A stretch of DNA of 64,000 nucleotides from an uncultured Acidobacteriota bacterium (GTDB lineage Bacteria > Acidobacteriota > Thermoanaerobaculia > Multivoradales > SZUA-115). The position numbers and the translations under genes were made by a program. The stretch lies in assembly GCA_963805975.1 (NCBI GenBank), contig CAWDVR010000002.1, forward strand, positions 288,001-352,000, given 5' to 3'. How positions within the stretch are numbered: position 1 is the first letter of the stretch; every line of letters begins with the position of its first letter. The notes beneath the pieces are model-generated. The model was not told where the DNA came from. It saw only the letters and a program-made list of their open reading frames with translations, and made no database searches. Below, in pieces: positions 1 through 64,000 of the stretch.

Positions 1-605
1 TGTTCGAGGCGCCGCGGGTCTTTGACCCCCGGCGCGCTCTCCACCCCCGAGCAGACGTCCACGCCGTCGGCGCCGCTCTCCTCGAGCGCCCGCCGTGCCG
101 TGCCGGGCCGGATGCCGCCGGCCACGAAGAAAGGCCGGTCGAGAGCGAGGCCGGCGAGCGCAGCATAGCCCCAGGGCTCGCCGCTGCCTCCGTAGAGATC
201 GGGGCGCAGCACGTCGAAGAGAAAACCCCAGGCCGCGGGAAAGGCGCCGGCGTCGAAACCGCCGAGATCGCCGCGCGTGCGCACCACTTTCAGCGCCCGC
301 CCGCCGAACGCCGACACCTCCTCTGGCCTCTCGTCGCCGTGGAGCTGGAGAAGATCGAGCCCGACCGCGGCGCCGGTGGCCTCTACCTCCGCCGCCGGCC
401 GGTTGACGAACACACCCACCACCTGCACCCGGCCGCGCACCGCCTCGGCGATCGCGCGCGCCCGTTCGACGGAGACGAAGCGCGGGCTGGGCGGGTGGAA
501 GTTGAGGCCGATGAAGCCTGCGCCCAGGGCCACGGCGCGCTCCGCGTCCTCGACCCGTGTGACGCCGCAGACCTTGACCAGCGGGCGAGCCCGCGGCGCG
601 CTCAC
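1..605 (-). CDS. trpF: Phosphoribosylanthranilate isomerase (3' end off window)
   Basis: Not in the ORF track. Hand translation from GTG at 605 (GTGA overlap with trpC stop): VKVCGVT..GFIGLNFHPPSPRFV..VGVFVN..QLHGDE..YGGSG..FVAGGI..GVDVCSGVESAPGVKD. Open to the window edge. Confidence 0.93.
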   Translation of the reverse strand, partial: MSAPRARPLVKVCGVTRVEDAERAVALGAGFIGLNFHPPSPRFVSVERARAIAEAVRGRVQVVGVFVNRPAAEVEATGAAVGLDLLQLHGDERPEEVSAFGGRALKVVRTRGDLGGFDAGAFPAAWGFLFDVLRPDLYGGSGEPWGYAALAGLALDRPFFVAGGIRPGTARRALEESGADGVDVCSGVESAPGVKDPRRLE

Positions 606-1396
606 CGCGCCAGCTCCACCAGCTTGGCCGCCGGGTCGGGCGCCGTGAGCAGCGACTCGCCGATCAGGAAGGCATCGAAGCCGGCCGCCGCCAGCCGTTC
701 GAGGTCGTCGCGGCTCGCGAGGCCGCTCTCCGCCACCCGGAGCGCGCCCGCGGGGAGGAGCGGAGCCAGGCGCTCGGCGGTCGCGAGCGACACCTCGAAG
801 GTCCGCAGGTCGCGGTTGTTGACGCCCAGCAGCTCCCACTCGCGTCCCTCGAGCTTGGGGAGGTCGTCCTCGCCGGAGAGCTCGATCAAGGGCACCAGCC
901 CGAGCTGCCGCGCCATGCCGGCGTAGCCCGCGAGCTCGCAGGCGTCGTAGAGCGCGGCGATCAACAGCACGGCGTCGGCCGCGGCGCGCTTCGCCCACCA
1001 GAGCTGCAAGGGATGGACGATGAAGTCCTTGGCGATCGCCGGCAGGCCCGAGGCCTGGCGGCAGCGGGCCAGGAGGTCGTAGCTGCCGAAGAAGAAATCC
1101 GGCTCGACGACCACCGACAGCGCGGCGGCGCCGTTGGCGGCGTAGGTCCGCGCCTGCTCCTCGGGGTCGAAGCGGCCGGCGAGCGAACCGAGGCGTGGCG
1201 AGCCCATCTTGACCTCGGCGATCACCGCCCGGCCGCGGTGCGCGGAGAGCGCCGCCAGGAACGCGTTGTCGGCGGCGGTGCGCGGCTGGCCCGGGGCGAG
1301 CACGGGCAGCTCGCCGGTCTGCTCGGCGGCCTCGGCCAGCCGCAGGCGGCGCTCTCCGGTGATGCGCCGCAGGATGTCCGGTAGCTCGTTGCTCAT
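602..1396 (-). CDS. trpC: Indole-3-glycerol phosphate synthase
   Basis: VIAEVKMGSP, GAAALSVVVEPDFFFGS, KDFI, GVNNRDLRTF, VAESG, FLIGESL motifs; trp operon context. Confidence 0.95.
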   Translation of the reverse strand: MSNELPDILRRITGERRLRLAEAAEQTGELPVLAPGQPRTAADNAFLAALSAHRGRAVIAEVKMGSPRLGSLAGRFDPEEQARTYAANGAAALSVVVEPDFFFGSYDLLARCRQASGLPAIAKDFIVHPLQLWWAKRAAADAVLLIAALYDACELAGYAGMARQLGLVPLIELSGEDDLPKLEGREWELLGVNNRDLRTFEVSLATAERLAPLLPAGALRVAESGLASRDDLERLAAAGFDAFLIGESLLTAPDPAAKLVELAR

Positions 1397-1411
1397 CTCG
1401 TCGTCTCAATC

Positions 1412-1489
1412 GAGCGGCCGGCACAGGTCCGACCGCTACGGCCGGAAACTGCCCTCCGGACGTAGCGGCCGGGCTTGTATCGGCCGCTC
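1412..1489. repeat. Inverted pair of GTAG-type REP-like palindromes (REPIN-like) between trpD and trpC
   Basis: GTAGCGGCCGGGCTTGTATCGGCCG on + from 1462 and GTAGCGGTCGGACCTGTGCCGGCCG on - from 1439; the pair forms one long imperfect hairpin. Confidence 0.6.
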
Positions 1490-1505
1490 CAACCGCCCGT
1501 CTCCG

Positions 1506-2528
1506 TCACGTCGATCCGAACCTCGCCAACGCCTCCAGCTTCGCACCTGCCGCGCCCGAGCCCAGGGCCTCGCGCGCCCGCTCGAGGCCGGCAGCCAGGC
1601 TCTCCGCCACGCCGGCCACGTAGAGCGCCGCCGCGGCGTTGAGCGCCACCACGTCTGCCAGCGGGCTGCTCTCGCCGCCGAGGAGCCTGCGCATCAGCAC
1701 CGCGTTGTGCTCGGGATCGCCGCCGGAGAGCTCCTCCGGCCTGGCCAGTGCCACCCCAAAGTCCCTGGGATCGAGATCATAAACCTCGACTCTGCCTCGC
1801 CGCACCTCGGCCACCCGCGTGCGGCCGGTGGTGGTGATCTCGTCCAGCCCGTCGGAGCCATGCACCACCAGCGCGTGGTCGCTGCCGAGGTCGGCCAGCA
1901 CCCCGGCCAGGAGCTCTACCAGCTCGGGAGCGTAGACGCCCAGGAGCTGCCGGCGCGCGCCCGCCGGGTTGGTGAGCGGCCCCAACACGTTGAACAGGGT
2001 GCGCACGCCGAGCGCGCGGCGCACCGGCATGGCGTGCTTCATGGCCGGGTGCAGGCGCGACGCAAAAAGGAAGGCGATGCCGACCTCGTCGAGAGCGCGG
2101 GCCGCCAGCTCGGGCTCGACCTCGATCGGCACGCCGAGGGCGGCGAGCACGTCGGCGCTGCCCGACCGGCTCGACACCGAGCGGTTGCCGTGCTTGGCCA
2201 CGGTGGCGCCGGCCGCCGCCGCCACGAACGCCGCGGCGGTCGAGATGTTGAAGCTGCCGCGGCCGTCGCCGCCCGTGCCGCAGGTGTCGATCAGGTCCGT
2301 GCGGCGGTGCGGGATCGCCGTCACTCGGGCGCGCATGGCGGCGGCGGCGCCGGTGATCTCGTCGCGCGCCTCGCCTTTCATGCGCAGTGCGACGAGGAGC
2401 GCCGCCTGCACCGGCCCCGGCACGTCGCCGTCCATCAGCCGGCCGAAGAGCGCTTCGGTCTCCGCGCGGGTGAGGTCCTCGCGGGCCATGAGCCGGGAGA
2501 GGGCTTCGCGGTCAGAGAGCATGATCAA
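1506..2528 (-). CDS. trpD: Anthranilate phosphoribosyltransferase (start 2528 or 2522)
   Basis: DTCGTGGDG..FNIST, VAKHGNRSVSSRSGSADVL, RTLFNVLGPLTNP, HGSDGLDE. Confidence 0.96.
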   Translation of the reverse strand: MIMLSDREALSRLMAREDLTRAETEALFGRLMDGDVPGPVQAALLVALRMKGEARDEITGAAAAMRARVTAIPHRRTDLIDTCGTGGDGRGSFNISTAAAFVAAAAGATVAKHGNRSVSSRSGSADVLAALGVPIEVEPELAARALDEVGIAFLFASRLHPAMKHAMPVRRALGVRTLFNVLGPLTNPAGARRQLLGVYAPELVELLAGVLADLGSDHALVVHGSDGLDEITTTGRTRVAEVRRGRVEVYDLDPRDFGVALARPEELSGGDPEHNAVLMRRLLGGESSPLADVVALNAAAALYVAGVAESLAAGLERAREALGSGAAGAKLEALARFGST

Positions 2529-2530
2529 GA

Positions 2531-2696
2531 GCCCCTCACCCTAGCCCTCTCCCCGCGAGCGGGGAGAGGGGGCCGGAAGGAGAGCGGCCATTTCCCGCAG
2601 GAAGGGAAGAGGGACCGAAATGGCAGAAGTGGCCTCCCCGGACGGCTGGTGGCGCCCTCGCCCCGCGGCAGCGGGGAGAGGGTCGGGGTGAGGGGC
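2531..2696. repeat. Inverted pair of CCCTCACCC(N)CCCTCTCCC..GGGAGAGGG palindromic repeats between trpG and trpD
   Basis: cccctcaccctagccctctccccgcgagcggggagaggg at 2532-2570 and an inverted copy ccctcgccccgcggcagcggggagagggtcggggtgagggg at 2655-2695. Confidence 0.75.
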
Positions 2697-2709
2697 GGTG
2701 AGCCGCGGC

Positions 2710-3288
2710 TCATCCGGCTCTCTCCCCGCACAAGGCCAGGAAGTTCCCCAGCAGCCTCCTCCCTTCCCCCGTCAGCACGGACTCGGGGTGGAACTGCACG
2801 CCCCAGTAAGGCAGCTCCCGGTGGCGCATGGACATCAGCGCGCCGTCGTCGCTCCAGGCCAGGGGCTCGAGCTCCGGCGGGAGCGTGGGCTCTTTGACCT
2901 CCAGGCTGTGGTAGCGGCCGGCCGCGAACGGGTCGGGCAGGCCGGCCAGGATCCCCAGACCGCCATGGCGCACCGGCGAGGCCTTGCCGTGCATCAGGCG
3001 CTCGGCACGGCCCACCTCGGCGCCGAAGGCGAGGCCCAGCGCCTGGTGCCCGAGGCAGACGCCGAGCACCGGCACCTGCGGCCGCGCGGCGAAGAGGTCC
3101 AGGCAGACGCCCGCGTCCTCCGGCCGGCCCGGCCCGGGGGACAGCACCAGGCCCGCGGGCCCGAGGCCCAGCATCTCCTCGGCGCTCGCGGCATCGTTGC
3201 GCAGCACGGTCACCGGCGCGCCCTGCTCGGCCAGCAATTGGACGAGGTTGTAGGTGAAGGAGTCGTAGTTGTCGACCACCAGGATCAT
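2710..3288 (-). CDS. trpG: Anthranilate synthase component II (glutamine amidotransferase)
   Basis: DNYDSFTYNL, SPGPG, GVCLGHQ, RYHSL, GVQFHPES. Confidence 0.95.
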   Translation of the reverse strand: MILVVDNYDSFTYNLVQLLAEQGAPVTVLRNDAASAEEMLGLGPAGLVLSPGPGRPEDAGVCLDLFAARPQVPVLGVCLGHQALGLAFGAEVGRAERLMHGKASPVRHGGLGILAGLPDPFAAGRYHSLEVKEPTLPPELEPLAWSDDGALMSMRHRELPYWGVQFHPESVLTGEGRRLLGNFLALCGERAG

Positions 3289-4784
3289 CCGTCCTCCCTC
3301 CCCGCCGCTTCCAGCCGTTCCGCCAGGCTCACGGCGGCCAGCAGCGCCGCCGCCTTGTTCTCGGTCTCCTTCTCCTCGGCCGCGGGATCGGAGTCGGCCA
3401 CGATGCCGGCGCCGGCCGTCACCGAGGTCTCGCCGTCCTTCACCACCAGTGTGCGGATGGTGATGCAGGTGTCGAGGTCGCCGGAGAACGAGAGGTAGCC
3501 CACGGCGCCGGCGTACGGCCCGCGCGCCTCGGGCTCCAGCGTGTCGATGATCTCCACGGCCCGGATCTTCGGCGCTCCGGACACCGTGCCCGCCGGGAAA
3601 CAGGCGAGCAACGTGCCGAGCGCGCCCGCGGCGCCGGCAGGCCGGCCGGCGTCGAGCTCCGCCTCGACGCTCGACACCAGGTGCATCACGTGGCTGTAGC
3701 GCTCGATCTCGAGGAACGAGGGCACCGTAACCGAGCCCGGCCGCGCCACCCGGCCGAGGTCGTTCCTCCCGAGGTCCACCAGCATCACGTGCTCGGCGCG
3801 CTCCTTGGGGTCGGCGAGCAGGCTCTCGGCGAGCAGCCGGTCACCCTCGGCGTCGGCGCCCCGCGGCCGGGTGCCGGCGATCGGCCGGGTCTCGATCCGG
3901 CGCCCGGTCTTCCTCACCAGCATCTCGGGGGAGGCGCCCACCAGGGCCGCATCCGGCGTCTCGAGCAGCACCATGTAGGGCGACGGGTTGATCAGCCGCA
4001 CGGCGCGGTAGAGGGCCAGCGGCTCCGGCTGACGCGCCGGAGGGAGGGGCCGCGCCAGGCGGAAGCGACGCGCCAGCACCACCTGGAAGATGTCGCCGGC
4101 CGCGATGTGCTCCCGGGCCTGCTCGACCGCGGCGCGGAACTCGGCGCCGGAGAGGCTGGGCTCGACTCCCGCCGGAGGCCGGAAGGTGAGCTCCGGCAGG
4201 GCCACGCCACCGCCCTGCCCGGCCGCGGTCAGCGCCTTCTCGAGGCGCGCCAGCTCGCGCTCGGCATCGGCGCCCGTGGACTCCCCTTCCACTTCGTTGG
4301 CGATCGCCAGTACCCGCTGGTGGGCGTGATCGAAGACCACCACGGTGTCGAAGCGGCCGAGGAGCGCCACCGGCAGGCCGAACGGATCGGGCGGCCGGCC
4401 CGGCAGCCGCTCGATCAGGCGGATCAAATCGAAGCCGAAGAAGCCCACCCAGCCGCCGGTGAAAGGGATTGGCCCGGCGTCCGCGGCCACGCCCGCGACG
4501 ACCTGTTCCAGCGCCGCGAGCGGCGCGCCCGGCAACCGCTCGACCTTGCCGTCGCGCTCGATCTCGAGACGATCGGCCCACAGCCGCAGCACCTCCCGCG
4601 GCCCGGCGCCGAGGATCGAGTAGCGCGACACCTGCTCGCCGCCCGACACGCTCTCGAACAGGAAGCGGAACGGCGAGATCGCCGCCAGCCGCCGGTAGAC
4701 GGCGAGCGGCGACAGCGTGTCGGCCAGGAACTCGCGTACGTGCGGTACGGCGCGGCGCGGCGCCGTGCTCTCGGTGAGTGCCAT
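3285..4784 (-). CDS. trpE: Anthranilate synthase component I (ATG at 4784; track start 4787)
   Basis: FLFES, GDIFQVVL, NPSPYM, GASPE, PIAGTRPRG, EHVMLVDLGRND, FPAGTVSGAPK, GAGIVADS. Confidence 0.96.
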   Translation of the reverse strand: MALTESTAPRRAVPHVREFLADTLSPLAVYRRLAAISPFRFLFESVSGGEQVSRYSILGAGPREVLRLWADRLEIERDGKVERLPGAPLAALEQVVAGVAADAGPIPFTGGWVGFFGFDLIRLIERLPGRPPDPFGLPVALLGRFDTVVVFDHAHQRVLAIANEVEGESTGADAERELARLEKALTAAGQGGGVALPELTFRPPAGVEPSLSGAEFRAAVEQAREHIAAGDIFQVVLARRFRLARPLPPARQPEPLALYRAVRLINPSPYMVLLETPDAALVGASPEMLVRKTGRRIETRPIAGTRPRGADAEGDRLLAESLLADPKERAEHVMLVDLGRNDLGRVARPGSVTVPSFLEIERYSHVMHLVSSVEAELDAGRPAGAAGALGTLLACFPAGTVSGAPKIRAVEIIDTLEPEARGPYAGAVGYLSFSGDLDTCITIRTLVVKDGETSVTAGAGIVADSDPAAEEKETENKAAALLAAVSLAERLEAAGREDG

Positions 4785-5452
4785 CAATCGCTCCCTCGCC
4801 TGGCCATCTCGCGCTCCCGGTGCCGGCGCACCAGCTCCTCCGCCACCGCCCGCGCCGGTACGCCGCGCGCCGCGAGCAGCGCCAGGAGGTGGAACAGCAG
4901 GTCCGCGGCCTCCGAGGTCAGACGCTCCTCGCTCTCGGGGCCTGCGGGCGCCAGCGCCGCGATCACCGTCTCGACCGCCTCCTCTCCCACCTTCTGTGCA
5001 ACGCGGGCGAGTCCGGACGACAACAGCCGTGCCGTGTAGCTCTCCGCGGGGTCCGCGCTCCCGCGCTCGGCGATCACCTTCTCGAGCCAGCCCAGCTCGA
5101 TCGCCGCCGCGTTGGGCTCGAAGCAGGAGCGCGAGCCGCGGTGGCAGGTGGGGCCGCGCGGGTGGGCACGCACCAGCAGCGCGTCCCCGTCGCAGTCCGC
5201 CAGCACCTCGGCCACCTCCAGCACGTGGCCGGAGGTCTCACCCTTCCTCCACGGGGCCTTTCGCGAGCGGCTCCAGAAGTGCGCCTCGCCGGTCGAGAGC
5301 GTCTTCGCCACCGCCTCGCGGTCGGCGTAGGCCAGCATCAGCACCGCGCCCGTGGCGGCGTCCTGCACCACCACCGGCACCAGGCCGTTCCCGTCGAAGC
5401 GGAGAGCCGCCGGGTCGATCGTCACTGGATCGATCGTCATTGGGTCGTTCAT
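4784..5452 (-). CDS. hisIE: Bifunctional phosphoribosyl-AMP cyclohydrolase / phosphoribosyl-ATP pyrophosphatase
   Basis: C-terminal part of ORF 4784..6028: FWSRSR..KGETSG..DCDGDALL..GPTCHRG..SCF, then SYTARL..KVGEEAVE..EAADLLFH. ATG at 5452 overlaps hisF stop (TGATG). Confidence 0.94.
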   Translation of the reverse strand: MNDPMTIDPVTIDPAALRFDGNGLVPVVVQDAATGAVLMLAYADREAVAKTLSTGEAHFWSRSRKAPWRKGETSGHVLEVAEVLADCDGDALLVRAHPRGPTCHRGSRSCFEPNAAAIELGWLEKVIAERGSADPAESYTARLLSSGLARVAQKVGEEAVETVIAALAPAGPESEERLTSEAADLLFHLLALLAARGVPARAVAEELVRRHREREMARRGSD

Positions 5453-6234
5453 CAGGGCGCCTCCGTGAGCCGCATCGGGAAGCCGCGGCCCGCGAGGTCG
5501 CGCTTCACCTCGGCGACCGTCCAGTCGCCCTGGTGGAAGATCGAGGCGGCGAGCACGGCCGCGGCCCCGGCCACGAGCGCCGCCGCCAGGTGCCGGACCG
5601 TGCCGGCGCCGCCCGAGGCGATCACCGGCACGTTCACCGCAGACGAAGCCGCGGCGACCAGCTCGAGGTCGTAGCCCTGGCGCGTGCCGTCGCCGTCGAT
5701 CGAGGTGAGCAGCACCTCGCCGGCGCCGAGCGCGACCGCTTCTTCGATCCAGGCCAGCACCTCGCGGCCGGCCGCGCACCGGCCGCCGTGGGTCACCACC
5801 TCCCACTGTCCCTCGCCTGAGCGCCGGGCGTCCACCGACAGCACCACGCACTGGGCGCCGAAGGTTCCGGCCAGCTCGGCGACCAGCGCCGGCCGCTCCA
5901 CGGCCGCGGTGTTGACCCCGACCTTGTCCGCGCCGGCCAGCAGGAGTGCCCGCGCGTCCGCCACCGAGCGCACGCCGCCGCCGACGGTGAGCGGCACGAA
6001 GACCCGCTCGGCCACCGCTTCCACCCACGCGAGGTCCGTGCCGCGGCGCTCGGGCGCCGCCGTGATGTCGAGGAACACGATCTCGTCCGCGCCCTCCGTG
6101 GCATAGCGGGCCGCGGCGTCCGCCGGATCGCCCTGGTCGCGCAGATCGGCGAAGCGCACGCCCTTGACCACCCGTCCCGCGGCCACGTCCAGGCAGGGGA
6201 TCACTCGGCGCGCGAGAGCGGTCGGGGCCGTCAC
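5452..6234 (-). CDS. hisF: Imidazole glycerol phosphate synthase cyclase subunit
   Basis: [64 protein letters not shown]; GTG at 6234 overlaps hisA stop. Confidence 0.95.
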
Positions 6235-6983
6235 CGCCGTGGCTCCGCGGGAACGACGCCGGCGCCGCAGGCGGCGAGCGCGTCCGCGATGGTGAAGGCC
6301 CGTTCGTAGATCGCCCGCCCCACGACGGCGCCGGCGATCTCCGGGCTGGCGGCGGCGGCTTCGAGGTCGGCCAGCGAGCGCACGCCGCCGGAGAGCAGCG
6401 CGGGCAGATGGGTCGAGTCCGCCACCCGGCGCGCGAGGTCCAGATTGGGTCCCTCGAGCGTGCCGTCGCGGTCGATGTCGGTCACCAGCACCGCTGGGCA
6501 CGGCAGGCCCTTCAGCCGCCGGCAGATCTGGGACAGCGGCTCCGCCACCTCCTCCCGCCAGCCCGCGATGCGCAGCTCGCCGCCCCGGGTGTCGAGCGCG
6601 GGAACCAAGCGGCCGGGGTGCTCGCGCGCCAGCTCGGCGAAGAGCTCGGGCTGGCGCGCCACCATCGAGCCCACCACCACCCGCTCGCAGCCCAGCGCGA
6701 GCGCGGCCTCGACGGTGGCGCGGTCGCGCAGGCCGCCGCCGAGCTGCAGCGCGGCAGCACGCGCGAGCGCCGCGGTCGCGAGCGCGGCCAGCAGCTCGGT
6801 TTGCGGCTCGGCCTCGAACGCGGCGTCGAGGTCCACCACGTGCAGGCGGGTCACACCCGCGGCCAGCAGCTCTTCCAGCCAACCGAGCGGCGAGTCGCCG
6901 TACTCCGTGCGCAGGCTGTCGTCGCCGCGCAGCAGGCGCACGACCTTGCCGGCGCGCAGGTCAATGGCCGGCAGCAGGTCCAT
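6231..6983 (-). CDS. hisA: ProFAR isomerase
   Basis: [45 protein letters not shown]. Confidence 0.94.
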
Positions 6984-7584
6984 GCGCCATCTCCAGGAAA
7001 TTGCCCAGGATCTTCAACCCCAGGCGATCGCTCTTCTCCGGGTGAAACTGCGTGCCCAGCACCCGGCCGCGGCCGGCGACCGCCGGAAAAGCACGGCCGT
7101 GGGTGGCCGAAGCCAGCACCTCGCCCGCCGCCGTGCCCTCGGGCGCGAAGGAGTGAACGAAGTAGACGAAGGCGCCCTCCGGCACGCCGGCGAGGAGCGC
7201 GTGGTCCGCCAGGCCGTGCAGCCGGTTCCAGCCGATGTGGGGCCGCGGGACCGTGGCCGGAAGCGCGGTCACGCGGCCCGCGAGGAGCGCGAGACCGTCC
7301 GTGGAGCCGTGCTCCTCGCTGCCTTCGTAGAGGAGCTGGAAGCCGACGCAGATGCCGAGCAGCCAGGCACCGGCCGCGAGCGCCTCGCGGAGCGCCTGCT
7401 CGAGCGCGCCGCGCAGAACCTCCCGCGGCGTGCGGAAGGCGCCCACACCGGGCAGCAGCAGGCAGCGGCTGGCCGCGACGCGCGCCGGATCGCGGCTCAC
7501 CTCGGCTCGGGCCCCGGCAGCCACCAGGGCGCGCGCGAGGTTGCCCAAGTTGCCCACACCGGCGTCCACGATCAGCGCCTTCAT
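6961..7584 (-). CDS. hisH: Imidazole glycerol phosphate synthase amidotransferase subunit
   Basis: GVGN, LPGVGAF, LGICVGFQ, PHIGWN, YFVHSF, QFHPEKS. Confidence 0.95.
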   Translation of the reverse strand: MKALIVDAGVGNLGNLARALVAAGARAEVSRDPARVAASRCLLLPGVGAFRTPREVLRGALEQALREALAAGAWLLGICVGFQLLYEGSEEHGSTDGLALLAGRVTALPATVPRPHIGWNRLHGLADHALLAGVPEGAFVYFVHSFAPEGTAAGEVLASATHGRAFPAVAGRGRVLGTQFHPEKSDRLGLKILGNFLEMAHGPAAGH

Positions 7585-8219
7585 CGGTCGAGCGTCCCCT
7601 TGGTGCTGGGCACCGCCGCGGCGCCCGGCCGCGGGCTCACGGCCTGCCGCAGCGCCAGGGCCACGGCCTTGAACGCCGCCTCGGACGCGTGGTGCGGGTT
7701 GCGGCCGGCGAGCACGTCGAGGTGCAGGGTGAGCCGCCCGCGGTCGGCGAGCGCGCCGAAGAAGTCCGCCACCAGGGTGAAGGGAAACGCCGCCGTCACC
7801 CAGCTCGCGGCGATGGGGTCCGGCGCGGAGAAGGCGAAGAAGCCGCGGCCCGAGAGGTCCACCACGGCGCGCGCCAGGGCCTCGTCGAGGGGCGCATAGG
7901 CGTGGGCGAAGCGGAAGACGCCGCGCTTCTCGCCGAGCGCCTGGGCGATCGCCTCGCCGAAGGCGATGCCCACGTCCTCCACCGTGTGATGGAGATCGAC
8001 GTGCGTGTCGCCTTCGGCTTCGAGGCGCAGGGCGAGCCCGCCGTGGGTGGCGAGAGCGTCGAGCATGTGGGCGAAGAAGCCATCCGGCACGGCGATTCTG
8101 GGCTCGATGTCTTCAGGCAGCCGGCCATCGAGACCGAGCGTGAGGCGCACCCGGGTCTCGCGCGTCTCGCGCTCGACGGTGGCGACACGGGAGGAATCGG
8201 CTGAGCGCTCCATGGTCAT
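7581..8219 (-). CDS. hisB: Imidazoleglycerol-phosphate dehydratase, monofunctional (start 8219 or 8213)
   Basis: RETRET, FFAHML, GDTHVDLHHTVEDVGI, PLDEAL, DLSGR, NPHH..EAAFKA, PSTKG. Confidence 0.94.
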   Translation of the reverse strand: MTMERSADSSRVATVERETRETRVRLTLGLDGRLPEDIEPRIAVPDGFFAHMLDALATHGGLALRLEAEGDTHVDLHHTVEDVGIAFGEAIAQALGEKRGVFRFAHAYAPLDEALARAVVDLSGRGFFAFSAPDPIAASWVTAAFPFTLVADFFGALADRGRLTLHLDVLAGRNPHHASEAAFKAVALALRQAVSPRPGAAAVPSTKGTLDR

Positions 8220-9297
8220 CCCGCGATCTCGCCGAGCGCCTTGGCCGTCGCCCGTCAGCGCCGCGCCCGAGCCCACCGAGAAGCGCAGGCAGCCGGCGAG
8301 GCCCGTGCCGCCGGACACGTCGCGCACCCGGATGCCGCGCCGCGCGAAGGCCGCCGTAGACCACCGCAGCGCCGCCGCCCGGGCAGCGGGCGAGGAGGAA
8401 GTTCGCCTGCGAGGGAAAGACCGCGAAGCCGCGCGCCTGCGAGCATCGCCTGCCACTGGCCCCGGCGGGCGACGAGCAGCCGCACGCGCTTCCCGAGCCG
8501 CGCCGCCGCGGCCAGGCACTCCTCGCCGGCCACCAGCGCCGCGTGGCCCACGTTGTAGGGCAGCTTCACCTTGATCAGCTCGGCCACCAGCTCCGGCGCC
8601 GTCGAGGAGGTAGCCGAGCCGCAGGCCGGCGAGCGACCAGGCCTTGGAGAAGGTGCGGAAGAGAATCAGGTGCGGGTGGCGGGCGAGGAGCGGCCGGTAG
8701 TCCTCGGTCGAGAACTCGCCGTAGGCGTTGTCGAGCAGCAGCGGCGCCTCGAGCCGCGCCAGCAGCTCCTCCACCTCTCGGACCGGCACCGCCTCGCCCG
8801 TGGGGTTGTTGGGGCTGCGTCAGGAGCACCGGCCGGCGCGGGTCGCGCGCCACCTCGGCGAGAAGCTCCGCCCACGGCAGCCGCAGGTCGGCGCGCGGCC
8901 CCAGGAAGCGCGCCGCGGCGCCGGTGCGCTCGATCATCATGCGGTAGGGCTCGAAGCCGGGGCGCAGCGCCAGCACCTCGGCCCCCGGCCCGGCCACGGC
9001 CTCGAGCGCCACGCCCAGGAGCTCGTTCGAGCCGTTGCCCACCAGGATCCCCGCGGCCGGGTGGCCGTGGTGGCGCGAGAGGGCTTCCCGCAGCGCGTCG
9101 CCGTGGAAGTCCGGGTAGCGCGCGAAGTCCAGCTCCAGCAGGCGCTCGGCGATGCGCCGCTTCACGGCCCGCGGCAGGTCCCACGGCACTTCGTTCTGGT
9201 CGAGCTTGAACCGGCACGGCGCGAGGTCGAGGTGGTAGGCGCGCGCCCGCCGCACTTCCGGCCGCACCAGCTCGGCCACCGAGCGCACCGCGCTCAC
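8216..9297 (-). CDS. hisC: Histidinol-phosphate aminotransferase; broken as sequenced by five +1 insertions (probable sequencing errors)
   Basis: Motifs split over frames: KLDQNE, GNGSNE, (S)[46 protein letters not shown]. Removing 5 bases gives 1077 nt (359 codons). Confidence 0.88.
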
Positions 9298-10596
9298 GCC
9301 AGCCTCCTCGCCGCCGCTGCGGCATGGGCCGGCAGGCCCTCGGCCTGGGCCAGGGCCACCACCGCGGGCGCCAGGCGCGCGGCGCCGGCCGGCGTCGCCC
9401 TCACCACGTGGCTCCGGCGCACGAAGTCCTCGACCCCCAGGGCCGAGGCGAAGCGCGCCGAGCCGCAGGTGGGGAGCACGTGGCTGGGGCCGGCGAGGTA
9501 GTCGCCGAGGACCTCGCCCGCGGCCGCACCCACGAACACCGCACCGACGGAGCGCACCCTGGGCGCGAGCGCCTCCGGCCTCGGCGCCCACGAGCTGCAG
9601 GTGCTCGGGCGCGATCTCCTCGACCAGGGACAGCGCTTCCTCCCAGGACTCGACGAGGAAGGCGCGGCCGAAGGCGGCGAGCGCCGCGCGGGCGGTGTCC
9701 GCCGTGGCAAGCGCGGGGAGCTGCGCTGCGAGCTCCGTCTCTACCGCCCGTGCCAGGCTGCGCGACGGCGTCACCAGCACCGCCGCGGCCAGCGGGTCGT
9801 GCTCGGCCTGGGCCAGGAGGTCGGCGGCCAGGAGCGCAGGGTCGGCCTCCTCGCCGGCCAGGATCACCACCTCGGTGGGCCCGGCGAGGCCGTCGATCGC
9901 CACCTCACCCGCCACGCGACGCTTGGCGGCCGTCACCCAGGCGTTGCCGGGGCCCACGATCTTGTCCACCCGCCGGATGGTCTCGGTGCCGTGGGCGAGC
10001 GCGGCCACGGCGTGGGCACCGCCCATGCCCCAGACCTCGGTGATCCCGAGACGGGCCAGCGCGTAGCGCAGCGCCGGGCTCCCCGCGTACGCGGCGGGCG
10101 GTGTCGCGACAGCGATCTCCGCCACTCCCGCCAGCCGCGCCGGCACCACGGTCATCACCACGGTCGAGGGGTAGGAAGCGCGCCCGCCCGGCACGTAGAC
10201 GCCCACTCGCGCCAGAGGCAGGCGCCGCTCCTCGAGCACCAGGCCGTCCTCCTCCAGCCGGTAGCCGGCAGCGACCTGGGGCCGATGGAAGCGCTCCACC
10301 CGCTCGATGGCCAGCTCGATCGCCTCCGCCAGCGCCGGCGGCACCAGGCGCAGCTCGGCCGCCAGGTCGGGTGGTCCCAGCGCCAGCTCCGCCGCGGTGG
10401 TGGCCACCGAGCCGTCGAAGGACCGTGCCGCGGCGAGGAGGGCCTTGTCCCCCCGGCGGCGCACGTCCTCCACCAGGCGCTCCGCCTGGCGGGTGACCCG
10501 CCGGTCGAGCACCCGGCGCCCGCGGCCGGCGAGCCGCGCGAGAGCGCGCCGGCCGGCCGCGGACCCGGCGCGGACCACCGGGAGCAGGCGGCTCAC
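9294..10596 (-). CDS. hisD: Histidinol dehydrogenase; one +1 frameshift near 9575
   Basis: [49 protein letters not shown]; then in the next frame [21 protein letters not shown] at 10596 overlaps hisG stop. Confidence 0.93.
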
Positions 10597-11219
10597 GCCG
10601 CCACCCCCGCCGCTTCGAGGCGATCGAAGAGCGCGTTGAGCTCGCGCCGGTGGCGCTGGTACGAGGCCCGGTTGAGCACCACCACCGGCGCCACCTCGGC
10701 CACGGCCTCGATCTCGACCAGGCCGTTCTCGGCCAGGGTGCGGCCGGTCTGCACGATGTCGAGCGCGATCTCGGCCAGGTCGAGGAGCGGCGCCAGCTCG
10801 AGCGACCCGGAGAGCGGCACGATCTCCACCGACCAGGGCCAGGCCGAGGCCAGGCGGGCGGCGAAGCGCGGGTACTTGGTGGCGAGCCGCACCTGCGCCC
10901 CGGGCGCCGGGCGGCTGCCGGGCCGGCCGATCAGCGACAGGCGGCAGCGGCCGGCGGCGAGCGCCAGCGGTGCCAGCAGGTCGCCGTCCACCTCGGCCAG
11001 CACGTCGCTCCCCACCAGCCCGAGATCGGCGATGCCGTGCTCCACGTAGAGCGGCAGGTCCCAATCCTTGAGCAGCAGCAGCTCGAGCCCCAGCTCCGGC
11101 CGCGGGACGAGAAGCTGGCGGCCGTTGCCGGCCGCGCTCCGCAGATCGACGCCGGCGGCGCCGAACGCGACGAGGGCCGCTTCGAGGTTTCGGCCCTTGG
11201 GCAGCGCCAGCCGGATCAC
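10593..11219 (-). CDS. hisG: ATP phosphoribosyltransferase, short form
   Basis: LALPKGR, DLPLYVEHGIADLGLVGSDVL, ATKYP, GSLELAP..DIVQTGRTL.ENGL; 208 aa; paired with hisZ. Confidence 0.95.
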   Translation of the reverse strand: MIRLALPKGRNLEAALVAFGAAGVDLRSAAGNGRQLLVPRPELGLELLLLKDWDLPLYVEHGIADLGLVGSDVLAEVDGDLLAPLALAAGRCRLSLIGRPGSRPAPGAQVRLATKYPRFAARLASAWPWSVEIVPLSGSLELAPLLDLAEIALDIVQTGRTLAENGLVEIEAVAEVAPVVVLNRASYQRHRRELNALFDRLEAAGVAA

Positions 11220-12196
11220 GCCGCCTCCCTGCCGTCCGAGGCGGCCAGCCGGTCGAGGCTGAGTGAGAACCCCACCGCCGGCAGTACCGCTCCGAGGCGC
11301 GAGAACAGCGAGTCGTAGCGGCCTCCGGCCCCCACCGGCTGGGCGTCGCCGGCCACGTAGGCGCGGAAGACCAGGCCGTCGTAGTAGCCCTCGGCGTCGG
11401 GCGCCGCGTCACCCGCCGCGAGCCGCGGATCGAGCGTGAAGCGCGCGAACTCTGCGAGATCGACACTCAGCTCGATCTGCCCTTGCTCCTGGCCGAGCAC
11501 GGCGGCGAGCTGCTGTAACTGCCGCAGCCGCTCTCCCGCCCGCGGGCCGAGGTCGGCGGGGTCGGCCGGCAGGCCGTCCTCCACCACCTGGGCGAGGGCC
11601 CGGGCCGCGCGCCGGGCGGGGCCGCGCTCGCGCCTCGCCACGGCCCGCGCCAGCTCCCCGGCAGCCTCGCCGCCCGCGGCGAGCAGCAGCTCGTCGAGCG
11701 CACCGGCAAAGCCGAGCACCACCTGCGGCCGGGGCGCACCGCTCCGCGCCAGCACTGACACGAAGAGGCGCAGCAGTTCCTCGTCCGCGGCGGGGCCCGC
11801 GGCGCCCAGCAGCTCCGCACCGAGCTGGTACAGCTCGCGCGTTCGCCCCGAGCGGTCCTCCTGCTGGCGGACGACGTCGCCCCGGTAGAAGAGCCGCAGC
11901 GGCAGCGGAAGGTGCGCCAGGCGGGGTGCCAGGAGCCGCGCCAGCATGGGCGTGAAGTCCGCGCGCAGGGCCAGCACCTCGCCGGCGCGGTCGACGAAGC
12001 GGTAGAGCCGCCCGCGCGCCGCGGCCCCCAGCAGCGGCTCGTAGGGCTCGAAGTAGTCGAGGATCGGCAGCAGGACCTCGCCGTAGCCGGCCGCTTCGAG
12101 CACGGCCGCGAGCCGGCCTTCCAGCCGGCGCCGCTCCGCGGCGGCCTCGAAGAAGAGGGCGGCCACGCCCGCGGGCAGCGCCGCCGAGACTCTCAT
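11216..12196 (-). CDS. hisZ: ATP phosphoribosyltransferase regulatory subunit
   Basis: HisRS-like: LALRADFT, RELYQLGAEL, YYDGLVF, GGRYDSL..AVGFS; adjacent to short hisG. Confidence 0.9.
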   Translation of the reverse strand: MRVSAALPAGVAALFFEAAAERRRLEGRLAAVLEAAGYGEVLLPILDYFEPYEPLLGAAARGRLYRFVDRAGEVLALRADFTPMLARLLAPRLAHLPLPLRLFYRGDVVRQQEDRSGRTRELYQLGAELLGAAGPAADEELLRLFVSVLARSGAPRPQVVLGFAGALDELLLAAGGEAAGELARAVARRERGPARRAARALAQVVEDGLPADPADLGPRAGERLRQLQQLAAVLGQEQGQIELSVDLAEFARFTLDPRLAAGDAAPDAEGYYDGLVFRAYVAGDAQPVGAGGRYDSLFSRLGAVLPAVGFSLSLDRLAASDGREAA

Positions 12197-13680
12197 CCCG
12201 CCTCCAGGCCGACGGCGCGCCGGCCGACCTCGAGGGGCAGCTCGGCCCCGGTCAGAATGCGAAACTGAGGGATGGCCTGGGCGAGGAGCACCTCCAGGCC
12301 GTCCACCACCACCAGGCCCCGGGCCCTGGCTTCGCGCGCCAGGAGCGTCGGCTGCCGGCCGTACACCAGGTCCACGATCACCGCGCCCGGCGGGAGGGTG
12401 GCCGCCGACACCGGCCCCGGCTCGCCGTCCTCGCGGCCGAGCGAGGTGGCGTTGACCAGCAGGCCGTAGGCGGAGGCGTCCAGCTCCGCGAGGGGGACGA
12501 AGGGAAGGCCGAGCTCATGGGCCACGCTCAGGCCGCGCTCCCGGTCCCGGTTCGAGACCGTGACCCTGGCGCCGGCGTTGGCGAGGCCCACGGCCGCCGC
12601 CCGGCCCGCGCCCCCGGCGCCGATCACCACCGCCCTGAGGCCCGCCACCGGCACGCCCCTGGCGGCGAGCGGCGCCACCACGCCCTCGGGGTCGGTGTTC
12701 TCCGCCTCCCACAGCTCGCCCCGCCGCAGCAGCGTGTTGGCGGCGCCCACGTGCTCCACCAGTGGGCTCGCCGCCGCGGCCACGGCGAGCGCCGCCTCTT
12801 TGAACGGCGCGGTGACGGCCAGGCCGACGAGAGGCAGCCCCAAGTTGTCGAGCCCCACTCCCTCGACGACCTCGAGCCAGAAGTCGCCGAACGACTCGGC
12901 GTGGAACGGCAGGAAGAGAGCGGGGATCCCCAGCGCGCGGTAGGCGGCGTTGTGCAGGCGCGGCGAGAGCGAGCGCGCCACCGGGTTGCCCACGATGCCG
13001 TACAGCCTCTCGACCGCCGGCAGCTCCGGCAGCCCGTAGTCGAGGACGAGCTGGGCCATCGTGGGCTGGCCGGGGGACGCGGGGACGTTGCCGGCAGAGC
13101 CGTAGACCACGGGCGCTCCCAGCCGCGGCGCGATGAGCCGCGTCCAGACCCCTGCGGGCCCCGAGGCGAAGGCGGCCACGTCGCGCCGGCCGAGCTGGGC
13201 CAGAAAGAGCAGCGGCGCCAGCTCGTCGCCCGGCTGCGTCGCCGCCGGCACCAGCTTGTAGAGCGCGGCCGGCACACGCGCGATCTCGGCGAAGCGGCTC
13301 TCGAGCCCGGCGAGGTCCGTGGCCGGGCCGTGCCAGGAGACCAGCCGGCGCTCGGGCGGGACCGCGGCCAGGATCTCGGGCGTCAGGTCGCGCGCGCCCT
13401 CGAGGTCGATGCGGTCATAGTCGGCCGCCGCGGCAGTGAGGAGCCGCTGCCGACGGCGGGCCGGCGCGCTCTCCGAGGCACCGCCCTCGGCCGAGCTGCG
13501 AAGCGTGTAGAGGAGCTTCTTGCCGGAGGCCCGGCGCAGGGCCGCGGCGTCGAGGTCGCCGGTCAGGTCGGCCCGGACCTCCAGCCATTCGACCGCGGCC
13601 GGGATCGCAGCCAAATCCTGGGCCGACGGCGGCGCCGTCAGGCTGGCGATCAATGAAGCTCGAGGGGCGTTCTGCTCCAA
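12193..13680 (-). CDS. aroDE: Bifunctional type I 3-dehydroquinate dehydratase / shikimate dehydrogenase (AroD-AroE fusion)
   Basis: N-half: LEVRAD, YTLRS..EGG, VSWH, YKLV, SPGQ. C-half: SLSP..HN, VTAPFK, GAANT, NTD, GAGGAGRA, NATSLG, DLVY, DGL..L..QA. TTG start 7 nt after GGGAGGAG. Confidence 0.9.
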   Translation of the reverse strand: MEQNAPRASLIASLTAPPSAQDLAAIPAAVEWLEVRADLTGDLDAAALRRASGKKLLYTLRSSAEGGASESAPARRRQRLLTAAAADYDRIDLEGARDLTPEILAAVPPERRLVSWHGPATDLAGLESRFAEIARVPAALYKLVPAATQPGDELAPLLFLAQLGRRDVAAFASGPAGVWTRLIAPRLGAPVVYGSAGNVPASPGQPTMAQLVLDYGLPELPAVERLYGIVGNPVARSLSPRLHNAAYRALGIPALFLPFHAESFGDFWLEVVEGVGLDNLGLPLVGLAVTAPFKEAALAVAAAASPLVEHVGAANTLLRRGELWEAENTDPEGVVAPLAARGVPVAGLRAVVIGAGGAGRAAAVGLANAGARVTVSNRDRERGLSVAHELGLPFVPLAELDASAYGLLVNATSLGREDGEPGPVSAATLPPGAVIVDLVYGRQPTLLAREARARGLVVVDGLEVLLAQAIPQFRILTGAELPLEVGRRAVGLEAG

Positions 13681-13708
13681 ACGAAAACTCCTCCCGGCCG
13701 GGAGGAGT
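13679..13708 (-). terminator. Attenuator-type terminator hairpin that also contains the aroDE Shine-Dalgarno
   Basis: Perfect palindrome ACTCCTCCCGGCCGGGAGGAGT (13687-13708) running into TTTTCGTTT on the - strand; its 3' arm GGGAGGAG is the SD of the TTG at 13680. Confidence 0.8.
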
Positions 13709-13770
13709 CGATTCGCGAACCTGCGAGCTCGATCATCCCGGTCCGTTGCGACCGGGACGCGAGCCCCGGC

Positions 13771-13854
13771 CTAGACCTTGGGATGCGCGTGCCAATGCCA
13801 GCCCCGAGCAACGAGCTCGGCAGCGGCGCAGGCGGGCAGGCGCAGGATGGTCAT
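13771..13854 (-). CDS. Putative Trp/His leader (attenuator) peptide MTILRLPACAAAELVARGWHWHAHPKV
   Basis: ATG at 13854 to TAG at 13771; TGG CAT TGG CAC GCG CAT cluster; lies between a promoter and the terminator upstream of a his+trp operon. Confidence 0.8.
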   Translation of the reverse strand: MTILRLPACAAAELVARGWHWHAHPKV

Positions 13855-13863
13855 CTGCCAGGG

Positions 13864-13893
13864 AGTAGAGCAAAGGGGGTGGAGAGGTGTCAA
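13864..13893 (-). promoter_or_regulatory. Sigma70-type promoter for leader/aro-his-trp operon
   Basis: Consensus -35 TTGACA (13893-13888), 18-bp spacer, TGn-TCTACT extended -10-like element ending 9 nt before the leader ATG. Confidence 0.55.
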
Positions 13894-13985
13894 GGGTGAG
13901 CGACTGATCCGTCATCCAGTCAGGGAAGCCGCGCCTCCTCCTCGTAAACGGGGAGAGGAACAGGCGGTCGACACCGGCATGGAAA

Positions 13986-14405
13986 TCAGGCCGGCAGCAG
14001 CAGGTTCTCGAAGGGCTTCCGCTGCTTCCAGCGGTATGTGCGGAAGTCCCGCTGGTCGGTCGAGAGGATGCGGCCGTGACCCAGTTCCTCGGCAAGGAGC
14101 ACCAGCGAGGCGTCGGCCAGATCCATGGGCAGGTCGTAGTACTTGTCCATCAGGCCGATCAAGGGCAGGATGTGCTCCCGGTTCAGAGAAAAGACCTCGA
14201 AAGCTCCCTGGGCGTAGCCCGCGAGGAACGCCTTCTCGCTCGACAGACTCACGCGGTGCGCTAAGAGCTGACAGGTCTCGGTAACCACCGGCCAAGTAGT
14301 GATCAGCGGCTCGTCGTTACCATCGAGCCAGAGCTTCGCCGCCAAGTGATGTTTGTCGCGCTGGCTCGACGCTGCGATCCAGAACCCTGTATCAGCGATG
14401 ACCAT
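13986..14405 (-). CDS. PIN-domain VapC-type toxin
   Basis: IADTGFW, DKHH, TTWPVVTE, MDLADASLV, ILSTD.RDF..YR. Confidence 0.9.
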   Translation of the reverse strand: MVIADTGFWIAASSQRDKHHLAAKLWLDGNDEPLITTWPVVTETCQLLAHRVSLSSEKAFLAGYAQGAFEVFSLNREHILPLIGLMDKYYDLPMDLADASLVLLAEELGHGRILSTDQRDFRTYRWKQRKPFENLLLPA

Positions 14406-14652
14406 GTTTCTGCTGCAGGATCTCGAGCAGCTCCTCTTTGTAGGTCTCGGAGAGATTTCCCGGACCCTTTCCAGAACCGATGAAACCAGTCCTGGTCAGA
14501 ATCTCGAACGCTCGGCCGGGCTTGTTGCTAGCCTCGTCATAGAGCGCGTCGATCCCCCGCTTGACGACCTCGCTGGTTCCAACCTGGCTCCGCCGCTTCA
14601 GAAACTCGAGCTTGCGGGAACGCTCCGGGTCGAGTCGGGCGTTGATCCTCAT
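14392..14652 (-). CDS. CopG/RHH-type antitoxin
   Basis: MRINARLD..KLEFL..SEVVKRGI; GFIGSG..NLSETYKE; overlaps the PIN gene start. Confidence 0.8.
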   Translation of the reverse strand: MRINARLDPERSRKLEFLKRRSQVGTSEVVKRGIDALYDEASNKPGRAFEILTRTGFIGSGKGPGNLSETYKEELLEILQQKHGHR

Positions 14653-14706
14653 GAGGGCCTCCAGAGTGCGTCATACGCGCGTCAGACAGCCTAACATATA
14701 GGTCCA

Positions 14707-15231
14707 TCAGGCCCGGCCGGGGTCGCCCTTTCTCTCCTGCCGCAACTGCACCAGCGTCGCCCCCGGGCCCCCCAGGCGGGGTGGAGCGGAGGCGAAGGCC
14801 AGCACCTGTGCTCCCAAGGGCGGGGTGCTCAGCCAGCGGATGACGGCCTCTTTGAGGGTGGGACCATCCGGCGAGCGCAACCCGCGGCCGTGCACGATCC
14901 GCAGGCAGCGATAGCCGACCTGTACGGAGAGCGTGAGAGCCCCGGCCACGACCTCGCGTGCCCCCTCCTCGTGGAGGCCATGGAGGTCGATCTCGCGGTC
15001 CACCGGAACCTCGCCGCGCTCCAGCCTGCGCAGCAGCTTGCGGTCGACCCCGGCGGCCAGGCCTTCGACCCGCTCGCCGATGCGCTCGACCTCGAAGGCC
15101 ACGGAGAGAGAGCGAGGTCTGGCGGCCACGCCCTTCCCGCCGGGAGGCCTCCGGCGCACCACCTCCGCCGTCCGCGCCAGCGGCGCGACACCATCCATCG
15201 CGCGATCGAAGAGCTCGTCGTCCTCGCTCAC
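14707..15231 (-). CDS. Smr/MutS2 C-terminal domain protein
   Basis: LF.RAM.GV.PL, IDLHGL, IVHGRG, LKEAV..WL, AFASA....GGPGAT.V.L. Confidence 0.9.
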   Translation of the reverse strand: MSEDDELFDRAMDGVAPLARTAEVVRRRPPGGKGVAARPRSLSVAFEVERIGERVEGLAAGVDRKLLRRLERGEVPVDREIDLHGLHEEGAREVVAGALTLSVQVGYRCLRIVHGRGLRSPDGPTLKEAVIRWLSTPPLGAQVLAFASAPPRLGGPGATLVQLRQERKGDPGRA

Positions 15232-15252
15232 GGCCTGTCGAGGATACCGCTG

Positions 15253-16317
15253 CTAGTGGTCGTTCTCGTGCGCCAGGAAGTAGGCGATCAGCTGGTCGGC
15301 ATAGGTCTCGAGCCGGGGGACGGCAACTCCGCTGCCGTCGAGCGCGTCGAGGGTGTTGACGCAGTCGAAGGTCGCCTGGTGCTCGAAGTACGGGGCGCTC
15401 TGCCGCTGGAGGCCGAGCGGCTCGGCAATGCCGCTGCCCGCCACCAGGGCGGTGAGCGAGGTCGGCACTCGGATCCAGCTCCGGGCCCGGTAGAGGGCCT
15501 GCGAGAAGAGGTCGAAGATCTGCTCGGTGGTGTGCGGCTCCGGGTCGGTCAGGTGGAAGGTCTTGCCGGCGGCGTCCGCGCGTGCGGAGATCGTGGCGAT
15601 CGACTCGATGATGAAGTCCACGGGCACCATCTGGAAGCGCACCCCGGGCGAGCCCACGTTGAAGCGGTTCACCGGCCACGGCAGGCGGCGCATGACCTTG
15701 AGCAGCATGTAGGGGCCGTCGAACTTGGGCGTAGAACCGTCCTTGGAGCTGCCCACCACCACGGCCGGCCGGTAGATCACGACCGGCAGGCCGTCCGCCG
15801 CGAGACCCCGCACCGAGATCTCGGCGCGGTACTTGGTCTCCTCGTAGTGGTTGTTGAAACCGGCGTCGTGCTCGAGCTCGGCCTCGCGCACGATGCCCCG
15901 GCGCTTGCCGGCCACGGCGTAGGTCGAGACATAGTGGTAGCGCTCGAGCCCTTCGAGACCGCACACGAAGTCGTTCACCTGGGCGGTGCCGCCCACGTTC
16001 ACGCGCTCGGCCAGCTCGGCCGGCACCGCGAGGTCGTAGAGGGCCGCGAGATGGAAGACGGTGTCCACCTCGGAGGTCAGCCGCTGGTGATCGCGAGCGC
16101 CGAGACCGAGGCCCGGGAGAGTGATATCGCCGCTCACGATCTCGAAGCTTTCGACCGGCTTGCGGGCCGCCTCGGCGATGCGCTTCGCCGCGGCCCGCGC
16201 CTTCTCCGCGAAGCGCTCCTCGACGAGGAAGGTCCAGCGCTCGGAGGCCGACGCCAGGCGCTCCGCGAGCCGGGTGGCGAGGAAGCCGGGAAAGCCCGTC
16301 AGCAGAGTGTGCCGCAT
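15253..16317 (-). CDS. Extended SDR / thioester-reductase-like NAD(P)-dependent oxidoreductase
   Basis: LLTGFPGFLA, GDIT, FHLAALYD, NV.GT, YEETKY (YxxxK), YRPAVVVG, VPVD. Confidence 0.85.
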   Translation of the reverse strand: MRHTLLTGFPGFLATRLAERLASASERWTFLVEERFAEKARAAAKRIAEAARKPVESFEIVSGDITLPGLGLGARDHQRLTSEVDTVFHLAALYDLAVPAELAERVNVGGTAQVNDFVCGLEGLERYHYVSTYAVAGKRRGIVREAELEHDAGFNNHYEETKYRAEISVRGLAADGLPVVIYRPAVVVGSSKDGSTPKFDGPYMLLKVMRRLPWPVNRFNVGSPGVRFQMVPVDFIIESIATISARADAAGKTFHLTDPEPHTTEQIFDLFSQALYRARSWIRVPTSLTALVAGSGIAEPLGLQRQSAPYFEHQATFDCVNTLDALDGSGVAVPRLETYADQLIAYFLAHENDH

Positions 16318-16379
16318 TGCAGCAGAGTATACTCGCCGGCACGCCGCTCTGCGGCACCCAACCTCACCGCGAGAGCCCC

Positions 16380-18122
16380 ATGACGCCGAACGCGACGCTC
16401 CCCAGGACCACCGACGAGGCGAGCCGGCTGCCCCCCACTCCGCGGTCCGCGATGGACGCGGCGGTCACGGCGCTGGCGGCGAAGAAGGACGCCTGGCTCC
16501 AGGTCAGCGCCGCCGAGCGCGTGCGGCTCCTCGGCGAGCTGATCGCGAGCTTCCAGACCGTGGCTCCGCGCTGGGTCGAGGCCTGCCTCGAGGCCGAGGG
16601 CATCCCGCCGGCCAACCCGCTCGCCGGCGAGGAATGGCTGGCCGGCCCCTACATGGTGTTCAAGAACCTCCGGCAGCTCAGGAGCTCACTCGCCGACGTC
16701 GCGGCCGGCCGCCGGCCCAAGATCCCGGGCGGGACCACGGTCCGTGCAGACGGCCAGGCGGTGGCGCACGTGTTCCCGGGCTCGGCCTACGACCGCCTCT
16801 TCTATCCCGGCATGACGGCCGAGGTGTGGATGGAGCCCGAGGTGACGCGCGACGAGCTGCCCGCCACCCAGGCCGTGGCCTACTTCGAGCCCCGAGGAAA
16901 AGGCGGGCTGACGCTGGTGCTCGGGGCGGGAAACGTGTCTTCGATCGGACCCATGGACGCTCTCTACAAGCTCTTCGTGGAGAACCGGGTGGTGCTGTAC
17001 AAGGCCCATCCGGTCAACGACTACCTGGGGCCTCTGCTCGAGGAAGGCTTTGCGCCGCTGGTTGAGCTCGGCTTCTTCCAGGTGGTCTACGGCGGCGCCG
17101 CCGAGGGTGCGTACCTGGGCGAGCACCCGGCGGTCGACGAGATCCACATCACCGGCTCGGACAAGACGGTCGACGCCATCGCGTTCGGCCCCGGTGAGGA
17201 GGGCCGCCGCCGCAAGGCGGAGCGCCGGCCCCGGAGCACCAAGGCCATCAGCAGCGAGCTCGGCAATGTGAGCCCGGTGATCGTGGTTCCCGGCCCGTGG
17301 AGCGTCGCCGACTTCGCCTACCACGGCGAGAACCTGGTGACCATGCTGGCCAACAACGCCGGCTTCAACTGCAACGCCACCCGCGTGGTCGTCACCCACG
17401 CCGGCTGGAGCGGCAGGAGCGAGCTCCTCGGTGCCGTGCGGCAAAGGCTCTCGACCCTGCCCTCGCGCCGCGCCTTCTACCCCGGCGCCGGAGATCGCTG
17501 GCAAGCGTTCGTCGGCTCGCACCCGCAGGCGGAACGGTTCGGTGAGGAGAGCTTCGGCCGCCTGCCGTGGGCCTTCATCCCCGGCGTCGACCCGGACGCT
17601 GCGGGCGACCTCTGCTTCACCACCGAGGCCTTCGCCTCCGTGTTTGCCGAGACGGCGCTCGCAGCGGAGGGGATCGTCGAGTTCCTGAGGCGCGCCGTCG
17701 ACTTCGCCAACCAGCGCCTCTGGGGCACGCTCAACGCCTGCCTGATCGTCCATCCCGCCTCGCTCGCCGATCCGGCGGTGGCCGCCGCCTTCGAGCAGGC
17801 GGTCGCGGACCTGCGCTACGGCACGGTGGCGATCAACCATTGGCCGGCGATCGGCTACGGGCTGGTGGTCACGCCGTGGGGCGCCTTTCCCGGCTCGGAC
17901 CTCTACGACGTGCAGTCCGGCACCGGCTGGGTGCACAACACGCTGATGTTCGACCGCGCGCAGAAGGCCGTGGTCCGCGCGCCGTTCAGGGCCCGCCCCA
18001 AGCCGCCCTGGTTCGTGAGCCACCGGACCGCCCACCGCCTGGGCCGGGTGCTCGCCGAGTTCGAAGCCGCGCCCTCGCTGCTCAAGCTGCCGGCGATCTT
18101 CGGCCACGCCCTCGCGGGCTGA
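16380..18122 (+). CDS. Aldehyde dehydrogenase family protein
   Basis: LGAGN, IHITGS, catalytic Glu in SELGNVSP, Cys in GFNCNA, LRYG..AIN; ATG at 16380 preferred. Confidence 0.85.
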   Translation: MTPNATLPRTTDEASRLPPTPRSAMDAAVTALAAKKDAWLQVSAAERVRLLGELIASFQTVAPRWVEACLEAEGIPPANPLAGEEWLAGPYMVFKNLRQLRSSLADVAAGRRPKIPGGTTVRADGQAVAHVFPGSAYDRLFYPGMTAEVWMEPEVTRDELPATQAVAYFEPRGKGGLTLVLGAGNVSSIGPMDALYKLFVENRVVLYKAHPVNDYLGPLLEEGFAPLVELGFFQVVYGGAAEGAYLGEHPAVDEIHITGSDKTVDAIAFGPGEEGRRRKAERRPRSTKAISSELGNVSPVIVVPGPWSVADFAYHGENLVTMLANNAGFNCNATRVVVTHAGWSGRSELLGAVRQRLSTLPSRRAFYPGAGDRWQAFVGSHPQAERFGEESFGRLPWAFIPGVDPDAAGDLCFTTEAFASVFAETALAAEGIVEFLRRAVDFANQRLWGTLNACLIVHPASLADPAVAAAFEQAVADLRYGTVAINHWPAIGYGLVVTPWGAFPGSDLYDVQSGTGWVHNTLMFDRAQKAVVRAPFRARPKPPWFVSHRTAHRLGRVLAEFEAAPSLLKLPAIFGHALAG

Positions 18123-18211
18123 GCACCACCGGCGAGCCGGCCCGCCCCGCGCTTCGGCGGGTGCTACAGTACCGGCACCCTGGTTTCATCCTGTCGCGCC
18201 CGGAGGTGGCC

Positions 18212-18715
18212 ATGCTCCGCCGAAGCTGCGCTCTGCCGGCTCTCCTCTTGCTGCTCGCCTCGTGCGCGAGCAGTCCGGCGGCCCTGCACGGCGCCCGCGG
18301 CATGACTGGCGCGCCGGCCATAGGCGGCTCGCGCTGCTCCCGCTTCGAGCTCTGCGACTTCGACGACCACCCTTGCGATCCCGCGAGCGGCTGCACCTGC
18401 GCCTACATGACCCATACCTGCGAAACCCGGTTCAACTGGTGCACCAACGACAGCCAGTGCCGGGACGCCCTGGACGACGGCGGCGCACGCTGCATCGGCA
18501 ACGCCTGCTGGGGCACCGGCGTCGACTGCCAGAGCCTGCAATGCAAGAACGGCCACGGCTGCGCCGGCGACCAGGACTGCCAGGCAGGCTGGACGTGCTC
18601 GGCCGGCAACGGTGTCTGCAAGCCGGCGGGCGGAGAGAACCCGGAGCCGGGCCGCGCTCAGCTCTCGCCCGCCGCCAGCACCAATGCCCCCACGCGCTCG
18701 ATGCTCGCGAAATGA
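18212..18715 (+). CDS. Cys-rich putative lipoprotein
   Basis: GGAGG SD, MLRR..LLLLLASC lipobox, 16 further Cys with CxxDxxC..C..G.C units; 3' end overlaps the convergent PIN gene. Confidence 0.6.
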   Translation: MLRRSCALPALLLLLASCASSPAALHGARGMTGAPAIGGSRCSRFELCDFDDHPCDPASGCTCAYMTHTCETRFNWCTNDSQCRDALDDGGARCIGNACWGTGVDCQSLQCKNGHGCAGDQDCQAGWTCSAGNGVCKPAGGENPEPGRAQLSPAASTNAPTRSMLAK

Positions 18716-19065
18716 GCGTCGTAGGTGAGCACGGTGGCGCCGTGGCGGGCGGCGGTGGCGGCGATCCAGACGTCGTTGACCGGAAGCGGCCGGCCGATCT
18801 TGCGCAGGCCAACCATGATCTCCGCGAACACCTGCGCGACCGAGGCGTCGACAGGTAGCTCCTCCACCGCCGGATGGGCGAGGAGCTCGCGCAGCTCGGC
18901 GAGGTTCTGATCCCGCCGGCCGCCCAACAGAAAGCCGATCCATAGCTCGCCGATCACCACCGAGGGAACTCCGATCCACTCGGCGCCATCCAACAAATCA
19001 ACTACCGCGGCCTCACCGCGCCGGAAGTGGCTGTAGGCCGATGTGTCGAGGCAGAAACGGCTCAA
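18658..19065 (-). CDS. PIN-domain VapC/FitB-type toxin
   Basis: CLDTSAYS, VVIGEL..GF, GRPLPVNDVWIAATA, VLTYDAHF; TTG at 19065 overlaps the antitoxin stop. Confidence 0.9.
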   Translation of the reverse strand: MSRFCLDTSAYSHFRRGEAAVVDLLDGAEWIGVPSVVIGELWIGFLLGGRRDQNLAELRELLAHPAVEELPVDASVAQVFAEIMVGLRKIGRPLPVNDVWIAATAARHGATVLTYDAHFASIERVGALVLAAGES

Positions 19066-19313
19066 CGCCAGAGCTCCTCGTCGATCTGCTCGGTCACGGC
19101 TACCGCTTTTTCGAAGAGCCGAAGATCCTCGGCGGACCACCCGCCGGCGAGGCGCCGCAGGCCGTTGCTGCGGCCAGATCGCGCCTCGACACCCAGGCCC
19201 TGGCTCAGGATGTCCAGCACCGTCTGGTTGAGAGACGTGCCGCGACGCTTCTTTTCGGCTTCGAGCGCTCGGGCCACCGAGTGCGGGACTTTGCGGATCG
19301 TCAAATGCTCCAT
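19062..19313 (-). CDS. FitA-like RHH antitoxin
   Basis: LTIRKVP..V..AL..E..RRGTSLNQ; LAGGWS; IDEELW. Confidence 0.85.
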   Translation of the reverse strand: MEHLTIRKVPHSVARALEAEKKRRGTSLNQTVLDILSQGLGVEARSGRSNGLRRLAGGWSAEDLRLFEKAVAVTEQIDEELWR

Positions 19314-19339
19314 GGCCGACTCCTATCTACACGACTTGC

Positions 19340-19368
19340 ATTCTACGAACGCATTCCATTGCAGTCAA
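19340..19368 (-). promoter_or_regulatory. Sigma70 promoter of the FitAB-like TA pair
   Basis: TTGACT-17 bp-TAGAAT on the - strand, with GAATGC repeats (possible operator). Confidence 0.65.
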
Positions 19369-19435
19369 CTGAGGGGGACGCTGGCATCAGCTAGCGTGCC
19401 CCGCGGCTACAATCCCCGACCGGAGGGAGACCAGC

Positions 19436-20524
19436 GTGCGTATCCACAACTTCGGGGCAGGACCGGCGGCGTTGCCGGTGACGGTGCTGGAGGAGGCGCA
19501 GCGGGACTTGGTGGAGCTGCCGGGCGTGGGCATGTCGGTGCTCGAGATCAGCCATCGCTCGGGGCACTTCACCAAGATTCTCGACGAGGCCACGGGCAAC
19601 CTGCGCCGGCTGCTCGGGCTCTCGCCGGAGCACCGCGTGCTCTTCCTCCCCGGCGGGGCGAGCCTCCAGTTCTCGATGCTGCCGATGAACTTGGCGCACG
19701 GAGATCGTGCGGCGGACTACGTGGTGACCGGTACCTGGAGCGCCAAAGCCGCGAAGGAGGCGGAGGCTCTGGGACGAGGCCATCGCGCCTGGGACGGCAA
19801 GGCCGAGGGCTACGTGCGAGCGCCAGGGCCCGAGGAGCTCGAGCTCGACCCACGCGCCGCGTACCTCCACTTCACCTCGAATGAGACCATTCACGGCGTG
19901 CAGTTCGACGAGCCGCCGCCGGCTCCGGCCGGCGTACCGCTGATCTGCGACGCCTCCTCGGACTTTCTCTCGCGGCCGATCGAGGCCTCGCGATACAGCC
20001 TGATCTACGCCGGGGCGCAGAAGAACGCCGGCCCGGCGGGCGTGACCATCGTCATCGTTCACGAGAGCCTCCTCGAGCACTGCCCGCCCAACCTGCCGGC
20101 CATGCTCTCCTACGCGGTGCAGGCCCAGGAGAACTCGCTCTACAACACGCCGCCGGTGTTCCCGATCTACGTGGTGATGCTGGTCACCCGCTGGCTCCTG
20201 GGCGAGGCCGGCGGCCTCGAGGGCGTGGCGCGTGCCAACGGCGAGAAGGCGGCGCTGGTCTACGGTGCGATCGATGCCAGCGAGGGTTTCTATCGGCCGC
20301 ACGCCGCGCCCGGCAGCCGTTCGCGGATGAACGTCGCCTGGCGCCTGCCGAGCGAGGAGCTCGAAACGCGCTTCCTGGCCGACGCCAAGACAGCCGGCTT
20401 CGACGGACTCAAGGGCCATCGCTCGGTGGGCGGCGTCCGCGCCTCGATCTACAACGCCGTACCCAAGAGCTCGGTCGAGGCGCTGGCAAGCTTCATGGAA
20501 GAGTTCCGGTCTCGAGCTGGTTAG
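19436..20524 (+). CDS. serC: Phosphoserine aminotransferase
   Basis: NFGAGPA.LP, EISHRS, GGASLQF, NETIHG, DASS, YAGAQKN.GPAG, YNTPP, GHRSVGG.RASIYNA. Confidence 0.96.
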   Translation: MRIHNFGAGPAALPVTVLEEAQRDLVELPGVGMSVLEISHRSGHFTKILDEATGNLRRLLGLSPEHRVLFLPGGASLQFSMLPMNLAHGDRAADYVVTGTWSAKAAKEAEALGRGHRAWDGKAEGYVRAPGPEELELDPRAAYLHFTSNETIHGVQFDEPPPAPAGVPLICDASSDFLSRPIEASRYSLIYAGAQKNAGPAGVTIVIVHESLLEHCPPNLPAMLSYAVQAQENSLYNTPPVFPIYVVMLVTRWLLGEAGGLEGVARANGEKAALVYGAIDASEGFYRPHAAPGSRSRMNVAWRLPSEELETRFLADAKTAGFDGLKGHRSVGGVRASIYNAVPKSSVEALASFMEEFRSRAG

Positions 20525-20597
20525 GTCTCGAACAGAGCCTGTCCCACCATCGTCGCGCTCCAGCACGGAGGTCTTGTAGAACCCTCGAAAGGAGACG

Positions 20598-21005
20598 ATG
20601 ATGAGAGCTTCCCTCGCCTTGGCCTTGCTCCTTGCGTTCGCCTTGGCCGGTGCCGCTTCCGCTGCGGACGCTCCCTTCCTGCAGCCGGAAGGCGGTTGCG
20701 GGCTCTCTCGTACCGCCACGGACGGCCTCGCGCTGCCGGGTGCTGATCTCCTGCCGCCGGCGCCCCAGGCTCGCCTCTTCCCGCTCTGCCCCGGGCCATC
20801 GAGCTGTCCTTCCGGCTGCACCCCTGCGGGGGGCTGTACTTTGGGCCCGATCAGTGTCCCCGCCGCCGACTGCTGCGTGCTTACCGGCGGAGCGCTCTTC
20901 TGTTGCGACCAGGACCAGGACCAGGTCTGGGCACTCACGTGCCGCTGCGAAGGCGAAGGGACCTGCGAGGAGTTCCAGGAAGTGACGCTCTCCTGCGGCT
21001 TCTGA
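20598..21005 (+). CDS. Small secreted Cys-rich protein
   Basis: AAGGAG SD, Sec signal ending ASA, 13 Cys including CC, CC and CxC. Confidence 0.7.
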   Translation: MMRASLALALLLAFALAGAASAADAPFLQPEGGCGLSRTATDGLALPGADLLPPAPQARLFPLCPGPSSCPSGCTPAGGCTLGPISVPAADCCVLTGGALFCCDQDQDQVWALTCRCEGEGTCEEFQEVTLSCGF

Positions 21006-21021
21006 CCCTCCTCGGTTCCCC

Positions 21022-22839
21022 TCACGCCAGGTCGAGATGGGCGGCGTCCGAGTCTCCCATCTCCACTCCCCCGCCGGGGAAGTACTCCTTCCAGCGCTCG
21101 CTGACCCGGCGGGCGATGTCCTCGCGACAGGCGAGCTCGGCGGGAAAGCCGGGCTTGAGGCGCGCGTCGATCAGCACCGGCGCGGTGTAGGAGAGCTGGT
21201 TCCGCACCACCCGGGTAGCCGCGGCATGGAGGTCGGCCGCGGGCTCGAAGCGGGTGAAGGTGGTCCACAGGAAATTGATGGCGCTCCGTGCGGCGCGCGC
21301 CGGCTCGTCGGTGAGCACCAGGAGAGGCCAGCCGGCGAACGCGGGGTGAGCGGCCAGCCGCGATGCGGCGCCGCGATCCTCGGCGAAGGACGGTCCCCCG
21401 ACCACCAGGCAGCCCCCGCAAAATGCCCGGACGTCCGTCACCTCGGGCGGCGGCGGCACCGCGGGCCGGAACTCGCGCGGCAGCGCCCGCCGGGGCTCGC
21501 CCAGCCCCAGCCACACGCCCTTCGAACCCTCGTTGACCGCCGGGCCGGTGTAGTCGAGCGTGTCCATCGACAGGTTGCCGAAGACGTAGAGGTCGGTCTC
21601 CGGCTCGGTGCGCTCGAGCAGGTGCTCGAGCGTGGCGCGGAAGTCGCGCAGGTCGACCCTCCGGTCGGTTACCAGCAGGAACTTGGTGAGCGAGAGCTGG
21701 CCCTCGCCCAGGATGCGGAAAGCGCTCGCCATGGCCTCGCGCTTGTAACGCTCGCGCACCACGGCGCCGGCCAGCGAGTGATAGCCCGTCTCGCCGTAGG
21801 ACCAGAGATCGATCACCCCCGGCATCACCAGCGGAAAGAGCGGCGACAGCAGCTCCTGCAAGAGGTCGCCGATGAAGAAGTCCTCCTGCCGCGGCTTGCC
21901 CACCACGGTCGCCGGGTAGATCGCGTCGCGCCGGTGGCAGAGGTGGCTCACCTCGAAGATCGGGTAGTCGTGCGCCAGCGAGTAGTAGCCGTAGTGGTCG
22001 CCGAACGGCCCCTCGCTGCGGCGCACTCGCGGCGGCACCGAACCCACCAGGGCCATCTCCGCCTCGGCGATCAGCGGATGGGGGCCGGGGCCGCCAACGA
22101 GGCCGAGCCGTTCACCGGCGATCAGCGAGGCGAGGAGCGTCTCCGGCACGTTCTCGGGCAGCGGTGCGATCGCCGCCAGGATCAGCGCCGGCGGCCCGCC
22201 CAGGAACACCGTCGCCGGCAGGGCCTCGCCACGCCCTTCGGCCACGGCGTAGTGGAAACCGCCGCCCTTGCCGATCTGCCAGTGCATGCCGGTGGTGGCC
22301 GGGCCGTGCACGTGCAGCCGGTACATGCCGAGGTTCGGCCCCTTGCCGTCCGGGTGCTCGGTGAAGACCAGGGGCAGCGTGACGAACGGCCCGCCGTCCT
22401 CGGGCCAGGTGGTGAGCGCGGGCAGCCGGTCGAGCCGCACGTCGCGCGTCACGACCTCGGTGACCGGGCCGCCTCGCCGCCGGCGGGTGCCGATCGAGAG
22501 CGCTGCCTTGGCCACGTCGCGCGCCCCCCAGAGCTTGGCAGGCGTGGGCGGCAGCAGCGTCTGCGCCAGCTCCACCAGCCGGCGGATCAGTCGCGCCGGC
22601 CGCTTGCCGAACGCCAGCTCGGCGCGCCGGGGCGTGCCGAAGAGGTTGGTGGCGAGCCGGAAGCTCGCGCCCTTGGGCCGCGCGAAGAGCAGCGCCGGCC
22701 CCCCCGCCGCGATCACCCGGCGATGGATCTCCGCTGCCTCGAGGTAAGGATCAACCTCCGCCTCCACCACCGCCAGGTCGCCGTCGCGGCGAAGCTGGTC
22801 GAGAAAAGTGCGGAGGTTGGGGAAAGCGGCCTCGGTCAC
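21022..22839 (-). CDS. UbiD-family decarboxylase (long, menaquinone-pathway-like form)
   Basis: GGPALLF, NLFGT, DGGPFVTLP, NLGMYR, EGPFGDHYGYYS, VVGKPRQED, DTLDY; GTG at 22839 overlaps the upstream stop. Confidence 0.9.
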   Translation of the reverse strand: MTEAAFPNLRTFLDQLRRDGDLAVVEAEVDPYLEAAEIHRRVIAAGGPALLFARPKGASFRLATNLFGTPRRAELAFGKRPARLIRRLVELAQTLLPPTPAKLWGARDVAKAALSIGTRRRRGGPVTEVVTRDVRLDRLPALTTWPEDGGPFVTLPLVFTEHPDGKGPNLGMYRLHVHGPATTGMHWQIGKGGGFHYAVAEGRGEALPATVFLGGPPALILAAIAPLPENVPETLLASLIAGERLGLVGGPGPHPLIAEAEMALVGSVPPRVRRSEGPFGDHYGYYSLAHDYPIFEVSHLCHRRDAIYPATVVGKPRQEDFFIGDLLQELLSPLFPLVMPGVIDLWSYGETGYHSLAGAVVRERYKREAMASAFRILGEGQLSLTKFLLVTDRRVDLRDFRATLEHLLERTEPETDLYVFGNLSMDTLDYTGPAVNEGSKGVWLGLGEPRRALPREFRPAVPPPPEVTDVRAFCGGCLVVGGPSFAEDRGAASRLAAHPAFAGWPLLVLTDEPARAARSAINFLWTTFTRFEPAADLHAAATRVVRNQLSYTAPVLIDARLKPGFPAELACREDIARRVSERWKEYFPGGGVEMGDSDAAHLDLA

Positions 22840-24161
22840 GGCGCCGCGCCGCTCAGATAGTCGACCGCCAGGTGCGCCATGGCGCGGACGCCGAGCGGCA
22901 GGGCGGACTCGTCCACGAAGAAGCGGGGGGAGTGGTTGCCGGCGGCCTCGGCGGCCGGGGTGCCCGGGGGGCGGATGCCGAGGATGAAGAAGAGCCCGGG
23001 GATCACCTTCTGGTACTGGGCGAAGTCCTCGGCGCCGAGGATCGGCGGCGCCTCGATCACCTTGCCGGCGCCGGCCGTGCGCTCGAGCGTCGGCGCCATC
23101 TTCCGGGTCAGGGCGGGGTCGTTGTAGGTCACCGGGTTGCCGCGGGTGATCTTCACCTCGGCGGTGGCGCCGGCGCTCTCGGCGATCTTCTCGGCAGTGC
23201 GGCGCACGCGCTCGTGGAGCTCGCCCTGCATCCCCGAGTCCAGCGCCCGCAGCGTGCCGGTGAGGGTCACCTGGTCGGGAATGATGTTGCTCCTCACGCC
23301 ACCGTGGATGGTGCCGATGGTGACGATGACCGGCGCGGTGGTGACGTTGAGCTGGCGGCTGGCGACGGTCTGCAAGCCGAGCACGATCTCGGAGGCGACG
23401 ACGATCGGATCCACGCCCAGCCAGGGCATGGCGGCGTGCGTCTGCTTGCCACGCACCACGATCTCGAGCGTGTCCGAGCTCGCCATGGTGCCACCGGAGC
23501 GGTAGGCGATCTGGCCGGACTCGGCGAACGGCATCACGTGCAGGCCGAAGATGGCCGCGGGTCTCGGGCCCTCGAGCACGCCCTCGCGGATCATCAGCCC
23601 GGCGCCGCCCTCTTCTCCTTCCGGCGCACCTTCCTCGGCCGGCTGGAAGATGAGCTTCACCGTGCCCGGCAGCTCGGCCTTGAGCTGCGCCAGCACCTCG
23701 GCGACACCCATCAGCATGGCGGTATGGGTGTCGTGCCCGCAGGCGTGCATCACTCCGACCTCCTGGCCGTTGTAGGTCGCACGCGCCTTGGAGGCGAAGG
23801 GCAGATCCACCTCCTCGCTCACCGGCAGAGCGTCCATGTCCGCCCGCAAGGCGACGACCGGCCCCGGCTTGCCACCCACCAGGAGGGCGACCACGCCGTG
23901 GCGCGCCACGCCGGTCTCGACCTCGAGCCCCAGCGCCCGCAGGTGCTCCGCGACCTTGGCCGCCGTGCGCTCCTCGCGGTTCGAGAGCTCCGGGTGCTGG
24001 TGGAAGTCTCGCCGCCAGGCGAGCACCTTGGGCTCGACGGACTTGGCCAGCGCGTCGATGCGCGTTCCCAGCGGTTCGGCGGCCGCCGCGGGCTGACTCA
24101 CGAGCACCAGGCAGGCGCAGCTCAGCATCCAACCCGTGGAAAGACGGCTTCTCATGCTCAT
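22836..24161 (-). CDS. Secreted M20D amidohydrolase/peptidase
   Basis: Signal peptide; HQHPELS.RE, LRADMDALP, MHACGHD.H, FQPAEE, AEDF, NHSP.F. Confidence 0.92.
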   Translation of the reverse strand: MSMRSRLSTGWMLSCACLVLVSQPAAAAEPLGTRIDALAKSVEPKVLAWRRDFHQHPELSNREERTAAKVAEHLRALGLEVETGVARHGVVALLVGGKPGPVVALRADMDALPVSEEVDLPFASKARATYNGQEVGVMHACGHDTHTAMLMGVAEVLAQLKAELPGTVKLIFQPAEEGAPEGEEGGAGLMIREGVLEGPRPAAIFGLHVMPFAESGQIAYRSGGTMASSDTLEIVVRGKQTHAAMPWLGVDPIVVASEIVLGLQTVASRQLNVTTAPVIVTIGTIHGGVRSNIIPDQVTLTGTLRALDSGMQGELHERVRRTAEKIAESAGATAEVKITRGNPVTYNDPALTRKMAPTLERTAGAGKVIEAPPILGAEDFAQYQKVIPGLFFILGIRPPGTPAAEAAGNHSPRFFVDESALPLGVRAMAHLAVDYLSGAAP

Positions 24162-24315
24162 CCAGCCTCCTCGCCGGGCACGGCGGCCCCGCAATGACCC
24201 GTCACGGCCGGCGATCATAGCCGGTCCTTCACCGGCCGCAGTCAGCCATGTAACACATCGCAATATTGCGCGCCTAAGTGTTTCCAGAACATCCAACTCA
24301 TAGTGAGGTTTTCCC

Positions 24316-26608
24316 ATGAATGCTCGGCGTTCTCGTCCGACATCTCTTCTCGTCGCTTTGACGATGCAGGCGCTCGTGTTCCTGGCCGCCGCCGGCCCCG
24401 CCTCGGCCGCGGCTTTCACTCCCAGCGAATGGCAGAGCCGTGCGCCGGGCAGACACGATGCTCGCGCGGCCGGCAAGCTGCTGGATTGGAGTCGCGACCG
24501 CGATCGAAACTTCGTCGACGATCTCCTCGACCAGCGGGGGCCGGGAGAGAAGGTGGACATCATCGTCGACTTCAACCGCTGCGTGACCTGCTGCCAGGAA
24601 GGCGAGGAGGAGGTTGTGAAGTTCCTCCGCCGGCTCGGTCGGGTCGATCACTTGAGCGAGTTGGTGACGTTCGCGGTGGTGCTCGACGTGTCGGTCTCCG
24701 AGCTCGCCTCGATCGCCGCCCGCCCCGAGGTCGCGATGGTCGAGCACCTCGCACCCGCCTTCGGCATGATGGACACCAGCTTGCGCGTCATCCGCGCCCG
24801 CGCCAGCACCGAGCTCTCGCCGAACACCGCCGAGGATGCCTTCCCCGGCATCGACGGCACCGGGATCACGGTGGCGGTGATCGACAGCGGCGTGGACAAT
24901 GCCGGCGGGCCCGGCGTCACGCACCAGATGTTCCCCGCCGGCACCTTCGTCGGCGGCGCCGACTGCATGACCGATCCCTGCGCCCCAGGCGACCCGGACG
25001 ACGACCACGGCCACGGCACTCAGGTCGCCGGCATCGTGCTCGGCCGCCCGTTGGCCTGCGCCGGCGACATCTGCCGCGGGATCGCGCCCGCGGCGAGCCT
25101 GGTCGACATCAAGGTGCTCGACAGCTCGAATGTCTGCGTCGGCGCCTCGTGCATCCGTGGGGTCGAGCTGGCGATCGTCAACCGCGAGGCCTGGAGCCTC
25201 GACGTGCTCAACGTCAGCGTGGGCGACTGTGTGGCGAGCAACGGCAGGAATGCCATCGCGCAGCTCCTGGATACCGCGGTCTCGCTCGGTATGGTGGTCA
25301 CCGTGCCGGTGGGCAACGCGGCGGAGTGCGGGGTCCCGGAGGGCACCGTGCTCATCAACAGTTGGGCCTCCGCCTCGCTCGCCATCACCATGGGGGCGAT
25401 CGACGACCACAACACCGTGGCGCGGGACGACGACGAAGTGGCCGGGTTCTCGCTCCGCGGGCCGCGTTTGGGCGACGGCGACCCCGACCCCCGAGACGAG
25501 TTCAAGCCCGACTTCGCCGCTCCCGGCGTCGCCATCCGATCCGCTCTCCGCGACTCGCCGACCGGCTTCGCCGAAGGGCAGCGGTACCTCGCTCGCGGCC
25601 GCGCATGCGGCGGGCAGCGCGGCCCTGCTCCTCCAAGCCATCCCCGGTATCAACCCCGAGAGCCTGGAGGTTCTTCTCTTCGAGAGCCACGAGCCGCCGA
25701 TCGGGGTGCCGGCCACGGCCTTCGACCCAGGCTGGGGCGTGGGCTTCCTGGGCCTGTTCGACTCTTTGAGCCGGGATCCCAAGGCGGACGCCGGGCGCCC
25801 CACGGAGCCGCCCTATGCCCCGTGCGGCGCCGGCTGGTGCTCACCCCACATCTCGACCGCCACCCCGCCCGTCCTCGGCGTGCCGAACTTCATCACGGCG
25901 GAGATCACCAACTTCGGCCCGGTCTTCGGCAACGACGTGATGCCCTGCTTCGGCGTTTACATCTTCTCCAACAACTTCAGCCATTTCTTCGAGCTCGGCT
26001 GCGGCAAGCTCGACATGCCGGCAGGCTCCACCATGACGATCTCGTGGCCCTGGACCCCGGGGCCGGAGCTGATCCCGCCGGGCCTCGCGGACACCGACCC
26101 GATCCATGTCTGCATCAAGGTCGAGCTCGCGTACCCCTACGACACCAGCTTCGCCAACAACCAGATGCAGCGCAACGTGACCGTGGCGCGGGCCTCCACG
26201 GCGCGGGTGCCGTTCCGCCTGGAGAACAACCTGACGCGCGAGATGCGGGTCGAGCTCCGCACGGAGACGGAGTCACGATGGAAGGCGCGGGTGACGGAGA
26301 ACGGCCGGCCCGTGAACGCGGTGTGGAACCTCCGGCCCGGCGACTGCCCGAAGGACGTGGTGGTGGAGCTCACCCCGCCGGCAGGAGCGAAGAAGGGCGA
26401 GCGTGCCACGTTCGTCCTCAAGGCGGTGGCGGACGGCAGTACGGACTTCGGTGGCGCCGTGGTCGAGGCCGTGGTGGCCCACGAGCACGAGGGCCCGCCG
26501 CCGGACGACGGCAACCGATGGCCCGGCGGCGCCTGGTGGTTTCTCCTGCTCCTCGTGCTCCTGCTGCTCGTGCTGCTCGTGCTCCGCCGCCGAAGGCCGG
26601 CCCGCTAG
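24316..26608 (+). CDS. Secreted S8 (subtilase) serine peptidase with C-terminal membrane anchor; +1 frameshift near 25577
   Basis: VAVIDSG, HGHGTQVAG, VGN, KPD..APG in the first frame; GTSLAA (catalytic Ser) in the next. Deleting one G of GGG 25576-78 gives 764 codons ending GGAWWFLLLLVLLLLVLLVLRRRRPAR. Confidence 0.85.
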
Positions 26609-26633
26609 AGAAGGCCCTCACCCCTCCTCCAGC

Positions 26634-27704
26634 CTACGGGCAGGTCGCGAACGCTCCCGTGTCCTGCACCGGCGGCGCCGGGTTGCCCTGGGGGTTGAAG
26701 TAGGTCTTCGTGGTATCCGTCTGGGTGTCGGTCACGGTGAGCAGGATCTCCACGTTGGTGGTCGCCGCGAAGAACACCCAGTAGCTGTTGGTCAGCGAGC
26801 AGCCGTTGATCACCTTGAGCAGCATCTCGGCGTTGTTCGGGTTCAGGAAGTAGAAGAGGCCCGAGCCGTCGTTGCCGAAGTTGATGGTCTGGCCTTCGCC
26901 CTCGGCACCGCTGGGGAACTTCCAGTGCAGGCGGGCCTGGAAACGGCCGCCGCTCAGGCACAGCGTGGTGGCGTTGGGAACGCAGTCGGCGGGAGCCGGG
27001 TCGTCGTTGTCGGTGATGGTGACCGCGGCCGTCGCCGGCGAGGTCACGGTGGCGCCGCCCGCGGGGTTGAACAGGCTCACGGTGAAGGTCTCGTCGCCCT
27101 CGTCGGCGGTGTCCTCGAGGATCGGCACGCTGATCGTCTTGGGGTCGTCGTCGTTGTCCGCCCAGCTCAGGGTGGCGAGGATCTCCGTGAAGTCCGAGCC
27201 GGCGTCGGCGGTGCCCTCGGCGGTGGTGACCTGCGCGGAGACGGCGCCGTCGTCGCCGCCCGTGCGCAGCGCCGTGAGGGTGACCTGGCCGGCGCTCTCG
27301 GCCACCGTGGCCGCGGAGCCGGCGAGCCGCAGGCTACCCGCGTTCCCTCCGCCGCCGGTGACGATCAGTTGCCCGGCCATGATGGGCGCGTGCAGCTCGC
27401 AGACGTAGTCGATCGTGCCGGGAGTGTTGAAGGTGCGGCTGAAGCTCCAGCTCTCGTTCGAGACGTTGCCATTGCCACCGTCGTCGTCACAGCCCTCGGC
27501 GCAGCGGAAGCTCGAGTCGTTGGCGGCCACGTTGTGCAGGCCCCCGGCGTTGGTCCAGGTGACGGTGTCGCCGACCTGGATGGGGAGCGTCGCCGGGCTG
27601 AAAACGAGGCCGGGACCGACTGTTACGTTGTGGTTGGCGGCACGGCCCTGGAGGGCGCCTGCCGCCATCAGGACGAGCGCAGCGTAAGGCGTCAAGCTTT
27701 TCAT
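26634..27704 (-). CDS. Secreted cupredoxin + Calx-beta + conserved C-terminal domain protein
   Basis: ATG at 27704 after AAGGAG; GDTVTWTN..HNV..YVCELHAPIMAG (type-1 Cu ligands H,C,H,M); TAEGTADAGSDF..EDTADEGDETFTVSL (Calx-beta); C-terminal ..DTGAFATCP domain. Confidence 0.85.
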   Translation of the reverse strand: MKSLTPYAALVLMAAGALQGRAANHNVTVGPGLVFSPATLPIQVGDTVTWTNAGGLHNVAANDSSFRCAEGCDDDGGNGNVSNESWSFSRTFNTPGTIDYVCELHAPIMAGQLIVTGGGGNAGSLRLAGSAATVAESAGQVTLTALRTGGDDGAVSAQVTTAEGTADAGSDFTEILATLSWADNDDDPKTISVPILEDTADEGDETFTVSLFNPAGGATVTSPATAAVTITDNDDPAPADCVPNATTLCLSGGRFQARLHWKFPSGAEGEGQTINFGNDGSGLFYFLNPNNAEMLLKVINGCSLTNSYWVFFAATTNVEILLTVTDTQTDTTKTYFNPQGNPAPPVQDTGAFATCP

Positions 27705-27902
27705 CGTTTTCTCCTTGAATAGAGGCTCGAGAGCCTGGCGGCCGGTCAAGAGTGCGTTGGGGACCGGGTTTCGGGGCGGGATCGACGAACGAGGTGCGCG
27801 CAGAGTACAATGTCTCCAACGACGACTGTTATAGAGTACGGGCGTCAACTCGCTGGATCTGGCGCGAGCCCCGATCGAGAAGGAGCCTTTCCAGAGTCGA
27901 CC

Positions 27903-30419
27903 ATGGCCCGCCTGCCATCCATCCGCACTACCGCGGCCCGCGGCCCCGGCGGTGACGTACCAAGCGCGGCCGGCCAGGCCGCGACCCTCGAGGCCGGGCT
28001 CCTCGCCCTGCTCGACGCGGTGGACGCCGCCGTGGTGCTCACCAATCGGGCGCGCGAGATCCTGCGCGTCAACCGCCGCGCCGAGGAGCTCTGGGGTTAT
28101 CCCGAGCGCAAGCTGGTCGGCAAGCCGCTGCAGCTCCTGCTCTCCTTCGAGACCCGGCCCGATCTGTTCCCCCCGGACCGCAAGCGGGGCCAGGACGTCC
28201 TGCCGCCGCCGCTCGCGCTCGAGGGCTACCGCAGTGACGGCGCCGCCTTCCCCGTCGAGGCGCGAATCCACGAGATCCAGCTCGGCTCCGAGCTGCGCTA
28301 CACGATCACCGCCCGCGACGTCTCGCGCGAGCGGGGCCTCGAGCAGCGGCTGCGCCACCTCGAGACGGCGATCGAAGGCATGCCGATCGGGGTGGCGATC
28401 AGCGACCTTGACGGTCGGCTGACCTACGTCAACCCGGCGCTGGCCGCGATGCACGGCGCGAAGCGCGAAGATCTGGTGGGCTCCGAGCTCGCCAAGCTGA
28501 CGCCCGAAGCGCTCCGCGAGGAGGTCGCCTTCCTGCGCCTGATGGAGACCGGCCCCTGGCGCCGCGAGGGCGAGACCCGGCGTCGCGACGGTTCCTCGAT
28601 GCCGGTCGAGATCAGCCCCACCCTGGTCGGTGGACCGAACGGCGAGCCGATCGGCGTCGTCACCCTGCACCAGGACTCGACCGAGAGAAAACGCGCCGAA
28701 GCGGCTCTCAAGGCCAGCGAGGAGCGCTACGCGCTGGCGGTCCGCGGCGCCAACGACGGGCTTTGGGACTGGGACCTGGCGAGCGGCGAGATCTATTTCT
28801 CCGACCGTTGGAAGTCGATGCTGGGCCTCGCCAAGGAGACGCTGGCGCCCTCGCCGACGGAATGGCTGTCCCGTGTCCACCCCGAGGACCGCGGTGCCCT
28901 CGAGGCCGCCATCAAGAGCCATCTCGCGCGGCGCTCGAAGCACCTCGAGAGCGAGCACCGCGTGCTGCACACCGACGGCTCCTATCGCTGGATGCTGGCC
29001 CGCGGCCTCGCGGTCTGGAACGCCCAGGGCAAGGCGCAGCGCATGGCCGGCTCGCAGACCGACGTCACCGATCGCAAGGTGCAGGACCCGCTGACCGGCC
29101 TGCCCAACCGCGCCCTGCTCCTCGACCGGCTGGCGACCGCGCTGGCGCGCGCCAGCCGCCACGAGGACTCCCCGGCCGTCGCCGTGCTGCTGCTCGATCT
29201 CGACCGCTTCAAGGTGGTCAACGACAGCCTGGGGCATGCGCTGGGCGACCAGCTCCTGGTGGCCTTCGCCGCGCGGCTCGCGGGCATCCTGCCGCGAGGC
29301 GAGACGCTCGCCCGCCTGGGTGGCGACGAGTTCGCCATCCTGGTCGACGAGCCCACGGCGGCGGCGGGAGCCGCGAACTTGGCCCAGGCCATCCAGGGCG
29401 AGCTGGCGCGGCCCTTCGAGCTCGCCGGCGAGGAGGTCTACGTCACCACCTCGATCGGCGTCGCCGTGGCGTCGACCAGCGGCGGCGCGCTGCCGGCCGC
29501 CGGCGACCTGTTGCGCGACGCCGACACCGCCATGCACCGCGCCAAGAGCCTGGGCCGCAACCGCTTCCAGGTCTTCTCGCCCAGCCTGCGCGAGGCGGCG
29601 GTGACCCAGCTCCGGCTCGAGACCGACCTGCGCCGGGCCCTCGAGCGCAACGAGCTGGTGCTCTACTACCAGCCCATCGTCTCGCTCGCCGACAACCGCA
29701 TCAGCGGCTTCGAGGCCCTGGTGCGGTGGGACCACCCGGTGCTCGGCCTGCTGCTCCCCGCCGAGTTCATCCCGCTGGCCGAGGAGACCGGCCTGATCGT
29801 GCCGATCGGGCTCTGGGTGCTGCGCCAGGCCTGCTGGCAGGTGCGGCTCTGGCAGCGAGACCACTCGGTCGACGGCCTGGCGATGAGCGTCAACCTGTCG
29901 GCCAAGCAGCTCGCCGAGCCCGACCTCGTGGAGCAGGTGAAGCAGGCGCTGGGAGACGCGGGCCTGGCGCCGTCCCGCCTGCGTCTCGAGATCACCGAGA
30001 GCGCCGTGATCGACAACCAGGAGCAGGCCTTCGCGGTGCTCGAAGCGCTCCGCAAGCTGGGGGCGCACGTGGCGATCGACGACTTCGGCACCGGCTACTC
30101 CTCGCTCTCCTACCTCCACCGCTTCCCCGTCGATTCCCTCAAGATCGACCGCAGCTTCGTCTCCGCCCTGGGCGTCGAGGACCGGAAGGCCGACCTGGTG
30201 CGCGCCATCGTCAGCATGGCTCGCGACATGGGCATCGACGTGGTCGCCGAAGGGGTCGAGACCGGCGAGCAGCTCGCCAGCCTGCGCAAGCTCACCTGCG
30301 ACTACATGCAGGGCTACTGCTTCAGCCGGCCCCTCGACGCCTCCGCCGCCGCCGAGCTGCTGTCGGCGCAGGAGAACGGCGGCACGCGGTTCAAGCTGAA
30401 GCGGGCGAGCCGGCGGTAG
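27903..30419 (+). CDS. PAS-PAS-PAS-GGDEF-EAL c-di-GMP signalling protein (start 27903 or 27810)
   Basis: Three PAS/PAC units; DPLTGLPNR, DLDRFK.VNDSLGH, RLGGDEF; YYQPIV, FEALVRW, LEITE, DDFGTGYSSL, KIDRSF, AEGVE, QGY. Confidence 0.95.
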   Translation: MARLPSIRTTAARGPGGDVPSAAGQAATLEAGLLALLDAVDAAVVLTNRAREILRVNRRAEELWGYPERKLVGKPLQLLLSFETRPDLFPPDRKRGQDVLPPPLALEGYRSDGAAFPVEARIHEIQLGSELRYTITARDVSRERGLEQRLRHLETAIEGMPIGVAISDLDGRLTYVNPALAAMHGAKREDLVGSELAKLTPEALREEVAFLRLMETGPWRREGETRRRDGSSMPVEISPTLVGGPNGEPIGVVTLHQDSTERKRAEAALKASEERYALAVRGANDGLWDWDLASGEIYFSDRWKSMLGLAKETLAPSPTEWLSRVHPEDRGALEAAIKSHLARRSKHLESEHRVLHTDGSYRWMLARGLAVWNAQGKAQRMAGSQTDVTDRKVQDPLTGLPNRALLLDRLATALARASRHEDSPAVAVLLLDLDRFKVVNDSLGHALGDQLLVAFAARLAGILPRGETLARLGGDEFAILVDEPTAAAGAANLAQAIQGELARPFELAGEEVYVTTSIGVAVASTSGGALPAAGDLLRDADTAMHRAKSLGRNRFQVFSPSLREAAVTQLRLETDLRRALERNELVLYYQPIVSLADNRISGFEALVRWDHPVLGLLLPAEFIPLAEETGLIVPIGLWVLRQACWQVRLWQRDHSVDGLAMSVNLSAKQLAEPDLVEQVKQALGDAGLAPSRLRLEITESAVIDNQEQAFAVLEALRKLGAHVAIDDFGTGYSSLSYLHRFPVDSLKIDRSFVSALGVEDRKADLVRAIVSMARDMGIDVVAEGVETGEQLASLRKLTCDYMQGYCFSRPLDASAAAELLSAQENGGTRFKLKRASRR

Positions 30420-30430
30420 GCGCAAGAGTA

Positions 30431-30509
30431 GATTCCCGCTTTCGCGGGAAATGACGGAAGATCGCCTCGCCGCTCCTCGAATTGTCATTCCCGCGAAAGC
30501 GGGAACCCA
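30431..30509. repeat. Inverted pair of GTCATTCCCGCGAAAGCGGGAA palindromic repeats (copy 1)
   Basis: gattcccgctttcgcgggaaatgac ... gtcattcccgcgaaagcgggaaccca; the same family recurs at 53142-53212. Confidence 0.85.
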
Positions 30510-30649
30510 TCCTCTCGCACCTCGGCTGGCTTCTCGGCCATCCCATCTCACCATTGCGGAGAGCACCAGTGAATCTATATGCTCGTCAGGCATAAACGAC
30601 GCAGACCCACCACGCGTATCACTCGGCAGTCAATCCAGGAGGCGCATCC

Positions 30650-32719
30650 ATGGTTCAGAGGCGAACGATCGCGAGGCTGGCGGCTGCCGTCATGCTCGTG
30701 TTGGCGGGCGGCGGTCTCGCTGCGCAGGAGCTCCAGGTCAACACCGACACTTCGGGAGATCAGCTCGTACCGGCGGTGGCGTCCCATCCTTCGGGCAGCT
30801 TCGTCGTGGTCTGGCAGACGGCGCGGGAGCCGGGCGCCGCGGTGCCCACCACCATTCGCGCCCGCCGCTTCGGTGCCGACGGCGACCCCCTGGGCGCGGA
30901 CTTCGTGGTCAACTCGACCACCACCGGCTTTCATGGCGAGCCGTCGGTGGCCATGACCCCGGGCGGCGGTTTCGTGGTGGCCTGGCTCAATTTCGTCGAC
31001 TTCTTCCAGCCCGACACCTTCGACATCCGCGCCCGGCGCTTCGCCGCCGACGGCTCGCCGCAGGGAGCGGATTTCCAGGTCAACACCTTCGTGCCCGGCC
31101 GCCAGATCGACCCCGCGGTGGCCGTGCTCGCCAACGGCGAGTTCGTGATCGCCTGGGAGGGCCCCGGCCCGTCGTCGATCGACGTCTCGGACGGCGACGT
31201 CCAGGCCCGGCGCTACTCGGCCGGAGGCGCCGCGCTCGGTGCCGAGGCCCGGGTCAACTCCGTCACCGACGGGCCGCAGGCCGGCACCTCGATCGCCGCC
31301 CTGCCCGGCAACGGCTATCTGATCTCCTGGGGCGGCGAGTCGCTGGGCACGGACCAGTCGTTCGGCAGCGTCCAGGCGCGGCGGTTCAGCGCCGGCGGCG
31401 TGCCCCAGGGAGCCGATTTCCAGGTCAACACTTTCACCGACCGCCGCCAGCACAAGCCCGCGGTGGCGGTGGGCGCCGGCGGCGAGGCGGTCATCGCCTG
31501 GCAGGGTGAGGCCTCGGCAGGCAGTGATCACTCGCTGTCGAGCGCCCACGCGCAGCTCTTTGCCGCGGGTGGAGCCAATGTGGGTCCGGAGCTGCAAACC
31601 AACACCATCACGCTCGGTGCCCAGGACGAGCCCGCGGCGGCCGTGGGCAGCGACGACGCGGTGCTGGTCGCCTGGCACAGCCTCGAGAACCCGCTGGTGG
31701 GCAACCACCAAGTCCGTGGCCGTTTGATCGGTCTCGACGGCACGCCGCGAGGGGCCGAGTTCCCGCTCAACGGCCCCGGCGTCGCCCAGCGCGGGGACGT
31801 GGCCGTGGCGGCGCTCCCGGCCGGCGACTTCGTGGCGGTCTGGTCGGCGGCCATCGGCAACGGGCTGGCCCAGATCCGCGCCCGCCTGCTGACCGGCGAG
31901 TGCGCACCCGGGCCGACTCGGCTGTGCCTGGGCGACGGCCGTTTCCAGGTGGAGACCCGCTGGCGGACCGGGGCCGGGGTCAGCGGAGACGGCCAGGCCG
32001 TGCAGCTCACGCGCGACACCGGCTACTTCTGGTTCTTCCGCGACACCAACGTGGAGATGGTGCTCAAGGTCCTCGACGCCTGCGCCGTCAACAACCGGTT
32101 CTGGGTGTTCTCGGCCGGGCTCACCAACGTCGAGGTGGACATCCTGGTCACCGACGTGCTGACCGGCCAGACGGCGACCTACAACAATCCCCTGGACCGT
32201 CCGTTCCCGCCGATCCTCGACACCAACGCTCTCGCCGTCTGCCCCGGCTCCTCGGCCAGTGCCGCGGAACCATCCCTCGCCGCCGCGGAGCTCGAAGCGG
32301 GCGGCTTCGAGAGCGAGAGTGAAGTTGCTTCCCTGGCGGGTGATCCGGGCTTCGACCTCGCGCGCCTGGACACCAAGGGCTCGGACACCTTCCTGCTGCT
32401 CAACGGCGGGCGCTTCCGTATCTCGATCGACTGGCAGACCGGGGCCGGCCAGTCCGGCCAGGGCCACGGCGTGCAGCTCACGGCGGACACCGGCTACTTC
32501 TGGTTCTTCAACCCGAACAACGTCGAGGTGCTCCTCAAGGTGCTCAACGCCTGCGGGCTCAACGAGCACTACTGGGTGTTCTCCGGTGGGTTGACCAACG
32601 TCCGCGCCGTGATCCGAGTGGAGGACACCTCGAACGGGACGGTGAAGACTTACACCAACCCCCAGAACACGCCCTTCCAGCCCATCCTGGACACCAGCGC
32701 GTTCGAGACCTGTCCGTAG
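30650..32719 (+). CDS. Secreted protein with ~6 (F/L)QVNT repeats and two tandem conserved C-terminal domains
   Basis: Signal peptide; repeats of QVNT....Q..PAVA...G.FV(V/I)AW...I.ARRF...G; two copies of RF.....W..G.FWFF..N.E..LKV..AC....WVF..LTNV..DT.A...CP. Confidence 0.85.
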   Translation: MVQRRTIARLAAAVMLVLAGGGLAAQELQVNTDTSGDQLVPAVASHPSGSFVVVWQTAREPGAAVPTTIRARRFGADGDPLGADFVVNSTTTGFHGEPSVAMTPGGGFVVAWLNFVDFFQPDTFDIRARRFAADGSPQGADFQVNTFVPGRQIDPAVAVLANGEFVIAWEGPGPSSIDVSDGDVQARRYSAGGAALGAEARVNSVTDGPQAGTSIAALPGNGYLISWGGESLGTDQSFGSVQARRFSAGGVPQGADFQVNTFTDRRQHKPAVAVGAGGEAVIAWQGEASAGSDHSLSSAHAQLFAAGGANVGPELQTNTITLGAQDEPAAAVGSDDAVLVAWHSLENPLVGNHQVRGRLIGLDGTPRGAEFPLNGPGVAQRGDVAVAALPAGDFVAVWSAAIGNGLAQIRARLLTGECAPGPTRLCLGDGRFQVETRWRTGAGVSGDGQAVQLTRDTGYFWFFRDTNVEMVLKVLDACAVNNRFWVFSAGLTNVEVDILVTDVLTGQTATYNNPLDRPFPPILDTNALAVCPGSSASAAEPSLAAAELEAGGFESESEVASLAGDPGFDLARLDTKGSDTFLLLNGGRFRISIDWQTGAGQSGQGHGVQLTADTGYFWFFNPNNVEVLLKVLNACGLNEHYWVFSGGLTNVRAVIRVEDTSNGTVKTYTNPQNTPFQPILDTSAFETCP

Positions 32720-32850
32720 CGGGCAGAATTGATCGAGCATCTCCGGGGACGCCGCCAAAGAGAATGGCGCCCCGGAGGTCTCTCCTACACGCGATCCGGT
32801 GTGATTGCGTCCAGCCTTCGGTGGGCGGTCCCTGAGAAAGCAAACCGGTA

Positions 32851-32880
32851 GAAAGCAAGCGGCCGGCTTGCGCCGGCCGC
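32851..32880 (-). terminator. Intrinsic terminator downstream of rpoC
   Basis: GCGGCCGGC-GCAA-GCCGGCCGC followed by TTGCTTTC on the - strand. Confidence 0.7.
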
Positions 32881-32935
32881 CTGGATCACGTCTGTCAGAA
32901 AAGCGTGCAGGCCGGGGTTGGTCCCGGCCCCGCTG

Positions 32936-37117
<4,182 letters not shown>

Positions 37118-37154
37118 AGGAGTACCTCCCTAAAGCCGGATGAGTCGTGAACTG

Positions 37155-41438
<4,284 letters not shown>

Positions 41439-41656
41439 GCTCGGGCGCGCTTAGGCGCCGAGCTTGCCAAAGACAGGTGGAACCATGCCCTTCCCCACTG
41501 CTCGGACGAGCGCGGGGCGGAAGGCATGGTTCGTTCTGGGCAGAGTAGCAAGTGCGCTTTGTCTACGCCAAAGGAGGGGACCGAAGCCCCGGATCCGCTT
41601 GCCGCACGCTGGAGTAGCGCCGGCGGCTGCCCGACTGCTGCGTGGAGAGGCAGCGC

Positions 41657-42037
41657 TTACTTGACCTCGACCGTGGCACCGACCTCTTCGAACTTCTTCT
41701 TGATCGAGGCCGCCTCGTCTTTCGACACGCCCTGCTTGATGGGCTGCGGGGCGCCCTCGACCAGATCCTTGGCTTCCTTGAGACCCAGGCTCGTCACCTC
41801 GCGCACTGCCTTGATGACGTTGATCTTCTTGTCGCCCGCTTCCTTCAGGATCACGTCGAACTCGGTCTTCTCTTCGACCGCCTCGGCCGCCGCGCCACCG
41901 CCGGCAGGAGCCACGGCCACGGCGGCAGCCGCCGCGGACACGCCGTAGTGCTCTTCGAGTGCCTTGACGAGCTGGTTCAGCTCCAGCACGGTCATCTGGT
42001 CGATCTGGCTGATTAGTTCCTGGGTCGCGACTGCCAT
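41657..42037 (-). CDS. rplL: 50S ribosomal protein L7/L12
   Basis: [31 protein letters not shown]. Confidence 0.98.
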
Positions 42038-42095
42038 CTCTGTCTCCTTGTATCACCGACCGACCGCGTGGGTCCGGTGGCGGTCTTCTTGTTCC

Positions 42096-42659
42096 TTAAG
42101 CCTCGGGCTCCGCGCCGGGGTCTCCGCCGCCTGCCTGCTGCTCCTTCTGTAGACGAACCTGATCGAGCACCACCACGAAGTCCCGCGGGATCGCCGCCAG
42201 CGTGCGCACGAAGCGCGCGATCGGCGACTGCAGCAGGAAGAGGAGCTTCCCGATCAGCTCCTTGCGCCCCGGAAGACCGGCGATGTCCTTGACCTGATCG
42301 GCAGCGATCGCCTGGCCCTCGACGATGCCGCCCTTGAACTGGATGGCCGGCACGTCCTTGGCAAACTGGGTCAGGGTCTTGGCCAGCGCGACCACGTCGC
42401 CGTTGGTGAAAGCCACGGCCGTGGCGCCGGTGAACTGATCCTTGAGTTCTGCCAGGGCCTGGCCGTCGATGGCACGCAGAGCGAGGGTGTTCTTGACCAC
42501 CACGTAGGTGCCGCCGCTCTGGCGCACCTTCTCGCGCAGGTCCGTCGCCTGCGGCACTTTGATTCCCTGGTACCCCATCACGAAGGCGTGCCGCGCGGCG
42601 GCCAGCTCCGAGGTGTACTTGTCGACCAGCTCGTTCTTCTTTGCCTGACTGAGGGCCAT
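42096..42659 (-). CDS. rplJ: 50S ribosomal protein L10
   Basis: LRE.VR..G..Y.VVKNTL, F.G.TA, KGG; position between rplA and rplL. Confidence 0.95.
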   Translation of the reverse strand: MALSQAKKNELVDKYTSELAAARHAFVMGYQGIKVPQATDLREKVRQSGGTYVVVKNTLALRAIDGQALAELKDQFTGATAVAFTNGDVVALAKTLTQFAKDVPAIQFKGGIVEGQAIAADQVKDIAGLPGRKELIGKLLFLLQSPIARFVRTLAAIPRDFVVVLDQVRLQKEQQAGGGDPGAEPEA

Positions 42660-42671
42660 CGCCGTCTCTCC

Positions 42672-43373
42672 TTACGCTTCCGCCGTCACGAGGGCGCTCT
42701 CGTCGATACGCACGCCCGGGCCCATGGTCGAAGACAGGGCCAGCGACTTGACATACTTGCCCTTGGCCGCCGCCGGCTTGGCCTTCATCACGGCGCCGAT
42801 CAGCGCCTCGGCGTTGGCCGTGAGCTGCGCCGCGTTGAACGAGGCCTTGCCGACCGGGGCGTGAATGATGCCCGCCTTTTCGACCCGGAACTCCACCTTA
42901 CCGGCCTTGATGTCCGAGATCGCCTTGGCGACGTCCGCGGTCACCGTGCCGGTCTTGGGGTTGGGCATCAGGCCCCGGGGGCCGAGCACACGACCCAGGC
43001 GGCCGGTGACTTTCATCATGTCGGGAGTCGAGACCACCGCGTCGAAGTCGAGCCAGCCTTCCGAGATCTTCTTGGCCAGGTCCTCGCCGCCCACGAAGTC
43101 GGCGCCGGCGTCCTGCGCCTCCTTGATCTTCTCGCCGTCGGCGAACACCAGCACCTTGACCGACTTGCCCGTGCCGTGGGGCAGCACCACCGTGCCGCGC
43201 ACCATCTGGTCGGCGTGGCGCGGGTCGACGCCCAGGCGCATGGCGACCTCGACCGTCTCGTCGAACTTCGCCTTGGCGTTCTCCTTCACCAGGCCCACCG
43301 CCTCGGCCAGGGGATACGTCCTCTCTTCGACCTTCTGCGCCGCGGCGCGAAAACGCTTGCCGTGCTTTGCCAC
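42672..43373 (-). CDS. rplA: 50S ribosomal protein L1
   Basis: [44 protein letters not shown]. Confidence 0.98.
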
Positions 43374-43410
43374 CTTCGTCTCCTCGGTTCTGGCCTAGCC
43401 TGTCAGGGGC

Positions 43411-43836
43411 CTAGCCCTGGATCTCGATGCCCATCGACCGGGCAGTGCCGGAGATGGTCTTGATGGCGGCCTCGAGGCTCGCGGCGTTCAGGTCCGGCAT
43501 CTTGGTCTTGGCGATCTCTTCGATCTGCGTCGGCGTCACCTTGCCCACTTTGTTGCGGTTCGGCTCGCCCGAGCCTTTTTGCAGCCCGGCCGCCTTGATC
43601 AGCAGGATCGCGGCCGGCGGCGTCTTGGTGATGAAGGTGTAGGAGCGGTCGGCGTAGACCGTGACCACCACCGGGATGATCAGCCCCTGCTGCGCCGCCG
43701 TCTTGGCGTTGAAGGCCTTGCAGAAGTCCATGATGTTCACGCCCGCCTGGCCGAGGGCCGGGCCCACGGGAGGGGCCGGGGTCGCCTGGCCGGCGGGGAT
43801 CTGCAGCTTGACTTGTCCGACTACCTTCTTCGCCAT
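43411..43836 (-). CDS. rplK: 50S ribosomal protein L11
   Basis: [26 protein letters not shown]. Confidence 0.98.
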
Positions 43837-43877
43837 GACCTCACCCTCGACTTGTCATCCTGAGCGCAGCGTGTCAC

Positions 43878-44435
43878 TTACAGTTTCTGAACCTGGGCGA
43901 AATCCAGCTCGACCGGAGTCTGGCGGCCGAAGATGGTGACCATCACCTTGAGCGTGTTGCGGTCGAGGTTGATCTCGTCGACCACGCCCGAGAAGTTGTT
44001 GAACGGCCCGTCGATGATCTTCACCGGCTCGGCCTTCTCGAACACGTACTTGGGCTTCGGCTTCTCCTTGGCGGTCACCACCTGCTCGAGGATGTTGTTG
44101 ACCTCTTCCTCGGAGAGCGGGGTGGGCTTCTTGCCGGTGCCGACGAAGCCCGTCACCTTGGGAGTGTTCTTCACCACGTGCCAGGCCGGGTCGGACATCT
44201 CCATCTCGACCAGGATGTAGCCGGGGAAGAACTTGCGCTCGATCTCGCGCTTCTTGCCGCCCTTGTACTCGACCACCGTCTCGGTGGGAATGCGGATCTC
44301 GCCGAAGGCGTGGCCCATGCCGAGCGCGTCGGCACGCTGGCGTAGCGTCTCCTTCACCCGCTCCTCGAAACCGGAGTAGGTGTGGACGATGTACCACTGC
44401 CGCGGCTTGGTGGGGGCTGCGCTGTCGATGATCAC
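43878..44435 (-). CDS. nusG: Transcription factor NusG (GTG at 44435 overlapping secE stop preferred)
   Basis: WYIVHTYSGFE, FPGYILVEM, TPKVTGFVG, KOW: DGPF..F.G, IFGR.TPVEL. Confidence 0.97.
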   Translation of the reverse strand: MIIDSAAPTKPRQWYIVHTYSGFEERVKETLRQRADALGMGHAFGEIRIPTETVVEYKGGKKREIERKFFPGYILVEMEMSDPAWHVVKNTPKVTGFVGTGKKPTPLSEEEVNNILEQVVTAKEKPKPKYVFEKAEPVKIIDGPFNNFSGVVDEINLDRNTLKVMVTIFGRQTPVELDFAQVQKL

Positions 44436-44650
44436 TAGCTGAGCTTCCCTACGATCCATTCATAGCCGCGAATGATCGCGACATCGACGACCCACAGGTA
44501 GATCGCGAAGATCACGCTGGCCACGAGCACCACCGCCGTGGTGGCGATCACCTCCTGACGGGAGGGGAACGACACCTTGCTCATCTCCGTCCGCACCTCG
44601 CGGAAGAAGGTCTTAGCTTTCTCGTACCAGACGCGTGGGTCCCATTTCAT
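44435..44650 (-). CDS. secE: Preprotein translocase subunit SecE
   Basis: FFREVRTEMSKVSFPSR.E plus one TM helix; between tRNA-Trp and nusG. Confidence 0.93.
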   Translation of the reverse strand: MKWDPRVWYEKAKTFFREVRTEMSKVSFPSRQEVIATTAVVLVASVIFAIYLWVVDVAIIRGYEWIVGKLS

Positions 44651-44674
44651 ACTGTTGACGTTTTCCCAAGACTT

Positions 44675-44751
44675 TGGCAGGCCAGGAGGGATTCGAACCC
44701 CCAACATCCGGTTTTGGAGACCGGCGCTCTACCAGTTCGAGCTACTGGCCT
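44675..44751 (-). tRNA. tRNA-Trp(CCA)
   Basis: AGGCCAG acceptor, CCGGT-CTCCAAA-ACCGG anticodon arm, GGTTCGAATCC, encoded CCA. Confidence 0.96.
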
Positions 44752-44777
44752 GTGTTGGCTTTGCTACGGCTCTACCC

Positions 44778-45971
44778 TTACTTGACGATTTCGGTGACGG
44801 TGCCGGCGCCGACGGTGCGTCCGCCTTCGCGAATCGCGAACCGTACGCCCTTCTCCATCGCGATCGGCGCGATCAGCTCCACTTCCAGGTTCACGTTGTC
44901 CCCGGGCATCACCATCTCCGTGCCACCCGGAAGCGTCGCCACGCCCGTCACGTCCGTGGTACGAAAATAAAACTGCGGACGGTAGCCGTTGAAGAACGGA
45001 GTGTGCCGCCCCCCCTCGTCCTTGGTCAGCACGTACACCTCGCCCTTGAACTTGGTGTGCGGCGTGATCGAGCCCGGCTTGGCCAGCACCTGCCCGCGCT
45101 CCACGTCGTCCTTCTTCGTGCCGCGCAGCAGGATCCCCACGTTGTCGCCCGCCTGGCCCTGGTCCAGGAGCTTCCGGAACATCTCGACGCCAGTCACGAT
45201 CGTCTTCGTGGTCGGATGGATGCCTACGATCTCCACCTCGTCGCCCACCTTGATGATCCCCCGCTCCACCCGGCCCGTCACCACCGTGCCCCGACCCTGG
45301 ATCGAGAAAATGTCCTCGATCGGCATCAGGAAGTCCTTGTCGATCGCCCGCTCCGGCAGCGGCACATAGTTGTCCACCGCCGTGATCAGCTCGATGATCT
45401 TCGAACCCCACGGATCGTCCGCCTTGCCCGCCTCCAAAGCCTTGAGCGCCGAGCCACGGACGATCGGAATGTCATCGCCGGGGAAGTCGTACTTAGACAA
45501 CAGCTCACGAACCTCCAGCTCCACCAGGTCCAAAAGCTCCGGATCGTCCACCATGTCGCACTTGTTGAGGAACACCACGATGCTCGGCACTCCCACCTGG
45601 CGCGCCAACAAAATGTGCTCCCGCGTCTGAGGCATCGGACCGTCCGCCGCCGACACCACCACGATCGCACCGTCCATCTGCGCCGCACCCGTGATCATGT
45701 TCTTCACGTAGTCCGCGTGACCCGGGCAATCCACGTGCGCGTAGTGACGCACCTCCGACTGGTACTCCACGTGAGCCGTCGCGATCGTGATCCCGCGCTC
45801 ACGCTCCTCCGGTGCCTTGTCGATCTGATCGAACGCCACGAAATCCGCCAAACCCTTCGAAGCCAATACCTTCGTGATCGCCGCCGTCAACGTCGTCTTC
45901 CCATGGTCCACGTGACCAATCGTACCGATGTTCACGTGCGGCTTCGAACGCTCAAACTTCTGCTTCGCCAT
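44778..45971 (-). CDS. tuf: Elongation factor Tu
   Basis: [37 protein letters not shown]. Confidence 0.99.
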
Positions 45972-46064
45972 GGCGACTCTGATACCTCCTCACGCTCGCA
46001 TGCCTGACCGCCGAAGCCGCCCGCTGGCACCGAGCCGTTTCAAGTCCGTTCCTGTGATCCGCCT

Positions 46065-46139
46065 TGGAGCCCACGACCGGATTTGAACCGGTGACCCCTT
46101 CCTTACCAAGGAAGTGCTCTACCCCTGAGCCACGTGGGC
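46065..46139 (-). tRNA. tRNA-Thr(GGT)
   Basis: GCCCACG acceptor, CTTCC-TTGGTAA-GGAAG arm, GGTTCAAATCC, CCA. Confidence 0.96.
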
Positions 46140-46218
46140 CTGATTTGTTGCCGCCGAGAGACACTGAAACTCCCCTCGGGCAAGCCACCCGAGACGGAGT
46201 TAACGGCCGAACCGTGCG

Positions 46219-46247
46219 AGTCTAGAGTTTTTTCCTGCCTCTGTAAA
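46219..46247 (-). promoter_or_regulatory. Sigma70 promoter for tRNA-Thr-tuf
   Basis: TTTACA-17 bp-TAGACT on the - strand. Confidence 0.65.
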
Positions 46248-46415
46248 GCCCCCGCTCGTCCCGAGCGCCCGGCGCTGGTCCACTCCCGGGTACGAGGCAG
46301 GCAGCCCCGGGGGAGGCTCGGAGAGTGTGCCACAAGGCACCGGCGGCAAGCAAGCGGCGTCCCAGATCGGCCGGTGGCTGAGCTCCAAACCCGAGCCGAT
46401 CTCGGGAAATTCCCG

Positions 46416-47495
46416 CTACAGCGCCAGGGCGCAACCCAGTTTCAAGAAAAAGGTGCGGTCTCGGCGCACCAGATCGAGGCTCTGGTTGCCGATCGAGGTG
46501 TCGGAGTAACCAGCGAAGAGAACGGTTGTACACCAGGCGGACCTGCGACAGGTGGGCCCGAAAGGCCTCCCCACGTCGAGCTGGGCGACGTCGGCCTCGA
46601 CCTGCGAGAAGTCGGGATTGACGGCGGCGCTGAGGGTGAAGTTGGTGGTCAACCCCCAGCGTGCCGAGAGCCCCAGCTCGGTGTCCTCAGCGCCGGAGGA
46701 TAGCCCACCCTCCGGGAAGGGATCTCGCCGGTCGGTGCGGATCACGGTCGCGGTGGGGGCGGGCTCCAGATTGCGGCCCGGCTTCATTCCCGAGAAGCCC
46801 GACACCTTGTCCACCTGGCAGAGGATGCAGCCCTGATTGCGGTCGCGCGGCCAGGCGAGCAGGCGATGGCGCACGTTGCGCGGATAGGAGCGGCCGACGT
46901 CGAAGCCCCAGGTCTGGGCCTCGCCGGTGCCGGGAAAACGGAGCTGGGCGAAGGGGATCTCCACCTCGACCACGTAGCCCTCGCCGGTAATGCGGCCCGC
47001 CGAGGCCCAGATCATGTCGAAGGAGAAGTCCTCGATCCCCTCGTTCTTCGAGAAGATCGCGTCGGCCTGCACGCCCAGCGGGTCGATGCGGAACTGGAAA
47101 CCACGGCGCTCGTCGTTGAAGGGGTCGAGCATCAGCACCACGTGGTCGTCCTGGATGAAGGTCTCGATGGCGTCCCGATCCATCAGATGCGCGCGGATCT
47201 CGGCCGGCCTGGGGTCGTGGCAGATCCAGGCCACGTAGAGGCGGGCCTCGTCGTAGGTGACGAGGAACTCGGTCTCGACCGGCGCCGGCACATTGTCGTC
47301 GGGGAACCACTCGTAGGGCAGGTCGTAACGGACGGCTTGCGCCCAGGCGGGCTCTTCCAGCCTGCCGTCGATCACGATCTCCGAGGTCGCGGGGCGGACC
47401 TGGAGTTGGCGCGGCCCCTTCTCGGGCTCCCCCTCGAGCGCGGTCGGCGCCGAACCGAGAATGACCAGGGAGAGCAAGGGGAAGAAGCGCAGCAT
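46416..47495 (-). pseudogene. CBM9-like/DUF5916-type outer-membrane protein, apparently internally deleted
   Basis: Signal peptide, IDGRLEE..W, LDPFND.RR..F, W.SAG, NPDFSQVEAD, then a short unrelated stretch and a C-terminus-like TVLFAGYSD..RTFFLKLG; only 359 aa. Confidence 0.6.
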
Positions 47496-47560
47496 GATCC
47501 TTCCACGGAAGCCTTGCAGCTCCCTAAGACGGGATCACGAGCGAAAAGTTTGCGCGGAAA

Positions 47561-47635
47561 TGGAGCGGGAGACGGGATTCGAACCCGCGACCAACGGCTT
47601 GGAAGGCCGTGACTCTACCCCTGAGTTACTCCCGC
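47561..47635 (-). tRNA. tRNA-Gly(TCC)
   Basis: GCGGGAG acceptor, ACGGC-CTTCCAA-GCCGT arm, GGTTCGAATCC, CCA. Confidence 0.96.
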
Positions 47636-47695
47636 GAAGGGCGGTCAGGCGACGCCGGCCGAACGAGCCGGTGCGCCGAGTGCACAGAAAGAAAA

Positions 47696-47782
47696 TGGTG
47701 GAGGCGGATGGATTTGAACCACCGTAGGGCTTTGCCCGGCAGATTTACAGTCTGCTGCCATTGACCACTCGGCCACGCCTCC
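47696..47782 (-). tRNA. tRNA-Tyr(GTA)
   Basis: GGAGGCG acceptor, GCAGA-CTGTAAA-TCTGC arm, long variable arm, CCA. Confidence 0.96.
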
Positions 47783-47821
47783 ACGGTCCTGTCAAAGACT
47801 TGCTCCTCATGCGGCATGCCC

Positions 47822-47896
47822 TGGAGCCGACACTCGGATTTGAACCGAGGACCTACGGTTTACAAGACCGTTGCTCTACCCCTGAGCTATGCCGGC
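47822..47896 (-). tRNA. tRNA-Thr(TGT)
   Basis: GCCGGCA acceptor, ACGGT-CTTGTAA-ACCGT arm, GGTTCAAATCC, CCA. Confidence 0.96.
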
Positions 47897-47950
47897 GGTC
47901 CTCGCGAGCACCGCGCTACCGCTCGTGAGCTTCCACTCCAAAGCCGCAAG

Positions 47951-47980
47951 AGTGTAGCCGCTTCCAGACGGGCGCCGCAA
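47951..47980 (-). promoter_or_regulatory. Possible promoter of the tRNA Thr-Tyr-Gly cluster
   Basis: TTGCGG-18 bp-TACACT on the - strand. Confidence 0.45.
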
Positions 47981-48044
47981 GCGCGACGCGGCCAGGAGGC
48001 GGCAAGCCGCGGCCCCTGGCGACGAACGCCGCGCGAAGGTCAGC

Positions 48045-48485
48045 CTACAGGCTGCGCTTCTTGGCTCGCAGGTTGCGGCGACTGCCCTTGCTCTTGCCGC
48101 CCGGGCCTCCTCCGCCTCCGGGCCGGCCGCCACCACCGCCGCCGCCGCCGAACCCGCCGCCGAAGCCGCCAAAGTCACCGAAGTCCCCCGACGGGGGCGG
48201 TCCGAAGCTCGGGCGCCGCCCTCCGTCCGGTCGCGGCGGGCGGTCTTCAGCCAGGTTCACCTTGAGGGGGCGTCCGCCGAGGTCCCGGCCGTTGAACAGC
48301 CGGATCGCCGCCTCTGCCTGCTCCTGGCTCGCGAACTCCACGAACGCGAAGCCGCGCGGGCGCCCGGTGGCCCGGTCGTTCGGCAGGAAGACGTCGATCA
48401 CCTCCCCGGCCTCGGCCAAGGCACGGGAAAGCTCGTCTCGGGTGGTGCTGAACGCGAGGTTGCCGACGAAAACTTTGCTGGGAAT
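48045..48485 (-). CDS. RRM-domain RNA-binding protein with Gly-rich, basic tail (probable ATT start)
   Basis: RNP2 VFVGNL, RNP1 RGFAFVEF, GR.LKVN.A; AAGGAG 7 nt upstream of ATT at 48485. Confidence 0.9.
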   Translation of the reverse strand: MPSKVFVGNLAFSTTRDELSRALAEAGEVIDVFLPNDRATGRPRGFAFVEFASQEQAEAAIRLFNGRDLGGRPLKVNLAEDRPPRPDGGRRPSFGPPPSGDFGDFGGFGGGFGGGGGGGGRPGGGGGPGGKSKGSRRNLRAKKRSL

Positions 48486-48604
48486 GACGCCACTCCTTCT
48501 TGATGAACGCCCGCCGCCTGACGGGGCCCGGTTGCAATGGGCTTCCACGGAGCCGTTCCGCGGAAAATCACCGCCGATACTACCCCGAGGCGGGGCAGTT
48601 CGCG

Positions 48605-51046
48605 TCAGCCATCGCGCAGACTGAGCAACGGGTCCACTCGCGCCGCCTTGCGGGCGGGAAGGTAGCAGGCGGCGAGAGAGACCACGGCGAGGATCGCGGT
48701 CACCCCTCCCAGGGTGGCGGGGTCGGCGGGCGCGACGCCGAAAAGGAAGCGGGAGAGCAGCCGCCCGACGGCGAGCGCGCCCGCAAAACCGGCGGCGAGC
48801 CCGATGGCCGTGAGCTTCATGCCTTCGCCGATCACCAGCCGCAGGAGATCGGCCCGGCCGGCGCCGAGCGCGAGCCGCAGGCCGAGCTCCTTGGCGCGGC
48901 GGCCGACGGCGAAGGCGAGCACGCCGTAGAGGCCCACGGCGGCGAGCGCCAGGGCGAGCAGCGCCGAGAAGCCGGAGAGGCCCGCCGCCATGCGCTCCGC
49001 GACCAGCGTGCCAGTAAAGAACTGCGCCAGCACCGCCGGCTGGACCACCGGCACTCGGGGGTCGAGCTGACGCACCACCGCCTCGAGGTCCGGCAACCGC
49101 GCCAGGGGATCGCCGGCAACGCGGGCGAGGAGCGCCATGCTCCCGCCCAGGCTCGACGCCGGCACCTGCCGGTGCTCGAGGAAGACGGCCGGCCGCGCCC
49201 CTTCGCGCAGGGACTCGGTGGCCGCGTCCTCGGCCAGGCCCACCACCTCGAAGTAGGGCCCGCCGGGGCCGTTGAAGCTCAGTCGTTGACCGACCGCCGG
49301 ACGCCCGGCCCAGCCTTCGAGGGCCCGCCCCGCCGCGCGGTTCACGACCACGGCCAGGGGCCGGCCCTCGCCGTCCTGATCACCCAGCGCGCGGCCGGCA
49401 AGGAGCGGGATGCCCAGGGCGGCGAAGTAGTCGCCGCCGACCACGCTGACGTAGAGCATGCGCTCTCCTTCGGCGACCGGCGGCGCGCCCTCCACGGTCA
49501 CCGAGTTGGTGTCCGCGCCCTGTCCGGGCAAGGAGCTGGCGAAACCCACCGCCGCGACGCCGGGAAGGGCCGCCAGCCGCTCGCGGAGCCGGCGGTAGAA
49601 GTCTCGGCTCTCCTCGGCGCTGTAGCCTTCGAGCTGCGGGTCGAAACCTGCCACCAGCACCTCCTCGGCCGCGAAGCCCGAGGCTCCCTGCAGAGCGGAG
49701 AGGGTGCGGGTGAAGAGGCCGGCGGTGGCGAGCAGCACCAGCGACAGGGCGACCTGCGCCACCACCAGGATACGGGACAGAGCCTGCCCGCGTGCGCCGC
49801 CGACGCTCCCCGCCTCATCGCGCAGCACCGGCGCGACCGCCAGCCGCCGCGCGCGGATGCCGGGTGCCAAGGAGAACAGCAGGGCCGAAGCGAGGGAGGC
49901 GGCGGCCGCGAAGGCCACCACCCGGCCGTCCGGCGTCAGGTCGGGCTCGAAGGCGGCCAGGGAGGAAGCCAGCAGGTCGCCGGCCCACAGGGCCGCGAGT
50001 AACGAGAGGGCGCCGCCGGCCGCCGCCAACAGCAGGCCTTCGAGCAGCAGATGGCCCACCAGCCGGGCGTTGCTCGCACCCAGGGCGCGGCGCACCGCGA
50101 GCTCCCGCCGGCGCTGGATGCCGCGCGCCAGCATCAGGTTCGAGACGTTGACCGACGTGGTGAGCAGGACCAGTGCCGCCACCCCCATGAGCAGGGCGGA
50201 GAACGAGACCACCTGGCCGCGCATGGAGGGCGACAGGGAGGCCTTGTCGAAGGGCACCAGCACCGGCTGGCGGCCACGGCTCTCGGGATGCTCCCGGCCG
50301 ATGCCGGCCGCCACTCGCTCGAGGTCGGCACGCGCCGCCTCGAGCGAGACCCCGGCCCGCAACCGGCCGACCATGTGGATACCGCTCCAGTTACGGTTCA
50401 ACAGCAACGCTTGACTGCCGGGCATGAACACCGGCTGCTGGGTGATCGGCACGAAGACCTCCGGCCTGGTGCTCCACACCACGCCGCGGAAGCCCTCGGG
50501 CGCCACGCCCACCACCTCGAAGTCGCGGCCATTCAGGGTCACCGACCTGCCCACCGCACCGGGGTCGGCCCCGAAGCGGTCGCGCCACAGGCCGTGGCTC
50601 AAGACGGCCACCGCCGCACCGCCCTCGGGCTGGTCCTCCCCGGCCACGAAGAAGCGCCCGGCCGCGGGCGTGAGGCCGAGGGCCGTGAAGTAGTCCGCGC
50701 TCACCAGCGCGCCGCTCAGCCGGTCGCTGCGCTCGCCCGCCGTCAGGTCCAGCCCCAGGTGCTTGTAGGCGGCGAGGCCGGCGAAGGTCGAGCTCTCGCG
50801 GCGCAGGTCCACGAAGTCGGCATAGGAGGAGACGCCCGGGGCCCGCTCCTCGCGCGTGAAGACGGCCACCAGCTCCTGCGGGTCGGGGATCGCGGGCAGG
50901 GGCCGGAGCAGCAGGGCGTTGACCACCGTGAAGACCGTGGTGTTGACGCCCAGCCCCAGGGCCAGCGTGGCGAGGATGGTCACCGAGAGGCCGGGGCTCT
51001 TCGCCAGTCCCCGGACCGCCAGTCGAACTTCGTTGAGCAGGGCCAT
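48605..51046 (-). CDS. Duplicated MacB/FtsX-type ABC permease (ADOP-like, orphan)
   Basis: LALGLG.NTTVF..VN..LLRPLP, NVSNL.LAR...RRRELAVR.ALGA, LVVAQVALS, GLYGV....V..R.KELGLR.ALGA, PARKAARVDP; no adjacent ATPase. Confidence 0.92.
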   Translation of the reverse strand: MALLNEVRLAVRGLAKSPGLSVTILATLALGLGVNTTVFTVVNALLLRPLPAIPDPQELVAVFTREERAPGVSSYADFVDLRRESSTFAGLAAYKHLGLDLTAGERSDRLSGALVSADYFTALGLTPAAGRFFVAGEDQPEGGAAVAVLSHGLWRDRFGADPGAVGRSVTLNGRDFEVVGVAPEGFRGVVWSTRPEVFVPITQQPVFMPGSQALLLNRNWSGIHMVGRLRAGVSLEAARADLERVAAGIGREHPESRGRQPVLVPFDKASLSPSMRGQVVSFSALLMGVAALVLLTTSVNVSNLMLARGIQRRRELAVRRALGASNARLVGHLLLEGLLLAAAGGALSLLAALWAGDLLASSLAAFEPDLTPDGRVVAFAAAASLASALLFSLAPGIRARRLAVAPVLRDEAGSVGGARGQALSRILVVAQVALSLVLLATAGLFTRTLSALQGASGFAAEEVLVAGFDPQLEGYSAEESRDFYRRLRERLAALPGVAAVGFASSLPGQGADTNSVTVEGAPPVAEGERMLYVSVVGGDYFAALGIPLLAGRALGDQDGEGRPLAVVVNRAAGRALEGWAGRPAVGQRLSFNGPGGPYFEVVGLAEDAATESLREGARPAVFLEHRQVPASSLGGSMALLARVAGDPLARLPDLEAVVRQLDPRVPVVQPAVLAQFFTGTLVAERMAAGLSGFSALLALALAAVGLYGVLAFAVGRRAKELGLRLALGAGRADLLRLVIGEGMKLTAIGLAAGFAGALAVGRLLSRFLFGVAPADPATLGGVTAILAVVSLAACYLPARKAARVDPLLSLRDG

Positions 51047-51233
51047 CGTCGCTCCTCCCGTCCCGCGCAGGACGCGTTGCGGCGCCGGCAGTGCAAGCCA
51101 CGAACCAGCGCGCCGGAGGCCGAAAGACGGCGAAGAAGGGTAACCGGGCGCCTCGCGGCTCGGCGCGCTGTGCGGACCTGGGACGTGGCAGTCCCAGGTC
51201 CGGTACGCCGCGCTGCTTTCTCTGGGAGGGCTG

Positions 51234-53108
51234 CTAGATCAGATCCCGGAGGGTCAGCACCACATTGCGGCTCGCCCCCCCGCGCTCGACGGTCAGCTCG
51301 ATGTCGCTTCCTACAGGGCGCGTGCGGAACATGATGCGCAGGTCGGCGAGCGAGAGGCCCGCCGCCGGCCGGCCGTTGACGGCGGTGATCGCGTCGCCCA
51401 CCGCGAGACCGGCCGCCGCCGCCGGGCCGCCGGCCACCACGTCCTCCACCGTGAAGCGATCGGCGCGGCCGCCAGCGTCTCGGGAGAGGTTGACCCAAAT
51501 GCCGGCGCGGTCGTAGGGCTCCGGCTTGTCGAACGAGTCGTTGGGCTCGAGGATCATCTGCTTGCGGCCGTAGTCGAAGACCACCGTGAACCGCTTGAGC
51601 ACGCCGCCGCCCACGTTGCCGGCGAGGTAGGGGTCGGCAAATGCGCCCTTCTGGACCTGCGGCAGGTCGAGGAGCGGCGCCGGCACCCCGACAGTGCCCA
51701 GCTCGAGCAGCCCGGCACGGGCCAGGAGCCCGCGCACGCCACCGCCCACGCCCCAGCCGGTGAGCGCCTCGAGGGTGGCGCCGTACTTCTCCCGCAGGCG
51801 GTGCTCGGCGGCGAACGGCGCGTGCACCGAGAGCGAGGCGCGGCTGCCGGTGTCGATCGAGAAGGTGCCGGGGATGCCGTCGAGCTTGCCCTGGACCTGC
51901 GGCGTGCGGTCCTTGAAGGTGAACGGCACGGCCACCCCCTGGCCGCGATACTGGAAAGCCTCCGGGCGGGTGAGAGTCAGCCGCCGGCCGGCGTAGTCGA
52001 TGGTCACCACCAGGCGCTGGAAGACCTCGAAGCCCACCAGGCCCGCGAGCTCCACACCTTCGACGCTCTCCAGGTTGGCGAGCGGCAGCACGAAGAAGAG
52101 CTGGTCTCTGAGCCGCAGCTTGCCGAGCCCCACCTCACCGACGTGGGTCAGCTCGAGCTCCTCGGTCCCCTCGCCGGAGCCCCGCGCCTCGAACGAGCCC
52201 TGGGTCTCGAGGCCGAGCGCCTTGACGGTCGCGGGAGTCAGCACGTTGGCGCCGCCGGTGTCGACCAGCATACGGAACGGCCCTTTGCCCTCGAGCATGA
52301 TCCGCGCGTAGATGTGGTTGTTGATCAGCTCGAAGGGCACGGTGGTGGCGACCTTCTCGTCCTCGAAGGAGAAGTCCGTGACCTTCGACTCGGGCACGCG
52401 GTAGGCGTCCGCGGCCGTCTGGCGATCGAGCTCGACCGCGACCGCCCGCGCCACCTGGTCGTAGCGCGCCTGGCCGGTCGACGAGCGCTGCACGAAAGGC
52501 AGCCGCACGCCGGCCACCGGCCGGTAGTCGGAGAACCGGCGGGTGCTGGTGCGGGTCGGACCGTGGTCGACGGTGCGGTCGAGCAGGAGGCTCTCGGCGT
52601 CGAGCCAGAGCTCGAGCGCGCGGCCTCGCTCGGGCGTCACCGACAGCACCTCGAACGACCGCTCCCCCTCCCGCTCGCGGCGCGCGTAGACGACCTTCGC
52701 CGGCCAGCGTTCGGGGAAGAAGTGCCCCAGGCAACGCAGGTAGGCCTCGTTGGCGGCTTCCTCGGCGCTCTCGCGGTCGTCCGTGACGTGGACCTGGCCG
52801 GAGCCGTCGCGCGACCACGACGCCGCGCCGTCGAAGCCGGCCGTGCCCTCGACCGGCCCCAGCTCGAAGGTCGAGGTCATGCGGCCGGCCACCAGGTCTT
52901 CCCACACCTCGGCGGCGCCGGTGAGGCCGCCGGCCTCGACCTCCGCCCTGGTGTAGAGGGTCCGCTTGCCGTCCCAGGCGGCTCCGCCGGAAGCCTCCTT
53001 GGCACGCGCCAGGAGGGCTCGCGGGTCGGGAGGCGGCTCCGCGGCCCGCAGCGGGCCAACCCCGCCAAGACAGGCCAGAAACATCAGGACATAGAGGAGG
53101 CTCCGCAT
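51234..53108 (-). CDS. Secreted protein with two retropepsin-like aspartyl protease domains and a C-terminal PDZ domain
   Basis: ATG at 53108 plus signal peptide; LVDTGG and IDTGS motifs; GPAAAAGL..GD.I..VNG. Confidence 0.85.
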   Translation of the reverse strand: MRSLLYVLMFLACLGGVGPLRAAEPPPDPRALLARAKEASGGAAWDGKRTLYTRAEVEAGGLTGAAEVWEDLVAGRMTSTFELGPVEGTAGFDGAASWSRDGSGQVHVTDDRESAEEAANEAYLRCLGHFFPERWPAKVVYARREREGERSFEVLSVTPERGRALELWLDAESLLLDRTVDHGPTRTSTRRFSDYRPVAGVRLPFVQRSSTGQARYDQVARAVAVELDRQTAADAYRVPESKVTDFSFEDEKVATTVPFELINNHIYARIMLEGKGPFRMLVDTGGANVLTPATVKALGLETQGSFEARGSGEGTEELELTHVGEVGLGKLRLRDQLFFVLPLANLESVEGVELAGLVGFEVFQRLVVTIDYAGRRLTLTRPEAFQYRGQGVAVPFTFKDRTPQVQGKLDGIPGTFSIDTGSRASLSVHAPFAAEHRLREKYGATLEALTGWGVGGGVRGLLARAGLLELGTVGVPAPLLDLPQVQKGAFADPYLAGNVGGGVLKRFTVVFDYGRKQMILEPNDSFDKPEPYDRAGIWVNLSRDAGGRADRFTVEDVVAGGPAAAAGLAVGDAITAVNGRPAAGLSLADLRIMFRTRPVGSDIELTVERGGASRNVVLTLRDLI

Positions 53109-53141
53109 GGTGGTCTCCGTTCCTTGAATCCGCGTGAAGAG

Positions 53142-53212
53142 TGGGTTCCCGCTTTCGCGGGAACGACGTCTATGGAGGCGCTGTTCGTCATGCCCGCGAA
53201 AGCGGGCATCCA
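53142..53212. repeat. Inverted pair of GTCATTCCCGCGAAAGCGGGAA-family repeats (copy 2)
   Basis: tgggttcccgctttcgcgggaacgac ... gtcatgcccgcgaaagcgggcatcca. Confidence 0.85.
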
Positions 53213-53242
53213 CCCGGTCCGGCGTTCGAGAATCGCGTGACG

Positions 53243-54097
53243 CTACCGGCCGAAGCGGCGCTGGCGCTGATGGTACGAGCGCAGGGCTCGCAGGAGGTCG
53301 ATGCGGCGGAAGGCGGGCCAGTGCGTGTCGCAGAAGTAGAACTCCGCGTAGGCGCTCTGCCACAGCAGGAAGCCGGACATCCGCACCTCGCCGCTGGTGC
53401 GCAGGATGAGATCCGGCTCGGGCAGCCCGGAGGTGTAGAGGTAGGGCTCGATGGCCCGGTCGTCGAAGCTCGCCAGCACCTCGGCCACCGAGCGGCCGTT
53501 CTTCGCGTGGTCGGCGAGGTAGCGGCGGAAGGCCTCGCTGATCTCCTCGCGGCCGCCGTAGGCCATGGCGATGTTGAGCTGGAAGCGGTCGTAGCCGGCG
53601 GTGGCGCGCTCGGCGTTGGCGATCGCCTGCCGCAGGCCCTCGGGCAGGAGCTCGAGCTTGCCCAGGTAGCGCACCCGCACCTGGTTGGTGTGCACGTCCG
53701 AATGCTCGGCCAGTCGCCGGGTCTCGCGCTCGAAGAGGTGCAGCAGGGTCTCGACCTCGCTGGTGTCGCGGTTGAGGTTGTCGAGCGAGAAGCTCCAGAC
53801 CGTGACCACCGGGATGCCGAACTCGTAGCACCAGGACAGAACCTCGCGCAGCTTCTCGGCGCCGCGCGCGTGGCCGTCGGACGGGTTCGAGAACCCCGAC
53901 TCGCGGGCGAACCGGCGGTTGCCGTCCATGATGATGCCGATGTGGTGCGGGACTCGCCAGCCGGCCACCTCGGAGGCCAGATGGCGCTCGTAGAGGGCGT
54001 AGAACGGACGCTTGACGAGGCCCTTGGCGATCTGCCAGACGATGGGCAGGCGCCGCGTGTGACGCTGCGCCTCACGAGATGCGATCGGCGTATCCAG
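53243..54097 (-). CDS. uppS: cis-prenyltransferase (UppS family); probable CTG start at 54097 (track start 53968)
   Basis: HIGIIMDGNRRFA, FSLDNLNR, YGGREEI, PDLILRTSGE.R.SGFLLWQ..Y.E, R.RRFG. Confidence 0.9.
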   Translation of the reverse strand: MDTPIASREAQRHTRRLPIVWQIAKGLVKRPFYALYERHLASEVAGWRVPHHIGIIMDGNRRFARESGFSNPSDGHARGAEKLREVLSWCYEFGIPVVTVWSFSLDNLNRDTSEVETLLHLFERETRRLAEHSDVHTNQVRVRYLGKLELLPEGLRQAIANAERATAGYDRFQLNIAMAYGGREEISEAFRRYLADHAKNGRSVAEVLASFDDRAIEPYLYTSGLPEPDLILRTSGEVRMSGFLLWQSAYAEFYFCDTHWPAFRRIDLLRALRSYHQRQRRFGR

Positions 54098-54256
54098 GTG
54101 AAGGTTCCTCGGAGGGGAAACCGAGCGCTGGCTCGGCGACCGGGCTGATACTAACAGTCCCGCGGCAGTGACGCTCCGAGACGCCGGCAGAACGGCCGGC
54201 GAAACGTGCTCTTTCGATTACAGTAGGGCCATCTTCTCTACTGAAAGGAGTGTCGA

Positions 54257-54679
54257 ATGAGCGGGAAGGAATTCATGCCGAAGGTGTACCGACTCGACGT
54301 GGTGGTGGACTTCACCGACCCCGACAACCCCACCTGGGGGTTCCATACGGGGGCTGTCGAGACCGACACCATCACCATCGACGCTTACCTGAGCATCCTC
54401 TACCTCTACTTGGAGCCGAGAGGAGTGCCGGACCCCGAAAACGTCGTCTTCGCCTCGAACGTCCAGTGGAAGGACAGCGCGGGCAGGCCGGCCGCCAACC
54501 CCAGTTGCCTGGCGGTGCAGCGGCAGAACGATCACGTGATGTCGATCGTCGACGTCAACGGCGAGATCTCGCGCCTCGACGAGGAGCAGGCGTTCTCCTT
54601 TTTCGTGAGCGTGCTCTACGGCGCCCGGATGTATTCCTCGCCGGACCCGACGATCATCAATCGCGAGCCCCCGCCGTAG
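54257..54679 (+). CDS. DP-EP-family-like small beta protein
   Basis: AAGGAG SD; beta-rich sequence ending YSSPDPTIINREPPP. Confidence 0.6.
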   Translation: MSGKEFMPKVYRLDVVVDFTDPDNPTWGFHTGAVETDTITIDAYLSILYLYLEPRGVPDPENVVFASNVQWKDSAGRPAANPSCLAVQRQNDHVMSIVDVNGEISRLDEEQAFSFFVSVLYGARMYSSPDPTIINREPPP

Positions 54680-54781
54680 GCCATCCGAGAGAGCCGGCTT
54701 CGCGGCGGCAGGCGGGGCCGCCGCCCTGGCGCGCGCCGGCAGGCGAGGATCTCGCCCCAGGGGAAGGAGCGTTCGAGGGTT

Positions 54782-56071
54782 TCATTCCCCTGGCTCTTCA
54801 GGGGTAAACAGCCGGCGGCCGGTCTGCCGGATGCGCTGGAGCACCTTGTCGACTGTGCCGCAGTGGTCGTGAATCTTGATCCGCACCTGGACAAATGCCT
54901 GCTCCGCCCGCTGCATCAGGTAGGGGAGATGCGCCGTCTCGTCAACGAAGTAGACCGAGGGCTTGCCCAGGGCGAGAGCGATCCCCGCCTCGTAAATCAC
55001 GCTCGAAAGCCGCTTCTCGGGATAGAAGAGCAGGAAGTAGCGGCTCTCCTTGAGCGCTTGGTAGTCATCGCCCAGCGACTGGTCCTGCGCCTCGAAGTCC
55101 GCGATCCTCTCGAGGTTCCTGCCGGCGAAGAACACCGAGCGGCAGCCGCAATACTGCAGCAGCGCCTGCTCGATGCTCAGGGCGCTGTTGCGATAGCGGC
55201 TGTAGGACTCTTCGTCCGTGAGGGCGGCCATCGGGGCCGCCAGGAAGACGTCGTAACGGTACCGGCTGAAGGCGGTCTGGATCTTGTCGCGAACCCAGAG
55301 GTAGACGTCGCTCTGGGCATCCCGGGGCTTGACGATCTCGGTGTGGGAGCCGCGGACGACCTTCTTGCGTTTGGAGGCCAGGCCGATCCCCGCGCTCAGG
55401 GGATGGACCCAGAGATCGGTCGCCCCCAAGACCGCCCAGGTGGGGAGGGTGAAGCGGTCGGGAACATCGATGCTCTCGTCGAGGTAGAGGTAGTCCTGGA
55501 ACTTCTCGTTGGTCCGCTGGACGAGCTCGCTGTTGCTGCGCAGAGCGCGGATGTCCGAGGTGACCCCGGGAAGCCAGGACGGCAGCCACGAAGAACCGAG
55601 CTGCGGGGTGGCCATGAGGATCAGCCCGCTCAGCCTCGCGATGGGCGAGTGCTCGCGCGTGTCCAGCAGCTTGGCGATCGCCGCCTTAGAGAGCAGGCCT
55701 CCCATGCTGTGCCCCACGAGGACGATGCTCTGGTAGTCGGCCAAGTCGTCCCGGAGGATCTGGGCGAAGACCTCGGCCTCATGGTCGAGCGAGATCGACC
55801 TCCAGAATTTGAGCCGTCGGAACATCGTGACGTAGGAGTACAGACCTATGTCGACATCTCCGAGGTCATGGAACAGGAAGCTGGGTAGAGAGCCCCAGGT
55901 CGAGCGTGCGCCGTAACGGCTGCCGCCAAGGCCGTGCACGAGCACCACCAGGCGCCGGTTGTCGGTGGGCGAGGAGCGCTGGTGGACGACCAGCGCCTCT
56001 TCCTCGAGGGCTCGGTCCTCGGGCTCGCCAAACGTCGGTTGCGTGATCCGCTTCATTGACTCCGGTCTCAT
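54782..56071 (-). CDS. Alpha/beta hydrolase fused to a nucleoside-deoxyribosyltransferase/TIR-like domain
   Basis: VHGLGG, GHSMGG, ATPQLGS, D in GATD, H in GSHTEIVKP; C-terminal YDVFLAAPM ... SSVIYEAGIALALGKP. Confidence 0.75.
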   Translation of the reverse strand: MRPESMKRITQPTFGEPEDRALEEEALVVHQRSSPTDNRRLVVLVHGLGGSRYGARSTWGSLPSFLFHDLGDVDIGLYSYVTMFRRLKFWRSISLDHEAEVFAQILRDDLADYQSIVLVGHSMGGLLSKAAIAKLLDTREHSPIARLSGLILMATPQLGSSWLPSWLPGVTSDIRALRSNSELVQRTNEKFQDYLYLDESIDVPDRFTLPTWAVLGATDLWVHPLSAGIGLASKRKKVVRGSHTEIVKPRDAQSDVYLWVRDKIQTAFSRYRYDVFLAAPMAALTDEESYSRYRNSALSIEQALLQYCGCRSVFFAGRNLERIADFEAQDQSLGDDYQALKESRYFLLFYPEKRLSSVIYEAGIALALGKPSVYFVDETAHLPYLMQRAEQAFVQVRIKIHDHCGTVDKVLQRIRQTGRRLFTPEEPGE

Positions 56072-56105
56072 GGGCGAGCCTACCAGAGGGCTCGATGGCT
56101 CGAGC

Positions 56106-56492
56106 TCAAGGGGCCACGGCCTGGAAGGCGAGGAAGCCCAGCACCACGAGCACGGCTTCGGCGAAGGCCCAGAGCAGCAGGTCCGCGGTGCCGGACGAAG
56201 AGGGGGCGAGCCGCAGGCAGGCGACGACGAAGGCGAGCCCCGCGAGGCCCAGGACCGGCGCCCAGCTCTTGGCCGCTCGCGGCGACCGGCGCCGGAGGCC
56301 GTAGGCGAGAGGCAGGATGCCGAGCCCTGTCCACGCGAGCGCCCAGAGGGCGTTGCTCAGCACCAGGCTCTCGAAGTCGAAGGCCGGCGCCGAGCCCGTG
56401 GAGGCTTCCGCCCAGTGGAAACCCAGGTGGAGGACCACCGGCAGCGAGAACAGCACTGCGAAGCCGGTGGCCGCCGCGGCCAAGGAGCTCAC
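56106..56492 (-). CDS. Small 4-TM membrane protein
   Basis: GTG at 56492 overlaps the kinase stop (GTGA); four hydrophobic segments in 128 aa. Confidence 0.6.
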   Translation of the reverse strand: MSSLAAAATGFAVLFSLPVVLHLGFHWAEASTGSAPAFDFESLVLSNALWALAWTGLGILPLAYGLRRRSPRAAKSWAPVLGLAGLAFVVACLRLAPSSSGTADLLLWAFAEAVLVVLGFLAFQAVAP

Positions 56493-59113
56493 GCCGCCCC
56501 CTTGGCCGGGCGAGCGGACGGGGAGCTGAGAAGGCTCGCGAGCTCCGGCGTCTTCCTCAGCTCGTCGAACCACGGGAACTCGAACCAGCGCGCCTCGACC
56601 CCGCTCGCGAGCGCACGCTCGGCGTGGTACAGCGCCGAGGCACGGTCCCCCAGCAGGGCGAAGACCACCGAGACCTCGTAGGCGGCCTGCGGGTTGTCGG
56701 CCGCGCTCCGCAGCACGGCCTGCACGGCGGCGATGGCGTCCTGATTGCGGCCGAGGTGGGCCAGGGCCTGGGCACGGGTGCTTTCGAGCTGCCAGTGCGA
56801 GGACGCCGGGTCCGCCGCCACCAGCCGCAGCACGGACTCGTAGAGCGAGCGCGCCGCCGGCTCGCCGTGCGCCAGGAGCACCACGTCCGCCAGGTTCAAG
56901 GCCATCATCGGGTTCCTGGGCTCGCCCTCGGCCACCCGGCGGAAGGTCCGCTCGGCGTCTCCGTAGCGCTCGAGGAGGAAGTAGGCGAGCCCGAGGTTGG
57001 CGAGCTCGGTGGCCTCGGCAGAGCGCGCCACCAGCTTCTCGTAGAGCTCCGCCGCCCGCTCCGGGGAGCCGGAGAGGAGCTCGAGCTCCGCCAGCGTGGA
57101 CAGGGCCTCGTACTGGCCCGGCACCTTCGCCAGCACCTCTTCGAGCCGTTGCCGCGCCGCGACGGGGTCGCCGAGCTGCTTCTCGAGCGCGGCGGCACGC
57201 AGCAGGTAGCGCCACGAGGGGTGCTCGCGGGCCACCGTGCGCATCAGCTCCAGCGCCTCGGCGCCCTGGCCCTCGCGCAGCAGGAGCTGGGCGCGGCCGG
57301 CCAGCACCTCGGGATCGCCCGGCTGCAGGCGCTCGAGCTCGGCCAGCGCCTGCCGGGCGCGGGGCAGATCCTCGGCCTTGAGCGCCACCTCGTACTGAGT
57401 GATGAGCACGCGAGGGTCTTCCGGCGCCGCCGCCCGGGCCTCCTCGAGCAGCTCCAGGGCGCGTTCGAGGTCGGCGCGGTCACGGCGCTCGTTGAAGCGG
57501 TAGGTGAGCTCGTCGGCCTCGAAGATCGTCGCTTCGAGAAAGCGCGGCGAGCGCCGGCGGATGGCTTCGAGCGTCGCCACCACCTCGTCGCTCGCCAGCC
57601 GCCCGGCCCCCTCGGCCCGCAGCTCCGGCAGCAGCGTGAGGTACTGGGCGTAGTCCGCCGGCTCCACCTCGAGCCGCGGCGCGCCGCGCCGCAGGCGGCG
57701 GTCCGCATAGGCCCGCCGGAGGTGGCTCGCCACCGCCTCGGCCAGCAGATAGGGCTTGTCGACGGGAGCCTCGAAGCTCTCGGTCCACAACAGCGCGCCG
57801 TCCGCGCCCCGCATCCGCGCCAGCACCACCTGGCAGAGCGCGCCGCTGCAAGCGAGGCTCCCGGTGAGGATCTCGTCGGCGGCCACGGCCCGCGCCTGCT
57901 CGACCGGCGGACCGGTCAGCGGGTCGACCTGGGCCGGCGCCAGCGGCTGCACGCCGTCGAACGACAACAGGCCGCGCAGCAAGGAGCGCCGCAGGTTGGC
58001 GGCGGCGAGCTCGGTGCCGCGGTCCGGCGACGCGGCTTGCACCTCGGGCCGGGGCACCGCCACATAGATCGGCGGCAGCGGTCTGGCACGCAGCAGAAGG
58101 ACAGCCGCCACGGCCACGACGGCCAGCACTGCGGCGAGCGCCACGATTCGTGAGCGGCGCCGCAGCGCAGGAACCTCCGTGGCCTCCGCCCGCGCCCGCA
58201 GCGCGGCAAAGGCCTCGGTGGCGCTCGCCATCGTGCGGTGGTCTTCGAGCGGCCGGCCCGCCGCCAGGCTGCCGGTGCCGGTCCGGGTCGCCGACTCCGC
58301 GGCCAGGACGTCCGCCACCTCGAGCGCGGAGGCCGGCCGTTCGGCAGGCTGCTTGGCCAGCAGGCGGCCGACGAGATCGGAGACGGAGGCCGGCACCTCG
58401 GGGCGCAAGGTCGCCACGGCCGGCGGCCGGAAGCCGCAGATCCGGGTCATCCAGTCGAGCGGCGTCTGCGCCTGGAACGGGTGGTGGCCGGTGAGCATCT
58501 CGTAGAGCAGGCTGCCCAGCGAGAAGAGATCGGAGCGGTGATCCACCGGCTGGCCCTTGGCCTGCTCGGGGGACATCGCGCGGTAGGTGCCGACCACGGC
58601 GCCGTCGAGCGAGAGGTTGGCCTCGGCCTGCGAGTCGTAGAAGCTCTTGGCGACGCCGAAGTCGAGAATCTTGGCGTGACGGCTGCGGGTCACCATCACG
58701 TTGGCGGGCTTCAGGTCGCGATGCACGATGCCCTGGCCGTGGGCCTCGGCCAGCCCCTCGGCGATCTCGCGGCCGAGGCGCAGCGCCAGAGCGATCTCGA
58801 GCGGCCCGGCCGCCAGGAGGTTCTCGAGCGGCTCGCCTTCGACCAGCTCGAGCACCAGGGCATCGCCCTCGGGCGCCTCGAGCAGGTCGTGGATCTGCAC
58901 GATCGCCGGATGGTTGAGCGCCGCCGCCGCCCGCGCCTCGCGCCGGAAGCGCTCGCGGGCGCGGTCGTTGCCGGCCACCTCGGGGCGGATGAGCTTGACC
59001 GCCACCCACCGCCCCAGCCGCTCGTCGCGGGCGCGGTAGACCTCGCCCATGCCGCCGGCGCCGAGACGGCCCGTCACGCGATAGGGGCCGATCCGCTCCG
59101 GGGCACCCGCCAT
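56489..59113 (-). CDS. Hanks-type Ser/Thr kinase with TM helix and TPR-like repeats
   Basis: GAGGMGEVY, VAVK, HRDLKPAN, DFG, SPEQ, DLFSLG; TM near aa 325-340; helical repeats in the C-terminal half. Confidence 0.93.
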   Translation of the reverse strand: MAGAPERIGPYRVTGRLGAGGMGEVYRARDERLGRWVAVKLIRPEVAGNDRARERFRREARAAAALNHPAIVQIHDLLEAPEGDALVLELVEGEPLENLLAAGPLEIALALRLGREIAEGLAEAHGQGIVHRDLKPANVMVTRSRHAKILDFGVAKSFYDSQAEANLSLDGAVVGTYRAMSPEQAKGQPVDHRSDLFSLGSLLYEMLTGHHPFQAQTPLDWMTRICGFRPPAVATLRPEVPASVSDLVGRLLAKQPAERPASALEVADVLAAESATRTGTGSLAAGRPLEDHRTMASATEAFAALRARAEATEVPALRRRSRIVALAAVLAVVAVAAVLLLRARPLPPIYVAVPRPEVQAASPDRGTELAAANLRRSLLRGLLSFDGVQPLAPAQVDPLTGPPVEQARAVAADEILTGSLACSGALCQVVLARMRGADGALLWTESFEAPVDKPYLLAEAVASHLRRAYADRRLRRGAPRLEVEPADYAQYLTLLPELRAEGAGRLASDEVVATLEAIRRRSPRFLEATIFEADELTYRFNERRDRADLERALELLEEARAAAPEDPRVLITQYEVALKAEDLPRARQALAELERLQPGDPEVLAGRAQLLLREGQGAEALELMRTVAREHPSWRYLLRAAALEKQLGDPVAARQRLEEVLAKVPGQYEALSTLAELELLSGSPERAAELYEKLVARSAEATELANLGLAYFLLERYGDAERTFRRVAEGEPRNPMMALNLADVVLLAHGEPAARSLYESVLRLVAADPASSHWQLESTRAQALAHLGRNQDAIAAVQAVLRSAADNPQAAYEVSVVFALLGDRASALYHAERALASGVEARWFEFPWFDELRKTPELASLLSSPSARPAKGAA

Positions 59114-59259
59114 CGCTTCAGGAGCCGCTCGGCCGGAGCTTCACCGAGTCGGGACCAGGCCGCGAAAAGACCCGCATTTCTTCGGGGAAAAGCACCGCCA
59201 GACTCTACCACCCGCGCCCGGCCGGCCCTGGTTGAAACACTGGATCGGGGCGTGTGTGA

Positions 59260-59400
59260 GAGATCGGCATCCGCATGGCGATCGGCGCGTCGCGCGGCAG
59301 CGTGGTGGGGCAGGTCACGCGCCAGGGCCTCTGGATGGCCGGCGCGGGATTCCTGCTCGGCATCCTGGGCGTGATCTTCGTCTGGAAGCAGCTCGCCGGG
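59260..59400 (+). pseudogene. Remnant of an FtsX/ADOP permease C-terminal segment
   Basis: EIGIRMAIGASRGSVVGQVTRQGLWMAGAGFLLGI matches the E(I/L)G(I/L)R.ALGA motif; the rest of the gene is absent. Confidence 0.65.
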
Positions 59401-59456
59401 CCAGGAGCCCCGCCCGTGCCTTGCGCTCCCTCACCGCCTTTCCATAAGCTCGGCCC

Positions 59457-59651
59457 ATGCAGCGCACGGCGCAGATCTTTACAAATTTCAAAGAGGCTGC
59501 AAACGCTGATCGGGAGTTTTACGCCGCGCTGACCCCGCAAGAACGTCTCGATGTGCTGCTCGACCTGATCGCCCGGTATCGGGAGTCTTTGGGTGAAGCT
59601 GCAGAAGGATTTGCGAGAGTTTGTCGAGTTGTTGAACTCGCACGAGGTTGA
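59457..59651 (+). CDS. Small hypothetical protein, partner of the downstream nucleotidyltransferase
   Basis: F.EA..ADREFY..LTPQERL motif; overlaps the next gene; more AT-rich than flanks. Confidence 0.55.
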   Translation: MQRTAQIFTNFKEAANADREFYAALTPQERLDVLLDLIARYRESLGEAAEGFARVCRVVELARG

Positions 59652-60051
59652 ATTCCTCGTCGTGGGTGGCCACGCGGTAGCGTTTCACGGCTATCCCCGT
59701 TTCACCGGCGATATCGATTTTTTCGTAAGACCCAGTCAGCAAAACGCCTCCAAGATCGGCGATGCGCTGGAAGCCTTCGGCTTTCCAGAAGCACGACGAT
59801 TCCAGGAGGCACTGATGACGGAAGGCAAGATCGTTCAACTAGGCTACCCCCCGAGCCGCATCGACCTCCTGACCTCAGCAACAGGTCTGGAGTTCGAGGA
59901 CGCATCGAAACAGGCCATCCCGGGCGAGCTCGACGGGTTGCCGGTCCGGTTCCTGGACCGTTCGTCTCTGCTGCGAAACAAGAGGGCCTCCGGTCGAGCC
60001 AAAGATCTGGCCGATGTCGAAGAGCTCGAGAAGATCCTCCGGCCACGCTGA
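59593..60051 (+). CDS. Nucleotidyltransferase-fold protein (DUF6036-like)
   Basis: FLVVGG.AV..HG.PR.T.DID, RIDLL, L..NK.ASGR.KD..D.E.L. Confidence 0.82.
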   Translation: MKLQKDLREFVELLNSHEVEFLVVGGHAVAFHGYPRFTGDIDFFVRPSQQNASKIGDALEAFGFPEARRFQEALMTEGKIVQLGYPPSRIDLLTSATGLEFEDASKQAIPGELDGLPVRFLDRSSLLRNKRASGRAKDLADVEELEKILRPR

Positions 60052-60088
60052 AAGCTGGCGCCCCGTTTCCACCGACTCAAAGGACCCC

Positions 60089-61966
60089 ATGACCCGACGC
60101 ATGCTGATCAACGCGCAGCGCCCCGAGGAGCTGCGCATCGCCATCGCCACCGGCTCGACGCTCGACAACTACCAGGTCGAGGTCGCCGACTACAACCTGA
60201 CCCGCGGCAACATCTACCGCGGCGTGGTCGCCAACGTGCAGCCCAGCCTCAACGCCGTCTTCGTGGACTACGGCGCACCGCGCCACGGCTTCCTCGCCCT
60301 CCAGGACCTGGTGCCCGAGGCCTTCCACCACGAACCGGAGCGCGGCGAGCGGCGGCGCATCGAAGACCTGATGGAGCGCGGCCGCTCGGTGGTGGTGCAG
60401 GTGACCAAGGACGCCGAGGGCACCAAGGGCGCGGCGCTCACCACCAGCCTCTCCTTCGCCGGCCGCTACCTGGTGTTCACGCCCTTCGACGACACGCACG
60501 GCGTGTCGCGCAAGGTCGAGGACGAGGAGACCCGCCGCGAGCTCAAGGACCACGTCGCCAAGCTCGACGTGCCGGAGGGCGCCGGGGTCATCGTGCGCAC
60601 CAACGCCCTGGACCAGAACAAAGCCACGCTGTCGCGCGACCTCTCCGCGCTCCTGCGGCTGTGGAAGCGGGTCGAGTCCGAGGCCAAGCGCGGCAAGGGC
60701 CCCAAGCTCCTCTACGGCGACCAGGACCTGATCCTGCGCGCGCTGCGCGACTACCTGGACGCCTCGATCGAAGAGATCCTGGTCGACGACGACGACGCCT
60801 TCGAGAAGGCCGAGGACTATCTGAAGGCCTTCCTGCCGCGCGGCAAGGCGCGGCTCGAGCGCTATACGGAACGCACGCCGCTCTTCTCGCGCTTCGATCT
60901 CGAGTCGCAGATCGACCGCATCTACGAGCGGGTGGTGGAGCTGCCGGCGGGCGGCTCGATCGTCATCGACCGCACCGAGGCCCTGACCGCGATCGACGTC
61001 AACTCGGGCAAGGCCACCCGCGCCGCCACGCACGAGGAGACGGCGCTCGCCACCAACCTCGAGGCGGCGCACGCGGTGGCCCGCCAGCTCGTGCTGCGCG
61101 ACCTGGGCGGCCTGGTGGTGGTCGACTTCATCGACATGCGCGCGGCGAAGAACCAGCGCAAGGTGGAAAAAGAGCTGCGCGACGCGATGAAGAACGACAA
61201 GGCGCGTTCTTCGGTCGGCCGCATCAGCGCCAACGGCCTGCTCGAGATCAACCGCCAGCGCATCCAGCAGGCGCTGTCGCTGCGTACCCATCGCGCCTGC
61301 CCCACCTGCGCCGGCACCGGCCGCATCGCGAGCCCCGAGATGGTGGCCCTGGCGCTCTTGCGGCGCGTCCAGGCGCGGGCCGCCTCCGGCGCCCTCGCCC
61401 GGGTCAAGATCGGCCTCCACCCCGAGCTCGCCGACCACTTCCAGAACAACCGCCGCCAGGAGATCGCCGAGCTCGAGCGCGAGTTCGAGATCGAGGTGGA
61501 AGTGATCGCCGCCGCGCAGCTCCACCGCCCCGAGCAGGAGATCGAGTGGTTCGAGCGCACCGCCGAGGAAGTGCGCGCGCGGCGCGCGGCGCCGGTGCTC
61601 AAACCGGCCGCCCGGGAGGTCGCCGAAGCCAGCGTGCAGGCGGCGGACCTCGCCCTGCCCCCGTCCGACCTCGAAGAGGAAGAGGCGGAGGCCGGCAGGA
61701 ACGGTGACAAGCGCTCCCGCAAGCGCCGCCGTCGCGGTGGCAAGAAGAAGCACCCGCAGCCCGACGCGGCCCCGTCCCCAACGCCGGCGGTGGCAGCCGA
61801 GAACGGCGCCGCCGGCCCCGCCCCGAGCACCGAAAACCAAGGCGAGCCGAGGGCCGAAGAGGGCCGCCCCGGCAAGGCCAAGAAGCGCCGCCGCCGCGGC
61901 GGCCGAAAGCGCCGCAAAGACAGCGCCGGCGAAGACTCGGCAGCCCCGGAACCGGCCGCGGAGTGA
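60089..61966 (+). CDS. rne: Ribonuclease E/G family
   Basis: GNIYRG.V..V.P.L.A.FVDYG (S1), TEALTAIDVNSG, GGL.V.DFIDM, GLLE..RQR, CPTC.GTG; acidic/Arg-rich tail. Confidence 0.93.
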   Translation: MTRRMLINAQRPEELRIAIATGSTLDNYQVEVADYNLTRGNIYRGVVANVQPSLNAVFVDYGAPRHGFLALQDLVPEAFHHEPERGERRRIEDLMERGRSVVVQVTKDAEGTKGAALTTSLSFAGRYLVFTPFDDTHGVSRKVEDEETRRELKDHVAKLDVPEGAGVIVRTNALDQNKATLSRDLSALLRLWKRVESEAKRGKGPKLLYGDQDLILRALRDYLDASIEEILVDDDDAFEKAEDYLKAFLPRGKARLERYTERTPLFSRFDLESQIDRIYERVVELPAGGSIVIDRTEALTAIDVNSGKATRAATHEETALATNLEAAHAVARQLVLRDLGGLVVVDFIDMRAAKNQRKVEKELRDAMKNDKARSSVGRISANGLLEINRQRIQQALSLRTHRACPTCAGTGRIASPEMVALALLRRVQARAASGALARVKIGLHPELADHFQNNRRQEIAELEREFEIEVEVIAAAQLHRPEQEIEWFERTAEEVRARRAAPVLKPAAREVAEASVQAADLALPPSDLEEEEAEAGRNGDKRSRKRRRRGGKKKHPQPDAAPSPTPAVAAENGAAGPAPSTENQGEPRAEEGRPGKAKKRRRRGGRKRRKDSAGEDSAAPEPAAE

Positions 61967-62006
61967 GGCCGGGCGCCGCGGATCCCGATGCTAAGATGCC
62001 GGGAGC

Positions 62007-63776
62007 GTGATCGAGTTCGAGAAGGTCAGCCGCTACGACATCGTCGAGAAGGTCGCGGAGAGCCCTTTCGCGGTCGTCTATCGCGGCCGAGACAGCACCA
62101 GCCTCCGGCCGGTGGCGATCAAGGTGTGCATCGCCGCGGACTCCGCGTTCCGCCAGCGCTTCCTGCGGCTGGCCGAGGCGGCGGCGCCGCTCCGCCACCC
62201 GCACATCGTCGAGATCCTGGAGTTCGGCTCCGGTGACGGCAAGCCCTATCTGATCGAAGAGTTCCTCACTGGTGAGGATCTGCGCCACCGCATCGCCCGC
62301 CGCGGCACGGTGGACGGCGAGCGCGAGCTCGCGCTCCTCGGCGAGGTGGCGCGCGGCCTCGAGCACGCGCACCGGAAGGGTGTCCTGCACCAGGATCTGA
62401 AGCCTGCCACCGTGCACCTCGAAGACGGCGAGAGGGTGAAGCTGGTGGACTTCGGCATCGCCCGCCTGGCGAGCGCCGCCACCCGCCTGGCCTCGCCCGC
62501 GGCCTTCTCCGCCGCCGGCGGCTACCTGCCGCCCGAGCAGGCCCTGGGCCTGCCCGCCGACGCGCGCACCGACGTCTTCTGTTTCGGCGCCCTGGCCTAC
62601 GAGCTGCTGTCCCGGCACCCGCCCTTCCCGGGCTCGAGCCCGGCCGAGCTCCTGGATCGCGCGCTGGTGGGCCGCCCGGTGCCGCTCGGCGACCTGTGGC
62701 CGGACTGCCCACCCGCCTTCTCGGCCCTGGTGGACCGCTGCCTTTCCGCCAGCCCGGGCGCCCGGCCGGCGGGCTTCGACGAGCTCAACGAGGAGCTGGC
62801 GCCGATCCACGAGCAGTTGCGCGGGCGCCCGCGACGCTTTGCGCGCCGCGTGGACGAGACGCAGTCCGGCCGCGCCGTGTCGCTCGACGACACCATGGCC
62901 ATCCCTCCCGAGATGACGCGGCTCCGCGAGCCGGAGGGCCCCGCCCGGGCCGGCAAGGCCGATGCCCGCGAGGAGAGCCTCAAGACCGCCTACGTCGTGC
63001 CGCCTCCCTCGCCGGACGAAACTCTGGAGTCGACCTTGGTCGCGTCGGTGCCGTTCCTGCCGTCCGCCATGTCGGCCCCCTTGCCCACCGCCGCGGCCGA
63101 CACGGCGGAGACTCCGCCGGCGACCGCGGCGGTGCCCCCGGCCGCGGTGGAGCCACAGCCCAGGCCCGCCCGGTTGCCGTGGATGCCGGCGCTGCCGGAC
63201 AGCGCGCCCTCCCGGGCGCTGCCGACGGCCCCCACGCCCGCGCCCAAGACGCAGCCCGTCCGCCCCGTCTTGCGCCAGCGGTCCCGCTGGCTGATGCCGG
63301 CGCTCGGAGTGGCCGGGCTGCTGGCGGCCACGGCGTTGCTGATGAGCCTGCGCAACGACTCGCCGCCCGCTCCGGCTCCGGCCGGCGGGTCCGCGGCGGT
63401 CTCGCCGGGGCCCTTGGCCACGCCTGCTCCTCAGGCCCCGGCCGAGGCCCCACCCATCGAGAACGGCGGCCTGCTGGTGATCGACGCCACGCCCTGGGCC
63501 GAGATCGTGCGCGTCGTCGACGCGGCCGGCCGCGAGCTGCCGCTGCCGGCCGCGCGGTACACGCCGCTCTCCCTCGCCGTGCCGGCCGGCCGCTTCCGCG
63601 CCGAGCTGGTCCGCCCCGGTGCCCGGAAGCCGGCCCGGGAGTCGACCCGGGAGTCGACACGGGAGCCGGTCTCCTGCGAGGCGGTGGTCGCCGCCGGCGG
63701 CACGGCCGTCTGCCGCGCCGACCTCGGCCGCTTCGAGGCGGCGGACTACTTCAAGGAGACCGGGTGGTGGCGTTGA
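62007..63776 (+). CDS. Ser/Thr kinase-like protein (probable pseudokinase) with Pro-rich linker, TM and small extracellular domain
   Basis: VAIK, HPHIV and DFG present; Gly loop is AESPFA, catalytic loop is HQDLKPAT. Confidence 0.85.
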   Translation: MIEFEKVSRYDIVEKVAESPFAVVYRGRDSTSLRPVAIKVCIAADSAFRQRFLRLAEAAAPLRHPHIVEILEFGSGDGKPYLIEEFLTGEDLRHRIARRGTVDGERELALLGEVARGLEHAHRKGVLHQDLKPATVHLEDGERVKLVDFGIARLASAATRLASPAAFSAAGGYLPPEQALGLPADARTDVFCFGALAYELLSRHPPFPGSSPAELLDRALVGRPVPLGDLWPDCPPAFSALVDRCLSASPGARPAGFDELNEELAPIHEQLRGRPRRFARRVDETQSGRAVSLDDTMAIPPEMTRLREPEGPARAGKADAREESLKTAYVVPPPSPDETLESTLVASVPFLPSAMSAPLPTAAADTAETPPATAAVPPAAVEPQPRPARLPWMPALPDSAPSRALPTAPTPAPKTQPVRPVLRQRSRWLMPALGVAGLLAATALLMSLRNDSPPAPAPAGGSAAVSPGPLATPAPQAPAEAPPIENGGLLVIDATPWAEIVRVVDAAGRELPLPAARYTPLSLAVPAGRFRAELVRPGARKPARESTRESTREPVSCEAVVAAGGTAVCRADLGRFEAADYFKETGWWR

Positions 63777-64000
63777 GAGCGCACCGCGCCCGGGCCGCGG
63801 TGGCCGCCCTCCTCATCGTGCTCCTGGCGCCCACCGTGCCGGCCGCCGAGGACGACTTCCTCGACCACTACAAGGCGGGCCTGGCGGCGATCTCCCGGCA
63901 GGACTACCGGGCCGCGGCCGAGTCCATGCGCCAGGCGATCGCCGGCAAGACGGACGAGGACCCTCGCCTGGCGCGGAAGCTCTACCTGAAGCGCTACCTG
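63773..64000 (+). CDS. Secreted TPR-like protein, 5' part only
   Basis: TTG overlaps the kinase TGA; signal peptide then DHYKAGLAAI..QDY..AA..MRQAI; open to the window edge. Confidence 0.65.
   Translation, partial: MRAHRARAAVAALLIVLLAPTVPAAEDDFLDHYKAGLAAISRQDYRAAAESMRQAIAGKTDEDPRLARKLYLKRYL

Follow-up and report, generated by a model that had tools for sequence, protein, structure and literature searches.

The window analysed here is a stretch of 64,000 nucleotides from the assembly GCA_963805975.1 of an uncultured acidobacterium of the class Thermoanaerobaculia and the order Multivoradales (contig CAWDVR010000002.1, positions 288,001 to 352,000), and all coordinates without a contig name are those of the window. 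Its minus strand carries a long run of amino acid biosynthesis genes that is headed by aroDE (12193..13680), which codes for a fusion of 3-dehydroquinate dehydratase and shikimate dehydrogenase and whose matches to the NCBIfam models NF006802 and TIGR00507 fall under the curated cut-offs. This gene is followed by hisZ, hisG, hisD, hisC, hisB, hisH, hisA, hisF and hisIE (4784..12196), which were recognized by NCBIfam models and homologous gene order, and then by trpE, trpG, trpD, trpC and trpF (1..4787). NCBIfam assignments cover trpE, trpG, trpD and trpC; trpF was assigned by sequence and position, as were trpB and trpA, which lie just beyond the window (G000:C2 285819-287980, G000 being this genome). 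Together these genes form a merged aroDE-his-trp operon of 17 genes with intergenic gaps of at most about 190 nt. Four frame changes were seen in hisD/hisC relative to a related genome, and these are most likely assembly errors. We found no TrpR- or HisR-family repressor in this genome, which is 96% complete; hence, the attenuator described below may be the main transcriptional control of the operon. The RNA data come from one metatranscriptome of soil in which the share of matching words is 0.05 and whose contig pieces are short and mostly less than 90% alike, with none spanning the RNA switch.

Ahead of aroDE the original prediction had placed a short reading frame, absent from the list of ORFs supplied with the DNA, in which Trp and His codons are interleaved. 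Such an ORF is indeed present on the minus strand: it comprises 27 codons (13771..13854) with the translation MTILRLPACAAAELVARGWHWHAHPKV up to the stop codon, and Trp and His occur in it only as W19, H20, W21, H22 and, after A23, H24, whose codons occupy 13783..13800 and belong to a cluster conserved in homologs. Of 15,714 short ATG-initiated ORFs from the same genome, taken as a chance control, only 30 (0.19%) contain at least one Trp and at least two His in their last 13 codons, and with a stricter threshold of at least two Trp and three His a single ORF, possibly the leader itself, remains. The peptide has no match in Pfam. A hexamer TTGACA at 13888..13893 is the predicted -35 element of the operon promoter, and it is accompanied by a -10-like element within 13862..13869 that can be read as TACTCC (13867-13862) or as an overlapping TG-n-TCTACT. 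On account of this -10 element, TACTCC or the overlapping TCTACT, a strict sigma-70 scan called no promoter site at the leader; nevertheless, TTGAC recurs at the matching place upstream of most homologous leaders. The spacing of these elements suggests that transcription starts at, or 1-3 nt ahead of, the leader ATG, making the predicted mRNA leaderless. This proposal, also part of the original prediction, fits the present genome and the other orders, where the ATG lies 35-41 nt from TTGACA, whereas in the window's own order only 13 of 54 leaders have a leaderless-type spacing.

Downstream of the ORF lie five segments, here termed A to E (1 to 5 in the original prediction), which were confirmed at their claimed positions on the minus strand and can pair in two mutually exclusive ways. 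Segment A (13763..13771) overlaps the stop codon of the leader and pairs with B (13750..13759), which can alternatively pair with C (13728..13743); C can in turn serve as the antiterminator by pairing with D (13698..13712), and D is otherwise the 5' arm of a terminator whose 3' arm is E (13686..13696). Two of the helices extend further than was first noted: A:B has 9 bp (13771-13763 : 13758-13750), and C:D continues through an inner hairpin. The terminator D:E is a 10-pair stem (13709-13686) with a U-rich tail at 13679..13687 that overlaps both the Shine-Dalgarno (SD) spacer and the TTG start codon of aroDE. It is the top-scoring terminator-like site on the minus strand between 1 and 14400, where six sites were found against 2.8 expected from shuffled sequences. 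Segment E also holds the SD-like sequence GGAGGAG of aroDE, with its GGAG ending 7 nt ahead of the TTG. The folding of the 96-nt switch is stronger than that of its shuffled versions (z=-5.0, 200 shuffles). Thus, the locus displays the features of a leader attenuator, namely an ORF with cognate codons, an intrinsic terminator and an antiterminator that shares the 5' arm of the terminator. As regards known RNA families, an Rfam scan of the window returned just two chance-level matches (E about 3), and across 12 homologous loci no leader or T-box reached the gathering score; accordingly, there is no covariance-model match that would place the element among the Trp_leader, His_leader or T-box families.

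To collect homologs we searched 201 genomes of the class for aroDE, with matches in 158, and 121 genomes of the order for hisG, with matches in 79, and compared 80 long regions, of which 69 are hisG loci and 11 aroDE loci. The merged gene order was seen again in the homologous regions. Including the window, a sequence profile recovered the leader ORF together with the switch in 64 of 81 loci, a figure that is partly circular as the profile was built from 56 of the same leaders. The 17 loci without a profile match include six hisZ-first loci truncated by the end of a contig, one locus (G235) broken within the leader and nine aroDE loci that lack his genes and showed no leader; G161, which is outside the profile set, has a Trp-only leader on reading by hand. 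The peptides vary in length and in their N-terminal sequence and share an end consisting of a Trp-then-His cluster, with the His codons of the 64 leaders divided between 114 CAT and 107 CAC. In 52 of the 54 leaders that could be scored, the ATG closest downstream of the promoter shares the frame of the Trp/His ORF, as against about a third expected by chance, the other 10 of the 64 having a promoter that does not match the pattern used. A motif scan of GTDB with the sequence of this order as query gave at least 120 rows. Among the 80 matches listed, 27 fit the profile strongly, all of them having aroDE or his genes as neighbors and 26 carrying at least four Trp/His codons. Their titles name Thermoanaerobaculia, Acidobacteriota, Holophagae/Holophagales, Ca. 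Multivoradales or an uncultured bacterium, and several share leader peptides with genomes already analysed and are not independent of them. The other 53 of the 80 listed matches, mostly from other phyla, have at most two Trp/His codons and no aro or his gene nearby. Altogether the element is conserved in more than 100 genomes, and it recurs across Thermoanaerobaculia, the class to which the named homologs belong. One family of this class, f15, had no leader ahead of aroDE in 14 of 14 loci, and in two of its genomes (G174, G070) none was found in the short stretches ahead of the his genes.

These comparisons bear on the most trivial explanation of the locus, that a chance ORF in GC-rich intergenic DNA happens to lie beside an ordinary terminator. 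Such an accident could account for the empty result of the strict promoter scan, and DNA of 70% GC folds easily. Yet it is contradicted by the conservation of the element, by the in-frame ATGs, by the contrast with the 53 chance motif matches in codon content and gene neighborhood, and by covariation, and we regard this explanation as refuted, with a residual probability that is negligible.

Covariation was scored on a 64-row alignment from the window's order. For the terminating conformation, B:C + D:E, 91.5% of the cells are paired and 11 of 18 pairs have changed on both sides, which none of 500 shuffles equalled; within the D:E stem by itself, both partners have changed in 8 of 10 pairs. 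For the alternative, A:B + C:D, 92.6% of the cells are paired, 5 of 16 pairs have changed on both sides (20 of 500 shuffles reach 5) and 16 individual cells show such double changes (0 of 500 shuffles), the shuffle tests of both conformations being inflated by the relatedness of the sequences. In the C:D antiterminator taken alone, 93.4% of the cells are paired and double changes affect 2 of 9 pairs. Controls in which the pairing was slid along the alignment gave 42-63% paired cells for B:C + D:E and 38-65% for A:B + C:D. Hence compensatory changes accompany both of the mutually exclusive pairings that had been predicted. Further, families f12, f14, f17, f18 and f20 have other segment sequences arranged in the same A-E layout, in which A, C and E resemble one another as G-rich near-repeats, B and D are their complements and A begins at the stop codon. 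This conservation of layout across families is stronger evidence for the structure than the shuffle tests.

The same homologs inform on the output of the switch. Both a U-tract and an overlap of the last arm with the SD of aroDE had been proposed, and each holds in the present genome and in a part of the homologs: the tail has at least five U in 9 nt in only 43 of 64, and in only 38 of 64 does E contain an SD-like sequence followed at a distance of 4-13 nt by an in-frame start codon, mostly TTG. Because both features are this frequent, termination and occlusion of the SD are both likely outputs. A variant with the same sensor would have a chiefly translational output, in which D:E occludes the SD ahead of the first gene, and Rho-dependent polarity, in place of intrinsic termination, silences the genes that follow. 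The SD-like sequences in E accord with it, as do the 12 of 64 homologs whose tail has three U or fewer, and attenuators with an RBS sequestrator in place of the terminator are noted in an excerpt of PMC9413887. Nonetheless, this version is unlikely, given the U-rich tails of the 43 homologs, this genome included, and the retention of the U-tract where hisZ comes first and no start codon is near (G153, G041, G225, G208, G229).

We then turned to folding under the constraint of a ribosome footprint. The full-length leader folds into the terminator at every ribosome position and does not discriminate between positions; therefore, prefixes were folded instead, each beginning 13 nt beyond the A-site of the ribosome and running to the end of segment D. 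Among the leaders of this order, a ribosome stalled at the first Trp codon gives C:D in 42 of 60, one at the first His codon in 46 of 64 and one at the last His codon in 42 of 64, and a ribosome at the stop codon in 20 of 64; the corresponding counts for B:C are 18 of 60, 18 of 64, 20 of 64 and 49 of 64. The five other families behave alike, a stall leading to sequestration of D in 50 of 51 and a ribosome at the stop in 10 of 51; the mean sequestration of D is 0.71 and 0.36 respectively, as compared to 0.55 and 0.50 for shuffled sequences (G051 was too short and is unscored). Without translation the state is mixed (C:D in 27 of 54, B:C in 18 of 54). Segment A is paired upstream in 13 of these 54, and a conserved sixth segment acting as a 5' protector is unsupported. 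In the present genome all five stalls at Trp or His codons give A:B + C:D as the minimum-energy fold, at -40.1 to -41.4 kcal/mol, with the best competing B:C fold at -39.8 kcal/mol, so that the margin of the antiterminator is just 0.3-1.6 kcal/mol; a ribosome placed at the stop yields B:C and an unpaired D. As the margin is small and intermediate prefixes prefer an extended B:C hairpin, the outcome here would depend on folding kinetics. The first Trp codons lie 7-13 codons ahead of the stop and A begins at the stop, and hence a 13-nt footprint leaves A free. A trp leader of family f12 (G017) is without A and B, its stop codon being followed immediately by C, an arrangement that would keep the same polarity of the switch. 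Taken together, the prefix folds agree with the original prediction in that a stall is modelled to favor the antiterminator and a ribosome at the stop the precursor of the terminator, by a small margin in this genome.

If these structures are combined with the codon cluster, the sensed signals would be charged tRNA-Trp and charged tRNA-His, read by a single leader. When the leader is completed, the ribosome resting on the stop codon would cover A, allowing B to pair with C and leaving D free for E; D:E would then end transcription at the U-tract and, upon read-through, would hide the SD of aroDE. Stalling 4-9 codons earlier, on a codon for Trp or His, would instead leave A free to pair with B, after which C:D would form as the antiterminator and all 17 genes would be transcribed. 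The expected output is an OR gate, in which a shortage of either amino acid would induce both pathways.

A sensor of this kind should leave its mark on leaders in front of differently composed operons, and we classed the genomes by the genes downstream of the leader, with the leaders of G062, G161, G032, G164, G246 and G186 being assigned by hand. Before merged operons all 64 leaders have at least one Trp and at least one His codon, as anticipated for orthologous leaders, and 63 of the 64 have two or more His. Before his-only operons, 8 of 8 leaders are His-only. Three his leaders (G020, G203, G221) lack Trp in their last 13 codons, have unrelated genes downstream and trp genes elsewhere; in a fourth (G197) Trp is likewise missing from this stretch, and hisIE-trp is located on another contig, where unrelated genes precede it. 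All four his leaders of family f12 are pure His runs, with the trp genes elsewhere in the genome. Trp-only operons occur in 40 genomes, 25 of which have a leader. Trp is kept in all 25, while His is absent from 17, occurs once in three and at least twice in five (G045, G242, G250, G261, G272); the 15 trp-only genomes in which no leader was found all belong to family f3, and the trp matches are weak in three of them. Changes can also be followed at close range. Within the genus g44, two genomes with merged operons (G076, G120) have 3-4 His codons in the leader and a trp-only genome (G036) has none; and in G007 the his operon is preceded by a leader with His alone and aroDE-trp by one with Trp alone, both being built to the same layout. 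Seven stretches leading to aroDE-trp in f12 comprise two with Trp-only leaders, two without a leader and three in which the operon start is missing. An exception is G021, which lacks Trp codons despite trpE/G in the operon, whereas G241 and G278, with the same layout, retain them.

An aroDE tree of 113 leaders, which left out the leaders without aroDE (G020, G203, G221, G197, f12 and other hisZ-first loci), served for counting phylogenetically independent pairs. For the loss of His, 4.3 of 7 pairs changed in the same direction as the operon, none in the opposite direction and 2.7 remained unchanged (p 0.125); when operons with a his remnant were scored as his-less, the numbers were 6.2, 0 and 3.9 of 10 (p 0.03). 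On the Trp side there were at least four or five separate events, as counted by family and breakpoint rather than on the tree. These comparisons of sequence show that the codon mix of the leader follows the genes in the operon.

This correspondence also weighs on the notion that a single amino acid, more probably His, whose codons lie nearest to segment A, is effectively sensed, with the other codons being kept for some other reason or lagging behind changes of the operon. It would explain why many leaders of merged operons have a lone Trp codon and why His persists in five of the 25 trp-only leaders, and the strict pair test, at p 0.125, is not significant. It is harder to square with the presence of Trp in every leader of a merged (64 of 64) or a trp-only operon (25 of 25) as opposed to 0 of 8 his-only leaders, with breakpoints that differ, or with the simulated stalls, which lead to the same structure at Trp and at His codons; we hold sensing of one amino acid alone to be distinctly improbable. 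Another possibility is control by the nascent peptide in place of tRNA charging, either through TnaC-like stalling with the free amino acid or through a metal-binding or trans-acting peptide. A pattern resembling W-x-G-x-H-H-H recurs in this order, and a trans role of peTrpL is reported for Sinorhizobium (PMC7298713). However, the peptides range from about 11 to 40 residues with nothing conserved beyond Trp and His, the order of the Trp and His clusters is reversed in many f18 leaders, pure poly-His and poly-Trp versions share one RNA switch and, as noted above, Pfam has no match for the peptide, all of which make peptide-based control very unlikely. On the basis of the conserved Trp/His codons, the covariation, the folding shifts and the match between codons and operons, we conclude, in support of the original prediction, that a leader-peptide attenuator with dual Trp/His sensing and transcriptional output probably governs the merged aroDE-his-trp operon.

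Comparison with known attenuators clarifies which of its features are familiar. The codons of thrL are those for Thr and Ile and the codons of the ilvGMEDA leader those for Ile, Leu and Val, each set belonging to one biosynthetic route, while the his and trp pathways share only PRPP and glutamine as inputs. Both thrL and ilvGMEDA of E. coli/Salmonella are named as multivalent attenuator operons in an excerpt of PMC1183508. Like them, the present element has one leader ORF with interleaved codons for more than one amino acid followed by a terminator, and the lack of any sensed amino acid is expected to open the operon. It differs in that theirs is one branched route, whereas the Trp/His leader spans separate his and trp pathways joined by operon merger. 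The E. coli trpL leader has four segments, and a stalled ribosome covers segment 1, thereby freeing 2:3. Our element resembles it in having Trp codons in a short leader and an antiterminator that competes with an intrinsic terminator, but a stall is predicted to leave A free and only a ribosome positioned at the stop would cover it, the number of segments being odd. The hisL attenuator of Salmonella/E. coli has six segments; with it the element shares a run of His codons before operons led by hisZ/hisG and a chain of alternately pairing segments, and by analogy a hisL deprived of its first segment would yield the A-E layout. Unlike hisL, it has added Trp codons, and a conserved 5' protector segment was not found (A being paired upstream in the 13 of 54 mentioned above). 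His leaders of bacilli and clostridia are treated in excerpts of PMC2965389 and PMC9413887. Mycobacteria have leaderless short-ORF attenuators rich in cysteine codons, as reported in bioRxiv 10.1101/834739, and PMC1262725 reports that no terminator hairpin was found in mycobacterial cys leaders. The Trp/His leader is comparable to these polycysteine leaders in being a short first ORF, probably leaderless and rich in the sensed codons, and is set apart from them by their single amino acid and the lack of a detected terminator hairpin. Our full-text literature search, mainly over non-subscription papers, found neither a combined Trp and His leader nor an attenuator from Thermoanaerobaculia, and PMC2965389 remarks that in Acidobacteriota hardly any of the predicted attenuators had a function.

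Accordingly, candidate amino-acid attenuators are gained for Acidobacteriota. More broadly, we think it probable that Thermoanaerobaculia possess a family of five-segment attenuators whose codons are rewritten as operons split or shrink, with Trp+His, His-only, Trp-only and possibly Trp+Tyr (aroDE-trp) versions, Tyr codons being present in leaders of g91 and f20, a polarity in which the stall occurs upstream of the switch, and a hairpin that serves as both terminator and SD sequestrator; its Trp+His form would be the first OR gate for two unrelated pathways. The basic mechanism is classical attenuation, a known kind of regulation of which this is a new variant. Known multivalent attenuators serve one branched pathway, whereas here two separate pathways appear to be coupled to one sensor. 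If the stall-upstream polarity is true, it lets any type of codon join the leader without altering the RNA switch, and since stalling takes place ahead of the entire switch, the element might be usable as a modular biosensor for amino acids. The natural variants, in which the sensor codons change with the content of the operon, offer a direct view of the co-evolution of an operon and its regulator.

In family f18 the merged operon is reduced: at eight loci (L125, L126, L239, L242-L244, L249 and L251) only hisD remains between aroDE and trpE, along with short gaps, and the leaders of these hisD-only operons have lost their His codons in part. A search for hisG in two genomes of this family (G082 and G198) found none. 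At locus L320, a W/H leader of the attenuator family described here is adjoined by hisA/hisIE-like matches, not by aroDE or hisZ, an arrangement that suggests an internal deletion of the operon.

The leader and its switch of alternately pairing RNA segments are themselves altered in several genomes. In G125 of family f3 (L102/L011) there is neither a leader ORF nor segments A-C, with a hairpin resembling the D:E terminator stem still present between the promoter and aroDE; in the other f3 genomes the leader is entirely absent. The switch of G017 (L396) is shortened to three segments (C, D and E) lying immediately 3' of a Trp-only leader. In G077 (L095/L019) the promoter/ATG end of the leader seems to have been shifted ~190 nt upstream by an insertion, which makes the ORF much longer.

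In the window, Pfam matches identify two PIN-domain genes (PF01850) on the - strand, at 13986-14405, adjoining the leader promoter on its upstream side, and at 18658-19140; both probably belong to toxin-antitoxin modules. Comparison with an intact relative located four frame changes in the - strand genes hisD and hisC (9576, ~8810, ~8600 and ~8437), which are probably sequencing indels of this assembly. At locus L002, two Rfam matches to the Acido-Lenti-1 RNA (RF01687; 3301-3346 and 3452-3497), in inverted orientation, sit upstream of the locus.

Genus g7 (L096-L099, L021 and L025) carries tandem ~24-nt repeats of variable copy number at the 5' end of aroDE, 3' of the terminator. Upstream of stand-alone aroDE genes of family f15 (L258-L260), which have no W/H leader, a motif of the form CTCCTCCTTC..GGCTCC..GGGAGCC..T-rich recurs, and is probably an upstream terminator or other element.

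Finally, Trp leaders of aroDE-trp operons in genus g91 (L194, L196, L200, L217 and L219) and family f20 (L130, L236 and L159) contain Tyr codons, as in the peptides CWWSYAQPYV and RWYWYWSDTR. These may be His codons that decayed through a single change; alternatively, Tyr sensing may have been acquired for the shikimate step.
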